In this document: positions 1 to 64,000 of the stretch, one piece after another
How positions within the stretch are numbered: the stretch's first letter is position 1
Layout: every line of letters starts with the position of its first letter
NCBI GenBank assembly: GCA_964565195.1
Contig: CAZMCQ010000004.1
Location: forward strand, 64,133-128,132
Direction: 5' to 3'
Length of the DNA: 64,000 nt
Source of the DNA: an uncultured Candidatus Saccharibacteria bacterium
GTDB lineage: Bacteria; Patescibacteriota; Doudnabacteria; UBA920; 2-01-FULL-46-14
The notes under the pieces: generated by a model
The model's database searches: none
What the model was told of the DNA's origin: nothing
What the model saw: the letters and a program-made list of their open reading frames with translations, nothing else
Program-made: the position numbers and the translations under genes

Positions 1-812
1 GGACACTGAAAAACATCGGCTTCGACCAGGCGTCGTTCTATATGCTCTGCCCGCTGCCGGGATCGCAGGATCACATGCAGATGCAGGCGGCGAAAAAGTG
101 GATGGATCCCGATTTCAACCGGTACGACTCGTTTCAGCCGGCCATGCGCCATCCGCTCATGAGTGCGCAGCAGTGGCAGGAGGCCTACGACAACGCCTGG
201 CGGGAATTCTACACCACGGAGCATCTGGTCTCGGTGCTCTCCCGGGTCAACCCCGGCAACTACTGGGGTGCGATGCGCACCTTTTTGTGGTACCGATGGT
301 CAGCGCTCCGCGAGGGGGTGCACCCGATGCTTGGAGGATTCTACCGACGCCGCTGCCGGCAAGACCGTCGTCCGGGTTTGGAAAAAGAGTCTCGACTGGA
401 ATTTTGGACCAGTGAGCTGCATCGCCACATCCGGTACGTCATTTCTCTTGCGCGCGAGTATTATTTTTTCCAGGATGTCTATTTCCAAACGAGGTGGATG
501 CCGACGATTCGCAAACGCACGGCGCATGTTGCTGACGTGCACCGGCGGCTGCGCATCGCGCGCTTCGTGATGAGGGTCCGTGTCCGGACCTACTCGGCGA
601 GCATTCAGCGATCCACGTGGTTTGGCCGAACGTTTGGGAGAGCAGCACACCGGAACTGGCTCGATTCCTTCTGGAGAGAATACGCGCGGCTCAAGTGGCG
701 CCTCGTCCTGCCTCACAAGTTCCACTGGCATGCGAGGATGCTTAGTTGCGTGCTCGCGGAATGTTGCTACTGGGTGCGGTTTAACGCCGCGCTGTTCCGA
801 GCAAAACTCTAG
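1..812 (+). CDS. 3' part of a gene whose start lies before the window. Hypothetical, possibly the C-terminal region of a B12-binding/radical-SAM-type protein.
   Basis: Open frame runs from position 3 to TAG at 810-812. Contains ...GFDQASFYMLCPLPGSQDH... A rho-independent terminator follows at 834-868. Confidence 0.45.
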   Translation, partial: TLKNIGFDQASFYMLCPLPGSQDHMQMQAAKKWMDPDFNRYDSFQPAMRHPLMSAQQWQEAYDNAWREFYTTEHLVSVLSRVNPGNYWGAMRTFLWYRWSALREGVHPMLGGFYRRRCRQDRRPGLEKESRLEFWTSELHRHIRYVISLAREYYFFQDVYFQTRWMPTIRKRTAHVADVHRRLRIARFVMRVRVRTYSASIQRSTWFGRTFGRAAHRNWLDSFWREYARLKWRLVLPHKFHWHARMLSCVLAECCYWVRFNAALFRAKL

Positions 813-833
813 GCAGTTAGCTTCCAACGCGGG

Positions 834-868
834 GTCGTACAAAGCTTACCTTGTACGACCCTTTTTTA
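834..868 (+). terminator. rho-independent terminator
   Basis: Stem GTCGTACAA / TTGTACGAC followed by TTTTTT. Confidence 0.7.
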
Positions 869-884
869 TGATCAGCGCAAGGAT

Positions 885-913
885 TTGACTAGCACCCGCG
901 AGTTTGCTATCAT
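885..913 (+). promoter_or_regulatory. sigma70-like promoter of the str operon (TTGACT-17nt-TATCAT)
   Basis: -35 TTGACT at 885-890, a 17-nt spacer, and -10 TATCAT at 908-913, upstream of rpsL. Confidence 0.55.
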
Positions 914-1030
914 GTTTTCACACCCACCTACGCTAAAGCTACGGCGGGCAGCAGTACGAGGCTTCGACGTTTGAAACACAGTCAGACGGCGATAATACCG
1001 CGTATTTTTTATTGAAATCATTCATCTAAG

Positions 1031-1447
1031 TTGCCAACAATCAATCAATTGGTCCGCAAGGGCCGCCATAGTCTCAAACGCAAGTCGAAGTCACCCACGC
1101 TTCAGACGGCTTTTAATTTGATCAAAAATCAGCCCGTGGACCTGCCGAAAGGTTCGCCGTTTAAGCGCGGCGTCTGTATCAAGGTGACCACGACCACGCC
1201 GAAGAAACCGAATTCCGCGCTCCGCAAGATCGCCCGCGTTAGATTAACCAACGGCCAGGAAGTGACGGCCTATATCCCGGGCGTGGGGCATAATCTGCAG
1301 GAGCACTCGGTGGTTTTGATCCGCGGCGGCCGCGTTAAGGACCTGCCGGGCGTGCGCTATCATATTGTGCGCGGCAAACTCGATGCCGCCGGCGTGGAGG
1401 CGCGCAAGCGCGGCCGCAGCAAATATGGAGCGAAACGGCCGAAATAA
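1031..1447 (+). CDS. rpsL: 30S ribosomal protein S12
   Basis: [12 protein letters not shown]... with the conserved S12 sequence. TTG start. Confidence 0.95.
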
Positions 1448-1547
1448 AGTGGAAAAAATTTCTATAAATTTCGCGAAGCAAATTTCAGTTATTTCCTGAA
1501 ATAAATAGAAATTCATTGAAACTGGTAGAAACTTATTGTTATAAATC

Positions 1548-2033
1548 ATGCCAAGGAAGTCAAGATTATATAAACGTCATAAGATCGCTCCTGACCCGCG
1601 CTACAACAACGCCAAAGTAGCGAAGTTTATCAACCACATTATGGAGCGCGGCAAAAAGACGGTCGCACAAAGAATCGTTTACAGCGCTTTTGATTACATC
1701 AAAGAGCAGCTCAAAACCGAGCCGCGCCAGATTTTTGATGCGGCCCTCAAAAACGCGAGCCCCATTCTGGAAGTGAAAAGCCGCCGCATCGGCGGCGCCA
1801 ACTACCAGGTGCCGCTGGAGGTTGTCGAGCCGCGCAAAACCACGCTTGGCATGCGCTGGCTGATTGGCGCCGCGAGGAGCAAAAAAGGCAAAGCGATGCA
1901 TTTGAAACTGGCCGAAGAGATCATGGCTGCTGCGAAAAACGAGGGTGGGGCGATTAAAAAGAAAGAAGATACCCATCGCATGGCCGAGGCCAATCGCGCC
2001 TTTGCCCATTTCGCGCGGTTCTCAAGAAGGTAG
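1548..2033 (+). CDS. rpsG: 30S ribosomal protein S7
   Basis: [21 protein letters not shown]... with the S7 signature and ...ANRAFAHF end. Stop TAG at 2031-2033. Confidence 0.95.
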
Positions 2034-2066
2034 TACGAACTACGAACAATTACGAATCTACGAACA
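2034..2066 (+). repeat. TACGAAC tandem repeat element, copy 1 (GTACGAAC-TACGAAC-AAT-TACGAATCTACGAAC)
   Basis: Fills the rpsG stop to fusA ATG spacer exactly. Contains the 10-mer TACGAATCTA shared with 13374-13383 and 54623-54632, and inverted at 54688-54697. Confidence 0.7.
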
Positions 2067-2067
2067 G

Positions 2068-4182
2068 ATGACAAGAGAAATTCCTATCGAACAGACGAGA
2101 AACATCGGGATTATTGCCCACATTGACGCCGGCAAAACTACTGTGACGGAAGGTATTTTGTATAACACTGGTTTGAAGCACACGATTGGCCTGGTGCACG
2201 AGGGCGAGACGACCACGGATTGGATGGAGCAGGAGCGGGAGCGCGGCATCACCATTACGGCCGCGGCCGTAACCTGCTACTGGAACCCTTCGGCGGGCTC
2301 GGGGCAGAAGCACAAGATCAATATCATTGATACGCCCGGCCACGTGGACTTCACAGTCGAGGTCGAGCGCTCCCTGCGCGTGCTCGACGGCGCGGTCGTG
2401 GTTTTCGACGGCAAGATGGGGGTGGAGCCGCAGAGCGAGACAGTCTGGCGGCAGGCCGACAAATACCACGTGCCGCGCTTGTGCTTCATCAACAAGATCA
2501 ACCAGACGGGCGGCGATTTTTATAAAAGCCTGGACTCCATTCACCGCCGGCTTTCAGTCGATGCCTTCCCCATTCAACTGCCGATCGGTTTTGAAAAAGA
2601 TGTCTCGGGCTTTGCGGATCTCGTGCAGATGAAGGCCTATACTTACAAAGATTATACCGATAGAGATTTCACGGTCGGCGAGATTCCAGCTGACCTGAAA
2701 TCTCGCGCCGAAGAGTATCGCCGCAAGCTTTTGGAAAAAGTCGTGGAGAGCGATGACGCTATTTTGGAGAAATATTTGGCTGGTCAGGAGATCTCGGAAG
2801 CGGAATTTCTCACAGCCATCCGCAAGTCGGTGATGGGCGGGAAGTTCTTCCCGGTGCTCGGCGGCGATGGGCGCGGCGTGATCGTGCAGAGTATTCTCGA
2901 CGCCGTCGCCAACTTTTTGCCATCCCCGCTCGATCGCGGCGCGGTGAAAGGCAGCGAGCCGAAAACCGGCGCTGAAATCGAGCGCAAACCCGATGACGGC
3001 GAGCCGTTCTCGGCCCTCGCCTTCAAGATCGCCACTGACCCGTTTGTCGGCAAACTGGCGTTTTTCCGTGTTTATTCTGGCACACTCGCCGCCGGCTCTT
3101 ATGTCTTAAATACCCGCAGCGGCAACAAAGAGCGCGTCGGCCGCATCGTGCGTATGCATGCCAATGACCGCCAGGAAGTGAAGGAGGTCTTTGCCGGCGA
3201 CATTGCCGCGCTGGTTGGTCCGAAGGATACATTTACTGGTGATACGCTTTGCGACGTGGACAAGCCCATAATTTTGGAAACCATTATCTTCCCGGAGCCG
3301 GTCATCTCCCAGGCCATTGAGCCCCGGACCAAGGCCGACCAGGAGAAGATGGGGCTAGCACTTCAGAAACTCGGCGAGGAAGACCCGACGTTCCATATCA
3401 AAACCGACGAGGAGACGGCGCAGACCATCATCTCGGGCATGGGTGAGCTGCACCTGGAGATCATCGTGGACCGCATGAAGCGCGAGTTCAAGGTCGAGGC
3501 CAATGTCGGTGCGCCGCAGGTGGCTTACAAAGAGACGTTCAAAAAGACCGTGGAAGTGGAAGGCAAATACATCCGTCAGACCGGCGGCCGCGGCCAGTAC
3601 GGCCACGTCTGGCTGCGCCTCGAGCCGCAGGAGCGAGGGCGCGGCCGCGAGTTTTTGGATGAGATCGTGGGCGGTATCATCCCGCGCGAATACATTCCGG
3701 CCATTCAAAAGGGTATAATGGAAGCGGCGGACAATGGCGTCATTGCCGGCTTTCCGGTCGTGGATTTCAAAGCCGCCGCCTATGACGGCAGCTACCATGA
3801 GGTGGACTCATCCGAGATCGCCTTCAAGATCGCGGCCAGCAAAGCGTTCCAGGAAGGCATGCGCCGCGCCGCGCCGGTCATCCTCGAGCCGATCATGAAA
3901 ATCGAGGTCAACGTGCCCGAGGAATTTATGGGCGATGTCATCGGCGATATTTCCGCCAAGCGCGGCCAGGTGAGGGAGATGCATGAGCGCGGCCGCGCCA
4001 AGGTGATTGACGCCGAGGTGCCGCTGGGCGAGATGTTCGGCTACGCCACGACGATCCGCTCGATGTCCCAGGGCCAGGCCTCCTACACTATGGAATTCTC
4101 GCACTACGCCGAGGTGCCGAAAAGCATTGCCGAGAAGATCATCGGCGAGGGGCAGAAAATCAGAGTCGGGCAGAATAGATAG
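2068..4182 (+). CDS. fusA: elongation factor G
   Basis: [25 protein letters not shown]... with the G-domain motifs [17 protein letters not shown] and NKID. Confidence 0.95.
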
Positions 4183-4203
4183 CTTATAGGAGATAGCTTA
4201 TAG
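4179..4203 (+). promoter_or_regulatory. two 11-bp direct repeats (ATAGCTTATAG x2) overlapping the RBS and start of the YefM-like gene. Operator-like.
   Basis: ATAGCTTATAG-gag-ATAGCTTATAG-ATG. Includes the SD sequence AGGAG. Confidence 0.4.
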
Positions 4204-4485
4204 ATGAATCAAAACGAGTATCAAAATTTACTAGCGCTTCTAAAAATAACCGGCGGGAAGTATATCCTCGTCGAAGACGGGCAACCCAAGGCGGTTTTGA
4301 TGAGCTATGAGGAATTTTCTGACCTCGCCGTCCCGCGCATTGCCGGCGAGCTCGCGAACCGCGTGGAACAGATTAACCAGGAGATCACGCACGCCCAAGT
4401 TTTGGATCTGCGCGAGGAGGTGATCGCCGAGCCGGATTTACCCGTAGCCGCAGAAATCACCGTGGAGCCGCTTGACCTGCTCTAG
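4204..4485 (+). CDS. small Phd/YefM-like (antitoxin-fold) protein. Orphan, with no partner toxin seen.
   Basis: ...KYILVEDGQPKAVLMSYEEFSDL... resembles the YefM/Phd N-terminal fold. Inserted between fusA and tuf. Confidence 0.4.
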   Translation: MNQNEYQNLLALLKITGGKYILVEDGQPKAVLMSYEEFSDLAVPRIAGELANRVEQINQEITHAQVLDLREEVIAEPDLPVAAEITVEPLDLL

Positions 4486-4546
4486 AGAATCTGTTATATT
4501 ATTTTCACGCCAATTTTTATTAACCAATTAATCCAAAGGAAAAACT

Positions 4547-5731
4547 ATGGCAGTAGGCAAGTTTGAACGCACCAAGCCGCACATCAACGTCGGCACGATC
4601 GGTCACGTGGACCACGGCAAAACGACTTTGACGGCAGCGATTACGCACTTTTTGGCCGGCAAAGGGCTCGCCAAGGAGCGCTCCTATGATTCGATTGACA
4701 ACGCGCCGGAAGAGAAAGAGCGCGGGATCACGATCAACACCTCGCACGTGGAGTACGAAACCGACAAGCGCCACTACGCGCACGTGGACGCGCCGGGACA
4801 CGCGGATTATATCAAAAACATGATCACCGGCGCCGCCCAGATGGATGGCGCAATTCTTGTGGTTTCCGCGGCCGACGGCCCGATGCCGCAGACCCGCGAG
4901 CACATTCTGCTCGCGCGGCAGGTGGGCGTGCCGCACCTCATCGTCTTTTTGAACAAAGTGGACATGGTGGATGACAAGGAGCTCGTTGACCTTGTCGAAG
5001 AGGAGGTCCGCGAACTTTTGAATAAATACGAATACCCGGGCAAAGACATTCCGGTGATCCGCGGCTCGGCTTTGAAAGCCATGGAAAACGACGTGGAAGC
5101 GCTCAAGGGGATTGAAGAGCTGGTGAACAAAATGGATGAGTACTTCCCGGAGCCGGTGCGCGACGTGGACAAGCCGTTCCTGATGCCGATTGAGGACATC
5201 TTCTCGATTGAAGGCCGCGGCACGGTCGTGACCGGCCGCATCGAGCGCGGGATGATCAAAGTCAACGACGAAGTGGAAATTGTCGGCCTCAAGGCAACGG
5301 CCAAAACCGTTGTCACCGGCATCGAGATGTTCAACAAATCGCTTGACGAGGGTCGCGCTGGCGATAATGCCGGCGTGCTCCTGCGCGGCACCAAAAAAGA
5401 AGAAGTGGAGCGCGGCCAGGTTTTGGCCAAACCCGGTTCCATCACGCCGCATGCCGAGTTTGAGGCGGAAGTTTATGTCCTGACCAAAGAGGAAGGTGGC
5501 CGCCACACGGCGTTCTTCACCGGCTACAAACCGCAGTTCTATATCCGTACGACTGACGTGACCGGCGAGGTGACCCTTGCGGCCGGCAAAGAAATGGTGA
5601 TGCCTGGCGACACTGTTTCGGTGACCATCAAACTCATCGCGCCCGTGGCGCTCGAAGAGAAGCAGCGCTTTGCCATCCGCGAGGGCGGCCACACGGTCGG
5701 CGCCGGCGCGGTGACGAAAATCCTCAAATAA
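4547..5731 (+). CDS. tuf: elongation factor Tu
   Basis: [33 protein letters not shown]... with the canonical sequence. Confidence 0.97.
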
Positions 5732-5735
5732 TCGA

Positions 5736-6065
5736 ATGGCCAAAGCAGCGACAGAAGCGCCCTCAACCCGAATCAGGATAAAGATCCGCGCCTATGACCA
5801 CAAACTTATAGACCAAAGCGCGAAGCAAATCGTGGACACCGCCAAGCGCTCGGGCGCGACCATCGCGGGTCCCGTGCCGCTGCCGACCGAGAAGACGAAA
5901 TACACGGTCAATAAATCCACCTTCGTCCACAAGGATTCCCGCGACCAGTTCGAGATGCGCATCCACAAACGGCTCATTGACCTCTCTAACCCTACCCAAA
6001 AAACCATCGATGCCCTGACGAACCTGAATTTACCTGCCGGCGTGGACGTGGAAATTAAGATGTAA
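5736..6065 (+). CDS. rpsJ: 30S ribosomal protein S10
   Basis: ...[30 protein letters not shown]... with the S10 signature. Confidence 0.93.
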
Positions 6066-6070
6066 TAAAT

Positions 6071-6094
6071 AAACCGCCCGCAAGGGCGGTTTTA
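6071..6094 (+). terminator. rho-independent terminator after rpsJ
   Basis: ACCGCCC-gcaa-GGGCGGT followed by TTTT. Confidence 0.75.
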
Positions 6095-6226
6095 AGTTAT
6101 CCACGGCATTAAAACCGCTAGAGCATTTGACTGATAATCATTCGCGCGAATCGGTACATAGCCAGTTTTTGAGCAAAAAATCGAGCGCCGCTGTAAAAGT
6201 CGGCGCTCATTACGGTTTGAGGGTTT

Positions 6227-6255
6227 TTCATCAATTGTCTTCGTTTTGCTATAAT
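6227..6255 (+). promoter_or_regulatory. extended -10 promoter (TGcTATAAT) for the protease cassette
   Basis: TGCTATAAT at 6247-6255 with a weak -35 TTCATC at 17-nt spacing. GGAGG at 6268-6272 lies 5 nt before the ATG at 6278. Confidence 0.5.
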
Positions 6256-6277
6256 ACGAAAAACGACGGAGGTAATT

Positions 6278-6832
6278 ATGAGATATGTTGTCGGTTATGA
6301 CCGGGATTTTGCCACGCAATATTTCAGACGGAGCGTCCTACCCTTGCTCGCGCTGCCGCCATTTAAGGTTATCGCCGATGTGGAGCTGAACTACTTGGCG
6401 AGCAGGTTTGGCGAAGATGTCTGCGTTCCTTTGTATAATGAACTTGCACGCCCCCCGGAGCGGCACGCCATTGAGCTTTTGTTGGATATTAGAAAAGTGA
6501 GAGCGGACCGGCGGCTTAGTCAGATGGCTGAAGGGGCTGCCAACGGACTCCTTTTTTATCAGGGTTTGCCAGCGCGTGGTGGTTTGCGGAAACTTCGTCG
6601 GCTCGACATGAACCGTCGGCAAGTCGCAGTCCTTATCAAGAAACTATACAATCGCGCGGCATTGGCCAAATTTCGTACGAGTGACGAAAAAGGACTTTTC
6701 CACAGACTCAGCGAGCATATCCCCGAGTGGCTCGACCTCTTGTCGCTCATCCCGGGCAACGATTTTGTGGAGGTCCACGAGAGCTCCACGTCGCTACTGT
6801 TCGGGGTATCGCCCTCCACAAAAATCAACTAG
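6278..6832 (+). CDS. hypothetical protein (184 aa), first gene of the cassette inserted into the S10 operon
   Basis: Good SD (GGAGG) and promoter. No recognisable motif. A terminator follows. Confidence 0.55.
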   Translation: MRYVVGYDRDFATQYFRRSVLPLLALPPFKVIADVELNYLASRFGEDVCVPLYNELARPPERHAIELLLDIRKVRADRRLSQMAEGAANGLLFYQGLPARGGLRKLRRLDMNRRQVAVLIKKLYNRAALAKFRTSDEKGLFHRLSEHIPEWLDLLSLIPGNDFVEVHESSTSLLFGVSPSTKIN

Positions 6833-6837
6833 CTTTT

Positions 6838-6890
6838 GACCTTGGACTTTTCGCGCTTTCGGGCGCGGGGAGTCCAGGGTCTCTTTTTTT
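6838..6890 (+). terminator. rho-independent terminator (long GC hairpin + T9)
   Basis: GACCTTGGACT...CGCGC-tttcg-GCGCG...AGTCCAGGGTC followed by TCTTTTTTT. Confidence 0.7.
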
Positions 6891-6915
6891 CAAAAAAGTG
6901 GTAAAATTGATTTAT

Positions 6916-7290
6916 ATGATTATGGACAGACAGGAGTTTGAAAAATTGGTGGGGGAGGCGATTGAGGGGTTGCCGGAGCAGATTCGCGAGAAGATGGACA
7001 ATGTGGCGGTGGTGATTGAGGATTATCCAAAATCCAAACAGGGCGCTCTGCTCGGGCTTTATGAAGGCGTACCTCGGACGAAGCGGGGGCCGGGCTATAC
7101 TCTGGTTTTGCCGGACAAAATTACCATTTTCCAGAAATCCATCGAACAAATCGCCGCTACGCCCGAAGCGATCAGACAACAAGTGCGGCAAACCGTCTGG
7201 CACGAGATCGCGCACCACTTTGGGTTCAGCGAGGAAGGCGTGCAGGATCTCGCCAGGCGAAGGAAGGGCATTTCCCGGGACCGGACTTGA
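6916..7290 (+). CDS. small zincin-like metallopeptidase (HExxH)
   Basis: MDRQEFEKLVGEAIEGLPEQIREKMDNVAVVIEDYP...TVWHEIAHHFGFSEEG, giving a C-terminal HEIAHH motif. The N-terminus is uncertain (ATG at 6916 or 6922). Confidence 0.6.
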   Translation: MIMDRQEFEKLVGEAIEGLPEQIREKMDNVAVVIEDYPKSKQGALLGLYEGVPRTKRGPGYTLVLPDKITIFQKSIEQIAATPEAIRQQVRQTVWHEIAHHFGFSEEGVQDLARRRKGISRDRT

Positions 7291-7350
7291 CATTTTCGCG
7301 CCGCTGCGAGAAAATAGTATTGTAAATAATCATTAAACAAGGAACAAACC

Positions 7351-8118
7351 ATGAAACTTTCCCGAATTTTTGGCATTGCCGCCGTGATGACCCTGCTCGT
7401 CGGCGGTGTGCCGGTGTCTGCCGCTCACTCCTGGGGCAATTATCATTGGGCGCGGACAGCCAATCCCTTCACGCTGAAGCTTGGCGATAATGTTTCTTCT
7501 GCCTGGGATGACCAGTTGGGAGTCGCGTCGGCGGATTGGAGCTTGTCTTCGGTTTTGGATACGCAACTCACCGCCGGGGCAACTAATCCCAAAAACTGCC
7601 GACCGGCGAGCGGACGGGTAGAAGTCTGCAACAGCAAGTACGGCAAAAACGGCTGGCTTGGCGTGGCTTCCATCTGGATTTCCGGCAGCCACATTACCCA
7701 AGGCACGGTGAAGCTTAACGACACCTATTTTAACACGGCCCAATATAACACGCCGGCGTGGAGACAGTTTGTGATGTGTCAGGAGGTTGGCCATACCTTT
7801 GGCCTGGATCATCAGGATGAGAATTTTACCAATGCCAATCTCGGCAGCTGTATGGATTATACTAATGATCCGTCAACCAACCAGCATCCCAACCAGCATG
7901 ACTATGATCAGTTGGAGATAATCTATGAACATTTGGATAGCACCACGACCATTGCCTCCGCCGACCTTTCCAGCCCGGGCAAAGGCAATGATGTCGGTGA
8001 TGATCCGGCAAGCTGGGGGAAAGTTATCAAGCGCTCGGGCGATGGCAAAAGTTCGCTGCATGAAAAAGACCTGGGCCGCGGGGGCAAGGTCTTCACCTTT
8101 GTCATCTGGGCAGAATAA
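7351..8118 (+). CDS. secreted metzincin-like metalloprotease (serralysin/astacin-like motif with a Met-turn)
   Basis: N-terminal signal peptide MKLSRIFGIAAVMTLLVGGVPVSAAHS. The motif QEVGHTFGLDH fits xExxHxxGxxH. The Met-turn-like SCMDY fits SxMxY. Confidence 0.55.
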   Translation: MKLSRIFGIAAVMTLLVGGVPVSAAHSWGNYHWARTANPFTLKLGDNVSSAWDDQLGVASADWSLSSVLDTQLTAGATNPKNCRPASGRVEVCNSKYGKNGWLGVASIWISGSHITQGTVKLNDTYFNTAQYNTPAWRQFVMCQEVGHTFGLDHQDENFTNANLGSCMDYTNDPSTNQHPNQHDYDQLEIIYEHLDSTTTIASADLSSPGKGNDVGDDPASWGKVIKRSGDGKSSLHEKDLGRGGKVFTFVIWAE

Positions 8119-8124
8119 ATCTCT

Positions 8125-8154
8125 AAAAAACCCTGCCAGAGAGCGGGGTTTTTT
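8125..8154 (+). terminator. rho-independent terminator
   Basis: AAAAAA-CCCTGC-cagaga-GCGGGG-TTTTTT. Confidence 0.7.
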
Positions 8155-8160
8155 CAAGGT

Positions 8161-9627
8161 ATGGACATAAAAAAACTTCTCTCGATAGGTATTGTTTTGA
8201 TTTTGGCCGCGGCGGCCTATATCTTTTTGCGACCGGCGAACAACCTCCCGGCGAACAACCTCCTTGGAAAAAACATCGCGATTTACGCCTATACTGTGGC
8301 AGGCAAATCCAATGGGGGAGCGAGCGTGGCCGTGCCCTTTACTATTGACGCTAAGGACAGCGGATTGCTAAATGCCGCGCTTGATTTCAATCACGATGGC
8401 AAAGTCGCGGCAGAAGAATGGGTGGTGCAAAATATCCGGCCGCGTGTCCAGAAAGACGGCCGCAACCTTTTGCATTTTACCCTGCCAGAGGGAATAGCCC
8501 TTGGCGATGACAAGATTGCGGTATTTGTTGCATTGGGGAAAGAGCCACTCACGAATTGGGACGGCACAAAAACAGGCGCGTCTTACCGGCAGACGCGAGC
8601 CAAAATTTCACCAGTCGAGCTGGGCGATGTTCTGGGCTTAAATGTTCCGGGCGCGGGGCCGGATGTGTATCGCGGCAGTAACGGATCGTTTTTGAAGGAA
8701 TTTGCGGGAATCTCCACGGCTCTGGCTGATCCGATTGATGTGCAGTCAGACCTCGAGATCCCGGATTACCCACAGGGCAATATGGAATGCGGCCCGACTT
8801 CGGCCGCGAACAATCTTACTGGACTCGCCGGCGCCAATGGCGCAGGTGATAGATTACCAACCAATCCGCGTGAGATAATTGATGAGCTGAAAACGGATAT
8901 GAATTTCAACAACGGCGTGATTGGGGCTGACAATTTTGTGAATGGCAAAAACGCGTTTACCAGCCGCCACCAGCTGCCGATCACCACGACGGTGATTGAG
9001 CGGCCCTCGGTTCAGGATATCGCGAGCGCCATTCAGAACGGCTGCGCGGTGGAGATGGACCTCGCGTTTGTGGAGGCGGTAAATGGGCGAGCGGGCCGGC
9101 ATGTGGCCAGCCACACGGTCACGGTGACCGGTGTTTACTCTGACGGCGCGGACAAGGCGATTTATGGTGCTGATTCGGCGACGCCTGACGGGGTGGAGAT
9201 CTGGCGCTTCTCTGACCGGGGCCCGAATTTGCAGCTTGGCTATCCTTTATGGGATGGCGCGACTGTGGTGATGCGCATCTTCGTGCAGTGCTGGACGCCG
9301 CCGGCACAACCAGACGAGTCGCGCACCGCGCCGCCGGAAGAACCGGAAGACCAGGCCGGAAGTGGCAAAGCAGTGGAGATGCTCGTGATCAACGGTGTGT
9401 ACTATCCCAAGTACCAATTTCGCGTGGCTAATCCGGATGCATGCGGACAGCCGCATTATCATGCTGCTACGGCTTATGGACTCTCGGGCCGCGATTCGCT
9501 GGAAGTGGTGAGCGCGCCTGATCCCAATCCCAGCGGCTGCGGCTTTGGCGCAGTCGCCGAGGTGCCGGTGGAGACGATTACCATTTCCCACGAACAATCC
9601 CTTGAGCTTGTCAAATACCTCTGGTAG
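8161..9627 (+). CDS. membrane-anchored 488-aa protein with a papain-like (peptidase C39-like) Cys/His domain
   Basis: N-terminal TM segment LLSIGIVLILAAAAYIFL. The segment QGNMECGPTSAANNL resembles the C39 Q....CG.AS catalytic Cys region. The later GRHVASHTVTVTGVY resembles the His block. Confidence 0.4.
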   Translation: MDIKKLLSIGIVLILAAAAYIFLRPANNLPANNLLGKNIAIYAYTVAGKSNGGASVAVPFTIDAKDSGLLNAALDFNHDGKVAAEEWVVQNIRPRVQKDGRNLLHFTLPEGIALGDDKIAVFVALGKEPLTNWDGTKTGASYRQTRAKISPVELGDVLGLNVPGAGPDVYRGSNGSFLKEFAGISTALADPIDVQSDLEIPDYPQGNMECGPTSAANNLTGLAGANGAGDRLPTNPREIIDELKTDMNFNNGVIGADNFVNGKNAFTSRHQLPITTTVIERPSVQDIASAIQNGCAVEMDLAFVEAVNGRAGRHVASHTVTVTGVYSDGADKAIYGADSATPDGVEIWRFSDRGPNLQLGYPLWDGATVVMRIFVQCWTPPAQPDESRTAPPEEPEDQAGSGKAVEMLVINGVYYPKYQFRVANPDACGQPHYHAATAYGLSGRDSLEVVSAPDPNPSGCGFGAVAEVPVETITISHEQSLELVKYLW

Positions 9628-9636
9628 AATACATCC

Positions 9637-9765
9637 ATGATGGGATATGGAAACTTTGGGCAGATGATGGGCGGTGCGGGGTGGTTTGCGGGCCTCACGT
9701 GGCTCGTGGTGCTTATCGACCTCGTGCTGCTTGGCATCTGGCTCTGGAAGCAAATCCAAAAATAA
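9637..9765 (+). CDS. 42-aa Gly-rich hydrophobic peptide MMGYGNFGQMMGG|AGWFAGLTWLVVLIDLVLLGIWLWKQIQK
   Basis: ATG lies 10 nt after the stop of the C39-like gene. There is no SD. It has a double-glycine, then a TM helix, then a KQIQK tail. Below the ORF-track size cutoff. Confidence 0.3.
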   Translation: MMGYGNFGQMMGGAGWFAGLTWLVVLIDLVLLGIWLWKQIQK

Positions 9766-9787
9766 ATTGAGAAAAAATAAATTGAGA
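9761..9787 (+). repeat. 12-bp direct repeat AATAAATTGAGA x2 immediately upstream of the rplC promoter -35
   Basis: Seen directly in the sequence. Confidence 0.5.
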
Positions 9788-9788
9788 T

Positions 9789-9817
9789 TTGACACCCTCC
9801 CCGGGTTGTATTAGAAT
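9789..9817 (+). promoter_or_regulatory. promoter TTGACA-17nt-TAGAAT for rplC and the downstream S10/spc genes
   Basis: -35 at 9789-9794 and -10 at 9812-9817. Confidence 0.55.
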
Positions 9818-9853
9818 TAATCAGGAATTAATTAAATTGTCCTTCGGGACATG

Positions 9854-9919
9854 ATCCGCCGAATCGGCGGATATCGCCGAAGATTCGACTGTATAGCCAG
9901 CGGATCTTGCTGGTTTTTT
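9854..9919 (+). promoter_or_regulatory. structured S10-operon leader: perfect palindrome ATCCGCCG-aat-CGGCGGAT, then hairpin GCCAGC-ggatctt-GCTGG + T6 abutting the rplC start. Attenuator-like.
   Basis: Seen in the sequence. Position analogous to the L4-responsive S10 leader in E. coli. Confidence 0.4.
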
Positions 9920-9926
9920 GTTCAAA

Positions 9927-10544
9927 ATGGCGTTTATATTAGCCAAAAAAGTGAATATGACCCAGGTTTTTACAGACAAAGGAAAAGTCGTTCCCGTGAC
10001 TGTTTTGGCGGCCGGATCAATCAAGGTAAGCGCGGTGAAGACGGCCGAGAAAGACGGCTATAGCGCTGTGCAGGTGAGCTTTGGGAAGAAAAAGCGCGAG
10101 TTTCGCGTGGCTGGCGAGTTTCAGGCCGGGCAGGAGATAAAAGTCTCGGAATTCGCCCCTGGCGAGGTCATTAAAATTTCCGGAGTTTCCAAAGGCCGCG
10201 GCTTTGCGGGCGCGGTGAAGCGGCACGGCTTTCATGGCGCGCCGGCCTCGCACGGACACGATCACCCGCGCGCCGTGGGTTCCATTGGGCACCGCTTCCC
10301 GCAGCACGTGCGGCCCGGCAAGCGCATGGCCGGGCACATGGGCGGGACAGCAGCGACGGTAAAAAATTCCATGATCGTGGCTGTTGATCCGGAGCGCAAC
10401 TTGCTGTTCGTCAAAGGCGGCGTGCCGGGCGCGCCCAACTCGCTGGTCAAGGTGATCACAACCGGGCAGAAAAAAGCTTCGGCCAAGCTGGCAGACTTTG
10501 GCCAAAGCGATGCAAAAAAGGAAAAAACAGATGTCCCAAGTTAA
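9927..10544 (+). CDS. rplC: 50S ribosomal protein L3
   Basis: MAFILAKKVNMTQVFTDKGKVVPVTVL... The TTG at 9918 is an alternative start. Confidence 0.9.
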   Translation: MAFILAKKVNMTQVFTDKGKVVPVTVLAAGSIKVSAVKTAEKDGYSAVQVSFGKKKREFRVAGEFQAGQEIKVSEFAPGEVIKISGVSKGRGFAGAVKRHGFHGAPASHGHDHPRAVGSIGHRFPQHVRPGKRMAGHMGGTAATVKNSMIVAVDPERNLLFVKGGVPGAPNSLVKVITTGQKKASAKLADFGQSDAKKEKTDVPS

Positions 10545-11193
10545 ACTTTATAATTCGGCAGGTGAAGCTATGTCTGAGATAGAGTTAAATCCAAAAATTT
10601 TTGCCGTTGAAAAAGTAAAACCCGAAGTCATTCATCAAGTTGTAGTTGCTAAATTGGCCAACAGGCGCCGCCCGATCGCCTCGACCAAGACGCGCGGGCA
10701 GGTGCGCGGCGGCGGCAAGAAGCCCTGGAAGCAAAAGGGCACGGGCAACGCGCGGGCCGGCTCCATCCGCTCGCCGCTCTGGCGCGGCGGCGGCATTACC
10801 TTTGGCCCGACGAGCGCGCGAAATTTTTCCAAGAAGCTTAACAAAGCCATGATCAAGAGCGCGCTTTTGGCCGCACTCACTGATAAAGCGCAGGGCAACA
10901 AAATTTTTGTCATGGAAGGCCTGGCTCTGCCGAGCGGCAAGACAAAAGAGCTGGCCAGTAAATTGGCCGATCTAGCCAGGAAATTTTCGAGCCCCGGCCG
11001 TACTTTGATCGTCACCGGCCAGCGCGACGAGAAGCTGGAACTCGCCTCGCGAAACCTGCCGGATGCCAAAGTTTGCCTGGCCAGCGGTTTGGATATTTTG
11101 GATATCGTGAACGCCGCCAAGGTTGTTATGACCAAAGACGCGCTACCGGTTTTGGAAAAGGCATACTTAAGAACGCAAGAACCGAAGAACTAA
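10531..11193 (+). CDS. rplD: 50S ribosomal protein L4
   Basis: MSQVKLYNSAGEAMSEIELNPKIF... with AAGGA upstream. The C-terminus ...LRTQEPKN is encoded by AAGAAC repeats. Confidence 0.88.
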   Translation: MSQVKLYNSAGEAMSEIELNPKIFAVEKVKPEVIHQVVVAKLANRRRPIASTKTRGQVRGGGKKPWKQKGTGNARAGSIRSPLWRGGGITFGPTSARNFSKKLNKAMIKSALLAALTDKAQGNKIFVMEGLALPSGKTKELASKLADLARKFSSPGRTLIVTGQRDEKLELASRNLPDAKVCLASGLDILDIVNAAKVVMTKDALPVLEKAYLRTQEPKN

Positions 11194-11198
11194 AGAAC
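11169..11198 (+). repeat. 8-nt periodic tandem repeat (nnAAGAAC)x4 spanning the rplD stop and ending at the rplW ATG
   Basis: TTAAGAAC GCAAGAAC CGAAGAAC TAAAGAAC ATG. Confidence 0.65.
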
Positions 11199-11600
11199 AT
11201 GGGAATTTTTGGTAAGAAAACTAAGCCAGAAGAAACGAAGACAGCGGAAGAGATTAAGCCAGAGGTGAGTCGGTCCGCCTCCGCTTCCACCAAGGCGGAC
11301 AAGAAAGCCAGGACGGGTAAACAGGTTTTGGTGCGGCCGCTTTTGTCGGAAAAAGCCACGCGTCTGGCCGCAGCCGGCCAGTATGTCTTTGCGGTGATGC
11401 GCGGCTCGAACAAACCCGAGATCAAAAAAGACATTGAGCGGCTTTATAGCGTGCATGTGGAAAGTGTCAACATCGTTAACATGCCCGGAAAGAAGCGGCG
11501 TTATGGCAAAAGCCAAGGCAAAACTTCCGAGTGGCGGAAGGCCGTGATCAAAGTCCGCGCGGGCGAGAAGATCCCGGGCATCCTGGAATCGGTTGGATAA
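11199..11600 (+). CDS. rplW: 50S ribosomal protein L23 (with a roughly 40-aa N-terminal Lys/Glu-rich extension)
   Basis: ...VLVRPLLSEKATRLAAAGQYVFAVMRGSNKPEIKKDIERLYSVHVESVNIV... Confidence 0.8.
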   Translation: MGIFGKKTKPEETKTAEEIKPEVSRSASASTKADKKARTGKQVLVRPLLSEKATRLAAAGQYVFAVMRGSNKPEIKKDIERLYSVHVESVNIVNMPGKKRRYGKSQGKTSEWRKAVIKVRAGEKIPGILESVG

Positions 11601-11603
11601 AAT

Positions 11604-12440
11604 ATGCCTATAAAAGTTTACAAACCTACAACGAGTGGACGGCGGAAAATGTCGGTGGTGGATTATGCCGGCGTGGCCCGTAAGCCCAAAGGCCCGCGGG
11701 CGCTGTTTTTGCGTAAGGCCAAGAGCGGCGGCCGTAATGTGCATGGCCGCATCACGGTCCGGCACATTGGCGGCGGAGCCAGGAAAAAACTCCGCCTTAT
11801 TGATAGCAAGCGCGAAAAATATGACATTCCCGCGCGCGTGGAATCTATTGAGTATGACCCAAATCGCACGGCGTTTCTGGCGCTACTTTCCTACCGTGAC
11901 GGCGAGAAGCGCTACATTTTGGCGCCGCAAGGCATAGCTGTGGGACAGACCGTTGTCAGTTCGCGGGGCAAAACGGAGATTGCGGCCGGCAACCGCATGC
12001 CCCTGCAGTATCTCCCGGCAGGGACCCTGGTGCACGACATTGAACTTGCCCCGGGCAGAGGTGGCCAGATTGTCAAAAGCGCCGGCGCCGCGGCGAGCGT
12101 TATGGCCGCTGATGGAGACTTTGCGATTTTGAATCTGTCCTCTTGCGAGTTGCGGCGCGTTTTTACAAAAAGTATGGCGACCGTCGGTCAGATTTCCAAC
12201 GTGGATCACTGGAGTGAGCGCATCGGCAAGGCCGGCCGGATGCGTCTTCGGGGCGTTCGTCCGACCGTGCGCGGCAAGGTGATGAACCCCGTGGATCACC
12301 CGCACGGCGGTGGCGAAGGCCGGAACCCGATTGGTTTGAAATACCCGAAAACGCCGTGGGGCAAGCACGCGCTCGGCGTTAAAACGCGCCGCAAGCACAA
12401 AGCGTCCGATAAATTTATTATGCAGAGAAGGAAGAAATAA
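11604..12440 (+). CDS. rplB: 50S ribosomal protein L2
   Basis: Canonical L2 sequence, including ...[13 protein letters not shown]... Confidence 0.95.
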
Positions 12441-12441
12441 T

Positions 12442-12786
12442 ATGGGAAGATCGCTCAAAAAAGGTCCGTTCATTGACGCGAACCTGCTCAAAAAATTGCA
12501 AAACCGCAAGGCCGGCGCGAAGGATGTCATCAAGACGTGGTCGCGCGACTCGAGCATCACGCCGGAAATGGTCGGCGTGACCTTCGGCGTGCATAACGGC
12601 AAGAATTTTGCGGAAGTGTTTGTGACCGAGGATATGGTGGGCCACAAGCTTGGCGAGTTCTCCTTGACGCGGAAATTCACCCGCCACGGCGGCCGCATGG
12701 CCCGTGAGGAAGCCGCAGCTGCGGCCGAGGTGGAAAAGGCCAAGACCGCCGCGGCGCAAGTCGCCGGTACGGAAGGAAAGAAATAA
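12442..12786 (+). CDS. rpsS: 30S ribosomal protein S19 (C-terminal Ala/Glu-rich extension)
   Basis: [18 protein letters not shown]...HNGKNF... Confidence 0.9.
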
Positions 12787-12787
12787 T

Positions 12788-13354
12788 ATGGCAGACGAGA
12801 AGCAAAAAGAAATCGCCGAGGTCAGGGCCTCCGCCCGGCGGGTGCATATCTCTCCGCGGAAAGCGCGTCTGGTCGCGAACCTGCTCAAAACATTGCCGGT
12901 GGAGCAGGCGCTTTTGGAGCTGCAGTTCCGCGCCTCCCGGGCGACAGTGCCGATCCGGAAACTGGTGACTGCGGCGATTGCCAACGCCGCGCATAATTTT
13001 CAGATTGAGGCCGACCGGCTGTACGTCAAAAATATTACGGTGGACGGCGCCGAAGTCATGATGCGGTATAAACCGGGCGCGCAGGGCCGTGCGGTTGCGG
13101 TGCGGAAACGCCCGAGCCAGACCAACCTGATTGTGGGCGTGCGACCGGGCCTGCCCCAAAAAAAGGCAGCTCCGACCAAAGTCGAAGCAGAGGCAGAGGT
13201 CGGGAAAGAGACCAAGCCCGCGGTAGAGGTAAAGGCAGCGGTGTCAAAGCCAGAACAACCAAAGAGGAGATGGGGCTTCCTGCGCCGCAGACCTCGGCAG
13301 GAATTTACCAAAGGGAAAAAATACACGGGCTTTGACCGCCGCTCGGGGAGTTAG
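12788..13354 (+). CDS. rplV: 50S ribosomal protein L22 (roughly 70-aa C-terminal basic extension)
   Basis: MADEKQKEIAEVRASARRVHISPRKARLVANLLK... Confidence 0.88.
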   Translation: MADEKQKEIAEVRASARRVHISPRKARLVANLLKTLPVEQALLELQFRASRATVPIRKLVTAAIANAAHNFQIEADRLYVKNITVDGAEVMMRYKPGAQGRAVAVRKRPSQTNLIVGVRPGLPQKKAAPTKVEAEAEVGKETKPAVEVKAAVSKPEQPKRRWGFLRRRPRQEFTKGKKYTGFDRRSGS

Positions 13355-13396
13355 AGTACGAACCACGAACATGTACGAATCTACGAATACGAATAA
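13355..13396 (+). repeat. TACGAAC tandem repeat element, copy 2
   Basis: GTACGAAC-CACGAAC-ATG-TACGAATCTACGAA-TACGAA immediately after the rplV stop. Confidence 0.7.
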
Positions 13397-13551
13397 CATG
13401 ATATATTGCAAAGAAACTATTAAGTTCGCAAAAATTGGAGCGGAGCTCGAAGAGCGAGCACGATTTTTGCGAAGAAGGAGTAATCAGTGTGACGGAGCGG
13501 CCCGGATCCGCCTGGGGCGGAGAGGGGACGCGAAGACACACCAATTACGAC

Positions 13552-14226
13552 GTGGGGCATAAAGTTGATCCAAGAAGTTTGAGACTCAAGATTACCGACA
13601 CGTGGAAGTCGCGGTGGTTTGCCCGCGGCCGGAAATTTTCTCAAGGCCTGCGGGAAGACAGCGTTATCCGCGACCTGGTTTGGCAGAAGTATCGAAAAGC
13701 CGGGGTGATCCGGATTGACATCGAACGCACGGGCCAGGAGATCAATGTCATCATCCATTCCACTCGTCCGGGAATGATTATCGGCAAAGGCGGCGGCGGC
13801 GTGGAGGAGCTGAAAAAGGAATTGAAAGCCAGACTTCGCCTGAAGACTGACCTCAAGATCACGATAGAAGAATCGCGTCAGGTCAATCTTGAGGCGCAGG
13901 TTTGGGCGCAGACCCTGGCCGAGCAGATGGAAAAACGGGCGAGCTTTCGCCGCGCGATCAAAACCGCGCTGGAGCAGATTATGGATGCCGGCGCGCTCGG
14001 GGCGAAGATTGCGATCTCGGGGCGCCTGGGCGGGGCGGAAATTGCTCGCACCGAGTGGCTCTACCGCGGCAAACTGCCGTTGCACACGCTGCGGGCGAAC
14101 ATTGATTTTGCCCGCGCGACGGCCTATACGACTTATGGCACCATCGGCGTAAAAGTTTGGATCAATAAAGGCGAGGTATTCGGAAAAACGGAAGAACCAA
14201 AGAACTTAAGAACGAAAGAACGCTGA
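13552..14226 (+). CDS. rpsC: 30S ribosomal protein S3
   Basis: The S3 body begins (V)[23 protein letters not shown]..., with GTG at 13552 as the probable start. The ORF-track ATG at 13435 would add 39 non-S3-like residues. The tail ...[11 protein letters not shown] is encoded by AAGAAC repeats. Confidence 0.8.
14192..14221 (+). repeat. 8-nt periodic tandem repeat (nnAAGAAC)x4 at the 3' end of rpsC
   Basis: GAAGAACC AAAGAACT TAAGAACG AAAGAACG. Paralogous to 11169-11198. Confidence 0.65.
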
Positions 14227-14231
14227 TTTTT

Positions 14232-14648
14232 ATGTTGATTCCAAAAAAGCTCAAGCACAAAAAGCACCATCGCGGCAAAGGCGGGGGCAAGGCCACGGCC
14301 GGTAATTATTTGAGTTTTGGCAACTTTGGCCTGCGCGCGCTATCCAATGGCTGGGTGACCAGCCGTCAGATTGAGGCCGCGCGGCGGGCCATGACGCGCT
14401 ACGTCCAGCGCGGCGGCAAAATCTGGATCCGGGTGTTTCCGGACAAACCAGTAACAGCCAAAGGCAACGAAATTCCGATGGGCGGCGGCAAAGGATCGGT
14501 GGATCATTTTGTGGCCGTGGTCAGAAAAGGCCGGATGCTTTTTGAGATGGATGGCGTGGCTCCCGATCAGGCGCGCGAGGCGATGCGTCTGGCTTCCCGC
14601 AAACTCCCGGTCAAAACCCGTTTTGAGGAGCGGGAGCAACAGCTATGA
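14232..14648 (+). CDS. rplP: 50S ribosomal protein L16
   Basis: [16 protein letters not shown]... Confidence 0.95.
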
Positions 14649-14839
14649 AATCTTCGGAAATCCGGAAAAAATCCAAGGCGGATTTGGAGAGGCAGCTTTT
14701 GGACCTGCGCGAGCAAGCTCGTGATTTGCGTTTCAAAATCGGCAGTCGCGAGATAAAGAACCATCAACTTCTGCGGAAGACCAGAAAGGACATCGCCCGC
14801 ATTTTGACAATTCTTAAGGAAGGGGAGAAACAGTCATGA
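14645..14839 (+). CDS. rpmC: 50S ribosomal protein L29
   Basis: [24 protein letters not shown]... with ATGA overlap with rplP. Confidence 0.85.
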
Positions 14840-15066
14840 TGGCAAGCAGAAAAACTTTGTCCGGCATCGTGATTCGGATGAGTAGAAACAAGACGGCCGT
14901 TGTCAAGGTGAATTTGGAGAAACGTCATCCGCAATATCACAAAAAATATACCGTGGCGAAAAAATACAAGGTTCATGATGAAAATAACACCGCCCAGGTC
15001 GGGGACAAGGTCAGGATTGAGGAAACCCGTCCGCGCTCGCGAGAAAAACACTGGAGAATTGTATGA
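14836..15066 (+). CDS. rpsQ: 30S ribosomal protein S17
   Basis: ...[19 protein letters not shown]... Confidence 0.9.
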
Positions 15067-15434
15067 TTCATCTACGCACCCGCTTAAAAGTCGCTGACAA
15101 TACTGGCGCGAAAGAGATCGCCGTGTTTTCGGTGTCCGGCAAAAACCGTCGCAGACACGTCCGGCTTGGCGATATCGTGGCCGCTTCGGTGAAGACGGCT
15201 GCTCCGACTGGCCAGGTGAAGAAGGGCGACAAGATTTATGCGGTGATCGTTCGGACGCGCAAAGAAACCCGGCGGCCGGACGGTTCCTATATCCGTTTTG
15301 ACGAGAACGCCGCGGTGTTGATTAACAAAGAGACCGGGGAGCCCCGGGGTACGCGCATTTTCGGACCCATTCCGAGGGAACTGCGCGACCGCGGGTTTCC
15401 TAAGATTATTAGTCTTGCGCCGGAGGTTATCTAG
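15063..15434 (+). CDS. rplN: 50S ribosomal protein L14
   Basis: [19 protein letters not shown]... Confidence 0.95.
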
Positions 15435-15435
15435 C

Positions 15436-15747
15436 ATGCATATTCGCAAAGGTGATACAGTAAAAATTTTAACAGGACGCGATCGCGGGCAAACCGGCAA
15501 GGTTTTGGCTGTGGATCCAGGTACTGGCCGCGCGACGGTGGAGGGCCGCAATCTTTTTTTCCGCCACGAGCGGCCGAAAAAACAGGGCCAGAAGGGACAG
15601 CGCGTGCAGCTGCCGGGGAGAATCTCGCTTGGCAAGCTTATGCTCGTCTGTCCCCATTGTAAAAAGGCCGCGCGCGTGGGTCGCGTCACTGATGATAAAG
15701 GGATAAAAACCCGCATTTGTAAAAATTGTGGAAAAAGCATTGCGTAA
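15436..15747 (+). CDS. rplX: 50S ribosomal protein L24 with a C-terminal CxxC...CxxC zinc-ribbon extension
   Basis: MHIRKGDTVKILTGRDRGQTGKV..., then ...CPHCKKAARVGRVTDDKGIKTRICKNCGKSIA. Confidence 0.88.
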   Translation: MHIRKGDTVKILTGRDRGQTGKVLAVDPGTGRATVEGRNLFFRHERPKKQGQKGQRVQLPGRISLGKLMLVCPHCKKAARVGRVTDDKGIKTRICKNCGKSIA

Positions 15748-15751
15748 ATAT

Positions 15752-16294
15752 ATGGCAAGACTTTTGGAACAATACAAGACGAAGATTAGGCCCGCGCTTC
15801 AGGCCGAGCTCAAGGTAGAAAATATGTTGGCCGTGCCGCGCGTTGAAAAGATCGTCGTGAACGCAGGTATTGGCCGGATTTTGCAAACTTCGCCCAAGGC
15901 CCTCGACACGCTCACCGCGAGTTTCGGCAAGATCACCGGACAAAAACCGGTTGCTCGCAAAGCGGCAAAAGCAATCTCCGCTTTCAAGATAAGGCAGGGG
16001 CAGATCGTCGGCCTGTCCGTGACGCTGCGCGGGAAGCGAATGTATGATTTTTTGGATAAACTTATCAATGTGGCGCTGCCCCGGACCCGCGACTTCCGCG
16101 GCGTGTCGAAGCAAGGTTTTGACGGCCACGGCAACTATTCCCTGGGCCTCAAGGAGCATCTCGTTTTTCCGGAAATGGCGCAGGAAGAATCGGAAGTGAG
16201 CTTCGGACTCCAGGTGAACATCATCACGACGGCAAAAGATGATAATTCTGGATATATCTTATTGAAGAAACTTGGTTTTCCTTTTAAGGACTAG
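15752..16294 (+). CDS. rplE: 50S ribosomal protein L5
   Basis: [37 protein letters not shown]... Confidence 0.9.
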
Positions 16295-16295
16295 T

Positions 16296-16481
16296 ATGGC
16301 CAAGAAGAGTCAGATCGCAAAATCTGCCCGAAAACCGAAATACTCGACGCGCGTGGTGCGGCGCTGCTTCCGCTGCGGTCGGAAGCGCGGCTATATGAGG
16401 GATTTTGACCTTTGTCGCATCTGCTTCCGCGAGCTCGCCTCGCGCGGCGAGATCCCGGGAGTAATTAAGGCCAGCTGGTAA
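16296..16481 (+). CDS. rpsZ: 30S ribosomal protein S14 type Z (zinc-binding)
   Basis: [48 protein letters not shown]... Confidence 0.9.
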
Positions 16482-16482
16482 T

Positions 16483-16887
16483 TTGCATATGCCAATGACT
16501 GATCCAATTTCTGACATGTTAACGCGAATTCGCAACGGACTTCAGGCCAAAAAGCCGGAAGTGGTTTTGCCATATTCGCGTCTGAAGGCGAACCTCGCCA
16601 GACTTTTTGCCGAGCAGGGCTGGCTTCTGCAGGTGGAAGAGGCCGAAAGTGATGACGGGAAATTGTTGCGCCTGGTTTTGAAATATGATGCGGGCGGCGC
16701 GCCCGCCATTTCCGGCATTGTCCGCGTGAGCCGGCCCGGGCAGCGCATCTATGCGGCCTCTACCAATATTCCGCGCGTTTCGCATGGCATTGGGGCGACG
16801 ATAGTCTCGACTTCAAAGGGACTGCTTACCGACAAGGAGGCGCGTTCACAAAAAATCGGCGGCGAAGTAATCTGTCAAGTCTGGTAG
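16483..16887 (+). CDS. rpsH: 30S ribosomal protein S8
   Basis: ...MTDPISDMLTRIRNG... The start is possibly the ATG at 16495. Confidence 0.9.
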   Translation: MHMPMTDPISDMLTRIRNGLQAKKPEVVLPYSRLKANLARLFAEQGWLLQVEEAESDDGKLLRLVLKYDAGGAPAISGIVRVSRPGQRIYAASTNIPRVSHGIGATIVSTSKGLLTDKEARSQKIGGEVICQVW

Positions 16888-16896
16888 TGTACGAAC

Positions 16897-17445
16897 ATGA
16901 GTAAGATTGGAAAGAAACAGATCAATATACCGTTAGGCGTTGAGATTTCAGTCAACGGCCTGCTCGTGCAAATCAAGGGGCCGAAAGGGGAGCTGCAAGT
17001 TCGGCTGCATCCGAAAGTTTCCGTATCCGTCGCGGATGGCGCGGCGAGCGTGGCCGTGAAAAACCCGGAAGACAAACGGCAGAGGGCGCTTTGGGGGACA
17101 TTCCGGTCCCTGCTTTCCGGCGCGGTCGCCGGGGTTACCGAGGGCTTTACGAAGCGCCTGGCGATTCAGGGCGTCGGCTACAAGGCCGCGCTTGCCGGCG
17201 ATAAACTCACTTTGCACTTGGGCTACTCGCACCCGATCGAGCTTGTCATTCCGAAAGGACTGGCCGTGACAATTGAAAAAAATATTATTGTGATTACAGG
17301 CATTGACAAACAAATGGTCGGGCAGTTTGCCGCAGTGGTCAGAAGTCGCCGGCCGCCGGAGCCATACAAAGGGAAGGGTGTCCGCTACGAGGATGAAGTG
17401 GTGCGCCGCAAGGCCGGCAAGGTGGTTAAGGCGGTCGGCGGATAA
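16897..17445 (+). CDS. rplF: 50S ribosomal protein L6
   Basis: [21 protein letters not shown]... preceded by GGTAGTGTACGAAC. Confidence 0.9.
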
Positions 17446-17447
17446 TT

Positions 17448-17792
17448 ATGTCTAATAAAAGAGAAAAAAGAATAATGCGACACAAGCGGGTCAGGGCGAA
17501 GCTTTCCGGCACTGCCGAGCGGCCGCGGCTGGCGGCGTTTGCGAGCGGGAAGCACATGCATTTGCAGCTCATAGACGATGTGACTGGAAAAACTCTGGCC
17601 GCCGCTTCTACTTTGGAGGTTAAAGAGAAACTTGGCAAAACGACCAAAGCTGCCGTCGCCGCAAAGCTTCTTGCCGGTAAAGCAGCCAAACTCGGCATCA
17701 AAACCGCCGTTTTTGACCGAGGCGGTTTCCTCTACCATGGCCGCATCAAGGCGGTGGCTGACGCGTTGCGTGAAGCCGGGCTTAAAGTTTAA
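17448..17792 (+). CDS. rplR: 50S ribosomal protein L18
   Basis: ...[34 protein letters not shown]... Confidence 0.85.
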
Positions 17793-17808
17793 TCGTAAAG
17801 GGATTTCT

Positions 17809-18255
17809 ATGCGCGAAGTTATTAAAAAGGATTTACAAACCAAGGTCGTCGAAATTAAGCGCGTGACCCGCGTGGTGGCCGGCGGCAAGCGCATGCGGTT
17901 TCGCGCGCTCGTCGTGGCCGGCGACCGCAAGGGGCGGGTGGGCGTGGGGCTGAAGAAAGGCGCAGACGTGGCCGAGGCCGTGAACAAAGCCACCAATGAG
18001 GCGAAGAAAAACTTGATTACCGTGGCCATCAGCAATGAGACCATTCCGCACGCAGTGAAACTCAAATATAAAGCGGCGTTGATTTTGCTGAAGCCCGCCC
18101 CCTTGGGCAGCGGGATCATTGCCGGCGGGCCCGTGCGCGCGGTCATTGATCTCGCGGGCATCAAAAACATTTCCAGCAAGATGCTGGGCTCGAATAATAA
18201 GGTGAGCAATGTGCGCGCCACTTATGAAGCGCTGAAAAAACTTAAACATGCTTAA
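17809..18255 (+). CDS. rpsE: 30S ribosomal protein S5
   Basis: [39 protein letters not shown]... Confidence 0.9.
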
Positions 18256-18694
18256 TTTATCCAATCTCAAACCGAAAATGAAACGCCGCGGTCGCAAGCG
18301 CGTCGGGCGCGGGACCGGTTCAGGACACGGCGCATATTCCGGGCGCGGCATCAAAGGTCAGAAAGCCAGATCCGGCGGCAGCATTCGCCCGGGCTTCGAA
18401 GGCGGCCGGATGCCGATCATCCGCCAGATTCCCAAAAGCCGCGGTTTTCGCTCCATTCACCCGAAGGCGCAAGCCGTAAATCTCGTGGACATTTCCAATA
18501 AATTCAGCGAGAATGATACTGTGAATCCGCAGCGCCTGCGTGAGGCGGGCCTGATTCGCGCAGTGGCGTTGCCGATAAAAATTCTTGGGACGGAACTGAC
18601 AAAGAAACTAAACTTTCAAGGCGTGGCATTTTCCGTCAAGGCCCGCGCCGCTGTGGCTAAAGCCGGCGGTCGGATATTGGAAACCAATGTTTAA
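18248..18694 (+). CDS. rplO: 50S ribosomal protein L15. It follows S5 directly, so there is no L30 gene.
   Basis: [28 protein letters not shown]... Confidence 0.9.
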
Positions 18695-19970
18695 AAAGCT
18701 CGCGCAAATCTGGAAGCTTCGGGACCTGCGCCATAAGATTTTTATGGTGATGCTGCTTTTGGCCCTCACGCGGGTTTTTGCGGCCGTGCCGATTCCTGGG
18801 GTTAATCTGGCCTCGCTTCGCAGCCTGTTTGCGCAGAACCAGCTGTTTGGCCTGCTCGATATATTTTCCGGCGGCGGCCTTTCCAATTTTTCCATTGCCA
18901 TGCTTGGCGTCGGCCCGTATATCACCGCCTCCATCATCATGCAGCTTTTGGCGATTATCATCCCAAAGTTGGGAGAGCTGCAGAAGGAAGGGGAGCAGGG
19001 CCGCGCCAAAGTCAATCAGTACACGCGTTATCTCACGGTGCCGCTTAGTATTTTGCAGGGCTTTGGCACCATCAATCTGCTTACCCGCGGCGCCGCGACC
19101 GGGACGCGCGTCCTGGGCATTTTATCTCCGGCCGAATGGGTGATAATTTTGCTGTCCATCACAGCCGGGACCATAATTCTGATGTGGCTTGGCGAACTCA
19201 TTACCGAATACGGCATCGGCAACGGCCTTTCGCTTATCATTTTTGCGGGCATCGTGGCGCGCCTGCCTGCCTCCGCCTCGCGCGAAATCGCGATTTTTGA
19301 CCCATCGCGCCTCCCGACCATTCTCGGGTTTCTGGCCATTGGTTTGGTGGTGATCTTCGGCGTGGTCGTCATGACGGAAGCGACGCGCAACATCCCGGTT
19401 TCCTACGCCAAGCGCGTCCGCGGCAACAAACTTTACGGCGGGGTGAACACGCATCTGCCGATTCGGATCAATACCGCCGGCGTGATCCCGATTATCTTTG
19501 CCATTTCTTTTTTGTTGTTTCCCGGGATCATCGCCAATTTTCTGGTTAATGCCAAAACCGCTGTCATTGCCAACTTTGCGCAGGATGTAAATCAGCTTTT
19601 TCAGAACCAGACATTTTACGGGGTTGCTTATTTTCTGCTCGTAGTCGCGTTTACATATTTTTACACAGCCGTGATTTTCAACCCGCAGGATATTGCGGAC
19701 AATCTGCAAAAGCAGGGCGGCTTTGTGCCGGGCCTGCGGCCCGGGCAGCAGACGGCGGATTATCTCTACCGTGTTTTGAATCGCATCACCCTTGCCGGCG
19801 CAGTCTTCCTCGGCCTCATCGCGGTCCTGCCTTTTCTCATGCAGATTGTCACCAAAACCCAGGCCCTCTCCATCGGCGGCACCTCGCTTCTGATCGTGGT
19901 CGCGGTGGTCATCGAAACCGTGAAGCAGATCGACTCGCAGCTCGTGATGCGCGATTATGAAGGGTTCTAA
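18687..19970 (+). CDS. secY: preprotein translocase SecY
   Basis: 10-TM profile with ...[32 protein letters not shown]... Confidence 0.95.
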
Positions 19971-20523
19971 TAATCTCATTATTCTCGGGCCGCAGGGGTC
20001 CGGCAAAGGCACCCAAGGCGAGCTGCTTGCGGATAAATTCGGCTATGTGCTAATTGGCGCTGGAGATTCTCTTCGCGAGATTGCCAAACAGGATACCGAG
20101 CTTGGCCGGCGGGTGCACCAGACCATCAACGTTGAAGGGCGGCTGGTTGAACCCGAGCTCGTGGCCGAGGTTTTTGAAGCGCGCCTCAGCGCGCTGCCGA
20201 AGGAACAAGGCGTTATTATCGAGGGTTTTCCGCGCAGCCTCAAACAATATGAATTGCTGCATAATTTTTGGCCAAAGCTCGGCCGCGGCGATTATCAGGT
20301 AATTTTAATGGAACTTTCGGAAGAGGAAGCGGTCAAGCGGTTATTGCTCCGCAGCCGTGTCGATGACACACCCGAAATGATAAGAGAGCGTTTGGCCCTG
20401 TATAATTCGGAAACTTTGCCGGTGATCGAAGCGCTGGAAGCAGAAGGGAAAATCATTCGAGTGAACGGCGCCCCCTCGATCGAAGAGATTCACGCCGACA
20501 TCGTTAAGCAGCTAAATTTGTGA
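19957..20523 (+). CDS. adk: adenylate kinase
   Basis: P-loop GPQGSGKGTQ. Confidence 0.88.
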   Translation: MKGSNNLIILGPQGSGKGTQGELLADKFGYVLIGAGDSLREIAKQDTELGRRVHQTINVEGRLVEPELVAEVFEARLSALPKEQGVIIEGFPRSLKQYELLHNFWPKLGRGDYQVILMELSEEEAVKRLLLRSRVDDTPEMIRERLALYNSETLPVIEALEAEGKIIRVNGAPSIEEIHADIVKQLNL

Positions 20524-21086
20524 AGAAAAATATCGTTACGATCAGCGGCTTTCCGGGCAGTGGGAAATCGAGCACAGCCAAAGGGGTTGCCCGGATTCTT
20601 GGTTATGAGCATTTTTCTTCCGGCGATTTGTTTCGCGAGATGGCGGCCGCTCGCGGACTCACAGTGGAAGGGATCAACTTCGCCGCCGAAAAACAGAGGG
20701 AGATTGATCTCGAAGTTGATGAACTCCTCAAAAAAATAGGGAAAGAGAAAAATAATCTCGTTATTGATTCGCGGATGGCGTTTCACTGGATCCCGGATGC
20801 GTTTAAGGTCTTTCTCGATCTTGACCCGGAAACCGCGGCGCAGAGGACGTTCGCGCACATTCAAAAAGAGGGCCGGGCCAGCCAGGTCGGCTCGTCGCTA
20901 GAAGAGGTTCGGAAGAACACGCTCAAAAGATTCGAGAGCGAGCGAAGACGTTATAAAGCTTTATACAATGTGGACTTTACCGAAAAATCTCAATTTGACC
21001 TGGTTGTGGACACGGTTGCCAACAATCTCGAAGAGGTAATCAAGATAATCGTCGAAGCGTATAAAAAATGGCATGAGTCTCATTAA
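20520..21086 (+). CDS. cmk: archaeal-type cytidylate kinase-like P-loop kinase
   Basis: MKKNIVTISGFPGSGKSSTAKGVARILGYEHFSSGDLFRE... The secY-adk-cmk order is typical of archaea. Confidence 0.7.
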   Translation: MKKNIVTISGFPGSGKSSTAKGVARILGYEHFSSGDLFREMAAARGLTVEGINFAAEKQREIDLEVDELLKKIGKEKNNLVIDSRMAFHWIPDAFKVFLDLDPETAAQRTFAHIQKEGRASQVGSSLEEVRKNTLKRFESERRRYKALYNVDFTEKSQFDLVVDTVANNLEEVIKIIVEAYKKWHESH

Positions 21087-21837
21087 AACTTCGGAAGAAA
21101 TCGAAAAGTTGAAAACCGGCGGGCAGATCCTGGCCCGCATTTTGTCGGTGGCGGCCAAGCTGGTTAAACCCGGCATTTCGACTTATTTTTTGGAAGAAGT
21201 TGTCCGCGAGGAAATCAGAAAGGCCGGCGTCGAGGCCGCGTTTCGCGGTTATGGCGGCGGGCGGGGAAGGAAGCCATATCCGGCCGCGCTGTGCACCTCC
21301 GTCAATGATGAGGTGGTGCACTGCGTGCCAAATCGGAAAAGAGTGCTTAAGGAAGGGGATATCATTGGTCTTGACCTTGGGATTAAATATGAAGATTTGT
21401 TTACTGATGCTGCCACTACCGTGTCGGTTGGTAAGATTAGCCGCGCTGCGACGCGGCTAATAAATACAACCCGCGAGGCCCTGGTCGCAGGAATTAAACA
21501 AATCAAAGCCGGCAATTACATTGGTGATATTTCGGCGGCGATCGAGGCCGTCGGCCGGCGCGAGCAGCTCAGCGTCATCCGCGATCTCGTCGGGCACGGC
21601 GTGGGGCATGCGGTGCATGAGGAACCGTCGGTGCCAAACACTGGCAAACCCGGGACCTTGGAACAATTAAAGGTTGGCATGGTGCTCGCCATTGAGCCGA
21701 TGTTCACGCTGGGCGATTATAAGATAAATTTTCTTGACGATGGCTGGTCAGTGGTGACTACTGACGGCTCGCTGGCCGCGCATTTTGAGCATACCGTGGC
21801 AGTGAGAGAAAACGGCAGCATAGTTTTGACGAAATAA
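21073..21837 (+). CDS. map: methionine aminopeptidase type I
   Basis: ...DIIGLDLGIKYEDLFTD...HGVGHAVHEEP... Confidence 0.9.
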   Translation: MSLIKTSEEIEKLKTGGQILARILSVAAKLVKPGISTYFLEEVVREEIRKAGVEAAFRGYGGGRGRKPYPAALCTSVNDEVVHCVPNRKRVLKEGDIIGLDLGIKYEDLFTDAATTVSVGKISRAATRLINTTREALVAGIKQIKAGNYIGDISAAIEAVGRREQLSVIRDLVGHGVGHAVHEEPSVPNTGKPGTLEQLKVGMVLAIEPMFTLGDYKINFLDDGWSVVTTDGSLAAHFEHTVAVRENGSIVLTK

Positions 21838-21872
21838 AAACCGGGGTCCCTCGGGCAGTCGAGGGACCCTTT
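21836..21872. terminator. bidirectional rho-independent terminator between map (+) and a small minus-strand gene
   Basis: AAAAA-GGGTCCCTC-gggcagtc-GAGGGACCC-TTT. Confidence 0.7.
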
Positions 21873-21882
21873 GAGATTGCAG

Positions 21883-22074
21883 TCATAGTCCAGCAGCCTT
21901 CAGATCCCGGTCGAGTGCTTGCTCTGCTGTCCAGCCAAGGGCCTCGGCGAGTTTTTGAACCTTGTCCCAGGCAATCGGAGTGGGGGTATGATGCGCGTCT
22001 GCGAGCTGCTTGCATTTTGCCTGTATTTCCGGCGGCTGCATACAAAGTTCCGTATGATTGACGTAATGTGGCAT
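21883..22074 (-). CDS. small hypothetical protein (63 aa) divergent from htrA
   Basis: Strong SD AAGGAGGT 7 nt upstream of the ATG. Protein is MPHYVNHTELCMQPPEIQAKCKQLADAHHTPTPIAWDKVQKLAEALGWTAEQALDRDLKAAGL. The 148-aa ORF in the track starts further upstream without an RBS. Confidence 0.4.
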   Translation of the reverse strand: MPHYVNHTELCMQPPEIQAKCKQLADAHHTPTPIAWDKVQKLAEALGWTAEQALDRDLKAAGL

Positions 22075-22167
22075 AGAATACCTCCTTTTCGCTCCTTGCG
22101 ATTCCATTATACTCCCTTTTGTCAAGTTTTGAAGATGTGGATATTTATGATATAATAAAGCGGCATT

Positions 22168-23349
22168 ATGCAACCTCTCGAAACCAAAAATTCCAGCGAA
22201 AAGACCAGCGCCGTTGCTATTATCGGTTTGCTTGCCGGCCTCGCCGGCGGCGTGATAGGTTCGGTTTATGTCGCGCCATGGTACCAGAAGAATATTTTGA
22301 AAGAAGAGCCAGGCGCGGTAGCAAGACAAACAGTCGTTGACGAAGAGTCAGCGATAATCGCGGCCGTGGAAAAAGTAAATCCGGCGGTTGTCTCGATCAT
22401 CATTTCCAAAGATCTGCCCAAACTCGAGCAGTATGCCTCGCCGTTTGGCGATATCTTTTTCTCTGTACCCTCCGGCGAGCTGGAAAAACAGAAAATCGGC
22501 GCCGGTTCAGGATTTATTATTTCCGCGGACGGTATGATCGTTACCAACAAGCACGTCGTCGCCGATCCGCAGGCGGAATACACGGTGATCACCAAAGACG
22601 GGCAAAAATACGATGCCGACATTCTGGCTACTGATCCGGCTAATGATTTGGCCATCGTCAAAATCGCTGCCAACGATTTGCCCTTTGTCAATCTGGGTGA
22701 TTCCGATCAACTCAAACTCGGCCAGCGCGTGATCGCCATCGGCAATGCGCTCGGCGAATTTCAAAATACCGTTACCACTGGCGTGATTTCCGGAATTAAG
22801 CGCGACGTAACAGCGTCGGGCGGAACGCAGACCGAACGGCTTACCGAGGTTATCCAAACCGATGCCGCAATCAATCCGGGCAACTCCGGGGGCCCGCTTC
22901 TGAATTTATCGGGGGAGGTGATCGGGGTGAACACGGCCGTGAGTTCCGAGGCGCAGCTCATCGGGTTTGCGATTCCCGTGGGGCAGCTCAAAAAAGTGAT
23001 TGACGATGTAAAGCAGTTCGGCAAGGTCAGGCGGCCGTTTTTGGGGGTGCGGTATGTCATCATTACTGAAAGCTACGCGCGGCAGAACAATCTCCCTGTC
23101 AATTATGGCGTGTTAATAGTCTCCGGCGACGCGCTAAACGAACCCGCAGTGATTCCGGGCAGTCCCGCGGCCAAAGCCGGCATAGCGCGGGGAGATATAA
23201 TTCTCGAACTGGACGGACAAAAGATTACTCCGGAAAATCAACTCGCAGAACAGCTGCGCGGCCGCAACCCGGGTGACCAGGTTACTTTGAAGCTCCTGCG
23301 TAATGGCGAGGAGCGCACGGTCAGTGTAACCCTTGGCGAGGCCGAGTAG
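22168..23349 (+). CDS. htrA: HtrA/DegP-family serine protease with a PDZ domain
   Basis: N-terminal TM segment. Catalytic GNSGGPL and a TNKHVV His block. TATAAT at 22151-22156. Confidence 0.85.
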   Translation: MQPLETKNSSEKTSAVAIIGLLAGLAGGVIGSVYVAPWYQKNILKEEPGAVARQTVVDEESAIIAAVEKVNPAVVSIIISKDLPKLEQYASPFGDIFFSVPSGELEKQKIGAGSGFIISADGMIVTNKHVVADPQAEYTVITKDGQKYDADILATDPANDLAIVKIAANDLPFVNLGDSDQLKLGQRVIAIGNALGEFQNTVTTGVISGIKRDVTASGGTQTERLTEVIQTDAAINPGNSGGPLLNLSGEVIGVNTAVSSEAQLIGFAIPVGQLKKVIDDVKQFGKVRRPFLGVRYVIITESYARQNNLPVNYGVLIVSGDALNEPAVIPGSPAAKAGIARGDIILELDGQKITPENQLAEQLRGRNPGDQVTLKLLRNGEERTVSVTLGEAE

Positions 23350-23351
23350 AG

Positions 23352-23720
23352 ATGACCAAAATTTTAGCTCTCGATTATGGGACCAAGCGTATCGGCGTGG
23401 CCATATCTGATGAAACAAAAACCATTGCGGTTCCGAAGCCGTATATCAAAGCAGAAGAAAAAGGTAGAATACTGGAATTGATAAAAGACCAGGAGGTGGA
23501 CGAAATTTTGTTGGGTTTGCCAAAAGCCCTGAAAGGAACGGAGACTATCATGACCCGCGAAGTTCGGAGCTTTGGCGAATGGCTCGAACAAGAAACTAAA
23601 TTGCCGGTTCGATTGATTGATGAACGCTATAGCACGAAAGGGGCGGAAAGGATAACGAAAGACAGAGAGTTAATAGATAGTTTAGTAGCACAAAAAATTT
23701 TAGAAAATTATTTAGAATAA
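23352..23720 (+). CDS. ruvX: Holliday junction resolvase-like RuvX/YqgF
   Basis: MTKILALDYGTKRIGVAISDE... Confidence 0.8.
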   Translation: MTKILALDYGTKRIGVAISDETKTIAVPKPYIKAEEKGRILELIKDQEVDEILLGLPKALKGTETIMTREVRSFGEWLEQETKLPVRLIDERYSTKGAERITKDRELIDSLVAQKILENYLE

Positions 23721-23738
23721 TTAGGTTAATTAGAAATT
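23711..23738 (+). repeat. AT-rich AATTAG box: TTTAGAATAATTAGGTTAATTAGAAATT
   Basis: Shares TTTAGAATAATTAG and AATTAGAAATTT with 29241-29278. An inverted relative lies at 30433-30466. Confidence 0.55.
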
Positions 23739-23739
23739 T

Positions 23740-24255
23740 GTGTTTCGCGTCATTCATCCTAACCGCTGGTTTTTTTACGTTATTGCTTTTCTCGCCGCGA
23801 CGGCTTTGGTCCTGGAAATTTTTATCCTTAAAACCGTCAGTGATCTGGAAAGAACCTCGGATGAACTCGCGCATTCGGAAGTTTTTTGGAAAACATTCCG
23901 CTCCCAGGATTTAGGATTTTCTTTGCGTTATCCGCCCGGTTGGCAGATCGAGCTGGATCGCCTTGAGCCGCGGAGCGTAACTTTGGAGAATCCGCAGAAT
24001 TTCGGGGAGAATATTTCCATTTCAATGACGACGCCAAAGTATGAGGCCATCATCCGAAGTTCTCTCAAAGTTTTTTCAGAGGAAAAGGCGACAGTCGGCG
24101 GCCTGCCGGCTGCTTGGCTCAAGGGCGATCCCCGGGACAGGGCCACGAACAATGTAATTCTGATTCACAAAGACGCCGAGCTTTATTATATTGCCGGTTC
24201 GTCTCCGGTTTTTGACAAGATTATCGAGAGTTTTAAATTTTTACCCGCCAAATGA
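23740..24255 (+). CDS. hypothetical membrane-anchored protein
   Basis: GTG start. N-terminal TM segment WFFYVIAFLAATALVLEIFIL. Confidence 0.45.
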   Translation: MFRVIHPNRWFFYVIAFLAATALVLEIFILKTVSDLERTSDELAHSEVFWKTFRSQDLGFSLRYPPGWQIELDRLEPRSVTLENPQNFGENISISMTTPKYEAIIRSSLKVFSEEKATVGGLPAAWLKGDPRDRATNNVILIHKDAELYYIAGSSPVFDKIIESFKFLPAK

Positions 24256-25247
24256 GCGAGTTTCGCCAGGATATTGTCAATAAAAACTGGGTTTTGATTG
24301 CCGAGGGACGGGGGTCGCGGCCGGATGATTTTAAAAAAAATCAGGCCACGCCGCCCGATTTACCGGAGCGCGAGTTAACCTGCGAATTTTGTCCGGGAAA
24401 TGAACGCTTGACACCGGTTGAGATTGGGCGCTACCCAAAGCAGGGCGAGTGGCAGATTCGTGTAGTACCGAACAAATATGAGGCCGTGGGGCACGCCTTG
24501 GGGAGGGAGTATGAGGAGTTCTATACCAGCCGGCCGGGCAGCGGGGATCATGAGGTCGTGATCAATCGTGAGCATAATAAATATCTGGCCCTGCAGGATA
24601 TCGCCATGATTGATTTAACCCTCCGGGTCTATATTGACCGGATCAATGAACTAAAAAAGCACGAAGAGATACATTATGTGCACATTATCCAAAATCATGG
24701 GCGCCAGGCCGGGGCATCAATCATGCATCCGCACTCCCAGATCCTCGCCATCCCGTTTTTACCGGACCGGCTGCAGGATGAACTTTTGGGCACGCGCCGG
24801 TACTGGAGTGCGCACGGCGAGTGCGTTTTTTGCCAGATGATTGCCTATGAATTGGCACAGGATGAGCGGATCGTGATCGATACCCCCTATTTTCTGGTGC
24901 TTGCGCCGTATGCCTCGAAGATGCCGTTTGAGATGCACATTTTGCCGAAAACCCACCGGTCGTCATTTCAGGACATTCCGGCAGCCGAGCGGCAGGCCCT
25001 GGCCGAGGTGATGAAAGCCGTGTTCTCGCGGCTCAACAACCGCATGCTGAACCCGGCCTATAATTATTATTTTCATACCCTGCCATTCGGAGAGAAGATC
25101 GCAAGTAAATCGTTTGATGACCGGCAGTCTTACCACTGGCACATCGTCATTTTGCCGCGCGTCAATATCTGGGCCGGTTTCGAGCTCGGCACGGAAGTTT
25201 ACGTCAACCCCATGCCGCCGGAGAGGGCCGCGAAATTTTTCCACTGA
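24252..25247 (+). CDS. galT: galactose-1-phosphate uridylyltransferase-like (HIT-superfamily GalT)
   Basis: CEFCPGNERLTP zinc site and HPHSQI (HxHxQ). Confidence 0.65.
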   Translation: MSEFRQDIVNKNWVLIAEGRGSRPDDFKKNQATPPDLPERELTCEFCPGNERLTPVEIGRYPKQGEWQIRVVPNKYEAVGHALGREYEEFYTSRPGSGDHEVVINREHNKYLALQDIAMIDLTLRVYIDRINELKKHEEIHYVHIIQNHGRQAGASIMHPHSQILAIPFLPDRLQDELLGTRRYWSAHGECVFCQMIAYELAQDERIVIDTPYFLVLAPYASKMPFEMHILPKTHRSSFQDIPAAERQALAEVMKAVFSRLNNRMLNPAYNYYFHTLPFGEKIASKSFDDRQSYHWHIVILPRVNIWAGFELGTEVYVNPMPPERAAKFFH

Positions 25248-25254
25248 TACTACG

Positions 25255-25962
25255 ATGAATATTGTTATCGGTAACTGGAAAATGAATCCCGCAACCGTAG
25301 CCGAGGCGAAGAAGCTGGCGGCGAGCGTTGAAAACGGACTGATGGGCGTGGACAAGGGCCGGGTCCGAGTGGTAATTTGTCCGCCGTTCGTGTTTTTACC
25401 GGCCTTGAAACACTCTCTGCATTTCGCCGCCCTTGGGGCGCAGGATGTGGCGCACGAGGAAGAGGGCGCTTTCACCGGTGAAGTTTCAGCCGCGCAGTTA
25501 AAAGAATTCGGCGTCAAGTATGTTATCATTGGCCATTCCGAGCGACGCGCTTTGGGGGAAAGCAATGAACTTATTGCCAAGAAATTAAATATCGCCTTTG
25601 TTCATAAATTGAATATAATCCTCTGTGTCGGTTTTGGCGCGCACAAAGGAGCATCGGCCGAGGAAGTGCGGGCTATTTTGCAAAAGCAACTTGCCGCAAT
25701 CCCACAAGGCGTGGAATTAATCGTTGCCTATGAGCCGGTCTGGGCGATCGGCACAGGCCAGCCGGCGGCAGCCGCGCATGCCAGAGAAATGCTACAATTC
25801 ATAGAGAGCGTAGTGCCGGGCGCGCAGCCCATCTACGGCGGCAGTGTGGACAGGCATAACGCCCGCGAATTTGCCGGAGTCGGTGTTTCCGGAGCCCTGG
25901 TCGGCGGGGCCAGTCTCAAGAGTGATGATTTTTTGGAGATAATTAAAGCGTTTGCTGCATGA
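25255..25962 (+). CDS. tpiA: triosephosphate isomerase
   Basis: MNIVIGNWKMNP..., IIGHSERR and AYEPVWAIGTG. Confidence 0.9.
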   Translation: MNIVIGNWKMNPATVAEAKKLAASVENGLMGVDKGRVRVVICPPFVFLPALKHSLHFAALGAQDVAHEEEGAFTGEVSAAQLKEFGVKYVIIGHSERRALGESNELIAKKLNIAFVHKLNIILCVGFGAHKGASAEEVRAILQKQLAAIPQGVELIVAYEPVWAIGTGQPAAAAHAREMLQFIESVVPGAQPIYGGSVDRHNAREFAGVGVSGALVGGASLKSDDFLEIIKAFAA

Positions 25963-26405
25963 TTTACATTGGCGCGGATCACCGCGGGTTTAAACTCAAA
26001 GAAGCCATAAAAAAGTGGTTTGGCGAGCAAAATATCAATTTTGAAGACTTGGGAGCAAAAGAACTCGACCCCAATGATGATTATCCGATTATTGCGAAGG
26101 CTGTCGCGGAAAAAGTAATTGCCAATGTCGAAAATCGTGGGATTCTCATCTGCGGCTCCGGCGCCGGCGTTTGCATCGTGGCGAACAAGATCAAAGGCAT
26201 CCGCGCGGCCGAGGCCTGGAACCCGGAAATTGCCAAAGCCGCCCGCAACGATGACAATGCGAACGTGCTTTGCCTTTCCGCCGGCGCCCTTTCCCTGGAA
26301 GAGGTTAAATCGATTGCGCGAATTTTTCTGGATACTTCCTTTGGCGGCGCGGAGCGGTACAAACGCCGTCTCCAGCAGATCGAAGATATCGAAAGCGAAA
26401 AATAA
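25959..26405 (+). CDS. rpiB: ribose-5-phosphate isomerase B
   Basis: MIYIGADHRGFKLKE...ILICGSGAGV... Confidence 0.88.
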   Translation: MIYIGADHRGFKLKEAIKKWFGEQNINFEDLGAKELDPNDDYPIIAKAVAEKVIANVENRGILICGSGAGVCIVANKIKGIRAAEAWNPEIAKAARNDDNANVLCLSAGALSLEEVKSIARIFLDTSFGGAERYKRRLQQIEDIESEK

Positions 26406-26407
26406 AA

Positions 26408-27058
26408 ATGGCCATTTTGGTTCCGTCAATTTTGTCGAAAGATCCAGAGGAGATCCGCGGGCGCCTCGAGTTTTTGGAAACTATTCCCGAGGTGCGGGCG
26501 GTACAGCTGGATTTCGCGGACGGAAAATTTGTGCCCAATAGTTTACCCGCGCCGCGCGAAATTGGCGAGCTCGAAACGAAACTGGAGCTTGAGGCACACC
26601 TCATGGTGATGGAGCCGCAGCGCTATCTGCATGACCTGGAAGCCTTGGGAGTAAAAACGGCGTTCATTCATTATGAGAGTTTTTACACGCATGAGGCCCT
26701 GCAGAACACTCTGGAAAATGCCCGCCAAATGGGTTTGCTTGTGGGGCTCGCGATCAATCCACAAACCGATATTTATATTTTTGATTATTTTGACCAATAT
26801 GTGGACGAAGCTCTGCTCATGGGAGTTAATCCGGGTTTTCAGGGGCAGGCCTTTATTCCGGAAACACTTGCCCGGGCACACAATTTAGAAAAAAAACACG
26901 GCCATGTCATAATCGAAGTGGATGGCGGCGTGAAGCTCGAGAATGTGGAGGCCATCGTGGCGCATGGCGCGGATAAAGTCAACGTCGGCTCGGGCATCTG
27001 GCAATCTCCGGATCCCAAAGCGACCATCTATAAATTTCTCGAGAAATTAAAAAAATAA
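26408..27058 (+). CDS. rpe: ribulose-phosphate 3-epimerase
   Basis: ...AVQLDFADGKFVPN...HLMVMEP... Confidence 0.85.
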   Translation: MAILVPSILSKDPEEIRGRLEFLETIPEVRAVQLDFADGKFVPNSLPAPREIGELETKLELEAHLMVMEPQRYLHDLEALGVKTAFIHYESFYTHEALQNTLENARQMGLLVGLAINPQTDIYIFDYFDQYVDEALLMGVNPGFQGQAFIPETLARAHNLEKKHGHVIIEVDGGVKLENVEAIVAHGADKVNVGSGIWQSPDPKATIYKFLEKLKK

Positions 27059-27059
27059 T

Positions 27060-27929
27060 ATGGGCGGCAGCGAAATAACCGAAACAAAGATTAACAGCCT
27101 GCAAAAGATCGCCAACCAAATCCGGCAGGATATTATTAAAGCTCTGGTGAATGCTGGCTCGGGCCACTCGGCCGGGCCACTCGGCATGGCCGATGTCTTT
27201 ACGGTTCTGTATTTTCATATCCTAAATATCCGTCCGAAACAGCCGCGCTGGGCGGAGCGCGACCGGTTTGTGCTTTCCAATGGCCATATCAATCCGGTCT
27301 GGTATGCGACACTGGCGCGGCGCGGATTTTTTCCGACGGGTGAATTTATAAAGAAACTTCGAAAGCTTGGCAGCCGGTTTCCCGGTCACCCGCACAACCT
27401 TACCACGCCGGGCGTGGAAAATTCTGGCGGGCCCTTGGGCCAAGGGCTGTCGCAGGCCATCGGCATGGCGCTGGCCGCGAAACTGGACAAGAAAAAATAT
27501 CAAGTCTATTGCGTGATGTCAGATGGAGAGCTGCAAGAGGGACAAAACTGGGAGGCGCTGATGTTTGCCGGGGCGCGCAAACTCGACAACCTCACCGCCA
27601 TTGTTGATAGAAACAATATTCAGATTGATGGCTTTACGGAGAATGTCGTGCCGCTCGAACCGCTGCGCGCAAAATTGGAGGCCTTTAACTGGCACGTGAT
27701 TGAGATTGACGGACACAATATCAGGCAGATCGTGGAGGCCTGTCGGCAGGCCGTCGCCGTTTACGAAAAGCCGGTGGCGATCCTCGCGCATACGATCCCG
27801 GGCCGCGGCGTGGATTTTATGGAGAGCGATTATCACTGGCACGGCGTGCCGCCAAACAAGGAGCAGGCCAGAGAAGCCCTTGCCGAACTTCGCACCTTGC
27901 ATGGTAGAATTAAGTCGGAACACGAATGA
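27060..27929 (+). CDS. tkt: transketolase, N-terminal (TPP-binding) subunit
   Basis: ...GSGHSAGPLGMADVF... and GPLGQGLSQAIGMALA. Confidence 0.88.
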   Translation: MGGSEITETKINSLQKIANQIRQDIIKALVNAGSGHSAGPLGMADVFTVLYFHILNIRPKQPRWAERDRFVLSNGHINPVWYATLARRGFFPTGEFIKKLRKLGSRFPGHPHNLTTPGVENSGGPLGQGLSQAIGMALAAKLDKKKYQVYCVMSDGELQEGQNWEALMFAGARKLDNLTAIVDRNNIQIDGFTENVVPLEPLRAKLEAFNWHVIEIDGHNIRQIVEACRQAVAVYEKPVAILAHTIPGRGVDFMESDYHWHGVPPNKEQAREALAELRTLHGRIKSEHE

Positions 27930-27945
27930 AAGGGGGTGATAAATA

Positions 27946-28158
27946 GTGGCAAATATGAATCCGCAGAATTTGGCTAATTGGAGCGTGGGTTTGGGTTTTT
28001 TGGGCGTGTTGCTTTACATCATCGCCTTTGTGCTGCTGTGGCAGGGCGGCGGGAACATGCTTCTTGGCCGGTTTGACCAGAAGGACCTTTACTTTGCCGG
28101 CAGCGGCCTGTTATATATCGCGATCTGGATGAAACTGGGCGCGATTTATCACAAATAA
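27946..28158 (+). CDS. small 2-TM membrane protein between the two transketolase halves
   Basis: MANMNPQNLANWSVGLGFLGVLLYIIAFVLLWQGG...LLYIAIWMKLGAIYHK. Confidence 0.4.
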   Translation: MANMNPQNLANWSVGLGFLGVLLYIIAFVLLWQGGGNMLLGRFDQKDLYFAGSGLLYIAIWMKLGAIYHK

Positions 28159-28171
28159 TAAAGTATGATGA

Positions 28172-29206
28172 GTGTGCACGAAACCATTTTGGGAGGCATT
28201 GTTGTTGTCGTCAATGATTAATCCAAAAGCAAAACTTTCAAAAAAAATATTCAAGCCTGACATCGAGATGGCGGCGGCGAGGGATGGGTATGGCAAGGGA
28301 CTCCTTTACCTTGGCGAGCACAATCCTGATGTGGTCGTCTTGTCCGGCGACCTGACCGAATCCACGCGCGCGCATTGGTTTGCCGAGAAATTCCCGGAGC
28401 GGTTCATCCAGGTCGGCGTGGCGGAACAGAATATGATGGGGATTGCCGCGGGACTGGGACTCTCCGGCAAGATTGCCTTTGTTTCGTCTTACGCAACATT
28501 TAATCCCGGGAGGAACTGGGATCAGTTTCGGGTCTCGGTTTGTTATTCGCAGGCCAATGTGAAGGTTGCGGGCGCGCACGCCGGCATTTCCGTGGGGCCA
28601 GACGGCGCGACCCATCAGGGGCTGGAAGATATCGCCATCACGCGTGTGCTTCCCGGCCTGGTTGTGGTCGTTCCGTGTGATGCCATTGAAACGCAAAAAG
28701 CCACGATCGCGCTGGCGCAGGATATCAAAGGGCCGGCCTATATCCGATTCGGCCGCGAGAAGACGCCGGTGTTCACCACAGAAGAAACACCGTTCAAGAT
28801 CGGCCGCGCGGAAGTATTCCGGCAGGGTTCGGCTGTTGCGATTATTGGCAGCGGATTTCTCGTTCATAATGCACTCCTTGCTGCGGAAGACTTAGCCAAA
28901 CAAGGCATTGAATGCATGGTAATCAATAATCACACAATCAAACCGATTGACCGCAGAACCATCGTCGCGGCCGCTGAAACATGCGGGGCTGTGGTCACAG
29001 TCGAGGAGCATCAGATCAACGGTGGAGCCGGCAGCGCGGTGATGGAAGTTCTGGCCGAGGAATACCCGGTGCCAGTCGAGCGGGTTGGTATGCCGGACAC
29101 TTTCGGCCAGTCTGGTTCGGCCTTTGAATTGGTGGAATATTATGGCATGGGCCAGGATGCGATAATAAAAGCTGTGAAAAAGGTATTGAAGAGAAAAAGC
29201 CATTAA
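28172..29206 (+). CDS. tkt: transketolase, C-terminal (pyrimidine-binding) subunit
   Basis: ...GYGKGLLYLGEHNPDVVVLSGDLTEST...GISVGPDGATHQGLEDIA... The start may be the ATG at 28214. Confidence 0.88.
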   Translation: MCTKPFWEALLLSSMINPKAKLSKKIFKPDIEMAAARDGYGKGLLYLGEHNPDVVVLSGDLTESTRAHWFAEKFPERFIQVGVAEQNMMGIAAGLGLSGKIAFVSSYATFNPGRNWDQFRVSVCYSQANVKVAGAHAGISVGPDGATHQGLEDIAITRVLPGLVVVVPCDAIETQKATIALAQDIKGPAYIRFGREKTPVFTTEETPFKIGRAEVFRQGSAVAIIGSGFLVHNALLAAEDLAKQGIECMVINNHTIKPIDRRTIVAAAETCGAVVTVEEHQINGGAGSAVMEVLAEEYPVPVERVGMPDTFGQSGSAFELVEYYGMGQDAIIKAVKKVLKRKSH

Positions 29207-29240
29207 ATTTCTAATGACTAAATTGGGAAATTGGGATTTG

Positions 29241-29278
29241 TTTAGAATAATTAGAGCAATTAGGTCAATTAGAAATTT
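29241..29278 (+). repeat. AT-rich AATTAG box (paralog of 23711-23738)
   Basis: TTTAGAATAATTAGAGCAATTAGGTCAATTAGAAATTT. Confidence 0.55.
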
Positions 29279-29444
29279 CTTTCATTTATGTTATAATAAA
29301 GATGGTTCATTTTGACCTTGAGACCGAACTGAAACCAAAACCAGACAACGCGCAGGCGCGCCGCCATCGGGAAATCATCCTTTTTTGGCAGGTCGCCTTC
29401 GCTGTGGCCGTGATTTTGTTATTAATTTTTGCCTTGAGTTAGAA

Positions 29445-30437
29445 ATGTCAAAGCCGGAATTAGTTTCCATCGGCGATACTACTACGGACGCGTTCATTCG
29501 TCTGCATGACGCATCCGTGCACTGCGACTTAAATCACAAAAATTGCCAGCTCTGCGTCTCCTTCGCTGACAAGGTGCCTTATGAGGACCTGACCGTGGTT
29601 CCGGGCGTGGGCAATTCGGCTAATGTCGCTGTGGGCGCGGCGCGGCTCGGCCACAAGGCACGGTTTATGAGCGCGGTCGGGGACGACCACTATGGCCGCG
29701 AGATTATCGCCCTATTTAGAAAAGAAAAAGTTGATCCGGCTCTGGTCAAAACCAACCGCGGCGCGCCGACGAATTATCATTTTGTCTTGAATTACAGAGG
29801 AGAACGCACGATCCTTATCAAGCACAACCAATACAGATACTACGATGTCAATCGCATCGGCAATCCGGAGTGGCTGTTTTTCTCTTCCACCGGCGAGCAT
29901 ATGCTGCCCTTTCATCACCGACTCGCGCGCTACCTTACAAAACGTCCGAGAATAAAACTGGGTTTTAATCCAGGCACTTTTCAGATGAAGATGGGACGAA
30001 AAAAATTAGCCGGAATTTACCGGCAAACTCATGTGCTGTTTGTAAATCGCGAAGAAGCGGCGCGCGTTTTGGACGCGAAAATCTCTGCTATTAAAAAACT
30101 GATGCGCGGCTTGCACAAACTGGGGCCGAAAATTGTCTGCATTACGGATGGCCCGGACGGGGCATATGCGTCAGAGGACGATACAGTTTATTTTATGCCC
30201 ATCTATCCTGACCCCGCGCCGCCCTTTGAGCGCACCGGCGCGGGCGATGCGTTTTCTTCGGGCTTTATGAGCGCCCTGATGTATGATTTGCCGGTCGCGG
30301 AGGCCATGCGCTGGGCGCCGATTAACTCAATGAATGTGGTGCAATATGTGGGAGCGAGGGAAGGATTGTTAACAAAAAATAAGTTATTGTCCTTATTGAA
30401 ACGCGCGCCGAAAAATTATCGTCCTCGTTTAATTTAG
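29445..30437 (+). CDS. PfkB-family carbohydrate kinase (ribokinase-like)
   Basis: MSKPELVSIGDTTTDAF... and C-terminal GAGDAFSSGFMSAL. Confidence 0.78.
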   Translation: MSKPELVSIGDTTTDAFIRLHDASVHCDLNHKNCQLCVSFADKVPYEDLTVVPGVGNSANVAVGAARLGHKARFMSAVGDDHYGREIIALFRKEKVDPALVKTNRGAPTNYHFVLNYRGERTILIKHNQYRYYDVNRIGNPEWLFFSSTGEHMLPFHHRLARYLTKRPRIKLGFNPGTFQMKMGRKKLAGIYRQTHVLFVNREEAARVLDAKISAIKKLMRGLHKLGPKIVCITDGPDGAYASEDDTVYFMPIYPDPAPPFERTGAGDAFSSGFMSALMYDLPVAEAMRWAPINSMNVVQYVGAREGLLTKNKLLSLLKRAPKNYRPRLI

Positions 30438-30475
30438 ACTGCAAATTACTAATTACTAATTTCTAACAAAAATTT

Positions 30476-31483
30476 ATGGCGAAAATTCGCGTGGCAATCA
30501 ATGGGTTTGGCCGGATCGGGCGGTCAGCTTTCAAGGTAGCTTTAGAAAAGAAAAATCTGGAGGTCGTGGCGATCAATGATCTTACGGACGCAAAAACCCT
30601 CGCGCACCTTTTGAAATACGACACGGCCTACGGTATTTATGAGCGTGAGGTTGCGGCCAGGCTCGGCAAATTGATTGTGGATAAAAAGCCGTACCCGATT
30701 TTTGCAGAAAAAGATCCGTCAAAATTGCCTTGGCGCAAGCTCAAAGTTGACGTGGTCCTCGAGTGCACCGGCGTCTTTACCAAAGACGGCGCGGCCAGAG
30801 TGCACCTCGCGGCCGGCGCGAAACGCGTCATCGTTTCCGCGCCGACGAAAGGCACCGGCGGCATCAAGACCTTTGTGATGGGCGTGAATGAAGATCAGTT
30901 TCGCGGCGACGCCGTGATCTCCAACGCCTCGTGCACGACCAACTGCTTGGGCCCTGTCGCGCAGGTGATTTTGGACAAGTTTGGCATAAAAAAGGCGATG
31001 ATGACCACGGTCCACAGTTATACGCAGGATCAAAACCTCCAGGACGGACCGCACCGGGACCTCCGCCGCGCGCGCGCGGCGGCCGCGAATATCGTGCCGA
31101 CCACAACCGGCGCCGCGATCGCCGCCACGGAAGCCATTCCGGACTTGCGCGGCAAATTCGACGGCATTGCCCTGCGGGTTCCGACGATTACCGGTTCAGT
31201 GACGGATTTCACTTTTCTCGTGAGCCGCCGCGTTTCCGTGGATGCGATCAACGGCGCCTTCCGGGCCGCGGCGCGGCAAAAACGGTACCAAGGGATCCTC
31301 GCCGTAACCGAAGACCCGATCGTTTCCTCGGATATCATTGGCACAACCTATTCCGCGATCGTGGACGTCGGTTTCACTCGCGTCGTGGACGGGGACCTCG
31401 TGAAGGTGCTCGCTTGGTACGACAATGAATGGGGTTATGCCAACCGGCTCGTGGAACAAATTGCATTAGTCAATGCAGCTTAA
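30476..31483 (+). CDS. gap: glyceraldehyde-3-phosphate dehydrogenase
   Basis: INGFGRIGR and SNASCTTNCL. Confidence 0.95.
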   Translation: MAKIRVAINGFGRIGRSAFKVALEKKNLEVVAINDLTDAKTLAHLLKYDTAYGIYEREVAARLGKLIVDKKPYPIFAEKDPSKLPWRKLKVDVVLECTGVFTKDGAARVHLAAGAKRVIVSAPTKGTGGIKTFVMGVNEDQFRGDAVISNASCTTNCLGPVAQVILDKFGIKKAMMTTVHSYTQDQNLQDGPHRDLRRARAAAANIVPTTTGAAIAATEAIPDLRGKFDGIALRVPTITGSVTDFTFLVSRRVSVDAINGAFRAAARQKRYQGILAVTEDPIVSSDIIGTTYSAIVDVGFTRVVDGDLVKVLAWYDNEWGYANRLVEQIALVNAA

Positions 31484-32693
31484 CTCGCTAAAAGAATTTG
31501 AGGTGCGTGATAAATCGGTGCTGCTACGCACTGATTTTAATGTGCCGATGCAGGACGCAGCGATAAGCGATGTTTCCCGTCTCGAAAACGCGCTGCCCAC
31601 GATCGAATATCTCGTAAAGCGCCAAGCCCGGATAATTATTGTCTCGCATTTCGGCCGGCCCGCGGGCTGGGAGGAAAAATTTTCCTTTCGCCCGGTGGCC
31701 GAGCGGCTCGCGGAAATTTTAAACCGCAAATTTGCGACGATTGCCGAAGCGCTGCCGGACTATGATGTCCCCCACGTTTATTTTTTTGGCCAGAATATTG
31801 AACGGGTCAACATCCTGCCGCTCTTGCGCGCGATGCGCGGGGGGGATATTGCGTTTCTGGAGAATTTGCGGTTTTATCCCGGGGAGAAAAACAATGACCC
31901 GCTCTTCGCCCAAAAGCTCGCGAGCCTGGCCGGCGTTTATGTGAACGAAGCTTTTTCCGCAAGTCACAGAGCGCATGCTTCCATGGTCGGCGTGCCGGCA
32001 CTGCTGCCAAGTGCGGCAGGATTGTCTTTGGAAAAAGAGATTCTGAATCTTTCGCGTGTTCTCGACCATCCAAAAAAGCCAGTGGTCGTAATGATGGGCG
32101 GAATAAAATTAGCGGACAAGGCCGGGGCGATCGAAAATTTAGCCCGGGTTAGCGAAGCCATTCTGCTTGGCGGAGGTTTGGCTAATTTATTTCTTAAGAT
32201 GCGCGGGTTTGAGATCGGCAAATCTGTCTGGGGAGGAGAAGAGGAAATAAAATTGGCCCGCCAGCTTTGGCGCGATTACCAGAAGAAAATCAAATTGCCG
32301 CTTGACGCGATTGTTTCGACCAGGCGCGATGGCGCGCCGGAATACGTGAGGATTGACAAGGTAAAAGCGCATCACCTGATTTTGGATATCGGCCCGGAGA
32401 CGATTCGGCACTACAGCAAATTTTTGAAGCTTGGCCAAACGCTCGTTTGGGGTGGGCCGATGGGGTATTACGAGAATAAGTCATTCTCCCACGGGACTTT
32501 TGCTCTGGGCCGTTTGTTTGCGTCCCGCTCAAAGTCTCAAGCCTTCGGCGTGGCCGGAGGCGGCGAGACATTGGACGTGATTGCCAGGCTCGGGATGGGT
32601 AAATACATTGATCATGTTTCCACCGGCGGCGGGGCGATGCTGGAATTTTTGGCCGGCAAATCCCTGCCCGCTCTCGAGGCGCTCAAAAAATAA
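31473..32693 (+). CDS. pgk: phosphoglycerate kinase
   Basis: ...VLLRTDFNVP... and GGGA motifs. Confidence 0.93.
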   Translation: MQLNSLKEFEVRDKSVLLRTDFNVPMQDAAISDVSRLENALPTIEYLVKRQARIIIVSHFGRPAGWEEKFSFRPVAERLAEILNRKFATIAEALPDYDVPHVYFFGQNIERVNILPLLRAMRGGDIAFLENLRFYPGEKNNDPLFAQKLASLAGVYVNEAFSASHRAHASMVGVPALLPSAAGLSLEKEILNLSRVLDHPKKPVVVMMGGIKLADKAGAIENLARVSEAILLGGGLANLFLKMRGFEIGKSVWGGEEEIKLARQLWRDYQKKIKLPLDAIVSTRRDGAPEYVRIDKVKAHHLILDIGPETIRHYSKFLKLGQTLVWGGPMGYYENKSFSHGTFALGRLFASRSKSQAFGVAGGGETLDVIARLGMGKYIDHVSTGGGAMLEFLAGKSLPALEALKK

Positions 32694-32699
32694 AAAGTT

Positions 32700-34316
32700 A
32701 TGCCAAAGTTTAAACAAGTGGTACTGCTCATTCTCGACGGCTTTGGCGTGGCGTCGCCCTCCGAGGGCAATGCCGTCGTAGCCGCCAACCCAAGAAACCT
32801 GAATTATCTGATTAATCACTATCCGGCAACGACTTTGCAGGCCTCGGGTCCATCGGTCGGTCTGCCTTGGGGGGAGCGCGGCAATTCCGAGGTCGGCCAT
32901 TTGAATCTCGGCGCCGGGCGGATCGTGAGCCAGGATCTGCCGCGCATCAGCCAGGCCATTGCCTCGGGCGAGTTTTTCAAAAATCGCGCTTTTCTTTCCG
33001 TCTTGGAGCATGTCCAGAGCAATCAATCCCGGCTGCATCTCGTGGGTTTGGTCTCCTCCGGCGGAGTGCATTCGTCGGACGAACATCTGCACGCGCTCCT
33101 GGCGCTCGCCGCCGAGTACCGGCTGCCGCAGGTTTACGTGCATATGATTACGGACGGCCGCGATACGCCGCCAAAAGCCGCGCTTTCCAGCTTGGAACGG
33201 CTAACGCGGAAATTTCTCGAGCATGGGGTCGGCAAGGTCGCGACCGTTGCCGGCCGGTTTTACGCCATGGATCGTGGCGCGCACTGGGAGGTGACCGAAA
33301 GCGTGTACCGCGCCATGGTCTATGGCGAAGGGGAGCGCGCGATCTCGCCGCGGGACGCAATCGAGCACTATTACGACCAGCAGATCTACGACGAGACCAT
33401 TCCACCGACCGTGATTACTGAAGGCGGGCAGCCGGTCGCGACCGTGGGCGCGGGCGACGGCGTGATTTTTTTCAATTTTCGGCCGGATCGCGCGCTACAG
33501 CTCTTCTCCGCGCTGGCTGATCCGAACTTCGATAAATTTTCCCAAAAGTACGCGCCGCTTGAAAATCTCCTCTGCGCCACCATGACCCTTTACAATAAAA
33601 ATCTCCCGGCCATGGTTGCCTTCCCGCCGCTCGTGCTCGGGATGGGGCTTTCCGAAGTCTTGAGCCGGCAGGGGCTTCACCAATACCATATTGCGGAGAG
33701 TGAAAAGTACGCGCACGTGACCTCCTTTTTCAACGGCGGCCGGGAAGAACCGTTTCCCGGGGAGGAGCGGGAGATAATTTCCAGTCCGAGCGCTTATCAA
33801 AAAAGTTATGAAGATGTACCGGAGATGAGTGTGGATCAGCTCGGAACGAAGATTGTGCAGAGATTGCGTGAGGGAACAGCGTTCATTCTCGCCAACTTTG
33901 CCAATTCCGATATGGTCGGCCATACCGGCAACCGGCGCGCCGCCGAGGCGGCTGTACTCGCCGTGGACAAAAATATTGGCACCATTTTTGAAGCCGCGCA
34001 GGCGGTGGGCGCAGCATTTGTCATTACCGCGGATCATGGCAATATCGAAGAACTCCTGAACGCGAGGAGTGGACAGATCAACAAAGAACACTCACTTAAC
34101 CCCGTGCCGTTGATCATCGCGGGGAAAGGTTTGGAGCGGCAGAAAATTAAAAGCCGCGGCTATCTGGAACTGCCGGCATTAGTCCCGGAAGGCGTTCTTT
34201 CGGATGTGGCGCCGACAGCGCTGGAATTAATGGGGATCGTGCCCCCGCCGGAGATGACGGCGATTTCGCTGCTGCCCGCGCTTGTTTATGAAAAAAGCCT
34301 GGAAACCAAAATTTGA
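32700..34316 (+). CDS. gpmI: 2,3-bisphosphoglycerate-independent phosphoglycerate mutase
   Basis: MPKFKQVVLLILDGFGV... and SEVGHLNLGAGR. Confidence 0.93.
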   Translation: MPKFKQVVLLILDGFGVASPSEGNAVVAANPRNLNYLINHYPATTLQASGPSVGLPWGERGNSEVGHLNLGAGRIVSQDLPRISQAIASGEFFKNRAFLSVLEHVQSNQSRLHLVGLVSSGGVHSSDEHLHALLALAAEYRLPQVYVHMITDGRDTPPKAALSSLERLTRKFLEHGVGKVATVAGRFYAMDRGAHWEVTESVYRAMVYGEGERAISPRDAIEHYYDQQIYDETIPPTVITEGGQPVATVGAGDGVIFFNFRPDRALQLFSALADPNFDKFSQKYAPLENLLCATMTLYNKNLPAMVAFPPLVLGMGLSEVLSRQGLHQYHIAESEKYAHVTSFFNGGREEPFPGEEREIISSPSAYQKSYEDVPEMSVDQLGTKIVQRLREGTAFILANFANSDMVGHTGNRRAAEAAVLAVDKNIGTIFEAAQAVGAAFVITADHGNIEELLNARSGQINKEHSLNPVPLIIAGKGLERQKIKSRGYLELPALVPEGVLSDVAPTALELMGIVPPPEMTAISLLPALVYEKSLETKI

Positions 34317-35949
34317 AGCGGCGGCGGCTGACGTGCCGCTCGTGGCGCGGCTTTTGGCCGCGCGCGGCATAACTGGCGAAGAAGATGCCGCCAGGTTTTT
34401 TGAGCCGCAGTATGAACACGCGCATGACCCACTGCTGCTTGCCGATATGCCAAAGGCGGTAGAGCGTATTCAAGACGCGATCGCGCAGGGAGAGCAGATC
34501 ACGGTTTATGCGGATTATGATGCTGATGCGATTACCGCGGCCGCTGTGCTGCTGCGGTATTTTCAGCAGGTTAATTATAAAAACGTTGATTATTATATTC
34601 CCGATCGGTTTGCCGAAGGTTACGGCATTAACCCGGAGGCGATTCGGGTTTTAATCGCGCGCGGCACCAAGCTCATCATCACCGTGGATTGCGGGATCAA
34701 CGCTTCCGAGGCCGTGGATCTGGCAAACTCGCTCGGGACGGAGGTGATTATCACTGATCACCATCAATTGACGGATGGGATACCTCGCGCTGCGGCAGTT
34801 GTGAATCCCCGCCGACCGGACGATAAGTATCCGTTTAAAGATTTAACCGGCGTCGGTGTGGCGTTTAAACTGGTGCAAGGTTTGGGTGCGGGGGGGTGGG
34901 CAAAGTGGCTGCTCGATCTTGTGGCCATCGGCACAGTCGCGGATTGCCAGTCGCTTTTGGGCGAGAACCGGATTTTCGTAAAGTGGGGGATGCTGGTTTT
35001 AAAAAAAACCCGTTGGATTGGGCTGCAAACCTTGCTGGAAGGGGTCGGCCTTGGCGGGCAGGAACTGGATACTTACAAAATCGGTTTTCTGATCGCGCCG
35101 CGCCTCAATGCCGCGGGCCGCATTGCGCATGGCAATATCGCTTTGGAATTGCTCCTCACGGATGATGGCGACCGGGCGCGGACTCTGGCCGATAAACTGG
35201 AGGAGCTGAATCGGCACCGGCAGGAGCTTACGGAGCAGATTTTAAGCGAAGCGCGCGAGCAGCTTGCGCTCGCGAAGGATAAAAAAGTCCTGCTGGCCCA
35301 AGGGGAGAACTGGCCGCGCGGCATCGTTGGGCTGGTGGCCGGCAAACTGACCGACGAATTTTACCGGCCGGTGCTGGTATTGTCCCGAAGCGAGTCCGAG
35401 GCAGTGGGGTCAGCGCGGAGTGTGTTTGGGTTCAATATCGTGGAGGCCATCGGCCAAAGCCGGGAAATTCTTTTGCGCTACGGCGGGCATGCCCAGGCCG
35501 CGGGCTTTACTTTAACCACCGAGCATATCGAAGTCTTTCACAGGAATTTATTAAGCTACGCGGACGCGGCTTTGCCAGAGGAGTTGTTATCGCCGGTATT
35601 GTACTATGATGCGGAGATAGAACTCTCCGAGGTCAGCGAAGAATTATTGAATAATCTGCAAAAGTTTGAGCCCCACGGCGTCGGCAACCCGCGTCCGAAA
35701 TTTCGAATTAATAATTTGCAAGCAAGAAATGTTAAAAAAATTGGCAATAGTGAAAAGCATTTGAGAATGTATGTTTCGGACGAATCAGAAAATCAGAGAA
35801 TCGGATGTATCGGATTTAATCTCGGCTTCTGGGCGGAAAAATTACAGGAAGGCGCTGTGATCGATATGATTTGCGAGCCGCAATTCAACGAATGGAACGG
35901 GGAAAGAAACATTCAGTTAAAAATTGTCGATTTATGCCAGAGAAACTGA
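34282..35949 (+). CDS. recJ: single-stranded-DNA exonuclease RecJ
   Basis: DHH motifs ...VYADYDADAITAAAVL... and ...IITDHHQ... The exact start is uncertain; it overlaps the end of gpmI. Confidence 0.82.
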   Translation: MFMKKAWKPKFEAAAADVPLVARLLAARGITGEEDAARFFEPQYEHAHDPLLLADMPKAVERIQDAIAQGEQITVYADYDADAITAAAVLLRYFQQVNYKNVDYYIPDRFAEGYGINPEAIRVLIARGTKLIITVDCGINASEAVDLANSLGTEVIITDHHQLTDGIPRAAAVVNPRRPDDKYPFKDLTGVGVAFKLVQGLGAGGWAKWLLDLVAIGTVADCQSLLGENRIFVKWGMLVLKKTRWIGLQTLLEGVGLGGQELDTYKIGFLIAPRLNAAGRIAHGNIALELLLTDDGDRARTLADKLEELNRHRQELTEQILSEAREQLALAKDKKVLLAQGENWPRGIVGLVAGKLTDEFYRPVLVLSRSESEAVGSARSVFGFNIVEAIGQSREILLRYGGHAQAAGFTLTTEHIEVFHRNLLSYADAALPEELLSPVLYYDAEIELSEVSEELLNNLQKFEPHGVGNPRPKFRINNLQARNVKKIGNSEKHLRMYVSDESENQRIGCIGFNLGFWAEKLQEGAVIDMICEPQFNEWNGERNIQLKIVDLCQRN

Positions 35950-36359
35950 TCATCTATACTGACGGTGGGGCGCGCGGCAATCCGGGCCCGGCCGCGGCCG
36001 GTGGCGCCATTTACGCTCGCTCCGGGAAGCTTATCGAGAAATTCAGCAAATATTTAGGCGAGCGCACCAACAATGAGGCCGAGTATGAGGCGATAATCCT
36101 CGCGCTCGAAAAAGCCGCGCGGCAGCGCGCAGCGCAGGTGCGGTTTTATATGGACAGCGAGCTCGTCGCGCGGCAGCTTTCCGGGATCTACCGCGTGCGC
36201 GAGCGGCGCCTTGCCGAACTGCTGCTCAAAGTCAGAAATCTGGAAACCAATTTCCAAAAAGTTTCGTTTACGCACGTGCCGCGCGAAAAAAATAGGGTCG
36301 CCGACCGGCTGGTCAACGAATGTTTAGACGAAAGAGTGTCCCGTCTTCGAGGTAAATAA
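35934..36359 (+). CDS. rnhA: ribonuclease HI
   Basis: MPEKLIIYTDGGARGNPGPAAAG...TNNEAEYEA... Confidence 0.85.
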   Translation: MPEKLIIYTDGGARGNPGPAAAGGAIYARSGKLIEKFSKYLGERTNNEAEYEAIILALEKAARQRAAQVRFYMDSELVARQLSGIYRVRERRLAELLLKVRNLETNFQKVSFTHVPREKNRVADRLVNECLDERVSRLRGK

Positions 36360-37152
36360 GCTCGCGTCCGTTAGGCGAGATGGCAAATTTCGTCTGCAAA
36401 TTTTTGGTCGACAGCAGGTCATAAACATTGGGGACCCCTTCTTTGTCCAGTTCAATGGCTTTGATGGTTCTGCGCACCTGGAAAAACACGTAGTGAGTTT
36501 CTTTGTTCAGAATGGGATTTTCGATCGGCTCCGCGCTGCGCGTGACGAGGAATTTCTCCTCCTTGCCATTGTAACTTCGCCAAAACCAAATTTCATTTTT
36601 TCCCTCAAAGACAATTTTTTCGCTATCCGGGGAAGGGGATTGGGTTGGGGTTTGCCGAGCCGTGCTGGTGGCGAACAGGGTTTTTCCCAATCCGCCGAAT
36701 CGGAATAGGTAGAAATCATCGCCAATGGCCGCGTAGATGTTCTCGCCCTTGACTAGAAAATCTATGGTACTCGTGGCTAAAATAGACGGCGTCGCCTGTC
36801 GGAATAAGACTGGGTTGAGAGAGGCGACGCCCTGGGGATGAAGAGTGATGTGTTTTCGCCAGGGCAGATAGCCGGATTTTTTTATTTCCACTGAGTATTC
36901 GTCCGGCAACAGGAACCGCTTGGTAATGGGTGCGGTTCCGATCGGCGCGCCGTTCAGATAAACGCTGGCGCCGCGCGGATCTGATTTGATAATCAGTGCG
37001 CCGGTTTTAATAAAACGGCGGTTGGCAAAATCATAGCTGTAACCGCGCGCTAACAAAACTATTACCGGGCCCACGAGCAGGAAGATAATGAATCCGGTGA
37101 TGAGTAACATGATGCGGCTTCGCAAGGTCATAGGTAAGGATAATTTTACCAA
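36313..37152 (-). CDS. PEGA-domain membrane-anchored protein
   Basis: N-terminal TM segment and PEGA-like ...IIKSDPRGASVYLNGAPIGTAPI...EYSVEIKKSGYLPW... Confidence 0.65.
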   Translation of the reverse strand: MVKLSLPMTLRSRIMLLITGFIIFLLVGPVIVLLARGYSYDFANRRFIKTGALIIKSDPRGASVYLNGAPIGTAPITKRFLLPDEYSVEIKKSGYLPWRKHITLHPQGVASLNPVLFRQATPSILATSTIDFLVKGENIYAAIGDDFYLFRFGGLGKTLFATSTARQTPTQSPSPDSEKIVFEGKNEIWFWRSYNGKEEKFLVTRSAEPIENPILNKETHYVFFQVRRTIKAIELDKEGVPNVYDLLSTKNLQTKFAISPNGRELIYLEDGTLFRLNIR

Positions 37153-37163
37153 AAACTGCTATA

Positions 37164-38429
37164 ATGGGCCAGCATATGAGCAGATTTGTCGTTTCCGGAG
37201 GGGTAAAATTAGCCGGCGAGATCGCGGTGCAGGGCTCGAAAAACGCGGCCTTTCCGGTGCTGGCCGCATGCCTGCTCGCTTTTGCCGATTGCCGGATTGA
37301 GAATGTTCCGCAGATCAGCGACGTCAATAATTTTTTGGCGATTCTGGAATTCTTGGGCGCGCGGATTGAGCGCGGCGATCATACCCTGACAATAAATTGC
37401 GCTCGTCTTGTGAACAGACCGATTCCGGAGGAGATGATGGGCAAACTGCGCGGGTCAATTCTCTTTGCCGGCGCGCTTTTGGGCCGGTTTGGCAAAGTGG
37501 TCTTCTCGCGCCCCGGGGGGGATTCGATCGGCACGCGACCGATCAATTTTCACCTGGAAGCATTTCAAAAGTTGGGCGCGCGGATTAGCCAGGATCAGGG
37601 GACGGTGCGTGTGGAAGCGGCCAAGCTCGCGGGCGGGAGTATCACCATGGGAGTAACGAGTGTCACCGGGACGGAGAATATTATTCTGGCAGCGGTACTG
37701 GCGGAGGGTACGACCTGGATCAAGATTGCCGCGATGGAGCCGCACGTGCAGGAGCTTTGTCGGTTTTTAAATAAAATGGGCGCGAAAATTTCCGGCATCG
37801 GCACACCGAGTCTCACGATTGAGGGCGTTCCCGCGCTCCGGGGCGCTGCGCACCGGCTTTGCAGCGACGAAATCGAGACCATTACTTTTTGCGTGGCCGC
37901 CGCCGCGACGCGCGGCGAGGTAATTATCAAAGATGTTGATCTAGACCATCTTGATGCGCCATTGGCCGCGCTCGAACGAATGGGAGTCAATCTGGAAGCC
38001 CAAGGGCAAACCATAAGGATTAGAAGTCCGCTTCGGCCTTATCAGGCGACGCGCATTATTACCGGCGTTTATCCGCAGCTTTTGACGGATTACCAGCCGC
38101 TGCTGGGCGTGCTCGCGACGCAGGCTGAAGGCATCTCGCTCGTGCATGACTGGATCTATGAAGGCCGACAGGGGTATCTGGCGGCCCTGCAGACCATGGG
38201 CGCCTCTGTCCAGTTTGATGACGTGCACCGCGCGCGCATCAAGGGGCCCACGCAGCTGCAGGGCGCGGAAATTAAAACGCCGGATATCCGCGCCGGCGCC
38301 TCCATCCTCATTGCCGCGCTCCTTGCCCGGGGCGAGACGCTGATTTATAATGCAGAGATAATTGACCGGGGCTATGAGCGCATTGACGAAAGACTTAATA
38401 ATTTAGGCGCAATGATCCAAAGAGTCTAA
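37164..38429 (+). CDS. murA: UDP-N-acetylglucosamine 1-carboxyvinyltransferase
   Basis: ...VVSGGVKLAGEIAVQGSKNAA... Confidence 0.9.
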   Translation: MGQHMSRFVVSGGVKLAGEIAVQGSKNAAFPVLAACLLAFADCRIENVPQISDVNNFLAILEFLGARIERGDHTLTINCARLVNRPIPEEMMGKLRGSILFAGALLGRFGKVVFSRPGGDSIGTRPINFHLEAFQKLGARISQDQGTVRVEAAKLAGGSITMGVTSVTGTENIILAAVLAEGTTWIKIAAMEPHVQELCRFLNKMGAKISGIGTPSLTIEGVPALRGAAHRLCSDEIETITFCVAAAATRGEVIIKDVDLDHLDAPLAALERMGVNLEAQGQTIRIRSPLRPYQATRIITGVYPQLLTDYQPLLGVLATQAEGISLVHDWIYEGRQGYLAALQTMGASVQFDDVHRARIKGPTQLQGAEIKTPDIRAGASILIAALLARGETLIYNAEIIDRGYERIDERLNNLGAMIQRV

Positions 38430-39445
38430 TGGCTTTGTTCATCAAGAAATTAGGAATAGATCTCGGTACGGCGAACACGTTGGTTTTTGTGCCCGAGAAG
38501 GGAATCGTCATCAATGAGCCGACCGTTGTCGCGATCAGCCTCCTCGACAACAAGGTTTTGGCAGTGGGCGCGGAAGCCAAAGAAATGCTTGGCCGCACAC
38601 CCGAGACGATCGTGGCACATCGGCCCATGAAGGACGGCGTGATCGCGGATTACCGAGTAACCGAGGCGATGCTCCGCTATTTTATTACCAAGGCGATTGG
38701 AAGAGTTTGGCTCTTGCGGCCCGAGGTGATGATCTCTGTCCCCGGCGGCATTACCTCCACAGAAAAGCGCGCCGTGGTGGATGCAGCGCAGAGCGCGGGC
38801 GCGAAAGCCGCTTTTGTCATCAAAGAAACTGTCGCGGCCGCGATCGGTGCCGGCATAGATATCTCGACGCCTTCGGGCAATATGATTATTGATGTCGGCG
38901 GGGGCACGACTGACGTGGCCGTGCTTTCCCTGGGTGGAATTGTTAATTCCACGTCCGTACGCGTGGCCGGAAACAAGATGGATGCCGCGATTGCGGAATA
39001 TATCCGCAAAAAGCATGGCCTCGCCATCGGCGACCGCACGGCCGAGGAGATCAAGATAGAAATCGGTTCGGCCCTGCCGCTGGAGGAAGAAATGGAGATG
39101 GAAATCCGCGGCCGCGACTTGGTGCAGGGCCTGCCGCGCACGATCCGCGTGCGGACCAATGAGGTCGTGGAAGCCATCCAGGAGCCGCTGCGCGAGATTA
39201 TCCAGGCCGTGCGGCACGTGTTGCAGGAAACTCCGCCGGAACTATCATCGGACATCATTGATAAAGGCATGGTTCTGACCGGCGGCGGGGCGAATCTGCG
39301 CAATATTGACCGCCTGATCGCGCAGGCGACCGGCGTGCCGTGCTATGTGGCCGACCAGCCCGAGCTCTGCGTGGCCAAAGGCACGGGCGTGGCTTTGGAA
39401 AATTTGGAGAGTTATAAACGCAGCGTTTTGGCCACAAACCGATAG
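38429..39445 (+). CDS. mreB: rod-shape protein MreB (paralog 1)
   Basis: ...GIDLGTANTLVFV... and ...IIDVGGGTTDVAV... Confidence 0.9.
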   Translation: MALFIKKLGIDLGTANTLVFVPEKGIVINEPTVVAISLLDNKVLAVGAEAKEMLGRTPETIVAHRPMKDGVIADYRVTEAMLRYFITKAIGRVWLLRPEVMISVPGGITSTEKRAVVDAAQSAGAKAAFVIKETVAAAIGAGIDISTPSGNMIIDVGGGTTDVAVLSLGGIVNSTSVRVAGNKMDAAIAEYIRKKHGLAIGDRTAEEIKIEIGSALPLEEEMEMEIRGRDLVQGLPRTIRVRTNEVVEAIQEPLREIIQAVRHVLQETPPELSSDIIDKGMVLTGGGANLRNIDRLIAQATGVPCYVADQPELCVAKGTGVALENLESYKRSVLATNR

Positions 39446-39482
39446 TTTTGACACAATAAACCTCGCAGGCGTATAGTCAAAT

Positions 39483-39650
39483 TATGCTTGTTTATAAATG
39501 TGACTTGTGCAAGAAAATTTTAAAAGACCGAGAAAAAAGCGTAACCGCCGGTTTTGGCTGGGACTCGAAAGTGCTCTGTACTGATTGCGGTAAACCGGTA
39601 GTCAAATTTTTGCTTCAGCAGAAACTTATAGAAAAAGACTCGACATTATG
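39483..39650 (+). CDS. 55-aa zinc-ribbon protein (CxxC...CxxC)
   Basis: MLVYKCDLCKKILKDREKSVTAGFGWDSKVLCTDCGKPVV... The stop overlaps the next ATG (ATGA). Below the ORF-track size cutoff. Confidence 0.35.
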
Positions 39651-39938
39651 ACAAACGATAAAGATCAACCAATAACTTCAAAATACCTTCTGGAATTTAC
39701 GCAGAAGTACATTTTGCCTGAAGTGAGAACGATAGTTAAAGAGGAGAGTAATTCGGCCAAGAATGAAATTCTTACAAGTAACGACAAACTGTCGGTTAAA
39801 CTGGATAAAATTCTCAAGGAACAGGCCGCGCATTCACAGAGTTATCAGCGATTGGAAAAACGGATCAATGTTCTTGAAGAAGTAGTCAAAATTCTTGCGG
39901 AAAAAGCAGGAATTAGTATCGATCTAAGCAAAATTTAG
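39648..39938 (+). CDS. hypothetical coiled-coil protein (96 aa)
   Basis: Heptad-rich, in an AT-rich region. Translationally coupled to its neighbours. Confidence 0.45.
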   Translation: MTNDKDQPITSKYLLEFTQKYILPEVRTIVKEESNSAKNEILTSNDKLSVKLDKILKEQAAHSQSYQRLEKRINVLEEVVKILAEKAGISIDLSKI

Positions 39939-40558
39939 TGCCAGAATCGTCCGAGAAACCAAAATACCTTCCGCCGCAAATCTGGATACCAGTTTTAACG
40001 TCCGCGATCTCCCTCGCGGTTGTTTTCGTTTTGTGGGGCCTAAACCGCGATGCGCTGTATCAGACGCAGAATCAAATTCCCTCTCCAGGTGGTGGAGAGG
40101 GTGAGGGAGAGGTCGCTAACTGGCAAACTTATCGGAATGAGGAGTATGGATTCGAGGTGAAGTATCCGCGTGAATGGTTTTCTTTACTAGATAAGAATAA
40201 TTTACAACTCTGGTCGCCTCAAAATTGGGACGCTCAGAACACTATTAATTCTTATGCCACGTTGCCAAATATAGCGTTTGCGATTCAAGATAATCCTGAA
40301 AAGTTAACTTTCCTTGAGTGGTTTCAGCAAAACTATGGGGAGAAAGATTTTGTTGGAGAAAATCCTAAAAAGGTGACCTTAAGCAATGGAAGTTCGGCTT
40401 ATTTTGTTAGACTGCCGGGTTTAGGAGATGGTGATAGCACTCTTTTTGTTTCCTCCGAGAAGCAGCGAGATTTTATCAAAATTTTTATTCAGAAGCCTTA
40501 TTCTGAACTCGAGAGTTTCGATAACCAAATCCTCTCCACTTTCAAATTCACGAAATAA
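39938..40558 (+). CDS. hypothetical membrane-anchored/exported protein carrying an in-frame palindromic repeat insert
   Basis: GTG start overlapping the previous stop. TM segment LTSAISLAVVFVLW. The PSPGGGEGEGE stretch is encoded by the palindromic repeat at 40077-40115. Confidence 0.5.
   Translation: MPESSEKPKYLPPQIWIPVLTSAISLAVVFVLWGLNRDALYQTQNQIPSPGGGEGEGEVANWQTYRNEEYGFEVKYPREWFSLLDKNNLQLWSPQNWDAQNTINSYATLPNIAFAIQDNPEKLTFLEWFQQNYGEKDFVGENPKKVTLSNGSSAYFVRLPGLGDGDSTLFVSSEKQRDFIKIFIQKPYSELESFDNQILSTFKFTK
40077..40115 (+). repeat. palindromic repeat family 1, copy F (CCCTCTCC-aggtggtg-GGAGAGGG tga GGGAGAGG), in-frame in a CDS
   Basis: Inverted repeat seen in the sequence. Confidence 0.6.
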
Positions 40559-40737
40559 TGTATTGACGTGGAAACCACGGCCGTAGTCTCCGCGTCGATG
40601 AAGAGATTGCAATGTCGGTGGAAAAAAGAGCTAGAATCTATTGTACCAAAATTCTAGCAATTGCGTGATTTTAGGTAGAAAATTTTTTATTTCTTTTCAT
40701 TACATAACTTTACAAGATTGAAAGTCAGCCTTTCTTC

Positions 40738-40768
40738 CAACCTCTCCCCATCGCCCGGGGAGAGGTGT
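40738..40768 (+). repeat. palindromic repeat family 1, copy A (CCTCTCCCC-atcgcc-CGGGGAGAGG), intergenic, followed by TATAAT
   Basis: Perfect 9-bp inverted repeat. Confidence 0.7.
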
Positions 40769-40774
40769 ATAATT

Positions 40775-40890
40775 TACTTGTCATTCCCGCCCCCCGATCG
40801 CAGTCGAGGGCAAGCTTCGCGGGAATATATAATAATGGAACTGGATTCCGGGTCCCTCCAAAGGCGGGCAGGCAGGCCCGGAATGACAGA
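40775..40890 (+). repeat. family 2 hairpin module variants (TGTCATTCCCGC...GCGGGAATATATAAT and GGATTCCGGG...CCCGGAATGACA) upstream of the glycosyltransferase
   Basis: Shares ATTCC(C/G)GC-loop-GC(G/C)GGAAT(GACA) with 42117-42144 and 58278-58302. Confidence 0.6.
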
Positions 40891-40898
40891 TAAAGATT

Positions 40899-42113
40899 AT
40901 GATACTGGGCATTGATGCGAGTCAGGCGAACAGGAAGGTCAGAAGCGGGACGGAGTGGTATGCTTTCCATTTGATAGATGAGTTCAAAACGCTGCTGCGC
41001 GATCGATCTGATGTCCGCGTGGTTTTGTATCTGAAAGACGCGCCGCAGGCAGATTTGGTCAATAACTTGCCCGACAATTTTTCGGTGAAGATATTGCGCT
41101 GGCCATTGAAATATTTTTGGGGACAAATCAGGTTATCATGGGATATCCTGCGAAATACGCCCGATGTATTATTTTGCCCAGCTCATACAATTCCAATCTC
41201 GACCTCTCTCCTAACCTCTCCCCATCACCTGGGGAGACGAAGAATGCGGGTATTTACGACCTTGCATGACATTGGGTTTGAGGATAATCCGGAACTTTAT
41301 GATAAATTGTCGCTTTGGTACCATCGCTGGTCGGCGAAATTTGCGGTGAAACATGCGTATCATATTTTTACGATCTCGGAATTTTCAAGGCAAAGAATTA
41401 TGGAAGTGTATGGGTGTCCGGAGGAGAAGTTGAGTGTCACTTATCTTGGGGTTAACCCCTCTGCCCCTTCGGGGCATCTCCCCTCGCCAGGAGAGAGAAA
41501 AAATGAATATTTATTATTTGTAGGCAGACTCGAGCCAAAGAAGAATATTCTGAACATCGTGAAGGCGTATGAAAAATTTGTGTCATTGCGAGCGCAAGCG
41601 AAGCAATCCCAGGGCGAAACCGAGATTGCTTCGTCGCAAGCTCCTCGCAACGACATTCCGGATCTTATCCTCGCGGGACGCAAAGTCAGGGTTGCCGATG
41701 TTGAAGATTATTTATCCAAAAGGTCTGAGCTTGCCAAACGCGTTAGATTCACGGGCTACATCAGCGAGGGGGAAAAGCAACAGCTTTATCGCGATACCGC
41801 CGTATTTGTTTTCCCCACTTTTTATGAAGGATTTGGGATCCCCATTCTGGAAGCCCAGAGTTTTGGCGTTCCGGTGATTACGTCCAATCGCACAGCTAAC
41901 CCAGAAATAGCGGGCGAGGGCGCGCTGATTGTTAATCCGGAAAGCGTGAATGACATCGCGGCAGCCATTGGGAAACTTTTGGGCGACCAAAGTTTACGTG
42001 AGGAGAAGATTAGATTAGGATTAGAGAATGTGAAGCGATTTAGTTGGGGAGAGACGGCAAAACTGACATTAGCAAAGCTGATGTCATCCCGGACTAGATC
42101 CGGGAACTATTAA
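40899..42113 (+). CDS. GT4-family glycosyltransferase carrying two in-frame palindromic repeat inserts
   Basis: ...YLLFVGRLEPKKNI... and ...FVFPTFYEGFGIPILEAQSFGVPVI... The inserts are TSPHHLGRRR (41205-41245) and PSAPSGHLPSPGER (41455-41500). The C-terminal tail SSRTRSGNY is encoded by hairpin 42087-42105. Confidence 0.85.
   Translation: MILGIDASQANRKVRSGTEWYAFHLIDEFKTLLRDRSDVRVVLYLKDAPQADLVNNLPDNFSVKILRWPLKYFWGQIRLSWDILRNTPDVLFCPAHTIPISTSLLTSPHHLGRRRMRVFTTLHDIGFEDNPELYDKLSLWYHRWSAKFAVKHAYHIFTISEFSRQRIMEVYGCPEEKLSVTYLGVNPSAPSGHLPSPGERKNEYLLFVGRLEPKKNILNIVKAYEKFVSLRAQAKQSQGETEIASSQAPRNDIPDLILAGRKVRVADVEDYLSKRSELAKRVRFTGYISEGEKQQLYRDTAVFVFPTFYEGFGIPILEAQSFGVPVITSNRTANPEIAGEGALIVNPESVNDIAAAIGKLLGDQSLREEKIRLGLENVKRFSWGETAKLTLAKLMSSRTRSGNY
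41205..41245 (+). repeat. palindromic repeat family 1, copy B (AACCTCTCCCC-atcacct-GGGGAGACG) inside the glycosyltransferase ORF
   Basis: Near-identical to copy A. Confidence 0.7.
41455..41500 (+). repeat. palindromic repeat family 1, copy C (CTGCCCC-ttc-GGGGCA; TCTCCCCT-cgcca-GGAGAGAG) inside the glycosyltransferase ORF
   Basis: Imperfect double hairpin. Confidence 0.55.
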
Positions 42114-42165
42114 GAATGGATTCCCGCCTTCGCGGGAATGACAATTTGAGAAAATGCTATAATAT
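42083..42165 (+). repeat. family 2 two-hairpin gene-boundary module: TCCCGGA-ctaga-TCCGGGA, AACTATT, ATTCCCGC-cttc-GCGGGAAT-GACA, then TGcTATAAT
   Basis: The glycosyltransferase stop codon lies inside the module. The -10 at 42158-42163 is 8 nt before the holB ATG. Paralogous to 58226-58308. Confidence 0.7.
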
Positions 42166-42171
42166 GCGCAA

Positions 42172-42951
42172 ATGATCGGACACGAGAAACAAAAAGCGAT
42201 GTTCGAGCGAGCCATAAAGAACGGCCAGCTGTCGCACGCCTATGTTCTGGCCGGGCCAGAGAACATCGGCAAAACAACGTTTGCGATCGAGTTCGCGCGC
42301 GAGCTTGGCTGCCACCCGATCCTCGACACCACGCTATTTGATCTAGAAAACAGTATGACGATCGAACAGGCGCGGGAACTGCAGCATATTTTGAATCTCA
42401 CCTCCGCGACCGGAAAGCACAAAGTCGCGATCATTTCTTACGCCGACCGGATGACCGAGGCAGCGGCCAATGCGATTCTCAAATTTTTGGAAAACCCGCC
42501 CAAGCGTACGATTATTTTTTTGATTACCGCAAATTACTATGCGCTTCTCCCGACGATTGCCTCGCGCGTGGTGCGCGTCAATTTTTCTCGCCTTTCCGAT
42601 GATGAAGTGCGCAAGGCAGTTTCCGATGAGAAAATCGTGGGATTGGCTTGCGGCCGTATCGGTCTAGCTAAACGTCTTGTCGAAAACCCCGAGGAATTGC
42701 AATTTTTTCAGAATGCGTGGCAGCAATACAAAGTTTTGGAAGCCGGAAAGCAGCACGAGCGCCTGCTTGCCGCCGAAAAATTTTATGAGCTGGAAAGTCA
42801 TTTGCTGGCCAAACTTTTTTCTTTCTGGATGCAGGAATGGGCCGAAAAACCAGAAGGTGTCACGCTGGGCCGGCGTCTCCGCACGGCATTTGCGGATCTG
42901 CGCTATAATTTAAATACTAAAATCCTTCTGGATAATTTATTTTTGCCATGA
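42172..42951 (+). CDS. holB: DNA polymerase III delta-prime subunit
   Basis: ...AYVLAGPENIGKTTFA... AAA+ clamp-loader fold. Confidence 0.75.
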   Translation: MIGHEKQKAMFERAIKNGQLSHAYVLAGPENIGKTTFAIEFARELGCHPILDTTLFDLENSMTIEQARELQHILNLTSATGKHKVAIISYADRMTEAAANAILKFLENPPKRTIIFLITANYYALLPTIASRVVRVNFSRLSDDEVRKAVSDEKIVGLACGRIGLAKRLVENPEELQFFQNAWQQYKVLEAGKQHERLLAAEKFYELESHLLAKLFSFWMQEWAEKPEGVTLGRRLRTAFADLRYNLNTKILLDNLFLP

Positions 42952-43994
42952 ACGGAAAAAGTATAGCGAGGGTTGCGCTTGTGATTCTGCCGGTTTTATT
43001 TACGGCCCAGGCCTGTAATTTTCTTTTTGGCGATATTCTGGGCGGCACTGACCAGGGCAGCGGCGTGCGAGGCGTATTCAAAAGCGTGGACGCCGGCGAG
43101 ACGTGGGCCGCGGCAAATGAATCCGCCGGAGAAGTCAAGCTTTCTGACTCGCAGGTTTATCGGCTGTTCATTGAGCGATATAACCCGATCAATATATTGG
43201 CCGCAACCTTGGATGAGGGCGTGTTTGCCAGTTCCAATGAAGCGGAGTCTTGGGGCATCCTTTTACCAAATTTTTCGACCTTTGAAGTTTTTATCAACCC
43301 AAACAACAGCCAGGAAATTTATGTGTCGGGATCGAGCGGCAAACTGGCCACAATCTTCAAAAGTTCCAATCGCGGCGGAACGTGGGAGGAAGTTTACCGG
43401 CAGCCGAATGTCGAGGCCGAGGTGAGCGCCATGGCTTTCGATCCGGTAACGCCCAGCACATTTTATGCCGGGCTTTCTTCGGGCACGCTGCTCAAAACGA
43501 CTGACGGCGGGGAAACGTGGAGAAACCTCGTGGATTTTGGCGACCGCATCAGGCAAATCGAAATCGCGCAAAGCCCCGCGCGGACAATTTATGTGTTGTT
43601 AAAGGGCAAGGGCCTAAAGCAAAGCTCGGACGGCGGCCAGTCCTGGGCCTCGCTGCTGCTGCCTGGCAATCCGGCAAGTTATAATCATTTAGTTTTAAGT
43701 CCCAGCAATCTCGTCTATGTCGCCACAGGGAATGGCCTTTATCAATCTCTTGATAGCGGGAAAACCTGGCGACGGTTCTTGCTTCCCGTGCAGGCGACCA
43801 GCGATGATGTCTCGGCTGTGGCCGTTGACCCGAAAAATTCGCGCTTTATTTACGCTGCCATAAGGTACGTGTTTTTTAAAAGCGCCGACGGCGGCGCGAC
43901 CTGGCAGACAGTATCGTTGCCGACGCGGCGTTTGATCAGCGATATCGTAGTTAATCCTAACGAACCCAACAAGATCTATGTCGGACTTCGCTGA
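42948..43994 (+). CDS. secreted BNR/Asp-box repeat (beta-propeller) protein
   Basis: Signal peptide plus repeated S-x-D-x-G-x-T-W motifs (SVDAGETW, TTDGGETW, SSDGGQSW, SLDSGKTW, SADGGATW). Confidence 0.7.
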   Translation: MNGKSIARVALVILPVLFTAQACNFLFGDILGGTDQGSGVRGVFKSVDAGETWAAANESAGEVKLSDSQVYRLFIERYNPINILAATLDEGVFASSNEAESWGILLPNFSTFEVFINPNNSQEIYVSGSSGKLATIFKSSNRGGTWEEVYRQPNVEAEVSAMAFDPVTPSTFYAGLSSGTLLKTTDGGETWRNLVDFGDRIRQIEIAQSPARTIYVLLKGKGLKQSSDGGQSWASLLLPGNPASYNHLVLSPSNLVYVATGNGLYQSLDSGKTWRRFLLPVQATSDDVSAVAVDPKNSRFIYAAIRYVFFKSADGGATWQTVSLPTRRLISDIVVNPNEPNKIYVGLR

Positions 43995-44517
43995 TTTTGA
44001 AAAAGCAATTGAGTTTTTGAAAGTAGAATTGGGAAAACTACGGACAGGGCGGGCGAATCCCGCGCTCATTGAAGATTTGAAAATTGATTATTATGGCGCG
44101 CCGACGCCAGTCAAGCAAGTCGCGAGCATTTCCGTGCCCGAAGCTCGGCAGCTCCTGGTGCAGCCGTGGGATAAAAATGCCCTCGCTCCTTTGGAAAAAG
44201 GCATCCGTGACGCGGGCCTCGGGCTCAACCCGACAAACGAAGGCGACAAGCTCCGTATCACTTTGCCGGCGCTTAATGAGGAACGCCGCCGTGAGCTTAC
44301 AAAACTCGTTGGCAAGTTTGCCGAAGAAGCGCGCGTGCGTATCCGCAATGCGCGCGAGGAAATTATAAAAGACTTGAAGCGCAAAGAAGAAGCCGGCACA
44401 ATTTCCGAAGACCAAAAGATGCGGGAGCAAAAAAAACTTCAGGACCAGGTGGACGAATTCAATAAAAAAGTCAAAGAAATCGCAGAAACCAAAGAAAAAG
44501 AAATAATGACGGTCTAG
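43978..44517 (+). CDS. frr: ribosome recycling factor
   Basis: ...FEKAIEFLKVELGKLRTGRANPALIEDLKIDYYG... Confidence 0.9.
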   Translation: MSDFADFEKAIEFLKVELGKLRTGRANPALIEDLKIDYYGAPTPVKQVASISVPEARQLLVQPWDKNALAPLEKGIRDAGLGLNPTNEGDKLRITLPALNEERRRELTKLVGKFAEEARVRIRNAREEIIKDLKRKEEAGTISEDQKMREQKKLQDQVDEFNKKVKEIAETKEKEIMTV

Positions 44518-44540
44518 CGGGTCTTGTGGTAGAATAAATT

Positions 44541-45653
44541 ATGATTCTGCTGACTATCCTCGTTTTTATCATCATCCTTGGCCTGCTTGTGTTTGTACAC
44601 GAGTTCGGCCATTTTGTGATGGCGAAGAGGGCCGGCATGCACGTCCAGGAGTTTGGTTTTGGTTTTCCGCCGCGATTGTTTGGCATTCGCCGCGGGGAGA
44701 CGATGTACTCCGTAAACTGGATACCGCTTGGCGGGTTTGTAAAAATCGCAGGCGAAGAGGGGCACTCGGACGACCCGCGCGCATTTGCCAACAAAAGCTT
44801 CGGGCAGCGCCTGGCAACACTCCTGGCCGGCGTGACCATGAACTTTATCCTCGGTTGGTTTTTGATTTTCCTGGGCTTTTTGGCCCTCGGCGCGCCGACT
44901 GACCTCGAGGATAATCCGTATTTGGCAAATGCGAATATTCGCAGTGAAGAAATAGGTATAATCGTGGTTCAAGGCGATTCGCCGGCCGAAGCTGCGGGTT
45001 TTCGCGCCGGCGACGTGATATTGTCAGTGGACGGGCAGAAATTTACCGAGATCATGCCGCTTATTGACTACACCAAAAGCCGCGCTGGCAGCCCGGTGAA
45101 TTATGAACTGAAACGCGGCAAAAAAATTATCAATAAGCAGGTGGTGCCGCGCACTGAAGTTGCCGAAGGAGAAGGGCCGGTCGGATTTGCACCGGCCAAA
45201 ATCGGGATTGTGACTTACCCCACTCTTACCGCTTTAAAGCTTTCGCTTTTTGCCTTTGTGAGCAAAGCTATCCTGATTTTCTCGGCCTTTGGCCTGTTGA
45301 TTAAAAACATCCTTACTACCGGCCACGTTATCGAAGGTTTGTCCGGTCCTGTTGGCATTGCCGTTCTGACGCGCGACTTTACGCAGCTCGGGATAATTTA
45401 CCTCGTGCAGTTCGCGGCCACGCTCTCTATAAATCTTGGGGTGATCAACGCCTTTCCCTTTCCGGCGCTCGACGGCGGCCGCGTGCTGTTCTTATTCGTT
45501 GAAAAGATCCGCGGAAAAAAGAGCATCAAATGGGAACAGTATGCGAACGTTATCGGCTTCGCGCTCCTGATGCTCCTTATGGTTGCCATCACCTTCCGCG
45601 ACGTCGGCAAATTTTCGGAGCAGTTTAAGAATTTGTTTGAGAGGATATTATAA
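44541..45653 (+). CDS. rseP: RseP-like site-2 zinc metalloprotease (M50) with a PDZ domain
   Basis: HEFGHFVMAKRAGM near the N-terminus, then multiple TM segments. Confidence 0.85.
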   Translation: MILLTILVFIIILGLLVFVHEFGHFVMAKRAGMHVQEFGFGFPPRLFGIRRGETMYSVNWIPLGGFVKIAGEEGHSDDPRAFANKSFGQRLATLLAGVTMNFILGWFLIFLGFLALGAPTDLEDNPYLANANIRSEEIGIIVVQGDSPAEAAGFRAGDVILSVDGQKFTEIMPLIDYTKSRAGSPVNYELKRGKKIINKQVVPRTEVAEGEGPVGFAPAKIGIVTYPTLTALKLSLFAFVSKAILIFSAFGLLIKNILTTGHVIEGLSGPVGIAVLTRDFTQLGIIYLVQFAATLSINLGVINAFPFPALDGGRVLFLFVEKIRGKKSIKWEQYANVIGFALLMLLMVAITFRDVGKFSEQFKNLFERIL

Positions 45654-45657
45654 ATCC

Positions 45658-45686
45658 TTGAAAAAGAACCTAGGTTGCTGTATAAT
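45658..45686 (+). promoter_or_regulatory. near-consensus promoter TTGAAA-17nt-TATAAT with the hicB ATG 6 nt downstream (leaderless)
   Basis: -35 at 45658-45663, -10 at 45681-45686, ATG at 45693. Confidence 0.6.
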
Positions 45687-45692
45687 CAGGAC

Positions 45693-45920
45693 ATGAAGCA
45701 CATCATCCAATTTCGCATAACCAAGTACGAAAACTACTATGTGGCCGAAGGGCTGGATCTGGCTATTGTTACCCAGGGTAATACTTTAGACGAGGTGGTG
45801 GCAAATTTGAAAGAAGCGCTCCAGCTTCATCTGGAAGGCGAAAATCTGACATCTCTTGGGCTTGCCCCTGATCTCCACGCCTTAGTTAATTATGAAGTAG
45901 TAGACCTAGTGCGTGCCTAA
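45693..45920 (+). CDS. hicB: HicB-family antitoxin
   Basis: MKHIIQFRITKYENYYVAEGLDLAIVTQGNTLDEVVANLKEALQLHLEGE... (UPF0150/HicB fold). Confidence 0.72.
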   Translation: MKHIIQFRITKYENYYVAEGLDLAIVTQGNTLDEVVANLKEALQLHLEGENLTSLGLAPDLHALVNYEVVDLVRA

Positions 45921-46155
45921 ACTTCGGGTATTGTCAGGGCAGGACTTGGTTAAAATTTTCAATAAGCTCGGATTCGCTGTGGCTGCCCAAAGAGGCAGCC
46001 ACATTAAACTTAGACGAGTTACGGCCGACGGTTCAGTTCAGATTTTGACTATTCCAAGTCACAAGGAAATCAAAACAGGGACGTTAAAGGCAATCTATAA
46101 CCAAGCTTTGCGATTTATTTCGGAAGCAGAATTGAGAAAGGAATTTTATCAATGA
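45913..46155 (+). CDS. hicA: HicA-family mRNA interferase toxin
   Basis: ...LSGQDLVKIFNKLGFAVAAQRGSHIKLRRV...VQILTIPSHKEIKTGTLKAIYNQA... Overlaps hicB by 8 nt. Confidence 0.78.
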   Translation: MPKLRVLSGQDLVKIFNKLGFAVAAQRGSHIKLRRVTADGSVQILTIPSHKEIKTGTLKAIYNQALRFISEAELRKEFYQ

Positions 46156-46303
46156 CCCCCAAAGAAACCAAAATTTTGGCAGGAGTAATCGGTGCGGTCG
46201 TGCTGATCGCAGGGTTTATTTATGCTGAAAAAGTGCGACAACGACAAGCCAATCCGCAGCCGCAGAATCAATCACAATCCATGAGGGGGGAGAAACCTAC
46301 TTA
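46151..46303 (+). CDS. 50-aa single-TM peptide overlapping the hicA stop (ATGA)
   Basis: MTPKETKILAGVIGAVVLIAGFIYAEKVRQRQANPQPQNQSQSMRGEKPT. Below the ORF-track size cutoff. Confidence 0.3.
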
Positions 46304-46306
46304 AGT

Positions 46307-47509
46307 ATGCGCCAATCGCAACTGTTTACAAAAACTTTAAAATCAGTTTCAAAAGATAAGCAGAGTGTGAACGCGCAGCTACTCGAGCGCGGGGGATTTA
46401 TTTTCAAAAATTCCGCGGGGGTTTACACGTTCCTGCCATATGGCTGGCGCGTGATGAAGAAGATCATGAACATCATTCGCGAAGAGATGGACGCGATCGG
46501 CGGCGAAGAGCTGTTTATGCCGGCGCTGGTGGAAAAGAAATATATGGACGCGACTGGCCGGTGGAATACAGATATCGGCTTCAAAATTCAGGACGAGAAC
46601 TTTGTGCTCGGCTGGACGCATGAAGAAGTCCTGACCGCGATAACTTCAAAATTCATCAGTTCCTACAAAGATCTGCCCTTTAGCGCGTATCAGATCCAGA
46701 CCAAGTTTCGCAATGAAGCGCGCGCCAAGTCTGGCCTGCTGCGCGGGCGCGAATTTATGATGAAGGATCTTTACAGCTTCCACGCGAGCGAAGAAGACCT
46801 CTGGAAATACTATGAAGAGGTAAAAAAAGCGTATTTCAAAGTTTTCGAACGCTGTGGCCTGAAAACAGTTTATACGGTTGCCGCCGGCGGAGATTTCACA
46901 GTCAGCAATACCCACGAATTTCAAGTCTTGTCAGAAGTTGGGGAGGATAAAGTGATGGTTTGCTCAAAATGCAGCTATGCCGAGAACGGCGAAATTTCCA
47001 AACTCAAAAGCGGCGACAAATGCCCGCAATGTGGCGGGAAAATTAATGAAAAACGCGGCATTGAGGTGGGCAACATCTTTCCACTTGGCACAAAATATTC
47101 GGACGCTTTTGGATTAAAATTTACTGACGAGGCCGGCCAGCAGCAAGCCGTGGTTATGGGGTCCTATGGCATTGGCCTTGGCCGCGTGATGGGCGCAATA
47201 GTCGAGGTTTCGCATGACGAAAAAGGCATCATCTGGCCGGAAAGCGTGGCGCCGTTTCGGGTTCATCTGCTGGCACTCAATGTTGATGCAGAGAAACAAT
47301 ACGAAACTTTACGGAAGGCCGGGATTGGGGTATTCTATGATGACAGGGAGGTTTCCGCAGGGGTCAAATTCGCGGATGCGGATCTGCTCGGTATCCCTTG
47401 GCGGGCTGTGGTGTCAGAAAAAACTGGAGACAAGGTGGAAATTAAAAAACGAAATGGGAAGAATTCAAAATTAATCTCACTGGAAGAGTTGCTAAAAATC
47501 AAAAATTAA
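46307..47509 (+). CDS. proS: prolyl-tRNA synthetase (short form lacking an editing insertion)
   Basis: Class II aaRS motifs ...FMMKDLYSFH... and ...VVMGSYGIGLGRVMGAIVE... Confidence 0.82.
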   Translation: MRQSQLFTKTLKSVSKDKQSVNAQLLERGGFIFKNSAGVYTFLPYGWRVMKKIMNIIREEMDAIGGEELFMPALVEKKYMDATGRWNTDIGFKIQDENFVLGWTHEEVLTAITSKFISSYKDLPFSAYQIQTKFRNEARAKSGLLRGREFMMKDLYSFHASEEDLWKYYEEVKKAYFKVFERCGLKTVYTVAAGGDFTVSNTHEFQVLSEVGEDKVMVCSKCSYAENGEISKLKSGDKCPQCGGKINEKRGIEVGNIFPLGTKYSDAFGLKFTDEAGQQQAVVMGSYGIGLGRVMGAIVEVSHDEKGIIWPESVAPFRVHLLALNVDAEKQYETLRKAGIGVFYDDREVSAGVKFADADLLGIPWRAVVSEKTGDKVEIKKRNGKNSKLISLEELLKIKN

Positions 47510-47596
47510 ATATTAAAAATAAAAATGACAGGGTAAAATTAGAAAATTTTTAATTTTGCTTTGTCATTTTCCATTTTGATTTTTGCATTTTGAACT

Positions 47597-48655
47597 ATGA
47601 GTTTATCTGACACCATTTTCGGCAAATTTTCCAAAGACATTGGCATTGACCTCGGCACGGCCAACACGCTCGTGTACGTTCGGGGCAAGGGCATCGTGAT
47701 CAACGAGCCCCCTGTGGTTGCCATCAACACAAAGACGACACAGACTCTCGCCATCGGCAACGAGGCGAAAAAAATGGTCGGCCGCACCCCCGGACACATC
47801 GTCGCCACGCGTCCGCTTGTGGATGGCGTCATTTCGGATTTTGAGGTCACCGAGCAGATGCTGCGTTATTTCATCGACAAAGTCCATCAGCAGGCCTTTA
47901 CGTTTCTCTCGCGGCCCCAGGTCGTGATCGGTATTCCCTCGGGCGTGACCGAGGTCGAAAAGCGCGCGGTGCAGGATGCGACGCTTAATGCCGGCGCGCG
48001 CACCGCGTTTCTCATCGAAGAGCCGATGGCTGCCGCAATCGGCGCGCGCCTGCCGGTGCAGGACCCGGCTGGATCGTTCATCGTGGATATCGGCGGCGGG
48101 ACGACCGAGATTGCCGTGATATCCCTGGGAGGAATTGTCGTTTCCAAGAGCATCCGTATCGCCGGCGATGAGATGAACGAGAATATCGTGCAATTCGCCC
48201 GCGATGAATTCAATTTGCTGCTCGGCGAGCGCACGGCCGAGGAAGTGAAAATCAAGATCGGTTCGGCTTACCCGCAGAAAGACCGGATGGAAACCAAAAT
48301 GCGCGGCCGCGATCTGGTCACCGGCCTGCCGAAAGAAGTGACAGTCAACGACGAACAGATCAGGATCGCCCTGTCGCGTTCCGTGCGCACGATAGTCAAT
48401 TCGATCCGTCAGGCGATCGAGGAAACGCCGCCCGAACTCGTGGCGGACATTATGGGCCGCGGCATCATCCTTGCCGGTGGCGGGGCGCTCTTGCGCGGGA
48501 TTGATACTTTGATCGCGCGCGAGACGCAGATGCCGGTGACCATTACCGACGACCCGCTGACGGCGGTGGTGCGGGGGGCGGGCATAGTGCTGGAAGACCT
48601 GGAAACCCTGCGCGAGGTTCTGGTTTTGACCGAGTTTGAGCAGATCTCGCGATGA
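47597..48655 (+). CDS. mreB: rod-shape protein MreB (paralog 2, at the head of mreBCD-pbp2)
   Basis: ...GIDLGTANTLVYV... and ...IVDIGGGTTEIAV... Confidence 0.9.
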   Translation: MSLSDTIFGKFSKDIGIDLGTANTLVYVRGKGIVINEPPVVAINTKTTQTLAIGNEAKKMVGRTPGHIVATRPLVDGVISDFEVTEQMLRYFIDKVHQQAFTFLSRPQVVIGIPSGVTEVEKRAVQDATLNAGARTAFLIEEPMAAAIGARLPVQDPAGSFIVDIGGGTTEIAVISLGGIVVSKSIRIAGDEMNENIVQFARDEFNLLLGERTAEEVKIKIGSAYPQKDRMETKMRGRDLVTGLPKEVTVNDEQIRIALSRSVRTIVNSIRQAIEETPPELVADIMGRGIILAGGGALLRGIDTLIARETQMPVTITDDPLTAVVRGAGIVLEDLETLREVLVLTEFEQISR

Positions 48656-49440
48656 GCGCGCCGGTGCATGTCGTAATCGCTTTTTTGGTCCTCATGGGAC
48701 TCGTGTTGTTAAACTTAGCCGGCGGTTTGCAATTCGTTCAGGATTATGGCCGGAAAGTGGTGGAGTTTTTTGATATTCCTCTGGTTGCCGTTTTTTCGGG
48801 GATCAAAAAGTTCTCGCTCGTGGTCGTACACGTCGACGACTTGTATGATCAGAACATCATTCTGACCGAGCAGGTGCAAGAACTTTCGGCAGAAGTGGCG
48901 ACATTGGAAAAAGCAAGTGCGGAAAATCGGATCCTGCGCGAAGCTTTGGGTTTTGAACAGGGCCGCAGCCTAAATCTGCTTCCGGCCGAGGTAATCACCC
49001 GCGATTTTATGGCGCCCGACCAGAGACTGGTTTTGAACCGTGGTGCCGAAAGTGGGGTCACGCGCGGCGCGGCAGTGATTGTCTCCGGCCGGGTATTGGT
49101 GGGGGTTATTTCTGAAGTTTTTAATGGAACTTCAGAGGTACAGCTTCTCACGGCCTCGGGAGTTTCCGTCAATGCCGAAGATGCCGTGACCGGCGCGACC
49201 GGCATTGTCAAAGGTGAACACGGGCTGGGCCTGCTTCTTGATCTTATTTCCCAGGATGCCACAGTGAACCCCGGCGACCGGCTTGTCACTTCGGGCCTTG
49301 GCGGAACTTTCCCCAAAAATTTGCTGATCGGCAAAATCGGCGATACACGCAGCGGCACGAGTGAGCTGTTTCAGAATGCCAGCGTGATTCCTGCCGCCGA
49401 TCTCTCCGCCTTGAGATTTGTTTTTGTGGTAAAGAGATAA
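48652..49440 (+). CDS. mreC: rod-shape protein MreC
   Basis: N-terminal TM segment and a coiled coil, then a beta-rich domain with GVISEV and GLGG motifs. Confidence 0.7.
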   Translation: MSAPVHVVIAFLVLMGLVLLNLAGGLQFVQDYGRKVVEFFDIPLVAVFSGIKKFSLVVVHVDDLYDQNIILTEQVQELSAEVATLEKASAENRILREALGFEQGRSLNLLPAEVITRDFMAPDQRLVLNRGAESGVTRGAAVIVSGRVLVGVISEVFNGTSEVQLLTASGVSVNAEDAVTGATGIVKGEHGLGLLLDLISQDATVNPGDRLVTSGLGGTFPKNLLIGKIGDTRSGTSELFQNASVIPAADLSALRFVFVVKR

Positions 49441-49454
49441 ATTGATATACAGGG

Positions 49455-49967
49455 ATGAACAAACAAAATTTGTACCAACTGCTTTACCTCTTCTTTCTTT
49501 TTCTGATTTACGTTGCCGGTTTGAAAGTTTTTACCGGTCATCCCTATCTCGTGCCGCAGCTGGTTTTTCTTTCCGTAATAATTTTTGCCGTCCGGGAGAC
49601 TTTTATTGCGACGCTTTGGTATGCCTTCGCCGCCGGATTTTTACTGGAATTTTTTTCCGGGTTTTTTTTCGGCGCCAATCTTCTGGCGATGGTTATCATC
49701 GCGCTGGCCGCTTTTCTTATCACCCGCAATGTCACCTCCCGACGGGTGGTTTTGCCGGCCGCCGCGACGCTCGCGGCGCTGGGGACAGCGATTTTTCCGC
49801 TTGTCGCCTATTTGTATTTGTTGTTAATGGCTGGGCTGAATTTGACCGAGAGCGTGGCGTTTGCCGATTTATTCTCCGTGAACATAATTTGGGCCGCACT
49901 GCTAAATGTGCTGTTTTTTTATCCGGTGAAATATGCGCAACCCGTTTCGACTGAAAAATACAATTGA
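49455..49967 (+). CDS. mreD: rod-shape protein MreD (polytopic membrane protein)
   Basis: Five TM segments. The position between mreC and pbp2 supports the call. Confidence 0.55.
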   Translation: MNKQNLYQLLYLFFLFLIYVAGLKVFTGHPYLVPQLVFLSVIIFAVRETFIATLWYAFAAGFLLEFFSGFFFGANLLAMVIIALAAFLITRNVTSRRVVLPAAATLAALGTAIFPLVAYLYLLLMAGLNLTESVAFADLFSVNIIWAALLNVLFFYPVKYAQPVSTEKYN

Positions 49968-51909
49968 AGCCGGAAGGAGTGTGGAAGGAGGAGCAGGTTC
50001 AGAACTTGCCGTTGAAGAGGTTTTGATTGATCGCGATTCACGGGAGCGCCTGGAACGCGGCGGCGAGGCGCGATTGCCGTCAGTTTTTTTTCGGCTTTTG
50101 CTGCTGGTAGCTTTTGTGGTGGCCTTTGGGCGCCTGTATTATTTGGCGGTCGCCGAACATGAATACTATCGGCAGATTGCTGACGGCAATCGCTTGCGCA
50201 TTGAATACCTGCCAGCGCCGCGTGGGGCGATCTACGACCGTTTTGGAGAGGTCATTGTGGGCAATAAACCCAGTTTTGAGGTTGTGGCGAGCCCTCTGGA
50301 CCTGCCGAAGGATGAGGCAGCCAGGCAAGCGATCATTACTCGCGTCGCCAATATTTTATCATTGCCGGCAGAGGAAATTACCAGTCTGATCGCCGCGGCC
50401 AGCGCGGAGAGCGGGATAAATTCTGTTTTGGTAAAAGAGAATTTAACCCGCGAGGAAGCCCTGGTCTGGAGCGAGCAGGAACGCGAACTGGCTGGTTTTC
50501 ATCTCGCTAAAACCCCGATCCGGGATTATAAGGAAGCCCCAGCTTATGCGCAGCTGGTCGGCTATGTCGGGAAAATCACGGCGGAGCAGTACGAAGAAAA
50601 GTCGGCCGCAGGCTATTTTTATAATGATTCACTCGGCAAGACGGGATTGGAGCAGCAGTATGAACAATTTCTCCGAGGCGAGTTTGGCGAACGGCAGGTT
50701 GAAGTAGACGCGCGTGGCGCGGTCAAGAAAGTTTACGGCGAGAAGCCGGCGGTGACCGGCGAAAGTTTACATCTGAACATCGATGCCCGCCTGCAGGAAA
50801 AACTCTATTCGGTCTTGGAGGCGCAGCTGCGTTCTACTGGGCGTAAAAAAGCGTCGGCCATTGCGGTTGACCCGAGAAGCGGGCAAATTCTCGCGCTCGT
50901 TAACCTACCGTCGTATGACAACAATCTTTTTGCGGGCGGCATCAGCGTCGCAGATTACGCGCGCCTTACCCAGGATAAAAATTTGCCGTTGTTTAACCGC
51001 AGCGTTGCCGGCACTTATCCGCCTGGTTCAACCATAAAGCCCCTTGTGGCTGCGGCTGCCTTGCAGGAGGGTGTGATTACAGAAAAAACGGTCATCAACG
51101 ACCGCGGTTATATTCTGGTGCCTAATCCTTACGGCGGGCCGGATTACTATTTTTACGGTTACCGGAGAGAGGGACTGGGGCCTATGAATGTCCGATCTGC
51201 CATCGCGCTATCGTCTGATATCTATTTCTACACAGCAGGCGGCGGTTGGGACGAGGCAAAGGTTAATGGGCTGGGCATAGACCGCCTCGCGCGGTATTAT
51301 CAGGCATTTTATCTCGACCGGAAACTTGGTATAGATTTGCCGGGTGAGAAAACCGGATTTGTTCCGACGCCGGATTGGAAGAAGGAATATTTCAACAACC
51401 ATCCGATAGATTCGCGCTGGTATCTCGGGGATACATACCATGTGGCGATCGGGCAGGGCGATCTGCTCGCGACGCCGCTGGACGTAGTTTTTTGGACAGC
51501 CAGCATTGCCAATGGCGGGAAGATCTTTCGGCCATGGATTGCAAACCATGTCGAGGATGAGAACGGCAACTGGCTTGCGGAATTTAAGCCAGAGCAGATC
51601 GCTGCGCTGCCTATTGATGCGAAAAATTTGCAGATCGTTCGCGAGGGGATGCGCGCAGTGGTGACTGATGGCACGGCCAAAGCATTGGACACTTTGTCAG
51701 TGGCTGTGGCCGGTAAAACCGGCACTGCGCAGTTTGACGCGCGCAATCGCGCGCGCACACACGCCTGGTTTGCGGGCTTTGCGCCCTACGACGACCCACA
51801 GATCGCAATCGTCGTATTGATAGAAGACGGGGGAGAAGGCTCATCGATGTCTGTCCCCGTGGCCCGTGACGTCTTCGACTGGTGGGCGAAGAATCGGTAT
51901 CAGAAGTAA
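49933..51909 (+). CDS. mrdA: penicillin-binding protein 2 (transpeptidase)
   Basis: ...STIKPLVAAAAL... and KTGTAQ (SxxK, KTG). Confidence 0.85.
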   Translation: MRNPFRLKNTIEAGRSVEGGAGSELAVEEVLIDRDSRERLERGGEARLPSVFFRLLLLVAFVVAFGRLYYLAVAEHEYYRQIADGNRLRIEYLPAPRGAIYDRFGEVIVGNKPSFEVVASPLDLPKDEAARQAIITRVANILSLPAEEITSLIAAASAESGINSVLVKENLTREEALVWSEQERELAGFHLAKTPIRDYKEAPAYAQLVGYVGKITAEQYEEKSAAGYFYNDSLGKTGLEQQYEQFLRGEFGERQVEVDARGAVKKVYGEKPAVTGESLHLNIDARLQEKLYSVLEAQLRSTGRKKASAIAVDPRSGQILALVNLPSYDNNLFAGGISVADYARLTQDKNLPLFNRSVAGTYPPGSTIKPLVAAAALQEGVITEKTVINDRGYILVPNPYGGPDYYFYGYRREGLGPMNVRSAIALSSDIYFYTAGGGWDEAKVNGLGIDRLARYYQAFYLDRKLGIDLPGEKTGFVPTPDWKKEYFNNHPIDSRWYLGDTYHVAIGQGDLLATPLDVVFWTASIANGGKIFRPWIANHVEDENGNWLAEFKPEQIAALPIDAKNLQIVREGMRAVVTDGTAKALDTLSVAVAGKTGTAQFDARNRARTHAWFAGFAPYDDPQIAIVVLIEDGGEGSSMSVPVARDVFDWWAKNRYQK

Positions 51910-52038
51910 ACGGAGGTATTTGTCCACGAGTAGTATACAGATTATAAACAGCATATTCACACTTGATAAAATTTTCCCTTATTTTAGGCACAAGCAGTTT
52001 TTGTTGACGCAAAATAGGGGGTGTTGTAAATTATCTCT

Positions 52039-52249
52039 GTGGGGGGAATCTCTTTGAAAACGTGATTTGAGTGAGAGCGGGAAACCGTTTTCTGCCGAAC
52101 CGCCTGATCAGCGGCTTCGGGCCGGCGCCGACAGGCTCGCGGGGCAACTTGCGGGAACTCGGCTAAGGCGATTGGGTTTCGTTTTCAATCACGATTTTCT
52201 CCACCGATGAAGAAAGGTTCAGTGCGCTTGGCGCCTTGAATCTTTTTTC
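52039..52249 (+). ncRNA. candidate structured RNA of about 210 nt (6S-like sRNA or a cis-acting leader/riboswitch for the downstream gene)
   Basis: Promoter TTGACG-17-TAAATT at 52004-52032. A nested long-range helix joins 52056-52067 to 52186-52198, and GAAACC at 52081-86 to GGTTTC at 52174-79. The core at 52095-52170 is GC-rich with hairpins. The 3' end is a rho-independent terminator. No ORF is present. Confidence 0.45.
52215..52249 (+). terminator. rho-independent terminator closing the RNA/leader
   Basis: AGGTTCA-gt-GCGC-ttg-GCGC-ct-TGAATCT followed by TTTTTT. The RBS GGAGG and ATG at 52290 lie downstream. Confidence 0.65.
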
Positions 52250-52289
52250 ATTTTGTGTTATGCTCGCAGCAAATTTCTTGGAGGAAATC

Positions 52290-53255
52290 ATGGACGTTAA
52301 ACTGGTAAAAATGCCGATCACGGGCTATGCCAAGCCGGCCAATCCGAAACAGTTTTTTCCCTTGGTCAGGTTGGCACAAAACTTCGGGGTGGTGATTCGT
52401 CCAAAGGAGGGACTTCGGGGCGACTCCTATATCAAAATCACGCGGGGAAATTGGGCGGGTGGTAAGCGGACGCGCGTCGAGTCGTCGTACCGAACTTATC
52501 AGGAGGCGATCCGGTCGTTTCGCCACATCATGACCAGCATCATGACCACGTCAGGGGATTATGCCTTTTGGCTTCAGCATTTTTTGGAATTCCACAAGTT
52601 CCTCGCGACCGCTGATCTGAAGTCGTCTGATTCCCAAACCACGGCGCGAGTTCTGCTGAATCGGGCCGAAAAACGGTTCGCCAGGGCGCGCTGCCCCAAT
52701 TGTCTGGTCATCCGCGAAGCAATTTCCGGCGAGGATCTGCGGAAAAAAAGCCTCGCTGAGCTTCTGGAAATAGCGAATCCTAGCGCGGCGCGTGCGAAAA
52801 TTGTCTTTTGCGTGAAGGAGCCGCTGCAGGATGAAACCGAACGGATTAAGGCGCAGGTTAACCGCCTTGTTTTTCTTGAGAGCTTGCTCGGACGCATCTG
52901 GACGCACGAGCTCTATAACTGCTCGCTCGCGTTAAATCGGCTCATCGCTCTTGATGCCTATCTTGAAGATTTTCGGCCCTCGCTTTCTGCACACCAGCGA
53001 GTCATCAATCTTCTCGCATTGACGCTGGAGCTCACCCGACAGATGTTTGACCTGCGCGTACAGTACGCGCACAGACATCTTTTGGCGTTGCGGAAGGTTC
53101 TGCTCGCGTCCATCGGTGGGACGATTCCCAATGAAGCCAAGACGCGCCTGTGTGACGCCATGACCAACTTGGAGCATTATTGGCTCTGGTTGAATCTGGA
53201 GGATTCTAAGGGTCTCACCGGCCGTGAGTTGCAGTCTTTCGGTTGGGTGGCGTGA
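52290..53255 (+). CDS. hypothetical alpha-helical protein (322 aa)
   Basis: GGAGG 6 nt before the ATG at 52290. The ORF-track start at 52236 lies inside the terminator. No recognisable motif. Confidence 0.55.
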   Translation: MDVKLVKMPITGYAKPANPKQFFPLVRLAQNFGVVIRPKEGLRGDSYIKITRGNWAGGKRTRVESSYRTYQEAIRSFRHIMTSIMTTSGDYAFWLQHFLEFHKFLATADLKSSDSQTTARVLLNRAEKRFARARCPNCLVIREAISGEDLRKKSLAELLEIANPSAARAKIVFCVKEPLQDETERIKAQVNRLVFLESLLGRIWTHELYNCSLALNRLIALDAYLEDFRPSLSAHQRVINLLALTLELTRQMFDLRVQYAHRHLLALRKVLLASIGGTIPNEAKTRLCDAMTNLEHYWLWLNLEDSKGLTGRELQSFGWVA

Positions 53256-53273
53256 CGCTGCAGTTTGCCAAAG

Positions 53274-53304
53274 GGGTGGCCCCACATTCGGCCACCCTGT
53301 TTTT
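53274..53304 (+). terminator. rho-independent terminator
   Basis: GGGGTGGCC-loop-GGCCACCC followed by TGTTTTT. TTATACT (-10) for folD lies downstream. Confidence 0.65.
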
Positions 53305-53341
53305 ATTTGTGTTATACTATTCTTTTCTTTATCTCACTTCT

Positions 53342-54142
53342 ATGGCCGCAATTTTGATTGACGGAAAAAAAATAGCACAGGGCATCTTGGATGACCTGAA
53401 AGCACGGGTCGCCAGTCTGCGCAAGTCCGGCAGGCAGCCGCGGCTGGCGGTTTTTTTGATCGGCCACAACCCGGCGTCCGAGTCGTATGTCAATGTCAAG
53501 CGGAAATGCGCGGCCAAAGTCGGCATTGAAGTCGAGATAAAGAACCATCCGGAAGCTACTACTGAAGAGAAATTAATCAGGGAAATCAAACTTGTCAACC
53601 AGCGAGCCGATATTTCCGGCATTTTAGTTCAACTCCCGCTTCCGCCCCATCTTGATAAACAGAGAGTACTCGGCGCGATAGACCCGAAGTTGGATGTAGA
53701 AGCTCATTCCCCGGCCGCTGCCGCGGTCCGCTATATCCTTTCGACTTTACCGATTGATCTCAAGTCAAAGAAAATTCTGATCATCGGTTCCGGAGACCTC
53801 GTGGGCCGGCCACTCGCCGAAATATTAAACAGAGAGAATCTGGATTTGAGAGTGGCAACCAGGCAGACAGAGAATCTTGAGGAAGTTGCCAAAACCGCGG
53901 ACGTGATTGTTACTGGCACGGGGCATGCCGGGCTTGTCCGAGCCGGAATGGTCAAAGCAGGCGCAGTCGTGGTTGATGCCGGCACGACAGGTTCAGAGGA
54001 TGGCAGCGTGGTTGGCGACGTCGATTTTGAAGGCGTTTCCAAAAAAGCCGGCTATCTCTCGCCGGTTCCCGGCGGAGTGGGGCCGGTAACCGTGGCGATG
54101 CTGCTCCGCGCCGTAGTTGACAACACCGAACGCAAACTATAA
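53342..54142 (+). CDS. folD: bifunctional methylenetetrahydrofolate dehydrogenase/cyclohydrolase
   Basis: MAAILIDGKKIAQGILDDLK... and ...PGGVGPVTVAMLL... Confidence 0.9.
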   Translation: MAAILIDGKKIAQGILDDLKARVASLRKSGRQPRLAVFLIGHNPASESYVNVKRKCAAKVGIEVEIKNHPEATTEEKLIREIKLVNQRADISGILVQLPLPPHLDKQRVLGAIDPKLDVEAHSPAAAAVRYILSTLPIDLKSKKILIIGSGDLVGRPLAEILNRENLDLRVATRQTENLEEVAKTADVIVTGTGHAGLVRAGMVKAGAVVVDAGTTGSEDGSVVGDVDFEGVSKKAGYLSPVPGGVGPVTVAMLLRAVVDNTERKL

Positions 54143-54151
54143 AGTATCCAC

Positions 54152-54613
54152 ATGGCAAAAAAACATCTCCTCACACAGGATGGATTGACCAAACTGAAAA
54201 ATGAGCTGGAGACATTAATCAAGGAGCGCCGCAGGGAAGTGATCGAGCGTATTCAGGAGGCGGTCGCGCATGGCGACCTCTCGGAAAACGCGGATTATGC
54301 GCAGGCCAAGGAAGAGCAGGCCTTTATCGAGGGCCGGATTCAGGAGCTTGAGGAGATCATTAAAAACGCGGAGATTATCCGGAGTAATGGCGACAGGAAT
54401 ATCATCTCGGTTGGCTCGACAGTGAAATTGAAGATTAATGGTCAGGAGAAAGTCTACACGATCGTCGGTTCGAATGAGGCGAATCCGGCCGAAGGAAAAA
54501 TCTCCAATGAATCGCTGGTCGGGCAGAGATTGCTCGGCGCGAAGCCCGGGGACAAGGTCGAGGTGACCACTCCCGGTGGCAAAGTACTGTACGAAATCGT
54601 GGAGATTCGCTAA
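54152..54613 (+). CDS. greA: transcription elongation factor GreA
   Basis: ...LTQDGLTKLKNELETLIKERRREVIERIQEAVAHGDLSENADYAQAKEEQAFIEGRI... Confidence 0.9.
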   Translation: MAKKHLLTQDGLTKLKNELETLIKERRREVIERIQEAVAHGDLSENADYAQAKEEQAFIEGRIQELEEIIKNAEIIRSNGDRNIISVGSTVKLKINGQEKVYTIVGSNEANPAEGKISNESLVGQRLLGAKPGDKVEVTTPGGKVLYEIVEIR

Positions 54614-54646
54614 AGCACGAACTACGAATCTATACGAACCTACGAA
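54614..54646 (+). repeat. TACGAAC tandem repeat element, copy 3 (CACGAAC-TACGAATCTA-TACGAAC-CTACGAA)
   Basis: Immediately after the greA stop and before terminator 54645-54670. Confidence 0.7.
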
Positions 54647-54670
54647 AAACTGCCTTCTTGGGCAGTTTTG
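54645..54670 (+). terminator. rho-independent terminator
   Basis: AAAAA-CTGCC-ttctt-GGGCAG-TTTT, then TGtTATAAT at 54671-54679. Confidence 0.65.
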
Positions 54671-54684
54671 TGTTATAATTAAGT

Positions 54685-54702
54685 TTGTAGATTCGTAAAT
54701 CT
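54685..54702 (-). repeat. inverted copy of the TACGAATCTA motif in the lysS leader
   Basis: TAGATTCGTA is the reverse complement of TACGAATCTA. Confidence 0.65.
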
Positions 54703-54718
54703 TAGTAGTTTGTACCCA

Positions 54719-56182
54719 ATGACGGAAAAAGAAGAACAGCTTTACCGGGACCGCCTGAAAAAACTGGAAGGATTGCGCGCCGCTGGCACCGATCCTTATC
54801 CAGCCAAAACGAAACGAACACACAAAGTCAGTGCAGCGCTGGATAATTTTTTTGTGCTTTCCAAAGGCGCCAAGCAGATTTCGCTGGCCGGGCGTATCCG
54901 CGGCCTGCGCGGCCATGGGGCAATAATTTTTGGCCATCTCGAGGACGGCAGCGCTAGCATGCAAATTCTGCTGCGCGGGGATCTGGTCGCGAAAAAAAAA
55001 TTTGATATCTTCAGAAAATATATTGACATCGGCGATTTCATCTCTGCGACCGGCAAGCTCATCCAAACGAAGCGCGGGGAAAAAACTTTGGAGGTTAAGG
55101 ACTATCAAATCCTCACCAAGAGTCTCCGCGCGCTGCCCGAGCAGTGGCATGGCCTGCAGGACATCGAGACGCGCCTGCGGCAGCGGTACTTAGATTTTAT
55201 TTCAAACCCTGAAGCCAAGGAGCTGTTTTTGAAGAAAGCGAAATTCTGGAAAGCTCTCCGGGAAAATTTAGAGAAGGCCGGGTTCATCGAGATTGATACG
55301 CCCGCGCTGGAGGATGTCGCCGGCGGCGCTGACGCGACGCCATTTGTCACGCATCACAACGCGCTTAACCGCGATTTTTATTTGCGGGTCTCTTTGGAAC
55401 TTCCCTTGAAGAAAATCATCATCGGGGGCTTTGAAAAAATATACGAGATCGGCAAAATTTTTCGCAACGAAGGGATTTCGACGGAACATCTGCAGGATTA
55501 TCTCGAGTGCGAATTTTACTGGGCTTACGCGGAGTATGAAGAGCTGATGGGTTTTGTGGAACAGCTTTATAAAGCCATTGTGAAGGAAACCACCGGAGGA
55601 CTAGCGACCGCATTCCAAGAGCAGAAGATAAACTGGGGCAAAAAATGGCCGCGCGTGGATTATTTCCGGCTGATCGAAAAAGAGCTGGACATAGACCTCG
55701 AAAAAATGTCGGATGAGAAGCTGAAAAAATATGCTCTCGGGCATGGCCTGAAAACCGATCCGGCCTGGGGCCGGGGACGGATCATTGATTATATTTTCAA
55801 AAAAAGGGTCAGGCCGAAAATTATCCAGCCGATGTTTCTCATCAATCATCCGATCGAGGTTTCGCCGTTGGCGAAACAGCACCGCCAGCTCGCCGGCCGC
55901 GTGGAGCGGTTCAATGTGATCGCCGCGGGCACAGAACTTGGCAACGGTTTCTCGGAACTGAACGACCCGGTTGATCAGCAAATGCGTTTCCAGGAGCAGA
56001 TGGAGCTGCGCCGCGCCGGAGACCCCGAAGCGCAGATGATGGACGAGTCCTTTGTCGAGGCGCTCGAGTATGGCCTGCCGCCGACGGCCGGTTATGGACT
56101 GTCGGAACGGCTTTTTGCAGTGCTGATGGATAAATCAGTAAGAGAAACGGTGGTTTTCCCGCCAATGAGGGGGAAAGATTAA
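54719..56182 (+). CDS. lysS: lysyl-tRNA synthetase (class II)
   Basis: MTEKEEQLYRDRLKKLEGLRAAGTDPYPAK... with class II motifs. The TTG at 54710 is an alternative start. Confidence 0.9.
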   Translation: MTEKEEQLYRDRLKKLEGLRAAGTDPYPAKTKRTHKVSAALDNFFVLSKGAKQISLAGRIRGLRGHGAIIFGHLEDGSASMQILLRGDLVAKKKFDIFRKYIDIGDFISATGKLIQTKRGEKTLEVKDYQILTKSLRALPEQWHGLQDIETRLRQRYLDFISNPEAKELFLKKAKFWKALRENLEKAGFIEIDTPALEDVAGGADATPFVTHHNALNRDFYLRVSLELPLKKIIIGGFEKIYEIGKIFRNEGISTEHLQDYLECEFYWAYAEYEELMGFVEQLYKAIVKETTGGLATAFQEQKINWGKKWPRVDYFRLIEKELDIDLEKMSDEKLKKYALGHGLKTDPAWGRGRIIDYIFKKRVRPKIIQPMFLINHPIEVSPLAKQHRQLAGRVERFNVIAAGTELGNGFSELNDPVDQQMRFQEQMELRRAGDPEAQMMDESFVEALEYGLPPTAGYGLSERLFAVLMDKSVRETVVFPPMRGKD

Positions 56183-56248
56183 CGGGGATTGCTTCGCTTG
56201 CGCTCGCAATGACAAGTCTTTGCGAGGAGCGAAGCGACGAAGCAATCT
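56183..56248 (+). repeat. long imperfect palindrome carrying CTTCGC...GCAATGACA (family 2 variant), abutting the next ATG
   Basis: GATTGCTTCGCTTGCGCTCGCAA-tgacaagtc-TTTGCGAGGAGCGAAGCGACGAAGCAATC. Confidence 0.55.
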
Positions 56249-56836
56249 ATGAAATTATTATTAGGCACGATGAATCCGGCAAAGGTCGCGGATTATCAGA
56301 AATATTTGGTTCATTCGAAATTAGAAATTGTTACGCTTAAAGATTTACAATTTTTTGAAGAACCGCTTGAGATAGGAGCAACATTTGAGCAAAATGCCCT
56401 GCAGAAAGCGAAATTCTACGCTGAACGTACAGAATATCCGACCCTTGCCGATGACGGCGGATTTGAAGTTGACGCGCTGGATGGACGGCCGGGGATTGAT
56501 TCCAGTCGCTGGCTTGGGCCGAATGCCACAGATGAAGACAAGATAAATAAAATTATCGAGTTATTAAAAGACGTGCCGGAAGAGCAGCGGACCGCTCGAC
56601 TAAGAAATGTGACAGTAATATACTTTCCAGAGGAGCGTGATTATATTATGAGTAAGGGGAAAATGGAAGGCACCATTCCCGAGAAGCCGAGCCCGGTGAG
56701 AGTTTTCGGGTTTCCTTACCGCTCGGCGCTGTTTCTACCGCAGTTCAATAAATATTATGCTGAACTTGACGGTGAGTCGCATAGAAAAGCAGTTTGTAAA
56801 GAGCTATTATTAAAACTGGAGCCCTACCTTAATTGA
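56249..56836 (+). CDS. non-canonical purine NTP pyrophosphatase (RdgB/Ham1 family)
   Basis: MKLLLGTMNPAKV... and ...FEVDALDGRPGIDS... Confidence 0.68.
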   Translation: MKLLLGTMNPAKVADYQKYLVHSKLEIVTLKDLQFFEEPLEIGATFEQNALQKAKFYAERTEYPTLADDGGFEVDALDGRPGIDSSRWLGPNATDEDKINKIIELLKDVPEEQRTARLRNVTVIYFPEERDYIMSKGKMEGTIPEKPSPVRVFGFPYRSALFLPQFNKYYAELDGESHRKAVCKELLLKLEPYLN

Positions 56837-56837
56837 C

Positions 56838-56905
56838 GAAGTCATCCTGAGGACGGGAGTCCGAAGGATCTCACGCGCGAGATTCTTCGCTTCGCTCAGA
56901 ATGAC
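56838..56905 (+). repeat. palindrome CGAAGGATCTCACGCG/CGCGAGATTCTTCG + CTTCGCTCAGAATGACA (family 2 variant) upstream of serS
   Basis: Seen in the sequence. AATGACA lies 14 nt before the serS ATG. Confidence 0.55.
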
Positions 56906-56917
56906 AAAATCCAGAAT

Positions 56918-58252
56918 ATGTTAGATATAAAATATATAAGAGAAAATAAGGAGGCGGTGAAAAAAGCAATCATAGATAAGAGAATTGTTCTCAATTTGGA
57001 CGAGCTTTTGGCATTGGATGAAAAGCGGCGGAAACTCATTGCCGAGATCGATCAGTTGCGCGCGAAGAAAAACGACATTGCCGAAAAAATGCAAAGCGCG
57101 GATGCTTCCACAAAAGAACGCCTGAAAATCGACGGCAAAGAGGTCAAAGAAAAGATAGCGGCGCTCGAAAAAGAACTGACTGATGCGGAGCAGCGTTATA
57201 ACGAGCTCATGCTCCTTGTGCCGAACATCCCATCTAAAGATACGCCTGTCGGCGGCGAGCAGGATTTTAAAGTCATTTCGACCTGGGGCAGGCAGCCGAA
57301 ATTTGATTTTCCGATTAAAGATCATATTGAACTCGGAAAATCACTGGATATTTTGGATCTGGAGAGGGGAGTGAAGACCGCTGGTTTTCGCGGCTATTAC
57401 CTCAAAAACGAAGGCGCGCTTTTGCACCTCGGCGTTTTGATGCTGGCCTTTCAGAAAATGGTAAAAAAAGGCTTTACACCGATGATCCCTCCGACTCTGA
57501 TCAAAGAGTTCGCGCTTATCGGGAGCGGCCACTTTCCGACAGGAAGACAGGAAATATACGAGGTCGAGGAATATGCCCCCTCACCCCACCCTCTCCCGCC
57601 AGGGGAGAGGGATAAAGGGAGAGGGCCAGAAACCAAGTTTCTGGTTGGCACGGCCGAGCCGTCGCTTTTGGCCTATCACGTCGGCGAAACATTGGAGGAA
57701 AAGAATTTACCTGTTAAGCTTGTCGGCATCTCGCCGTCTTACCGGCGCGAAGTCGGTGGTTATGGCAAAGACACCAAAGGCGTTTATCGCACCCATGAGT
57801 TCACAAAAGTGGAGCAAGTGGTTCTGTGTAAGGATCTCCTGGAATCAGAGCATTGGTTTACAGAGATGGCACGGATCGCGCAGGAGCTTTTACAGGACTT
57901 GAAGCTGCCGCATCGCGTCATTCAGATTGCCACCGTGGAGATGGGGGCTGGGAAATACAAAATGTATGACATCGAGACCTGGATGCCCGCGCGCGGCGCC
58001 TATGGCGAGACGCATTCCTGCTCCAACCTCACGGACTGGCAGGCGCGGCGGCTGAATATCAAATACCGCGACAAGGCCGGTAAGACAGAATATGTTCACA
58101 CTTTGAATAATACGGTACTCGCCAGCCCTAGAATTTTGATCGCGATTTTGGAAAATAACCAGCAAAAAGACGGCTCTGTGGAAGTGCCCAAAGATTTGCG
58201 AGATTTTGTGGGGGAAAAGAAATTGACCCCGCAGGGGTCATCCCGCACTTGA
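56918..58252 (+). CDS. serS: seryl-tRNA synthetase carrying an in-frame palindromic repeat insert and a repeat-encoded C-terminal tail
   Basis: MLDIKYIRENKEAVKKAI... The insert YAPSPHPLPPGERDKGRGPETK lies between EIYEVEE and FLVGTAEPSL. The C-terminus ...TPQGSSRT is encoded by hairpin 58226-58260. Confidence 0.9.
   Translation: MLDIKYIRENKEAVKKAIIDKRIVLNLDELLALDEKRRKLIAEIDQLRAKKNDIAEKMQSADASTKERLKIDGKEVKEKIAALEKELTDAEQRYNELMLLVPNIPSKDTPVGGEQDFKVISTWGRQPKFDFPIKDHIELGKSLDILDLERGVKTAGFRGYYLKNEGALLHLGVLMLAFQKMVKKGFTPMIPPTLIKEFALIGSGHFPTGRQEIYEVEEYAPSPHPLPPGERDKGRGPETKFLVGTAEPSLLAYHVGETLEEKNLPVKLVGISPSYRREVGGYGKDTKGVYRTHEFTKVEQVVLCKDLLESEHWFTEMARIAQELLQDLKLPHRVIQIATVEMGAGKYKMYDIETWMPARGAYGETHSCSNLTDWQARRLNIKYRDKAGKTEYVHTLNNTVLASPRILIAILENNQQKDGSVEVPKDLRDFVGEKKLTPQGSSRT
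57577..57625 (+). repeat. palindromic repeat family 1, copy D (CCCTCTCCC-gcca-GGGGAGAGGG) inside serS
   Basis: Perfect 9-10 bp inverted repeat, plus a flanking GGGAGAGGG. Confidence 0.7.
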
Positions 58253-58308
58253 TGCGGGATCCAGAACTATTTGTATAGATTTCCGCTTTCGCGGGAATGA
58301 CATATAAT
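58226..58308 (+). repeat. family 2 two-hairpin gene-boundary module (paralog of 42083-42165): ATCCCGCA-cttga-TGCGGGAT, AACTATT, TTCCGC-tttc-GCGGGAAT-GACA-TATAAT
   Basis: The serS stop TGA lies in the hairpin loop. The -10 at 58303-58308 is 7 nt before the ddl ATG. Confidence 0.7.
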
Positions 58309-58315
58309 TGTGTTT

Positions 58316-59356
58316 ATGGCCAAACGCAAACTTCGTATTGCCCTTATATTTGGCGGGACCTCGCAGGAACGCGAAGTCTCTTTGCGCAGCGCCAAATCAA
58401 TAGCCAAGAATTTAAGTACCAAAAAATATGAGATTTTTCCCGTTGAAATTGATTTGAATGGAAAATGGTTGATTTCAAGTTCCACGATTCATCAAATCGG
58501 CAAAGAAGTAAAAACCCAGAAGGCCACGACGCGCGAGTTAGCCCCGGTCGATGTTCATGACCAGGGTAAGATTGATGTTGCCTTGCTGGCGCTGCACGGC
58601 CCGGGCGGGGAGGATGGAACTATTCAGGGCATGCTGGAACTGCTCAAAATTCCTTATACGTGTTCAGGAGTGCTCGCCTCGGCTCTGGCCATGGACAAAG
58701 CGCGGACAAAGCGGCTTGTGGCTGCGGCCGGTGTGCCTGTGCCGCCGGATGTGGTGATCAAAAAAAACGACTATGACCCCCGCTCGCCTCTCCCCCTCGT
58801 GAGGGGGAGATTGAGAGGGGGTCGTGGAAAATTCGTCATCAAACCCAATAAAATGGGCTCCTCGCTCGGGATTACCATTGTTTCTGGCAATGGCTCAACC
58901 ATTGGTCGAGCCATTGAACGCGCCTTCAAGTTTGACGACGAGATTTTGGTTGAAGCCCATATCGAGGGCCGCGAGATTACGGTACCGGTGCTGGGCAATG
59001 ACCAGGCTGAAGCTTTGCCGACAATTGAGATTTTGCCGTGGAAAAAATCGACTTTCTATGATTATGCGGCGAAGTACGAAGAGGGTGGATCAGAACATAT
59101 CATTCCTGCGCCGCTTACCAAAAAACAAGAACGCGAAGCTCAGGATTATGCGCTCGCCGCTCACCAAACCCTCGGTTGCCGCGGCGTGACGCGTTCTGAT
59201 TTTATCCTGGGCGAAAATGGGCAGTTTTATTTTTTGGAAATCAATACTATTCCGGGCATGACGCCGACCTCGCTTGTGCCGCAATCGGCGCAGGCCGCGG
59301 GCATTAGCTTTACTAAATTCCTTGACCGACTTATTAAACTGGCGCGTGAGCGATGA
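58316..59356 (+). CDS. ddl: D-alanine--D-alanine ligase carrying an in-frame palindromic repeat insert
   Basis: MAKRKLRIALIFGGTSQEREVSL... with ATP-grasp motifs. The insert PRSPLPLVRGRLRGGRG precedes KFVIKPNKMGSSLGI. Confidence 0.85.
   Translation: MAKRKLRIALIFGGTSQEREVSLRSAKSIAKNLSTKKYEIFPVEIDLNGKWLISSSTIHQIGKEVKTQKATTRELAPVDVHDQGKIDVALLALHGPGGEDGTIQGMLELLKIPYTCSGVLASALAMDKARTKRLVAAAGVPVPPDVVIKKNDYDPRSPLPLVRGRLRGGRGKFVIKPNKMGSSLGITIVSGNGSTIGRAIERAFKFDDEILVEAHIEGREITVPVLGNDQAEALPTIEILPWKKSTFYDYAAKYEEGGSEHIIPAPLTKKQEREAQDYALAAHQTLGCRGVTRSDFILGENGQFYFLEINTIPGMTPTSLVPQSAQAAGISFTKFLDRLIKLARER
58776..58822 (+). repeat. palindromic repeat family 1, copy E (CCTCTCCCCCTC-gtga-GGGGGAGAttGAGAGGGGG) inside ddl
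   Basis: Long imperfect hairpin. Confidence 0.7.
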
Positions 59357-60261
59357 GAGACCATGCCAAAGAACCGCGTTTTCGCCGTCCCGAGTTTCAA
59401 CGCAAACTGAAAAAAGCGAGCAGGTACACGCGCCGCGCCGAGTCGCTCGATGGCCCGCGCTTCGCAGTATTTGGTATTTTGCTGCGTTCCCGATTGGCGC
59501 AAGTGTTTGGTATCCTGTTTTTTTTGACCCTTGTTTATTTTCTTGTCGTCTCGCCGCGCTTTCTCGTAAAGAAAGTCTCCCTGACGACGCCGGGCGCGTC
59601 CCCGGAGGCGGTCGCGCAAGTTTTGCTTGCCCTCCGCCGCGAGCGGACTTTTTTGATTCCGCGCAACCATTTGCTGCTTTTGAACTCGAGAAATCTGTTT
59701 GCCGCTTTGCAAAGCGAGCTTCCCGAGATGAAAAGAATAACCTATTTCCGGCGGCACTGGCCGGACTGGATCGAGCTCGGCATTGAACAGCGGGAAGCGC
59801 GGTACGTCTGGCAAAGCGGAAATAATTTCTATTTCATGGATCAGGACGGCATTGTCTTTGCCCGCCTTACCAATTACCTGCCGCAAGATTATAGGCAGGA
59901 TCTTATTGTTGACCGAGGCAGCGGAGGGGTGAAAGTTGGTGAGCAGATCGAGGTGAAAAGACACTTGGAATTTATCAATGAACTCAAAGCCGAGTGGCTG
60001 GCACAAATTGCACAGCCAAAAATAGCGAGTTTTGCTATTCCCGGAGTTTTATCGAGCGATATTTTTGCCAAAACCGCGCTCGGCTTTGAGGTGTATTTTG
60101 ACCAGGAGAGGGATGCGGCCGTGCAGCTGGCCAATCTCAAGCTGCTGCTCAATCAAGAGATTCGCCCCGAGACTTATGACGGCCTTTCGTACATCGACGT
60201 GCGGCTTCCCAATGTGGCATACTATTGCTATAAAGATGCGCCCTGCGCGCAAAATCCATGA
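59353..60261 (+). CDS. ftsQ: cell-division protein FtsQ/DivIB-like (TM + POTRA)
   Basis: N-terminal basic region, TM segment LAQVFGILFFLTLVYFLVV, then a POTRA-like domain. Directly downstream of ddl, as in dcw clusters. Confidence 0.6.
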   Translation: MRDHAKEPRFRRPEFQRKLKKASRYTRRAESLDGPRFAVFGILLRSRLAQVFGILFFLTLVYFLVVSPRFLVKKVSLTTPGASPEAVAQVLLALRRERTFLIPRNHLLLLNSRNLFAALQSELPEMKRITYFRRHWPDWIELGIEQREARYVWQSGNNFYFMDQDGIVFARLTNYLPQDYRQDLIVDRGSGGVKVGEQIEVKRHLEFINELKAEWLAQIAQPKIASFAIPGVLSSDIFAKTALGFEVYFDQERDAAVQLANLKLLLNQEIRPETYDGLSYIDVRLPNVAYYCYKDAPCAQNP

Positions 60262-60878
60262 CTTATGTAATTTCTCTCGGCGGATCCATCATCGTTCCGG
60301 ACGAGATTGACGTGGTTTTTTTAAGAAGATTTATCCGCCGAATTTCGTCAGAAATTCGGCGGGGACATCGCTTATTCATTGTCACCGGCGGGGGAGCGAC
60401 TTGCAGAAAATATCAGAGCGCTCTGAAAGAGATAAGCAAATCTACTTCAGAGAACCTTGACTGGCTTGGCATTGAGACGACTAAGCTTAATGCGCATCTT
60501 ATGCGGTTGGCATTTGGGAATAAGGTAAATATATCCGGCGGGGACAAACCCGGGCGTTCAACCGATTATGAAGCAGTTCGCATGGCCAAGCGGCATGGGG
60601 CGAAAACTGTCATCAATTTGTCTAACATTGATTACGTTTATTCTGCTGATCCGAAGAAGAACAAAAGCGCGAAAAAATTCGAGCAGCTGACTTGGACACA
60701 GTATCTCAAGCAATTCGGCCGCAAATGGAAACCTGGCGCAAATTATCCCTTTGACCCTGTGGCTGCCGCATTAGCCAAAAAGTATAAGATAACAGCCGTC
60801 ATTATGAACGGCCGCAAACTTGAGAATTTAAAAAATCTGTTCGCCAATAAACCTTTCCGTGGCACGATTATTAAATAG
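60258..60878 (+). CDS. pyrH: amino-acid-kinase-family protein, probably an archaeal-type uridylate kinase
   Basis: MTYVISLGGSII... and ...FIVTGGGATCRKY... Confidence 0.65.
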   Translation: MTYVISLGGSIIVPDEIDVVFLRRFIRRISSEIRRGHRLFIVTGGGATCRKYQSALKEISKSTSENLDWLGIETTKLNAHLMRLAFGNKVNISGGDKPGRSTDYEAVRMAKRHGAKTVINLSNIDYVYSADPKKNKSAKKFEQLTWTQYLKQFGRKWKPGANYPFDPVAAALAKKYKITAVIMNGRKLENLKNLFANKPFRGTIIK

Positions 60879-60955
60879 CGGGTAAATCGTTTGTTGAATT
60901 TTCTATACATTTGTATGTATCTTTCAACAAATGAGGTTTGGGGAAAATAAAAAAG

Positions 60956-60997
60956 CAGGGTACTGAAACCGACAGAATGTCGAATAACAGTACCCTG
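60956..60997 (-). terminator. rho-independent terminator for the minus-strand small gene
   Basis: CAGGGTACTG, a 22-nt loop, then CAGTACCCTG, with a T-run on the minus strand. A second palindrome TTTGTTGAA...TTCAACAAA lies at 60890-60945. Confidence 0.55.
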
Positions 60998-61090
60998 GGG
61001 TGGCCATTACACTTCGTAATTATGACGCTTGAGCTTAGCCGCCATAATTTTCCTCTCTAAAACGGCCATTAGAGAAGGAAACTCGAGGTG

Positions 61091-61264
61091 TTATTCTGAC
61101 TTAGTTTCGCTTGCGGAGATTGGGATGCATTCGTTACAGTCACAAAAAATTGGATGGGAATCTTCTGCCGGCGTTAATCTCTGCGCCTTGGCGACAATCT
61201 CCTCGGCCGGAGTTTCCTCAAAGTATTTCTTCACTCTTCCCTGTAACTCATCAAAGGTTTCCAT
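61091..61264 (-). CDS. small hypothetical protein (57 aa) with a CDCNEC motif
   Basis: AGGAGG 8 nt upstream of the ATG. Protein is METFDELQGRVKKYFEETPAEEIVAKAQRLTPAEDSHPIFCDCNECIPISASETKSE. Below the ORF-track size cutoff. Confidence 0.4.
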   Translation of the reverse strand: METFDELQGRVKKYFEETPAEEIVAKAQRLTPAEDSHPIFCDCNECIPISASETKSE

Positions 61265-61306
61265 ATCAAACTTATCCTCCTATTAGCTTTGAACAAATTT
61301 AGTATA

Positions 61307-62170
61307 TCACCCCGGCGTGACCGAGGCAAGGGCCGTGGCGGCGATGATGATGACCACGAGCCCCACGTATTGGTGGGGTTTTAGTTTTTCTTTGTTGAAA
61401 ATGAGGCCGAGAATGGCGGCGAGGGCGATGTAGGATTCAGAAAGACTCGCAGCAATGGCAATCGGAATGTAAACTGTGGCCTGGGCGTAGGCCACCCAAG
61501 CGAGCGTGTCAAACATGCCCATAGTGAGAACGAGCTGCTTATTAGTTTTTATTTCTTCGACAAACCGACTTTTACCCTCGGTCCAGAGCATCCCGACGAG
61601 TCCTGTCAGGCCAAAAAATACGGCCATAAACCAGTTGATGAGCAAGGGGTCGGTCTGCCGCGCGGTGTAGCCGACAAGAAAATTGACTATGCCGAGTCCG
61701 ATCATGGCGAAAAAGGCGAGGAACGCACCTGGTTCAATATGAATTTTCCGGATGCGGTGGAAGCGGTGCACAGCCAGCAGAATTATGCCAAGCATCAGTA
61801 CGCCAGCCAGGATCATCTGGTCTATGGACAGCACCTCCCCGATGACCACGGCCGCAAGGAAAACCGTAATTGGGATTTCAAAGGCGAGAATCGGGGTTAA
61901 GGCAGAAATTTTGCCTCGGCGCAGCGCTTCGAAATAAAGCAGCGAAACGCCGAGGCCGACGCTGGAGGTGATAACGAGCAGGGTGAGATGGTTTTTGGTT
62001 GTGAAGATATCAATGATGCGCTCATAGACAAACGGCAAGAGCACGACAGCGCCGATTGCGCCGATGCCGCCGATCGTGAACCAGACGCCTTTGCGGCGCG
62101 AGGACTTCTGGATGAGAAAATCGCCGGTCCCCCAGCAGAAGAGCGCAATGATGGCAAAGAGAATCCCCAT
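61307..62170 (-). CDS. EamA/DMT-family transporter (10 TM)
   Basis: Duplicated EamA-like hydrophobic repeats. Confidence 0.78.
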   Translation of the reverse strand: MGILFAIIALFCWGTGDFLIQKSSRRKGVWFTIGGIGAIGAVVLLPFVYERIIDIFTTKNHLTLLVITSSVGLGVSLLYFEALRRGKISALTPILAFEIPITVFLAAVVIGEVLSIDQMILAGVLMLGIILLAVHRFHRIRKIHIEPGAFLAFFAMIGLGIVNFLVGYTARQTDPLLINWFMAVFFGLTGLVGMLWTEGKSRFVEEIKTNKQLVLTMGMFDTLAWVAYAQATVYIPIAIAASLSESYIALAAILGLIFNKEKLKPHQYVGLVVIIIAATALASVTPG

Positions 62171-63615
62171 TATTTTACCAGATACTTATCAATAAAGATC
62201 TCCCCTTTGAAACTCGGGGTATCTTTGAAGCGCTGCTCGTCCAGCAGTTTCCAGTTTTTAGGGATGGTTGGTTTGACGCCGCCGAAGCCAGTGGTCCAGA
62301 ACAGCCAGACCGTGCCGCCCGGTTTGGTTTGGGCCAGGCCCAAAACGACGTCCTCGGGTGCATAAAGCGGGACCCGCGATCCGAGCGGTTGGGAAGAGAT
62401 GAGGAGCGGTTTGATGCCGGTTTGATTATAAAACCGAAACGTCAGCAGAACATAACTGGAACCGCCATAGAGCAGCTCGCCGGATTTGGCGTTGGCATTG
62501 ATATAGCTCGCGGCCGCGGCCATGCCGGGCTGGTGTTCGATGTCGAGGTTTTGCCAATTCCTGAAAAAGGCCAGAAGGCTGGCGAGAATCAAGGCGGTAA
62601 TCAGCAGCCAGCGCACGAAAAAACGGGGAATGGACCAGAAGGCCGCGGCAATCAGGATGCTGAAATAAAGCGACACAAAGACAAAATAACGGTCGAGATA
62701 AAGACTGGTCTTCAGGGAAAAAACAATTGCGGCGCTAACGGGGATGAGGATGTTCAGGAAGATCAGCCATTTATGGAAGCTCTGGTTCTTTTTCAGAAAG
62801 TAAGCGGTGAGTACGAGCACGGCGATTGCCGAAATGGCCAGCGTCGCGTGATTGGCGGCGAAATCGCCGAACATGATCTTCCAGAATGTGCCCGGCACTG
62901 ACCAGCGGTCCATGGGCGGGATCCAGTAGCCGCCCTGGACGTTCTGCAAATGGACCAGAAACACGGGCACCCAGGCCAGGTAAAGAAAAAAAATGGAGCA
63001 ATAAGCGAGCGCGCCTTCGAACAAAATTTTGAGCCGGCGCTTCTTCAGAAAATAGCAGAGCAGGTAAAGGGCCTGCGCGCCGACCGAGAACAGCAGATAG
63101 TAATGGGTATAGAGGGCGGCGGTGGAGGCGAGGACAAAGCCGGCCCAGAAGCGAAGTTTTTTCCGTCGCGCTTCGGTCTCGAGCGCGCGAACCAGAAAGA
63201 AGCTCGAGAGCATGATCAAAAACATGCCCAGCGCGTACATCCGCATCTCGAGCGCGTATTGGACCTGGAACGGATTTACAGCCAGCAAAATCGCGGCCAG
63301 CGAAGCGATTTTTTTGTTTTTGAACGCCGCGAGCGCAAACCGGTAGCCGGCCCAGACGGTCAGAATTCCGAAGATGATAGATAATAGCCGGAGGCCAAAC
63401 AGACTTTGCCCGGCGACATAAGCCCAGAGCCGCAGCACGATGTAGTAAAGGGGCGGATGGACATCCAGACTGATCTGGTACAGCATCTCGCGCCAGGGAT
63501 AGCGCAGAAACAGCGCGGAAAACGCCTCGTCGTACCAAAGCGCGACCCCGGTGGCGTGGTAAAATCGCAAGGCCGCGCCGGATAGAAGGGCAAGAATGAG
63601 GAAGATCGTGCTCAT
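62170..63615 (-). CDS. GT39/ArnT-like dolichyl-phosphate-mannose-type membrane glycosyltransferase
   Basis: ...ALWYDEAFSALFL... near the N-terminus and a polytopic membrane topology. Confidence 0.78.
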   Translation of the reverse strand: MSTIFLILALLSGAALRFYHATGVALWYDEAFSALFLRYPWREMLYQISLDVHPPLYYIVLRLWAYVAGQSLFGLRLLSIIFGILTVWAGYRFALAAFKNKKIASLAAILLAVNPFQVQYALEMRMYALGMFLIMLSSFFLVRALETEARRKKLRFWAGFVLASTAALYTHYYLLFSVGAQALYLLCYFLKKRRLKILFEGALAYCSIFFLYLAWVPVFLVHLQNVQGGYWIPPMDRWSVPGTFWKIMFGDFAANHATLAISAIAVLVLTAYFLKKNQSFHKWLIFLNILIPVSAAIVFSLKTSLYLDRYFVFVSLYFSILIAAAFWSIPRFFVRWLLITALILASLLAFFRNWQNLDIEHQPGMAAAASYINANAKSGELLYGGSSYVLLTFRFYNQTGIKPLLISSQPLGSRVPLYAPEDVVLGLAQTKPGGTVWLFWTTGFGGVKPTIPKNWKLLDEQRFKDTPSFKGEIFIDKYLVK

Positions 63616-63992
63616 GGTTGTTCGTAGACGAGTATAATGAGTTCACCAAATTGGTTTTTTTCAGTTTTGACGAGCACGGCCTCGGGATGGGCTTTGGTAA
63701 ATTTAATCCGGTCAAACAGAGTGGATTGCGTAAAAATGACCTGATCGCCGGTTTTTAATTTCACCTCAAAAGTCCGCGCGGGATCAAGGAGGAGATAGGG
63801 CTGCTGCTGTTCCGTAGTTAAATACGCCACGGTCTGGACCGAAAATTCATCAAGAGACAAATAGGTTTTATCTTTTTGATTGCGGCTATTCAAATACTGG
63901 CTTGCGACGGTGAGATCAGAGCGAAAGGCGTAGTAATAGTCCGGCGATAACGCCGCCACCTTGAAATACAGGGTGTAATTATAGAGAAGCAA
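63612..63992 (-). CDS. hypothetical protein (126 aa)
   Basis: ORF only. The ATGA overlap with the downstream gene suggests translational coupling. Confidence 0.4.
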   Translation of the reverse strand: MLLYNYTLYFKVAALSPDYYYAFRSDLTVASQYLNSRNQKDKTYLSLDEFSVQTVAYLTTEQQQPYLLLDPARTFEVKLKTGDQVIFTQSTLFDRIKFTKAHPEAVLVKTEKNQFGELIILVYEQP

Positions 63993-64000
63993 TGAGCTAA

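Follow-up and report, generated by a model that had tools for sequence, protein, structure and literature searches.

The TACGAAY blocks that stand at several gene junctions of the DNA analysed here are, in our judgement and with moderate confidence, members of a dispersed, insertion-prone, non-coding repeat family of Patescibacteria, and not a signal specific for ribosomal-protein genes. In the window, by which we mean the whole analysed stretch of 64,000 nucleotides, the family is represented by two solo arms (at rpsG-fusA and rplV-rpsC) and by one degenerate pair of arms around the greA hairpin and the lysS -10 box. Judging from their design, the four heptads of an arm are probably a recognition module for a protein. 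We propose that a trans-acting protein (transposase-, recombinase- or RAYT-like) would copy or maintain the arms, and that the copies would land in scarce non-coding positions, mostly the 0-10-nt stop-to-start gaps inside operons. The arms at ribosomal-protein gene junctions would be found there because compact genomes offer few other non-coding positions. Full elements would be tolerated since they fold away and keep stop and start close together, and solo arms would be tolerated since they are G-poor and unstructured and thus do not occlude the next start codon. Such tolerance is plausible in an SD-poor genome.

The genomes of CPR bacteria (Patescibacteria) are tiny and tightly packed, and to our knowledge almost nothing is known about the control of gene expression in these organisms. 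On the proposed reading, CPR operon junctions, even those of essential ribosomal-protein operons, would have been colonised repeatedly by one recognisable four-heptad element, which is common to several classes and turns over between near-identical genomes. The arm would then provide both a sequence handle in the search for its recognition protein and a marker for strain-level variation in metagenomes. In addition, the inserts of 30-120 nt between stop and start provide a natural experiment on how the translation of neighbouring genes tolerates such inserts in mostly SD-less organisms. For annotators they carry a warning, namely that TACGAAY blocks should not be taken for operon-specific regulators.

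TACGAAY arms and AAGAAC arrays in the window

The window has a G+C content of 52.8% and carries nearly all of its genes on the + strand, with the str, S10 and spc ribosomal-protein operons followed by housekeeping genes. The gene names given in the original prediction (S7, EF-G, L4, L23, L22, S3, L16, S8, L6, GreA and LysRS) were confirmed, and the S7 and L4 proteins are identical to those of the Candidatus Doudnabacteria metagenome-assembled genome GCA_016198105.1. An SD-like core is found at 11-13 of the 67 starts of the window, compared with 3-8 expected by chance. The search of the whole window against Rfam at the gathering threshold gave no family for the TACGAAY arm, and a Pfam scan of the 20 uncharacterised window proteins found neither a transposase nor a nuclease.

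The 10-mer TACGAATCTA occurs at positions 2051, 13374 and 54623 on the + strand and at 54688 on the - strand. These four matches compare with 0.04 expected, and none of 100 shuffles of the window reached four, in agreement with the original prediction that the fourfold occurrence is not due to chance. The bare heptamer TACGAAC is weakly enriched (7 occurrences versus 3.8 expected). For the three forward copies, the layout is a stronger fact than the 10-mer. All three consist of four ACGAA(C/T) units that begin at intervals of 7, 10 and 8 nt, with free spacer bases between them. The corresponding layout, ACGAAY-N-ACGAAY-N4-ACGAAY-N2-ACGAA, is matched exactly at 2035-2064, 13358-13387 and 54617-54646, while its expectation in the window is 0.00 even when three mismatches are allowed. 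Over 32 nt, arms 1 and 2 hardly differ, and their loci are unlinked. The base of the single-nucleotide spacer is C in five of five copies of this genome versus 3 of 18 elsewhere, and the copies within this genome are more alike than copies from different genomes. The arm is a specific, non-random, copied sequence, and the earlier view that it does not reflect drift therefore stands. The coordinates of all features are collected in Table 1; loci and contigs fetched for comparison are designated by L numbers.

Table 1. Positions of TACGAAY and AAGAAC features in the window and just outside it
Feature	Position	Strand	Sequence or composition	Location and remarks
Solo arm 1	2034..2066	+	TACGAAC-TACGAAC-AAT-TACGAAT-C-TACGAAC	Profile match 33.6 bits, E 4.5e-8
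AAGAAC array	11169..11198	+	(AAGAAC+NN)x4	rplD last codons and stop (TAA, 11191-11193); ends at rplW ATG (11199)
Solo arm 2	13356..13394	+	GTACGAAC-CACGAAC-ATG-TACGAAT-C-TACGAAT, plus a fifth ACGAAT	Profile match 33.7 bits
AAGAAC array	14184..14221	+	(AAGAAC+NN)x4-5	rpsC C-terminal tail; stop TGA 14224-14226; rplP ATG 14232
Single TACGAAC	16890..16896	+	TACGAAC	Between rpsH stop (16885-16887) and rplF ATG (16897)
Left arm of greA-lysS element	54616..54646	+	CACGAAC-TACGAAT-CTA-TACGAAC-C-TACGAA	Profile match 31.2 bits
Inner hairpin	54646..54669	+	AAAACTGCC/GGCAGTTTT	Perfect 9-bp inverted repeat with T-rich tail; apex of composite element
-10 box match	54671..54679	+	TGTTATAAT	Matches extended -10 box (TGnTATAAT); between inner hairpin and right arm
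Degenerate right arm of greA-lysS element	54684..54713	-	Reverse complement TACAAAC-TACTAAG-ATT-TACGAAT-C-TACAAAC	
Fifth arm of this genome	L312 6552-6586		TACGAACTACGAACTTTTACGAATCTACGAACATG	Between rpmB and M50-peptidase gene; outside the window
Degenerate full element	L310 607-695			Fills dnaB-recR junction; outside the window; -31.6 kcal/mol

Solo arm 1 occupies the entire gap from the rpsG stop (TAG, 2031-2033) to the fusA ATG (2068), a spacer of 34 nt, and is unstructured as RNA (z -0.35). Solo arm 2 starts 2 nt past the rplV stop (13352-13354) and ends 3 nt ahead of an ATG at 13398, which opens an unannotated ORF of 54 codons; it is also unstructured (z +1.33). No inverted partner was found for either of these two arms. 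Arm 2 had been described as standing right after the rplV stop. It does not abut rpsC: it makes up the beginning of an insert of 197 nt ahead of that gene, and another 154 nt of the insert come between them. Homology to S3 begins at GTG 13552; an extension preceded by an SD (AAGGAG) would move the start to GTG 13489. The rest of the insert (13398-13551), searched both as DNA and as peptide, yielded no homologs, and the features seen by eye at rplV-rpsC were not flagged by consensus scans for promoters and terminators. The position of the single TACGAAC before rplF, previously given as 16882-16888, was wrong and is corrected in Table 1. This copy may be a remnant or a chance occurrence, as one heptamer is not significant alone. 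Beyond the window, the same assembly yielded two further copies, the fifth arm (L312) and the degenerate full element (L310). The ATG at L312 6584 that follows the fifth arm opens a 2-codon ORF only.

The third strong copy of the window belongs to a composite element between greA and lysS. Its left arm begins 2 nt past the greA stop (54611-54613), and its right arm sits in the lysS leader, 5 nt ahead of the ATG at 54719. As 30-nt arms, 54617-54646 and 54684-54713 are 77% complementary, and over 29 nt the latter matches the reverse complement of arm 1 with 86% identity. The inverted copy reported earlier in the lysS leader is thus real, and it proves to be a degenerate full-length arm. No start codon follows the greA copy; a hairpin and a T-rich run are found there instead. 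The region 54608-54722 folds as one composite hairpin (-34.7 kcal/mol, z -5.3). By eye, the inner hairpin, in which the 3' stem half GGCAGTTTT is followed by GTGTT, looks like a putative greA terminator, although the consensus terminator scan did not call it. We consider TGTTATAAT a candidate promoter of lysS; a scan for -35/-10 sequences gave no match at 54671..54679. Because the consensus scans flagged neither, we treat the greA terminator and the lysS promoter as candidates only.

The second type of repeat in the window is built on AAGAAC. The array (AAGAACNN)x4 is exact at 11169-11198 and at 14192-14221, compared with 0.00 expected. All eight AAGAAC units are perfect and strictly spaced by 8 nt, and the six spacer dinucleotides all differ. 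Both arrays are unstructured (z -0.78 for rplD and +0.11 for rpsC). L4 and S3 owe their C-terminal tails to these arrays, as the original prediction stated, whereas the L4 of L083 (ending ...YL*) and the S3 of L146 (ending ...GEKF*) lack an array tail. The accompanying statement that each array ends at the next start codon applies to the rplD array, which ends at the rplW ATG, but not to the rpsC array, whose end is separated from the rplP ATG by 10 nt. In L082, the closest relative (74% L4 identity), the rplD-rplW junction contains five units versus four in the window, and among the loci examined no locus besides L082 was found to carry such an array. The AAGAAC arrays are real and lineage-specific. 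They follow the same logic of a fixed unit, a free spacer and four copies as the TACGAAY arms, and they may represent a sister of the arm in this lineage, or slippage may have produced them in part. As a relative of the arm, they would have been inserted at the very end of rplD and rpsC, where they are partly translated.

Distribution, anatomy and turnover of the family

An L2-based scan with one genome per species yielded 80 ribosomal-protein loci from many phyla, the best relatives among them being only 60% identical. The patterns of this genome-collection scan were too generic for a search, and the loci were kept as a control set of CPR and non-CPR sequences. Within this set, arm-profile matches or ACGAA clusters were found in L004 (Uhrbacteria), L006, L076, L080, and the Doudnabacteria loci L083/L084 and L087/L088, that is, only in loci from Patescibacteria; the profile search gave no arm in the non-CPR loci of the set (L002-L088). 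In metagenomes, at least 120 stretches contained three TACGAAY units separated by 0-3 nt. The matches listed are of two kinds. Some are simple (TACGAAT)n microsatellites, frequently with (ATTCGTA)n behind them, in contigs of 29-69% G+C; others, in low-G+C contigs, show the arrangement CC-TACGAAT-TACGAAT-NNN-TACGAAT-N-TACGAAT. The 7-10-8 spacing is present in at least 21 arms from at least 15 loci, while each of its five permutations occurs 0-1 times among the matches listed; the retrieval pattern would accept all spacing permutations equally. Exact-sequence look-ups of neighbouring proteins labelled contigs with the arm as Falkow-, Magasanik-, Nealson- and Gribaldobacteria. The sample is biased, since the metagenome matches were obtained through the pattern of three TACGAAY units and selection of the other loci was centred on ribosomal proteins. 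Genes in the fetched loci were called crudely, as simple ORFs, and taxon labels are available for some of the contigs only.

The arm layout had no match in 2.9 million viral contigs. The plain repeat (TACGAAT)3 occurs in 63 viral-contig stretches, compared with 21 and 7 for heptads of the same composition, and heptad microsatellites in general are over-represented. An Rfam search by E-value with five element-rich loci gave only sub-threshold matches to plant miRNA hairpins, and literature searches by motif string and by topic turned up no description of a TACGAAY element.

All arms are intergenic, with the outer end typically 3-8 nt from a stop or start codon. An arm is about 32 nt long, and its outer end often reads CC-TAC. 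The usual form is the full element, an interrupted hairpin of 85-123 nt that occupies a stop-to-start junction and in which a loop of 17-60 nt separates the left arm from an inverted right arm; its arms of 30-34 nt form terminal inverted repeats around a short non-coding core. In the single-strand fold of the full element, stems of 14, 7 and 7 bp are separated by a 3x3 internal loop and a 1x1 mismatch, in that order. The internal loops are constant because the spacer triplets of the two arms are non-complementary. Full elements fold at z -5.3 to -6.7, and solo arms are common (z -0.35 and +1.33 for the two of the window). In L146, the two arms of each element represent two subtypes (A and B), and its three copies have loops of different sequence, 17, 22 and 41 nt long. 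The genes next to arms elsewhere in Patescibacteria include gap, tpiA, rnhA and a TraC-like gene, those in this genome include greA-lysS and rpmB/M50-peptidase, and in L146 and L093 the arms lie inside ribosomal-protein operons.

In about 2 Mb of fetched loci, there was no bracketing arm pair that would mark an autonomous partner; the 1.1-kb pair in L160 encloses murI. None of the arms in the loci examined had a transposase as its neighbour. The one Y1_Tnp fragment seen in these loci (L086 5463-5756), considered as a possible cognate transposase, has no adjoining arms and no homolog in the other loci. The filled sites show no consistent target-site duplication, with a possible duplication of TAACAT at one site only.

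In the CPR ribosomal-protein loci, four-unit arrays of heptads or octads are plentiful (19 in L004 alone) and mostly have an inverted partner close by; the non-CPR loci of this set contain hardly any. The arrays have a conserved core of 5-6 nt, a spacing of 7-10 nt and free spacer bases. Many different cores occur, TACGAAT being the most widely shared. According to a 2026 survey of 118,019 genomes, no other phyla reach the density of perfect inverted repeats that the CPR phyla show (PMC13155455).

The original prediction called the element conserved, but no arm is present at the rpsG-fusA junction of the closest available relatives. In six contigs (L209-L214) with S7 proteins 85-88% identical to that of the window, the distance from the rpsG stop to the fusA ATG is 0-4 nt, the junctions being TAAATG, TAAATATG, TAATTTATG and TAGCCCCATG. 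More distant Doudnabacteria carry unrelated hairpin inserts at rpsG-fusA, and the rplV-rpsC junction is tight in three other Doudnabacteria (L083, L086 and L088). A similar difference exists between close genomes of another lineage. The S8-L6 spacer is 119 nt long in L146, where it holds a full element of 110 nt, versus 4 nt in L306, L307 and L308, where the junction reads TGGTAAAAATATG and the flanking genes are 97% identical to those of L146 at the DNA level. This difference could reflect a recombination tract and not transposition, because the second codon of rplF differs too. The element at S3-L16 is identical between L146 and L306-L308, and the L14-L24 junction carries different variants. 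At L24-L5 of these genomes, an unrelated hairpin family also shows presence and absence.

Relative to transcription, arms are found in either direction; reverse-orientation arms stand directly before start codons in L148 and in L083, in the latter before the rplR ATG. Among solo arms, the ratio of about 9 sense to 3 antisense is not significant. In the folding test, the sense strand was more stable in 8 of 15 elements and the antisense strand in 7, that is, without a sense-strand advantage. Since both orientations occur and the sense strand has no advantage, we take the element to be a property of the DNA that is gained and lost on short time scales.

Weighing the explanations for the arms

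Several observations speak against reading the arms as a mobile family. There is no consistent target-site duplication, and neither a transposase nor an autonomous partner was found beside the arms or in the window. The loops differ within one genome, which is unlike a young MITE and like a set of independently maintained sites. The heptad and its spacing are kept across several classes, which is unusual for a selfish element and would fit a host function equally well. Finally, the difference between L146 and L306 may be a recombination tract. A more specific proposal, that the 7-10-8 arm is the recognition site of a conserved protein of Patescibacteria, either a domesticated HUH/RAYT-like nuclease or an oligomeric nucleic-acid-binding protein, is offered as speculation and seems to us rather doubtful. 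If it were true, a phylum-wide REP-RAYT-like or TRAP-like system would seed and maintain hairpins and spacers at stop-start junctions and shape the operon expression of CPR bacteria, with the 8-8-8 arrays of AAGAAC as its lineage-specific variant.

The original prediction had listed a protein-binding site among its candidates, and the invariant units, fixed spacing and free spacer bases suggest protein recognition. The arms might accordingly be binding sites of a host protein, with one heptad per subunit or domain, that act in transcript processing, stability or translation and have spread since they are useful. Besides this design, which eight perfect AAGAAC units with six differing spacer dinucleotides repeat and which is kept across several classes of the phylum, the lack of both target-site duplications and a transposase is in favour of this explanation. 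Many copies also flank highly expressed genes (those for ribosomal proteins and EF-G, gap, tpiA, atpC). The sites of TRAP and HutP consist of short invariant units (spaced triplets) with constrained spacing and unconstrained spacer bases, and their logic resembles that of the TACGAAY arms and AAGAAC arrays. However, TRAP and HutP sites are strand-specific, lie in the leaders of specific regulated operons and are conserved at orthologous positions, none of which holds for the TACGAAY arms. Host sites acting on transcripts also fit poorly with arms in both orientations, with the lack of a folding advantage on the sense strand, and with neighbouring genes that have no common function. Junctions without an arm in close relatives, including the presence and absence between flanks of 97% identity, point the same way. 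At greA-lysS, the arms lie on opposite sides of the terminator-like hairpin and the -10 box, and would therefore usually be on different transcripts. On this evidence, we regard functional host-protein sites, the main rival of the proposed reading, as unlikely.

Still less probable, in our view, is that the solo arms and AAGAAC arrays are unstructured, G-poor leaders selected for SD-independent initiation or re-initiation, as standby or 70S-scanning spacers. This explanation draws on the 11-13 of 67 window starts with an SD-like core, on the absence of structure in arms and arrays (z -0.78 to +1.33), and on the position of arms that end 0-3 nt before an ATG (at fusA, the ORF at 13398, rplF and L312 6584), as well as on the array that ends exactly at the rplW ATG. 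However, what comes after the greA copy is a hairpin instead of a start codon, the ORF that begins at the ATG behind the L312 copy has only two codons, and reverse arms also stand directly before starts (L083 and L148). Relatives cope with junctions of 0-4 nt. Most members of the family are stable hairpins, the opposite of an unstructured leader, and a general lack of structure does not explain the fixed 7-10-8 layout. A passive effect of solo arms on initiation is possible, because they are unstructured and stand directly before an ATG.

We consider it very improbable that the repeats are local microsatellites, produced by replication slippage without dispersal or function. Heptad microsatellites are indeed widespread, as the counts for (TACGAAT)3 in viral contigs (63 stretches versus 21 and 7) illustrate. 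Many (TACGAAT)n runs are present among the metagenome matches listed, in contigs of 29-69% GC, and the number of AAGAAC units varies between the window (four) and L082 (five). However, slippage gives regular periods and identical spacers, while the arms have an irregular 7-10-8 layout with variable spacers in unrelated genomes. Moreover, the unlinked loci of arms 1 and 2 carry near-identical stretches of 32 nt, and inverted copies exist. For the TACGAAY arms, an origin by slippage is thus largely refuted.

An autogenous operator, at which a ribosomal protein of the S7 or L4 type would bind the mRNA of its own operon at the junctions, has almost no probability left. Three of the four strong-arm loci of this genome adjoin ribosomal-protein genes, but this proportion is not significant (p ~0.13, using an estimate that about one third of the junctions in the sampled 81 kb flank ribosomal-protein genes). 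Arms do lie inside the ribosomal-protein operons of L146 and L093, but they are not conserved at orthologous junctions, occur beside unrelated genes and bear no resemblance to the ribosomal-protein leaders in Rfam. The original prediction had named an S7 or L4 operator, a coupling signal and an SD-independent enhancer at ribosomal-protein junctions; all three lack support, as the arms are non-conserved, occur in both orientations and have non-ribosomal neighbours.

Other candidates were also rejected. A structured RNA element of the sense strand was discarded given the absence of an Rfam match, the stability of the sense strand in 8 of 15 elements and the non-complementary spacers. A LexA/Cheo box (CGAACATGTACG in arm 2), DNA uptake sequences, K-turn motifs, -10 promoter boxes and complementarity to an alternative anti-SD or to rRNA, for which only a 6-mer match may exist, do not fit the data on layout, copy number and orientation.

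Resemblance to described repeat families

The TACGAAY family resembles REP/BIME elements, MITEs and STRRs, and it corresponds to the full definition of none of them. Like the arms, the REP/BIME elements of enterobacteria and pseudomonads, which are associated with RAYT transposases, are short extragenic units of about 30-35 nt, often located in operons and co-transcribed. Both occur singly or as inverted pairs with variable linkers and without target-site duplication. REP pairs comprise two subtypes, the Y and Z REPs, with which the A and B types of arm may be compared. REPs have a GTAG head, and the outer ends of the arms (CCTAC...GTAGG) recall this GTAG. However, a REP is itself an imperfect palindrome, while the TACGAAY arm is not and does not fold alone. 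The arm has four heptads, its consensus spans classes of a phylum and not one genus, and no RAYT or Y1 transposase was found near the arms in the loci examined.

Full elements are similar to Correia elements and other MITEs, which are non-coding sequences of about 100-150 nt with terminal inverted repeats, intergenic and co-transcribed, and which form long hairpins (a general description of MITEs is given in PMC3184786). MITEs also show presence/absence polymorphism between strains, as the TACGAAY elements do. In contrast to MITEs, the TACGAAY elements have no consistent TA or other target-site duplication, their internal sequence is not conserved within a genome, solo arms are common, and no parent IS is known.

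The nearest described analogue is the STRR of filamentous cyanobacteria. These are 7-bp intergenic repeats that form hairpins, for example at hupS-hupL, and their function is unknown (PMC2670836). As in the arms, the units are 7 nt long and intergenic and form hairpins with an inverted array, and several unit sequences per genome occur both among STRRs and in CPR loci. STRRs belong to another host phylum and are regular tandem arrays, whereas the TACGAAY arm is irregular (7-10-8) and has exactly four units; regular (TACGAAT)n arrays do occur in other contigs.

TACGAAY repeats outside the window and plain heptad arrays

The same assembly contains two further TACGAAY structures just beyond the window, namely a fifth arm with the 7-10-8 heptad spacing, which terminates in a two-codon ORF (ATGAAATAA), and a degenerate full element (Table). 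In addition, we observed plain (TACGAAT)n microsatellites in contigs with a G+C content of 29-69% among the metagenome matches listed (L089-L208) and in the viral contigs (L215-L277). Behind these runs there is often (ATTCGTA)n and at times a T-run, and arrays of other heptads adjoin them. In the viral contigs, the (TACGAAT)n microsatellites are 3-9 times more common than either of two heptads with identical composition.

Other tandem repeats were found in intergenic regions of the window, including 14-nt and 15-nt duplications. The mreB-like gene is preceded by TAAAAAT x5 and ATTTTGC x6, and (AATTACT)x3, each unit of which differs from TACGAAT by one base, lies immediately upstream of gap. 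A full TACGAAT element is located at the same gene in the metagenome locus L117. The Doudnabacteria loci L083/L084 have two (nnAGAAT)x4 arrays, one at the rpsS-rplV junction and the other apparently within the annotated rplC coding region.

Table. Coordinates of repeats, hairpins and genes in the window and comparison loci
Feature	Stretch	Coordinates	Details
Fifth 7-10-8 arm	L312	6552-6586	between rpmB and M50 peptidase gene
Degenerate full element	L310	607-695	occupies whole dnaB-recR junction
Intergenic tandem repeats	window	4177-4203, 9758-9787, 30444-30466, 47493-47592	
(nnAGAAT)x4 arrays	L083/L084	8198-8223, 11604-11629	7-nt spacing
13-bp hairpin	window	13425-13473	within rplV-rpsC insert; z -2.9
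AAGGAG	window	13475-13480	8 nt upstream of in-frame GTG 13489
54-codon ORF	window	13398-13562	overlaps conserved S3 start at 13552
Terminator-like hairpin, CCAGC...GCTGG + T6	window	9897-9919 (region 9857-9926)	end 7 nt upstream of rplC ATG
(S)G(N)(R)ATGACA motif	window	40779-40888, 42082-42143, 56205, 58293	
~100-nt element, TTTACCCACCAAAATTT...AAATTTAGGYGGGTAAA	L086	10652-10756	
~100-nt element, TTTACCCACCAAAATTT...AAATTTAGGYGGGTAAA	L088	11992-12093, 14549-14634, 15007-15108	
~95-nt hairpin element, CCCCGTTAGAAAAC...CTAACGGGAT	L306	4701-4823	L24-L5 junction
~95-nt hairpin element, CCCCGTTAGAAAAC...CTAACGGGAT	L308	399-521	L24-L5 junction
HicA toxin gene	window	45913-46155 (locus 45675-46155)	

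Features of the S10 operon region

The terminator-like hairpin upstream of rplC is also kept in the closest relative (L082) and in L083, and may serve the L3-L4 portion of the S10 operon as an attenuator or leader. In the window, rpsJ and rplC are separated by ~3.8 kb of non-ribosomal genes (6066-9917), whose products are one zincin-like peptidase plus two proteins of secreted or membrane type that match peptidase families weakly. This block is likewise contained in the GenBank contig.

The insert between rplV and rpsC comprises 197 nt in total, and its remainder past the solo TACGAAY arm (13398-13562) has no similar sequence among the comparison loci. Translation from the GTG at 13489 would possibly add a 21-residue N-terminal extension to S3.

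Other inverted-repeat and hairpin families

The (S)G(N)(R)ATGACA motif occurs 11 times in the window versus 1.8 expected, and looks like a second inverted-repeat family. Upstream of genes, some of its copies are arranged as inverted pairs (...CGCGGGAATGACA), and a similar pair, GTCATCCCGCGC...GCGCGGGATGAC, was identified in the ribosomal-protein locus L006.

Several ribosomal-protein junctions in L086 and L088 are filled by the ~100-nt element (end sequences in the Table), three of the four copies of which carry a conserved mini-ORF of 24-25 codons (M[I/T]KLINI...KNLGG*). The stop codon of this mini-ORF, TAA, overlaps the start codon (ATG) of the gene that follows, an arrangement suited to termination-reinitiation. 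The ~95-nt hairpin element is present in L306 and L308, two near-identical genomes, and absent from two others, L307 and L146.

Elsewhere in the window, a small ORF upstream of the HicA toxin gene probably encodes its HicB-like antitoxin partner.

Follow-up and report, generated by a model that had tools for sequence, protein, structure and literature searches.

In Escherichia coli, the leader of the S10 operon combines L4-mediated transcription attenuation with translational control. Processing of double-glycine leaders, as in bacteriocin export, is a cytoplasmic step. For Archaeoglobi, a candidate L4 leader ahead of rplC has been put forward (PMC7247131), and none was found for Patescibacteria in the literature searched.

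The window analysed here, a stretch of 64 kb, comes from a metagenome-assembled groundwater genome of Candidatus Doudnabacteria. In this window, rpsJ (5736–6065) and rplC (9927–10544) are separated by 3,861 nt that contain additional genes, all on the same strand: hyp184 and a Zincin_1 gene, then genes for a secreted protein of metzincin fold and for a C39_2-like protein anchored in the membrane, and a 42-aa open reading frame (ORF). All coordinates agree with the sequence-only reading, in which these genes had been taken to suggest an acquired module for secretion and processing that splits the most conserved operon of the genome. The insert contains four or five genes, three of them peptidase-like, and is ordinary and native. 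The 3.86-kb stretch likely represents lineage-specific native accessory genes in the spacer that separates two transcription units, rather than an operon-splitting module. The features are listed below; promoters, terminators and membrane topology are predictions from sequence alone.

5736–6065, plus strand: rpsJ, ribosomal protein S10 (Pfam Ribosomal_S10, 130 bits; ORF list)
6071–6094, plus strand: intrinsic-terminator-like hairpin right after rpsJ, AAACCGCCC-GCAA-GGGCGGTTT and a short T tail (terminator scans)
6247–6272, plus strand: extended -10 TGCTATAAT (6247–6255) and GGAGG ribosome-binding site (6268–6272) for hyp184 (motif count, sequence read)
6278–6832, plus strand: hyp184, orphan 184-aa soluble protein without assigned function (ORF, no family match)
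6838–6891, plus strand: strong terminator-like hairpin (20 pairs) and T-run after hyp184 (terminator scan)
6899–6907, plus strand: possible extended -10 TGGTAAAAT before Zincin_1 (by inspection)
6916–7290, plus strand: Zincin_1 (DUF1025-type), small cytoplasmic zincin-like protein (Pfam PF06262, PDB 3e11)
7287–7315, plus strand: promoter-like TTGACA-17-GAAAAT, matching at 10 of 12 positions, which overlaps the stop codon of Zincin_1 (promoter scan)
7351–8118, plus strand: metzincin-fold protein, 255 aa, predicted Sec-exported (AF2 model, Foldseek, motif, N-terminus)
8125–8154, plus strand: terminator-like inverted repeat I23, AAAAAACCCTGC...GCGGGGTTTTTT and T-run, 7 nt before the C39-like start (inverted-repeat search)
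8161–9627, plus strand: C39_2-like papain-fold cysteine peptidase, 488 aa, membrane-anchored, predicted extracytoplasmic (Pfam, AF2, Foldseek)
9637–9765, plus strand: 42-aa ORF, putative gene; its peptide is glycine-rich at the N-terminus and predicted to cross the membrane once (ORF list)
9789–9817, plus strand: promoter of the rplC-led operon, TTGACA-17-TAGAAT, 11 of 12 positions (promoter scan)
9824–9926, plus strand: inferred rplC leader, about 103 nt (RNA fold, terminator scans)
9927–10544, plus strand: rplC, encoding ribosomal protein L3 and opening the downstream unit, ATG at 9927 (Pfam Ribosomal_L3)

The rpsJ gene starts 4 nt past tuf and closes the upstream transcription unit. The tuf-rpsJ unit would stop at its own terminator (6071–6094), and this hairpin could terminate in both directions. 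The rplC-led ribosomal operon would start at its own sigma-70-type promoter (9789–9817), followed by a leader of about 100 nt. Only two sites matching at least 11 of the 12 promoter positions occur in the 64 kb, where 0.13 are expected, and the rplC promoter is one of them. A promoter of the same form lies directly after rpsJ in two relatives (L003 and L009). Since the cassette sits between the rpsJ terminator and the rplC promoter, neither unit is interrupted. The terminators and promoters, the Shine-Dalgarno sequence of hyp184 and the structured leader are located as previously claimed; the proposed placement inside the operon is not supported, given the terminator of rpsJ, the promoter and leader of rplC, and the strong promoters in the corresponding spacers of several relatives.

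The rplC leader folds with an energy of -37.2 kcal/mol (z = -2.54) and contains hairpins at 9838–9851 and 9854–9872 and a terminator-like hairpin at 9895–9915, with a U-run that extends to 9921. The leader has no match in Rfam, and no Shine-Dalgarno sequence precedes the rplC ATG; the gene call and the N-terminus, MAFILAKKVNMTQ, agree with those of relatives. As in the E. coli S10 leader, a promoter is followed by a leader of at least 100 nt and by a terminator-like hairpin with a U-run before a long operon that contains rplC and rplD. However, the leader here precedes rplC instead of rpsJ, which belongs to the tuf unit, and the likeness is one of layout only, with neither sequence similarity nor an Rfam match. 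A hairpin with a U-run about 10 nt before rplC and downstream of its promoter would be explained only if it terminates weakly or serves as a regulated attenuator. Some relatives contain a sequence-conserved hairpin upstream of rplC, which is worth more attention.

The junction was compared in 143 loci containing both rpsJ and rplC, with 6–8 kb of flank where the contig allowed, the closest genome having 83% S10 identity. None of the cassette genes is near rpsJ-rplC in any of the 143. The cassette is therefore an insertion relative to all of these relatives; this part of the sequence-only reading stands, and the claim that the genes were acquired is not supported (see below). Among the 30 closest S10 relatives, the top-ranked of which are labelled Patescibacteria, the rpsJ-rplC spacer has a median length of 253 nt (IQR 184–333, range 17–536 nt), compared to a median of 49 nt for the 113 more distant loci. 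A terminator-like hairpin is present in 26 of 34 scanned spacer sequences (32 from relatives and two pieces of the window), where 7.3 are expected, and strong promoters precede long leaders in the spacers of L003, L009, L014, L020 and L106. Other cargo is found at the same junction in L017 (NAMPT, Nudix and NrtR), L018 (UbiA, DAGK and HAD), L030 (Nudix) and L109 (hypothetical genes), and L001 and L005 have inserts between tuf and rpsJ. Because long, signal-bearing spacers and differing cargo are seen in other lineages, the site looks like a permissive operon boundary, as shown for the relatives and, by extension, presumed for this genome.

The extended -10 of hyp184 matches TGnTATAAT, which occurs seven times in the window compared to 0.85 expected, six of the seven being just upstream of plus-strand genes; GGAGG lies 5 nt from the hyp184 ATG (6278). 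The extended -10 and the terminator would give hyp184 independent transcription signals. Zincin_1 may use its own possible extended -10, and if TGGTAAAAT (6899–6907) is a promoter, its mRNA would be nearly leaderless. The metzincin-like gene appears to have a promoter-like site and a terminator of its own. No obvious promoter precedes the C39-like gene or the 42-aa ORF, and both are probably transcribed by read-through of the 8125–8154 hairpin. The weaker promoter-like sites in the region show no excess, with five found compared to 4.5 in shuffles.

The hyp184 protein has nothing above threshold in Pfam, NCBIfam, PADLOC, PHROGs or PDB sequences, all hits being at chance level (E 0.04–1.2). A single homologue (43% identity), in an unrelated context, was found among 5.8 billion proteins. 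The three peptidase-superfamily assignments were upheld at the level of fold or profile. Zincin_1 matches PF06262 with 88.7 bits (cutoff 22.4) and PDB 3e11, annotated as a 'predicted zincin-like metalloprotease', with an E-value of 1.4e-25. The match is full-length, and the HExxH motif (HEIAH, residues 96–100) and the small cytoplasmic size are shared, with no notable difference; no hydrophobic segment is present. To our knowledge, no function has been demonstrated for the Zincin_1/DUF1025 family.

The metzincin-like protein has a signal-like N-terminus with one hydrophobic segment, ending in VSAA|HS. The AF2 model (pLDDT 82.5) has snapalysin, MMPs, serralysins and astacins as top Foldseek matches, although the protein reaches no Pfam metallopeptidase family at its cutoff. 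The model thus resembles the metzincins (snapalysin M7, MMP M10A, serralysin M10B and astacin M12A) in its fold, its xExxHxxGxxH helix, its Met-turn followed by a Tyr (SCMDY, residues 166–170) and its probable secretion. HExxH was rejected as the motif of this gene: the actual motif is QEVGHTFGLDH (residues 144–154), with the first histidine replaced by glutamine. Of 266 family members, 246 show the same replacement of the first zinc-binding histidine. More than 8,000 homologues share 63–80% identity, and the family forms 2,201 clusters at 50% identity. No match at E <= 1 was obtained to Pfam Peptidase_M11, which is presumably the Volvox/gametolysin family. A QExxHxxGxxH variant in Volvox VMP3, with copper preferred, is mentioned in the text of bioRxiv 10.1101/2020.06.30.165720 that cites Heitzer & Hallmann 2002; on that account, the variant is common to VMP3 and the metzincin-like protein.

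The C39-like protein consists of an N-terminal transmembrane helix, a beta-sandwich with an EF-hand-like loop, the catalytic domain (C210 and H318) and a C-terminal domain in which C428, H432, H434 and C460 are invariant in the homologue alignment. Because only one transmembrane helix, at the N-terminus, precedes the catalytic domain, this domain is predicted to be extracytoplasmic. The protein matches Pfam Peptidase_C39_2 (PF13529) with 28.2 bits (cutoff 24), a profile reached by four of the 11 family members. Only 11 homologues were found, located among small-genome housekeeping genes. The top Foldseek matches of the AF2 model (pLDDT 77) are staphopains. A papain-like domain with invariant Cys210 and His318 and predicted export are shared with the staphopains (C47) and Peptidase_C39_2; unlike staphopains, the protein is membrane-anchored, has extra N- and C-terminal domains and is only 11–12% identical. 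The 42-aa ORF begins 10 nt past the C39-like stop codon and has a hydrophobic segment (residues 12–41), GG at 12–13 and a basic C-terminal part. The term 'double-glycine peptide' is a label only: GG is present, with no recognisable leader and no family match.

The earlier proposal was of a horizontally acquired module, in which a C39-type peptidase would remove the double-glycine leader of the 42-aa peptide in the manner of bacteriocin export and the other proteases would have accessory roles. In its favour are the C39_2 match above the Pfam cutoff, the position and composition of the 42-aa ORF, and the absence of the cassette from the junction in every relative compared. A clan CA cysteine peptidase adjoining a short Gly-Gly ORF does recall class II bacteriocin and C39 peptidase-ABC exporter systems. 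However, the true C39 family (PF03412) is not matched even at E <= 1, no bacteriocin-exporter peptidase domain is among the 50 structural matches listed (the nearest being the secreted staphopains), the cassette has no ABC transporter, and the peptidase domain is predicted on the side of the membrane opposite to double-glycine processing. The 42-aa peptide matches no leader-peptide or bacteriocin family and lacks the leader consensus, including the conserved acidic position. Neither the 1.27 Mb of fetched loci nor the region downstream of the C39-like homologues (four of four inspected) contains a homologue of it, so the pairing is not conserved. Nor are the C39-like, metzincin-like and hyp184 genes linked elsewhere, their homologues standing alone in 11 of 11 unrelated contexts inspected (four for C39-like, six for metzincin-like and one for hyp184 homologues; co-occurrence assessed by tblastn in ten and by the Pfam gene table in L180). 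The composition is also native, with a GC content of 0.530 (window 0.528), codon-usage z-scores between +0.2 and +0.9 in the three peptidase genes (-2.5 in hyp184), a tetranucleotide correlation of 0.89 (0.92 +/- 0.03 for other stretches) and promoters of the type used across the window. No integrase, flanking repeat, tRNA or phage match was found at the cassette; plasmids gave a single match, a Streptomyces homologue of the metzincin-like gene, and no copy of the cassette, and the named top homologues of that gene are all from Patescibacteria. The acquired-module reading is largely refuted and very unlikely to be correct, and the cassette gives no evidence of a coordinated secretion-and-processing pathway.

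The possibility that selection gathered the peptidase genes beside translation genes, with tuf-rpsJ read-through coupling nutrient-scavenging proteases to growth rate, is less remote but still improbable. All genes are on the strand of the flanking operons, three of the four belong to peptidase superfamilies, two of the 'terminators' (6838–6891 and 8125–8154) lie only 7–30 nt before the next start codon, and the C39-like gene lacks its own promoter, so that some read-through is probable. Against this, no other sampled genome has the arrangement, a strong hairpin and T-run follows each upstream gene, and most genes have promoter-like sites of their own. That other lineages have cargo of unrelated function at this junction also points to a permissive site rather than selected coupling. 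The chance of three peptidase-superfamily genes among four neighbours is roughly estimated at 0.1 per genome, assuming that 3% of genes are peptidases; such adjacency is improbable by chance, and thus some functional clustering of peptidase genes may exist in this lineage. An assembly or binning error that fused ribosomal genes with unrelated DNA into a chimeric contig is conceivable for a metagenome-assembled genome, and only the NCBI contig shows the right junction, at which the 42-aa ORF is followed by rplC. Yet the rpsJ-hyp184 junction is reproduced in Logan assemblies of four separate runs (SRR12113383, -84, -85 and -420), longer Logan contigs continue through the Zincin_1, metzincin-like and C39-like genes to the 42-aa ORF, and composition is uniform across both junctions. 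An artefact is therefore extremely improbable.

Native accessory genes in a spacer remain the preferred reading. Since rpsJ and rplC flank a boundary between two transcription units in this bacterial group, the insert is a local gene-order variant at that boundary, not an imported secretion module. The family of the metzincin-like protein, very large and uncharacterised, in which QExxHxxGxxH replaces HExxH, is a by-product worth more attention. The predicted products of the cassette are a cytoplasmic Zincin_1 protein, a secreted metzincin-fold enzyme, an outward-facing membrane-anchored cysteine peptidase, an orphan protein and possibly a small membrane peptide. These may act independently in extracellular or surface proteolysis, for example in peptide scavenging or in remodelling of partner-cell surfaces by a small-genome bacterium.

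The window was identified as contig JACQJL010000002.1 of GCA_016198105.1, a metagenome-assembled groundwater genome bearing the label Candidatus Doudnabacteria. The genes between rpsJ and rplC, referred to as the cassette, occupy a 3,861-nt gap and follow the forward strand of the flanking genes. All of the features that the sequence-only reading had placed in this region are present, and the layout is as follows.

Features of the rpsJ–rplC region and its upstream side (window positions)
1945–4182, + strand: fusA
4204–4485, + strand: 93-aa ORF without an annotated family, between fusA and tuf
4547–5731, + strand: tuf
5736–6065, + strand: rpsJ
6071–6094, + strand: GC-rich hairpin after rpsJ
6247–6255, + strand: extended −10 element TGCTATAAT, upstream of hyp184
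5 bases before the ATG at 6278, + strand: GGAGG of hyp184
6278–6832, + strand: hyp184, 184 aa
6838–6891, + strand: strong hairpin with T-run after hyp184
6916–7290, + strand: Zincin_1 gene, 124 aa
7351–8118, + strand: metzincin-like gene, 255 aa
8125–8154, + strand: strong hairpin with T-run after the metzincin-like gene
8161–9627, + strand: C39_2-like gene, 488 aa
9637–9765, + strand: small ORF, 42 aa
9789–9817, + strand: TTGACA-17-TAGAAT promoter upstream of rplC, 11 of 12 consensus positions
9895–9915, U-run to 9921, + strand: hairpin ending the rplC leader
9927–10544, + strand: rplC, then rplD and the remaining ribosomal cluster

Four sequencing runs of one study, as assembled in Logan, reproduce rpsJ followed by hyp184, and longer Logan contigs continue through the Zincin_1, metzincin-like and C39-like genes as far as the 42-aa ORF. 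Such repetition across four runs shows that the layout did not arise in assembly; misassembly was rejected, and as an explanation of the cassette it is exceedingly unlikely. Upstream, the 93-aa ORF between fusA and tuf encodes an acidic product with weak Phd/YefM antitoxin-like matches (14–15 bits, below cutoff). It is absent at E ≤ 1e-4 from all relatives compared, and is another lineage-specific insertion in the str–S10 region.

A set of 143 loci containing both rpsJ and rplC, drawn from genome and metagenome collections, was compared with the window (fetched loci are designated by L-numbers). The closest S10 protein, from the genome collection, shares 83% identity; the metagenome scan gave nothing closer, with a best value of 77%. 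Among the 30 loci highest in S10 identity (66.5–83%), the top-ranked of which bear Patescibacteria labels, the rpsJ–rplC spacer has a median length of 253 nt (interquartile range 184–333). The median for the other 113 loci is 49 nt, with Streptomyces examples of 13–18 nt. Cassette genes were found at the junction in none of the 143 loci, within 6–8 kb of fetched flank, and the cassette is an insertion relative to all of them, as the sequence-only reading had supposed in describing a split S10 operon. Several of the fetched loci carry inserts of their own.

Inserts at or near the rpsJ–rplC junction in fetched loci
L017:8328–13116, rpsJ–rplC junction: NAD-salvage set (NAMPT, Nudix, NrtR)
L018:471–3122, rpsJ–rplC junction: UbiA, DAGK and HAD genes
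L030:2822–4075, rpsJ–rplC junction: Nudix gene
L109, about 1924–3600, rpsJ–rplC junction: hypothetical genes
L001:1565–3184 and L005:5519–8000: inserts between tuf and rpsJ

Terminator-like hairpins occur in 26 of 34 spacer sequences (32 from relatives plus the two window pieces, 6066–6277 and 9766–9926), against 7.3 expected from shuffles. Promoters matching 11 of 12 positions lie upstream of a 100–300-nt leader in L003, L009, L014, L020 and L106. In L003 and L009, TTGACA-17-TAGAAT or its TAAAAT form begins directly after the rpsJ stop codon, and about 200 nt past the promoter a hairpin with a U-run is found 19–27 nt before rplC, which is the layout of window positions 9789–9926. Since the spacers are long and contain hairpins and promoters, and other lineages carry different cargo, the junction in the closest relatives is read as an insertion-tolerant boundary between transcription units. 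The cassette lies downstream of the rpsJ terminator and upstream of the rplC promoter, and so leaves both units intact. The ancestral spacer cannot be reconstructed from alignments of the window pieces: in local alignments with seven relatives' spacers, six of the seven stayed within the shuffle range, the lone exception being L032 against the right-hand piece (score 23, shuffle maximum 21).

The sequence-only reading also held the cassette to be acquired, a view that the composition check does not bear out. The GC content is 0.530 for the cassette and 0.528 for the window, and the tetranucleotide correlation is 0.892, compared with 0.920 ± 0.032 for other 3.7-kb stretches. Synonymous-codon log-likelihoods, scored with the 38 non-ribosomal genes of the window as reference, correspond to z values of +0.64 for the Zincin_1 gene, +0.90 for the metzincin-like gene and +0.23 for the C39-like gene; hyp184 (z = −2.5) is the only atypical gene among the four scored. 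The promoter of hyp184 is of the TGnTATAAT extended −10 type, which is over-represented in the 64-kb window (7 sites, 0.85 expected). Six of the seven sites lie just upstream of + strand genes (6247, 22148, 29289, 37157, 42155 and 54671), and promoters of this type seem to be the ones that the organism ordinarily uses. No integrase or transposase gene was detected in the cassette with Pfam, NCBIfam, PADLOC or PHROGs, and the search for flanking direct or inverted repeats (target-site duplications, terminal inverted repeats) yielded only short chance matches, along with two internal 15-nt tandem duplications. No tRNA is present in the window, the three cassette proteins searched have no phage match, and the plasmid search gave a single match, to a metzincin-like homologue in Streptomyces. 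The cassette thus shows no sign of being foreign in composition or mobility marks, and a prophage or integrative element was rejected, there being no mobility gene, flanking repeat, tRNA or foreign composition.

The topology of all five encoded proteins was taken from a hydropathy scan. The product of the Zincin_1 gene scores 88.7 bits against PF06262 (cutoff 22.4), covering profile positions 1–95 of 97, contains HEIAH at residues 96–100 as its HExxH motif, and aligns over its full length with PDB 3e11, a 'predicted zincin-like metalloprotease' (E 1.4e-25); it has no hydrophobic segment. On these matches the family assignment is secure, and the small HExxH zincin-like protein proposed earlier stands. 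For hyp184, no family or structure match was obtained in Pfam, NCBIfam, PADLOC, PHROGs or the PDB sequences. Its only homologue, at 43% identity, backs the + strand ORF, and a wrong-strand ORF was therefore rejected; the homologue (in L098) has TspO and a hydrolase as neighbours.

The metzincin-like protein has a signal-peptide-like N-terminus. It matches no Pfam family at cutoff (the best is Reprolysin_5, 17.5 bits against 27), nor do any of 31 family members (best E-value 1.3e-4), and nothing was found in NCBIfam. An AlphaFold (AF2) model built from 31 homologues (pLDDT 82.5) gave 51 PDB matches at E ≤ 0.001, and the best 50 of the 51 are metzincins; those listed include snapalysin, MMPs, serralysins, astacins, myroilysin and one snake-venom (adamalysin-type) metalloproteinase. 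Their lowest E-value is 5e-6, and the target-normalised TM-scores for snapalysin and MMP catalytic domains reach 0.6–0.66. The model thus predicts a metzincin catalytic-domain fold. The three-His zinc motif HExxHxxGxxH is not present; in the metal-binding helix, QEVGHTFGLDH, a Gln substitutes for the first His. This residue, Q144, is invariant in the 31 aligned members, and of 266 motif-bearing family members, 246 show Q at the first position and 16 show H. A Met-turn, SCMDY, is located at residues 166–170, with C167, M168, D169 and Y170 invariant in the alignment and (S/T)CMDY found in 230 of the 266. The metzincin assignment of the sequence-only reading accordingly holds for the fold and the Met-turn but not for the three-His motif or any curated family cutoff.

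More than 8,000 homologues were found, with 63–80% identity among those scored, and they form 2,201 clusters at 50% identity; the named ones are all Patescibacteria (Doudna-, Pacei-, Yonath-, Nomura-, Azam- and Kaiserbacteria labels). This is a very large, highly conserved and uncharacterised family without a covering Pfam model. A copy with the same motif and 58% identity on a Streptomyces mirabilis plasmid (L179:3743–4507) adjoins a MerR-family regulator gene. ArsR/HTH_5 and MerR families are commonly metal-responsive, and such regulator genes lie near metzincin-like homologues at L180:6615–6956, L088:11392–11652 and L179:4565–4996, and near the hyp184 homologue at L098:2463–2762; they point weakly to a connection with metals, and this could be coincidence. 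The metal-site variant QExxHxxGxxH is shared with VMP3, a Volvox matrix metalloproteinase that, on the account cited, prefers copper (Heitzer & Hallmann 2002, via bioRxiv 10.1101/2020.06.30.165720); the likeness is one of motif.

The C39_2-like protein contains a single N-terminal transmembrane segment. The linker after this helix holds a PANNL-PANNL repeat, encoded by a perfect 15-nt tandem duplication (CCGGCGAACAACCTC ×2, 8233–8262). Its match to PF13529 (Peptidase_C39_2) is marginal (28.2 bits, cutoff 24), and among the 11 family members, which were all that was recovered from 5.8 billion proteins searched, only four match this profile at E ≤ 0.01. Two residues, C210 and H318, are invariant in the 11 sequences. 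A Foldseek search with the predicted model placed staphopains on top (E 2e-5, target-normalised TM-score 0.58–0.68) and papain-family enzymes next; judged by the matches listed, the predicted catalytic domain bears no close resemblance to the peptidase domains of bacteriocin exporters. Searching PDB sequences with profiles of the metzincin-like and C39-like alignments yielded no informative match. With this predicted fold and the Cys/His pair, the protein is assigned as a clan CA papain-fold cysteine peptidase. The C39-like label of the sequence-only reading survives as C39_2, with PF13529 above its cutoff, but not as true C39 (PF03412), which gave no match at E ≤ 1. Additionally, the family contains an EF-hand-like DxNxDG...E loop in an N-terminal β-sandwich (residues 75–86) and a C-terminal domain with invariant C428, H432, H434, C460 and G461 (residues 428–463), which may form a metal site. 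Two of the cassette products are probably peptidases located outside the cell or at its surface.

It had further been proposed that these genes form a module for secretion and processing, with the 42-aa ORF encoding a double-glycine peptide. The ORF is predicted to encode a single-pass membrane peptide, and its last bases and stop codon are covered by a second perfect 15-nt tandem duplication (AAAAATAAATTGAGA ×2, 9758–9787), which stops shortly before the rplC −35 element. A GG pair is present at residues 12–13, but no leader is recognisable: the preceding segment is glycine-rich (MMGYGNFGQMM) without the conserved acidic position, and neither Pfam nor NCBIfam gave a leader or bacteriocin family match. 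No homologue occurs anywhere in the 1.27 Mb of fetched loci, and no such ORF lies downstream of the four C39-like homologues inspected. An ABC exporter gene is likewise absent between rpsJ and rplC, where the flanks are ribosomal genes. The window therefore differs from C39/double-glycine bacteriocin systems in having no PF03412 domain, ABC exporter, recognisable leader or conserved peptidase–peptide pair, and a bacteriocin-like system, in which a C39 peptidase processes a double-glycine peptide, is on these four points highly improbable. A toxin–antitoxin or defence island was rejected. Scans of every cassette protein with PADLOC, PHROGs and NCBIfam gave no useful matches.

The adjacency of three peptidase-superfamily genes would also be expected of a lineage-specific functional cluster of peptidases, which is nonetheless considered rather unlikely. 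The linkage check covered contexts of C39-like, metzincin-like and hyp184 homologues. In those inspected, C39-like homologues neighbour Band_7, pyrophosphatase/NusA, methyltransferase/dockerin or small unknown genes, and metzincin-like homologues occur in six different contexts amid housekeeping genes, two of them in other Doudnabacteria genomes. When all cassette proteins were compared by tblastn with ten homologue loci, only the gene by which each locus had been recruited was matched. In the contexts inspected the homologues stand alone, and the cassette itself has no ABC transporter, PF03412 match or conserved peptidase–peptide pair. These results give no evidence that it is a module; apart from being an insertion, the secretion-and-processing proposal is not supported. 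The best explanation, and a probable one, is that these are native, independently transcribed accessory genes that accreted at a permissive operon boundary.

The rplC side of this boundary has features of its own. The promoter at 9789–9817 is one of two sites with at least 11 of 12 matches in 64 kb (0.13 in shuffles), and the leader of about 103 nt folds at −37.2 kcal/mol (z = −2.54 against shuffles), confirming the separate rplC promoter and structured leader noted from the sequence. The window thus has the layout of an S10-type leader, namely a promoter, a structured leader and a terminator-like hairpin ahead of the operon's first gene. In E. coli, the S10 leader is known for attenuation, and the placement of the window hairpin and U-run, about 10 nt before the rplC start and downstream of the promoter, suggests by analogy attenuation of the same kind. 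The rplC start itself has no Shine–Dalgarno sequence and is preceded by an A/T-rich stretch (window 9916–9929), as also in L002, L003, L009, L012, L014, L022, L024 and L032.

Among the relatives, a CUGG...CCAG stem with a U-run was found in the spacers of 12 of 32 loci (L002, L003, L004, L008, L009, L010, L032, L100, L107, L108, L112 and L115), 12–100 nt upstream of rplC. The pattern occurs 13 times in the 10 kb of spacer and 4 times in the remaining 666 kb of these loci, a more than 200-fold enrichment. An alignment of 11 of these hairpins has 96% of its cells paired, with four pairs fixed or nearly so and covariation in the flanking pairs. All-against-all blastn of the 34 spacers aligned only a few closely related pairs, with no family-wide conservation outside the hairpin. 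The relatives' hairpins were used to build a covariance model (R1), which detected further instances in the spacers of L104, L005, L015 and L117. R1 has no match in the window at E ≤ 1; the arms of the window's hairpin are swapped (CCAGC...GCUGG), and the window is thus not a demonstrated member of this set. Rfam gave no match at gathering threshold in the whole window, and a permissive scan of 5950–10050 (E ≤ 5) gave chance-level matches only, below family cutoffs. No rplC leader for Patescibacteria was found in the literature searched; for Archaeoglobi only, a candidate L4 leader ahead of rplC has been put forward (PMC7247131).

The relatives' conserved hairpin may be a new ribosomal-protein leader or attenuator. 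It is tentatively suggested that the patescibacterial rpsJ–rplC spacer is an undescribed regulatory region, acting as an autoregulatory attenuator of the rplC-rplD... operon. Such a region would comprise a promoter, a 100–300-nt leader and, close before rplC, a terminator hairpin, which has a sequence-invariant CUGG/CCAG stem in roughly one in three of the relatives sampled, and would work like the E. coli S10/L4 leader, one gene further downstream. The cassette would then lie immediately upstream of the regulatory element, which could be why genes accumulate at this site.

As a local gene-order variant with accessory genes from known superfamilies, in a source genome already annotated there, the cassette itself matters little, and adjacency to ribosomal genes in such small genomes does not imply co-function. 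The S10–L3 junction does not appear to be a tight operon link in these genomes, which is relevant where ribosomal-protein blocks serve as synteny or binning anchors. Two other findings could matter more than the cassette: the uncharacterised secreted metzincin-fold family, whose metal-site variant is, on the account cited, shared with the one described copper-preferring metalloproteinase, and the conserved hairpin upstream of rplC in the relatives.

Follow-up and report, generated by a model that had tools for sequence, protein, structure and literature searches.

In this work, two adjoining genes were examined within a 64-kb window (the whole stretch of DNA analysed, 64,000 nucleotides), and they are probably unrelated, chance neighbours in a Candidatus Doudnabacteria genome, one encoding a probable surface peptidase and the other a micro-protein whose family is linked to metal-efflux operons. 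An earlier sequence-only reading of the same DNA had joined them as a Gly-Gly peptide-processing pair. Both ORFs, with the motifs quoted for them, exist as that reading described:

8161 to 9627, + strand: ORF for a 488-aa protein, predicted to be a membrane-anchored extracytoplasmic papain-fold (Peptidase_C39_2-like) cysteine peptidase (ORF, PF13529 match, NCBI name, AF2 and Foldseek).
9637 to 9765, + strand: ORF for a 42-aa single-pass membrane micro-protein (family searches and profile match).

Neither of the two is a chance ORF. The 488-aa ORF is real because its homologs reach down to E = 0 and its family comprises 837 representatives (clustered at 50% identity), and the 42-aa ORF is real because the profile of its family recognises it at E = 1e-23 and over 130 protein clusters are related to it. 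The 42-aa ORF is absent from the NCBI gene calls of the contig, an example of how readily genes of this kind are overlooked. The neighbours of the two genes are ribosomal proteins and zincin-like genes, and an Rfam scan of the window gave no match.

The 488-aa protein carries the NCBI name 'C39 family peptidase' and matched the Pfam family Peptidase_C39_2 (PF13529) with 28.2 bits as the full protein and 30.8 bits as the domain alone, above the gathering cutoff of 24, in an alignment that spans profile positions 2–142 of 143. The same profile was matched at E <= 1 by 6 of the 11 peptidase family members. The best Foldseek matches to the AF2 model (pLDDT 77) were staphopain, cathepsins and plant papains, with a probability of 0.9–1.0. 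On the other hand, the classical bacteriocin-processing Peptidase_C39 (PF03412) was matched by the protein neither at E <= 1 nor at E <= 10, nor by any of the 11 family members. A profile search of PDB sequences matched no C39 chain, and the single-sequence PDB search with the protein returned nothing relevant. Classical C39 membership was ruled out by the lack of a PF03412 match at relaxed E-values together with the lack of a PDB C39 chain. These data support the assignment of the protein as a C39-like papain-fold cysteine peptidase with a predicted N-terminal membrane anchor. The label 'C39-like' in the sequence-only reading therefore stands for the C39_2 profile, the papain fold and the invariant Cys and His, and falls for PF03412. 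The same reading was right about the N-terminal transmembrane anchor and about the ABC transporter, which was found neither fused nor adjacent to the 488-aa gene; a conserved ABC partner was likewise absent from nine longer homolog contexts. Only 4 loci were obtained when metagenomes were scanned with the peptidase alignment. The protein is divided as follows:

8161 to 8235, + strand: putative N-terminal signal anchor, residues about 1–25 (K4 K5 and then a hydrophobic helix in the sequence, and the model).
8266 to 8625, + strand: predicted beta-sandwich domain, residues about 36–155 (all-beta secondary structure in the model).
8755 to 9177, + strand: catalytic papain-like core, residues 199–339, with Gln205, Cys210, His318 and Asp338 (Pfam C39_2 profile and invariance).
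9355 to 9624, + strand: C-terminal domain of about 90 aa, a small Cys/His-containing beta domain (invariant columns and model).

The hydrophobic N-terminal stretch covers residues about 6–22 and is preceded by K4 and K5, and the AF2 model has a helix over residues 3–22. By the positive-inside rule, the topology would be extracytoplasmic, and the protein would be a membrane-anchored enzyme whose bulk faces outward. The beta-sandwich domain contains a putative EF-hand-type Ca2+ loop (D75-x-N77-x-D79-G80...E86), of which D75 and E86 are invariant in the family alignment and N77 is almost invariant; Pfam EF-hand_5 was weakly matched in 3 of the 11 family members (best E = 8.9e-4). The peptidase domains may bind calcium or another metal. 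In the catalytic core, QGNMECGPTSAANNL corresponds to residues 205–219, and GRHVASHTVTVTG includes His318, 108 residues past Cys210. Gln205, Cys210, His318 and Asp338 are invariant among 11 homologous sequences of 31–71% identity. Cys210 would act as the nucleophile and His318 as the base, Asp338 would orient the His, and Gln205 would form the oxyanion hole.

A Pro/Glu-rich linker joins the catalytic domain to the C-terminal domain, in which C428, H432, H434, C460, G461 and G463 (C-x3-H-Y-H ... C-G-F-G) are invariant. This domain was modelled with a pLDDT of 93.5, had no Pfam match at E <= 10 (the YHYH family, tried for the HYH motif, was not matched either) and no significant Foldseek match in the PDB (best E = 1.7). 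It belongs to no described family, and as a confidently folded Cys/His domain that matches neither Pfam nor the PDB it is of modest value. It is also found alone or in other proteins. A metal link of the peptidase through the HYH domain was considered and rejected, as only one of 80 micro-protein loci has the domain, 8.4 kb away. The peptidase family consists of CPR-restricted surface cysteine peptidases of unusual architecture. The most likely substrates would be surface or secreted proteins, or cell-wall peptides; among 10 longer relatives no cell-wall-binding domain was found, and the fused domains were only C39_2 or zinc ribbons.

According to the processing proposal, the C39-like peptidase cuts the 42-aa protein after Gly-Gly13 and frees a 29-aa hydrophobic cationic peptide, as a transporter-less pair. 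If true, an ultra-small CPR bacterium would mature double-glycine peptides with a minimal system. The 9-nt gap between the adjoining genes and the C39_2-type catalytic site speak for it. The N-terminus of the micro-protein and the peptidase domain are moreover predicted on the same, extracytoplasmic side of the membrane, so that cleavage is physically possible, and the MMGG motif conserved in the micro-protein family would also fit a cleavage site; both points weigh against the chance-neighbour view. However, the two genes do not co-occur in either direction. The small ORF is missing at all 13 peptidase-homolog loci with downstream sequence from other organisms, including the one whose peptidase is 70% identical, and at none of 80 genomic loci is the micro-protein accompanied by a C39-family gene within ±10 kb. 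The 13 contexts all differ from one another, and no conserved small ORF was found downstream of the peptidase homologs, the ORFs there being mutually unrelated. A weak profile match of 12.6 bits at one locus was rejected as a micro-protein, since the profile had matched a transmembrane helix within an unrelated protein that has 140 aa or more. The adjacency of the two genes is species-specific.

The properties of the two proteins argue against processing as well. The micro-protein family sits in metal-efflux operons without the peptidase. The supposed leader has 13 Gly-rich residues and matches no Pfam or NCBIfam leader family, and conservation is strongest in the supposed core, a transmembrane helix that would stay in the membrane; this is the opposite of the precursor pattern, and the leader/core division made in the sequence-only reading is not upheld. 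On the peptidase side, PF03412 is unmatched and the domain is predicted outside, whereas genuine C39 domains act in the cytoplasm. The 488-aa protein is not a double-glycine leader peptidase, and we consider it highly improbable that the two genes are a processing pair. The sequence-only reading had itself named a lack of the small ORF in related genomes as a refutation of the pair, and the comparative evidence closes this false lead. The amino-acid sequence of the 42-aa ORF is conserved, but in a family of its own that goes with P1B-ATPase/CsoR metal operons.

The 488-aa and 42-aa genes are probably co-transcribed at this locus, because they lie 9 nt apart on the same strand and no terminator was found between them. 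Two sites frame the region:

7287 to 7315, + strand: promoter-like site TTGACA-17-GAAAAT upstream of a 255-aa zincin-like gene (consensus scan only, 10/12 positions).
9789 to 9817, + strand: near-consensus promoter TTGACA-17-TAGAAT directly after the stop codon of the micro-protein (consensus scan, 11/12 positions).

The first site could possibly be the start of a three-gene unit covering 7351–9765, in a region where the count of promoter-like sites is not above the shuffled expectation. The second would open the leader of the rplC operon and would mark the end of the inserted block. This arrangement raises the alternative of a lineage-specific link other than processing, in which the 255-aa zincin-like protein, the C39-like peptidase and the micro-protein form a surface protease operon, and the micro-protein was recruited to it as its regulator or as a partner in the membrane. 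The three genes are packed tightly on one strand, with the promoter-like site ahead and no terminator before 9789, and an identical layout recurs on three contigs of the species, all from one organism (GCA_016198105.1, Candidatus Doudnabacteria, and two Logan assemblies). These contigs are the same sequence, however, and hence give no evidence of evolutionary retention. Co-transcription is weak evidence in small CPR genomes that are densely packed on one strand, and the closest other peptidase lacks the arrangement. We regard recruitment as very unlikely.

In the 42-aa protein, an N-terminus rich in Met and Gly is followed by a transmembrane helix, in which Asp28 is conserved, and by a basic tail at the C-terminus. 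The family consensus is MMGYG..GGMMGGAG…DLVLLGIWLWKQI.KK, and its clusters, of 40–45 aa each, are spread over many Patescibacteria lineages with conserved sequence and one copy per locus. Asp28 is conserved at 99%, M2 at 96%, I40 at 94%, G13 at 92%, K42 at 91% and M11 at 90%, and most of the putative leader is less conserved than the transmembrane helix and the basic tail. Searches of Pfam, NCBIfam and PHROGs with the 42-aa protein and 60 family members gave matches at noise level only (PufX, RodZ and holin families), and neither the micro-protein nor DUF5676 was found described in the literature. Membrane proteins with a SHOCT domain, or those of COG3462, may have N-termini similar to the micro-protein. 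Its N-terminus would be outside and its KQIxK(K) tail cytoplasmic.

By comparing the 80 genomic loci of the family, at least one core metal gene was found at 44, a P-type ATPase at 36 and CsoR at 26, in two recurring operon layouts. Within 1 kb of the micro-protein there are 23 ATPase genes, a density of 15.1 per 100 kb vs 0.5 per 100 kb at 7.5–10 kb (about 30 times). The neighbours identified by Pfam are E1-E2 ATPase, CsoR-type repressor, DUF305, multicopper oxidase and DsbA; the ATPases have the P1B motifs CPH, CPC or CPD, and C-H-C or C-H-H ligand fingerprints are present in the repressors. At 79% identity, the closest relative whose context could be used is found 88 nt past a P-type ATPase that contains an HMBD. 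Members of the family are normally encoded within or next to operons that CsoR/RcnR regulates and that specify P1B heavy-metal ATPases. The 64-kb window lacks both P1B ATPases and CsoR, and 30 of the 80 loci have no recognisable metal gene; therefore, the micro-protein can exist away from the pump.

The very short, hydrophobic sequence with its basic C-terminal tail could also suggest a membrane-damaging peptide (a type I toxin, or a holin-like or bacteriocin-like peptide) with no part in metal homeostasis, and a few family members have weak matches to a Pfam holin family (best E = 0.031). The conservation across many lineages with a single copy per locus argues against this, as does the synteny with P1B ATPase and CsoR genes, which is strong and depends on distance, and no recurrent antitoxin, immunity or export genes were found beside the micro-protein. 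In our judgement, a membrane-damaging function is very unlikely.

The P1B ATPases of these operons are most likely copper pumps, and the synteny suggests that the micro-protein is most likely a small accessory subunit or a Cu(I)-handling partner of the pump. Its outward Gly-rich N-terminus would present two Met pairs, and its transmembrane helix would bury the Asp conserved at 99%. We tentatively hypothesize that this Patescibacteria-wide, undescribed family is a Met-motif Cu(I)-handling accessory subunit of P1B ATPases, a PacL/KdpF analogue unrelated in sequence; this is possible, and we hold it with less than even confidence. It is less likely that in Doudnabacteria the surface cysteine peptidase next door additionally has the micro-protein as its substrate or partner. 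The micro-proteins form an unannotated family that is highly conserved and is linked to heavy-metal efflux operons throughout Patescibacteria. They are a modest new lead and one more candidate beside the few tiny membrane proteins that are known to partner P-type ATPases.

Among known systems, Peptidase_C39_2 (PF13529; clan CA) domains are also catalogued as catalytic domains of endolysins of phages with Gram-positive hosts (PMC8223927). The 488-aa protein resembles this family in its full-length profile match above the gathering score, in the order and spacing of Gln/Cys, His and Asp, and in its papain-like fold; it differs in its modest score (28–31 bits) and in the addition of a membrane anchor, a calcium-loop beta-sandwich and a C-terminal Cys/His domain. 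With classical C39 peptidases (PF03412; ComA, PCAT1 and LahT) it shares the clan and the type of catalytic residues, and a small neighbouring protein has a Gly-Gly. Unlike them, it has no PF03412 match, no sequence match to solved C39 structures and no ABC transporter, its domain is predicted to be extracytoplasmic and not cytoplasmic, and its small neighbour is neither co-conserved nor equipped with a leader of 15–30 aa. Double-glycine leaders (class II bacteriocin, NHLP and Nif11) have 15–30 aa with a helical motif before the GG, and the leader is better conserved than the core. In the 42-aa protein, by contrast, the segment up to and including the GG has 13 aa, as short of the canonical length as the sequence-only reading had noted, and is Gly-rich, and conservation peaks in the transmembrane helix and tail.

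The best structural match is to staphopain A/B (MEROPS C47; Foldseek E = 2e-5, probability 1.0, TM-score about 0.6 when normalised to the target), which acts outside the cell, as is predicted for the peptidase here. The identity is about 11%, with no sequence-level relationship detected; the two have different accessory domains, and near the peptidase no gene for a staphostatin-like inhibitor was identified. For the micro-protein, KdpF-type proteins are micro-subunits of P-type ATPases. PacL proteins (DUF1490; PacL-like DUF6110) are small single-pass partners of mycobacterial P1B ATPases (PMC13460109). The micro-protein of the window differs from PacL in having no ATPase within the 64 kb, and neither it nor 60 family members match DUF1490, DUF6110 or another Pfam family. 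It has about 42 aa, of which only KQIQK would be cytoplasmic, and lacks the cytoplasmic Glu/Ala repeats and the His-rich tail; its candidate metal-binding Met pairs are N-terminal and predicted outside. What its family has in common with PacL is that the members are small single-pass membrane proteins in operons of heavy-metal P-type ATPases, as at 36 of the 80 loci.

The sequence-only reading had paired a C39-like peptidase (488 aa) with a 42-aa peptide that it would cut after Gly-Gly. Both ORFs are present as claimed, together with the quoted peptidase motifs at residues 205-219 and around His318. They belong to a five-gene block of ~3.85 kb, which is an insertion between rpsJ (S10) and rplC (L3); these two genes are neighbours as a rule.

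5736-6065: rpsJ
6066-9926: block with an unknown 184-aa ORF, a Zincin_1 protein, a 255-aa secreted zincin-like protein, the peptidase, and the 42-aa ORF
8161-9627, + strand: peptidase ORF, 488 aa, with a beta-sandwich domain at residues ~36-155 (EF-hand-type loop D75-x-N-x-D-G...E86)
9355-9624: C-terminal domain of the peptidase, ~90 aa, with invariant C428, H432, H434, C460, G461, and G463 (C-x3-H-Y-H ... C-G-F-G)
9637-9765, + strand: micro-protein ORF, 42 aa, MMGYGNFGQMMGGAGWFAGLTWLVVLIDLVLLGIWLWKQIQK
9789-9817: near-consensus promoter TTGACA-17-TAGAAT
9927-10544: rplC

The peptidase and the micro-protein are probably co-transcribed in this genome, since only 9 nt separate the peptidase stop codon from the micro-protein ORF, a terminator between them is absent, and positions 7287-7315 resemble a promoter. 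Peptidase-like genes make up three of the five in the block (the Zincin_1 protein, the 255-aa protein, and the C39_2-like peptidase). The 255-aa protein (7351-8118) carries QEVGHTFGLDH, a metzincin-like HExxHxxGxxH with Gln for the first His; its Pfam matches were all sub-threshold (Reprolysin_5, E = 0.005). Directly 3' of the 184-aa ORF is a very strong terminator-like hairpin (6838-6881; 20-bp stem with 11 G-C pairs, followed by a T run). Upstream of the promoter at 9789-9817 stands a 13-nt direct repeat, AAATAAATTGAGA (9760-9772 and 9775-9787); downstream of the promoter come a structured leader (~100 nt) and then a terminator-like hairpin (9895-9915 and a T run) abutting the rplC ATG. The leader within 9760-9926 is a candidate attenuator of the L3-L4 operon; the folding z-score of this region was only -2.2, and it gave no Rfam match.

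Residues 199-339 of the peptidase matched Peptidase_C39_2 over the full profile (28.2 bits with the whole protein, 30.8 bits with the isolated domain; Pfam gathering score, 24). Gln205, Cys210, His318, and Asp338 were invariant in an alignment of 11 sequences with 31-71% identity to the window protein, and the AlphaFold2 model (mean pLDDT 77) matched staphopain, cathepsins, and plant papains in Foldseek with a probability of 0.9-1.0. Thus, the protein has the papain fold and the conserved catalytic Cys and His that the sequence-only reading had looked for. The C39-like assignment holds as Peptidase_C39_2, already annotated by NCBI for this exact protein ("C39 family peptidase"), but not as the classical bacteriocin-processing type, which was ruled out. 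PF03412 matched neither the window protein nor any of the 11 family members, the family profile found no solved C39 domains among PDB sequences, and no ABC transporter was fused to or adjoining the peptidase. Moreover, the catalytic domain is predicted to face outward, from the signal anchor at the N-terminus (K4 K5 followed by a hydrophobic helix), whereas peptidase-containing ABC transporters have C39 domains that act in the cytoplasm. An exhaustive profile search gave 837 family representatives (152 at E <= 1e-30), and ten longer relatives had no informative fused domains. Because Peptidase_C39_2 is also listed among the catalytic domains of phage endolysins (PMC8223927), cell-wall peptides are as plausible an inferred substrate as proteins. 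The C-terminal domain was modelled at pLDDT 93.5 and had no Pfam family or PDB Foldseek match. The domain looks like an undescribed mobile module: it is also found on its own in proteins of 87-132 aa (P0258, P0234), and within an unrelated ORF of 249 aa (L059:18565-19311).

The two genes were not found together elsewhere. Among the peptidase-homolog contexts from other organisms (L004-L008, L089-L098), 13 had at least ~180 nt downstream of the gene; every neighbourhood was different, and none of the 13 contained a micro-protein family member, including L004, where the peptidase is 70% identical to that of the window. A sub-threshold match occurred only in L098, where it fell on the transmembrane helix of a protein that is unrelated and at least 140 aa long. 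For the peptide side, one genome per species was scanned; 128 loci encoded micro-protein relatives, of which 80 were retained, each with flanks of up to 10 kb on either side. These span Paceibacteria, Zambryskibacteria, Woesebacteria, Levybacteria, Gottesmanbacteria, WWE3, Moranbacteria, and other lineages. No C39-family gene was near the micro-protein in any of the 80; the sole peptidase-profile match was the C-terminal HYH module alone, in the unrelated ORF of L059, 8.4 kb off. As co-occurrence failed from both sides, the processing pair, which had been made dependent on the small ORF being present in related genomes, is not supported. The arrangement was found on only three contigs, all of identical sequence, and adjacency only weakly supports a functional link, because CPR genomes have dense one-strand gene packing. 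A lineage-specific interaction keeps a small residual probability, since the predicted topology does not forbid cleavage. The 42-aa protein is instead a conserved micro-protein in its own right, belonging to metal-efflux operons. While the original pair finding is of low interest, the micro-protein family and the undescribed C-terminal domain of the peptidase are modest new leads.

The 42-aa ORF is a genuine gene. Its relatives in a database search comprise more than 130 Patescibacteria protein clusters, 40-45 aa in length (consensus MMGYGxxGGMMGGAGxxGxITWLVVLxDLVLLGIWLWKQIxKK), and it falls outside every family in Pfam, NCBIfam, and PHROGs. Over 198 distinct sequences, at residues outside the search pattern, conservation reached 99% for Asp28, 96% for Met2, 90% for Met11, 92% for Gly13, 94% for Ile40, and 91% for Lys42; positions 29-37 are conserved too, with a bias from the search pattern. 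In leader/core precursors the leader is conserved and the core variable, whereas here the transmembrane helix and basic tail are conserved no less than the N-terminal segment, a pattern that fits a functional membrane protein. The ORF is called in Logan assemblies of identical sequence and omitted from the listed gene calls of the NCBI contig of GCA_016198105.1 (Candidatus Doudnabacteria; L001, 11477-11602 = window 9637-9765), an example of a conserved micro-protein overlooked by annotation.

Flanking ORFs were clustered and annotated with Pfam. Recurrent neighbours were E1-E2 (P-type) ATPases (36 of 80 loci), CsoR-type metal repressors (26 of 80), DUF305, multicopper oxidases, DsbA-like thioredoxins, DUF1573, and DUF5676; 44 of 80 had one or more of ATPase, CsoR, DUF305, and multicopper oxidase. 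Two layouts recurred, the first being a conserved Patescibacteria metal-homeostasis operon:

CsoR > DUF1573 > Cys-rich 310-aa protein > CcdA-like > micro-protein > DUF5676 > P1B ATPase
multicopper oxidase < ATPase < CsoR, divergent from micro-protein >

These were seen at L032, L043, L053, L059, and L078 (and L029, L037, L041, L042, L063, L088). The Cys-rich protein (CCGNSTAFPDCNHG) has no Pfam family. Closer than 1 kb to the micro-protein there were 15.1 ATPase genes per 100 kb, versus 0.5 per 100 kb at 7.5-10 kb and none in 136 kb of control sequence. Copper is most likely the metal, with other metals also candidates, because of the P1B transmembrane motifs (CPH in 16, CPC in 9, CPD in 7) and the repressor fingerprints (CsoR C-H-C in 14, RcnR-like C-H-H in 13). 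The usual motif at the transmembrane metal site of P1B ATPases is CPC or CPH; the CPD type, 7 of 33 P1B ATPases beside the micro-protein (L009, L037, L042, L058, L059, L063, L078), also has N-termini rich in Met (11-17 among residues 1-120). The metal-operon setting was independently confirmed in another source of data, for which genes had been called separately: there, the nearest relative that had usable context (79% identical) follows an HMBD-containing P-type ATPase by 88 nt, and its gene overlaps one for a redoxin. The other 30 loci had miscellaneous neighbours and no peptidase. The window copy is of this "orphan" class, since the 64 kb contain no ATPase or CsoR. Assemblies titled 'uncultured Gammaproteobacteria bacterium' also carry the micro-protein (L009, L015, L032, L043, L044, L053, L058, L059, L071), mostly within the operon; these titles are probably placeholders or wrong taxonomy.

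By the positive-inside rule, the KQIQK tail would be cytoplasmic and the Met/Gly-rich N-terminus outside. Met pairs are typical Cu(I) ligands of extracytoplasmic copper proteins, and the buried, invariant Asp suggests a helix-helix contact with a partner membrane protein. We propose, from synteny and sequence features only, that the micro-protein may be an accessory or Cu(I)-handling partner beside the pump, on the basis of its predicted topology, Met pairs, and buried Asp, and of the mycobacterial PacL proteins as a precedent for small single-pass partners of P1B ATPases (PMC13460109). The micro-protein is likewise small and single-pass, although the two sequences are unrelated, and PacL acts through a cytoplasmic region that the micro-protein lacks.
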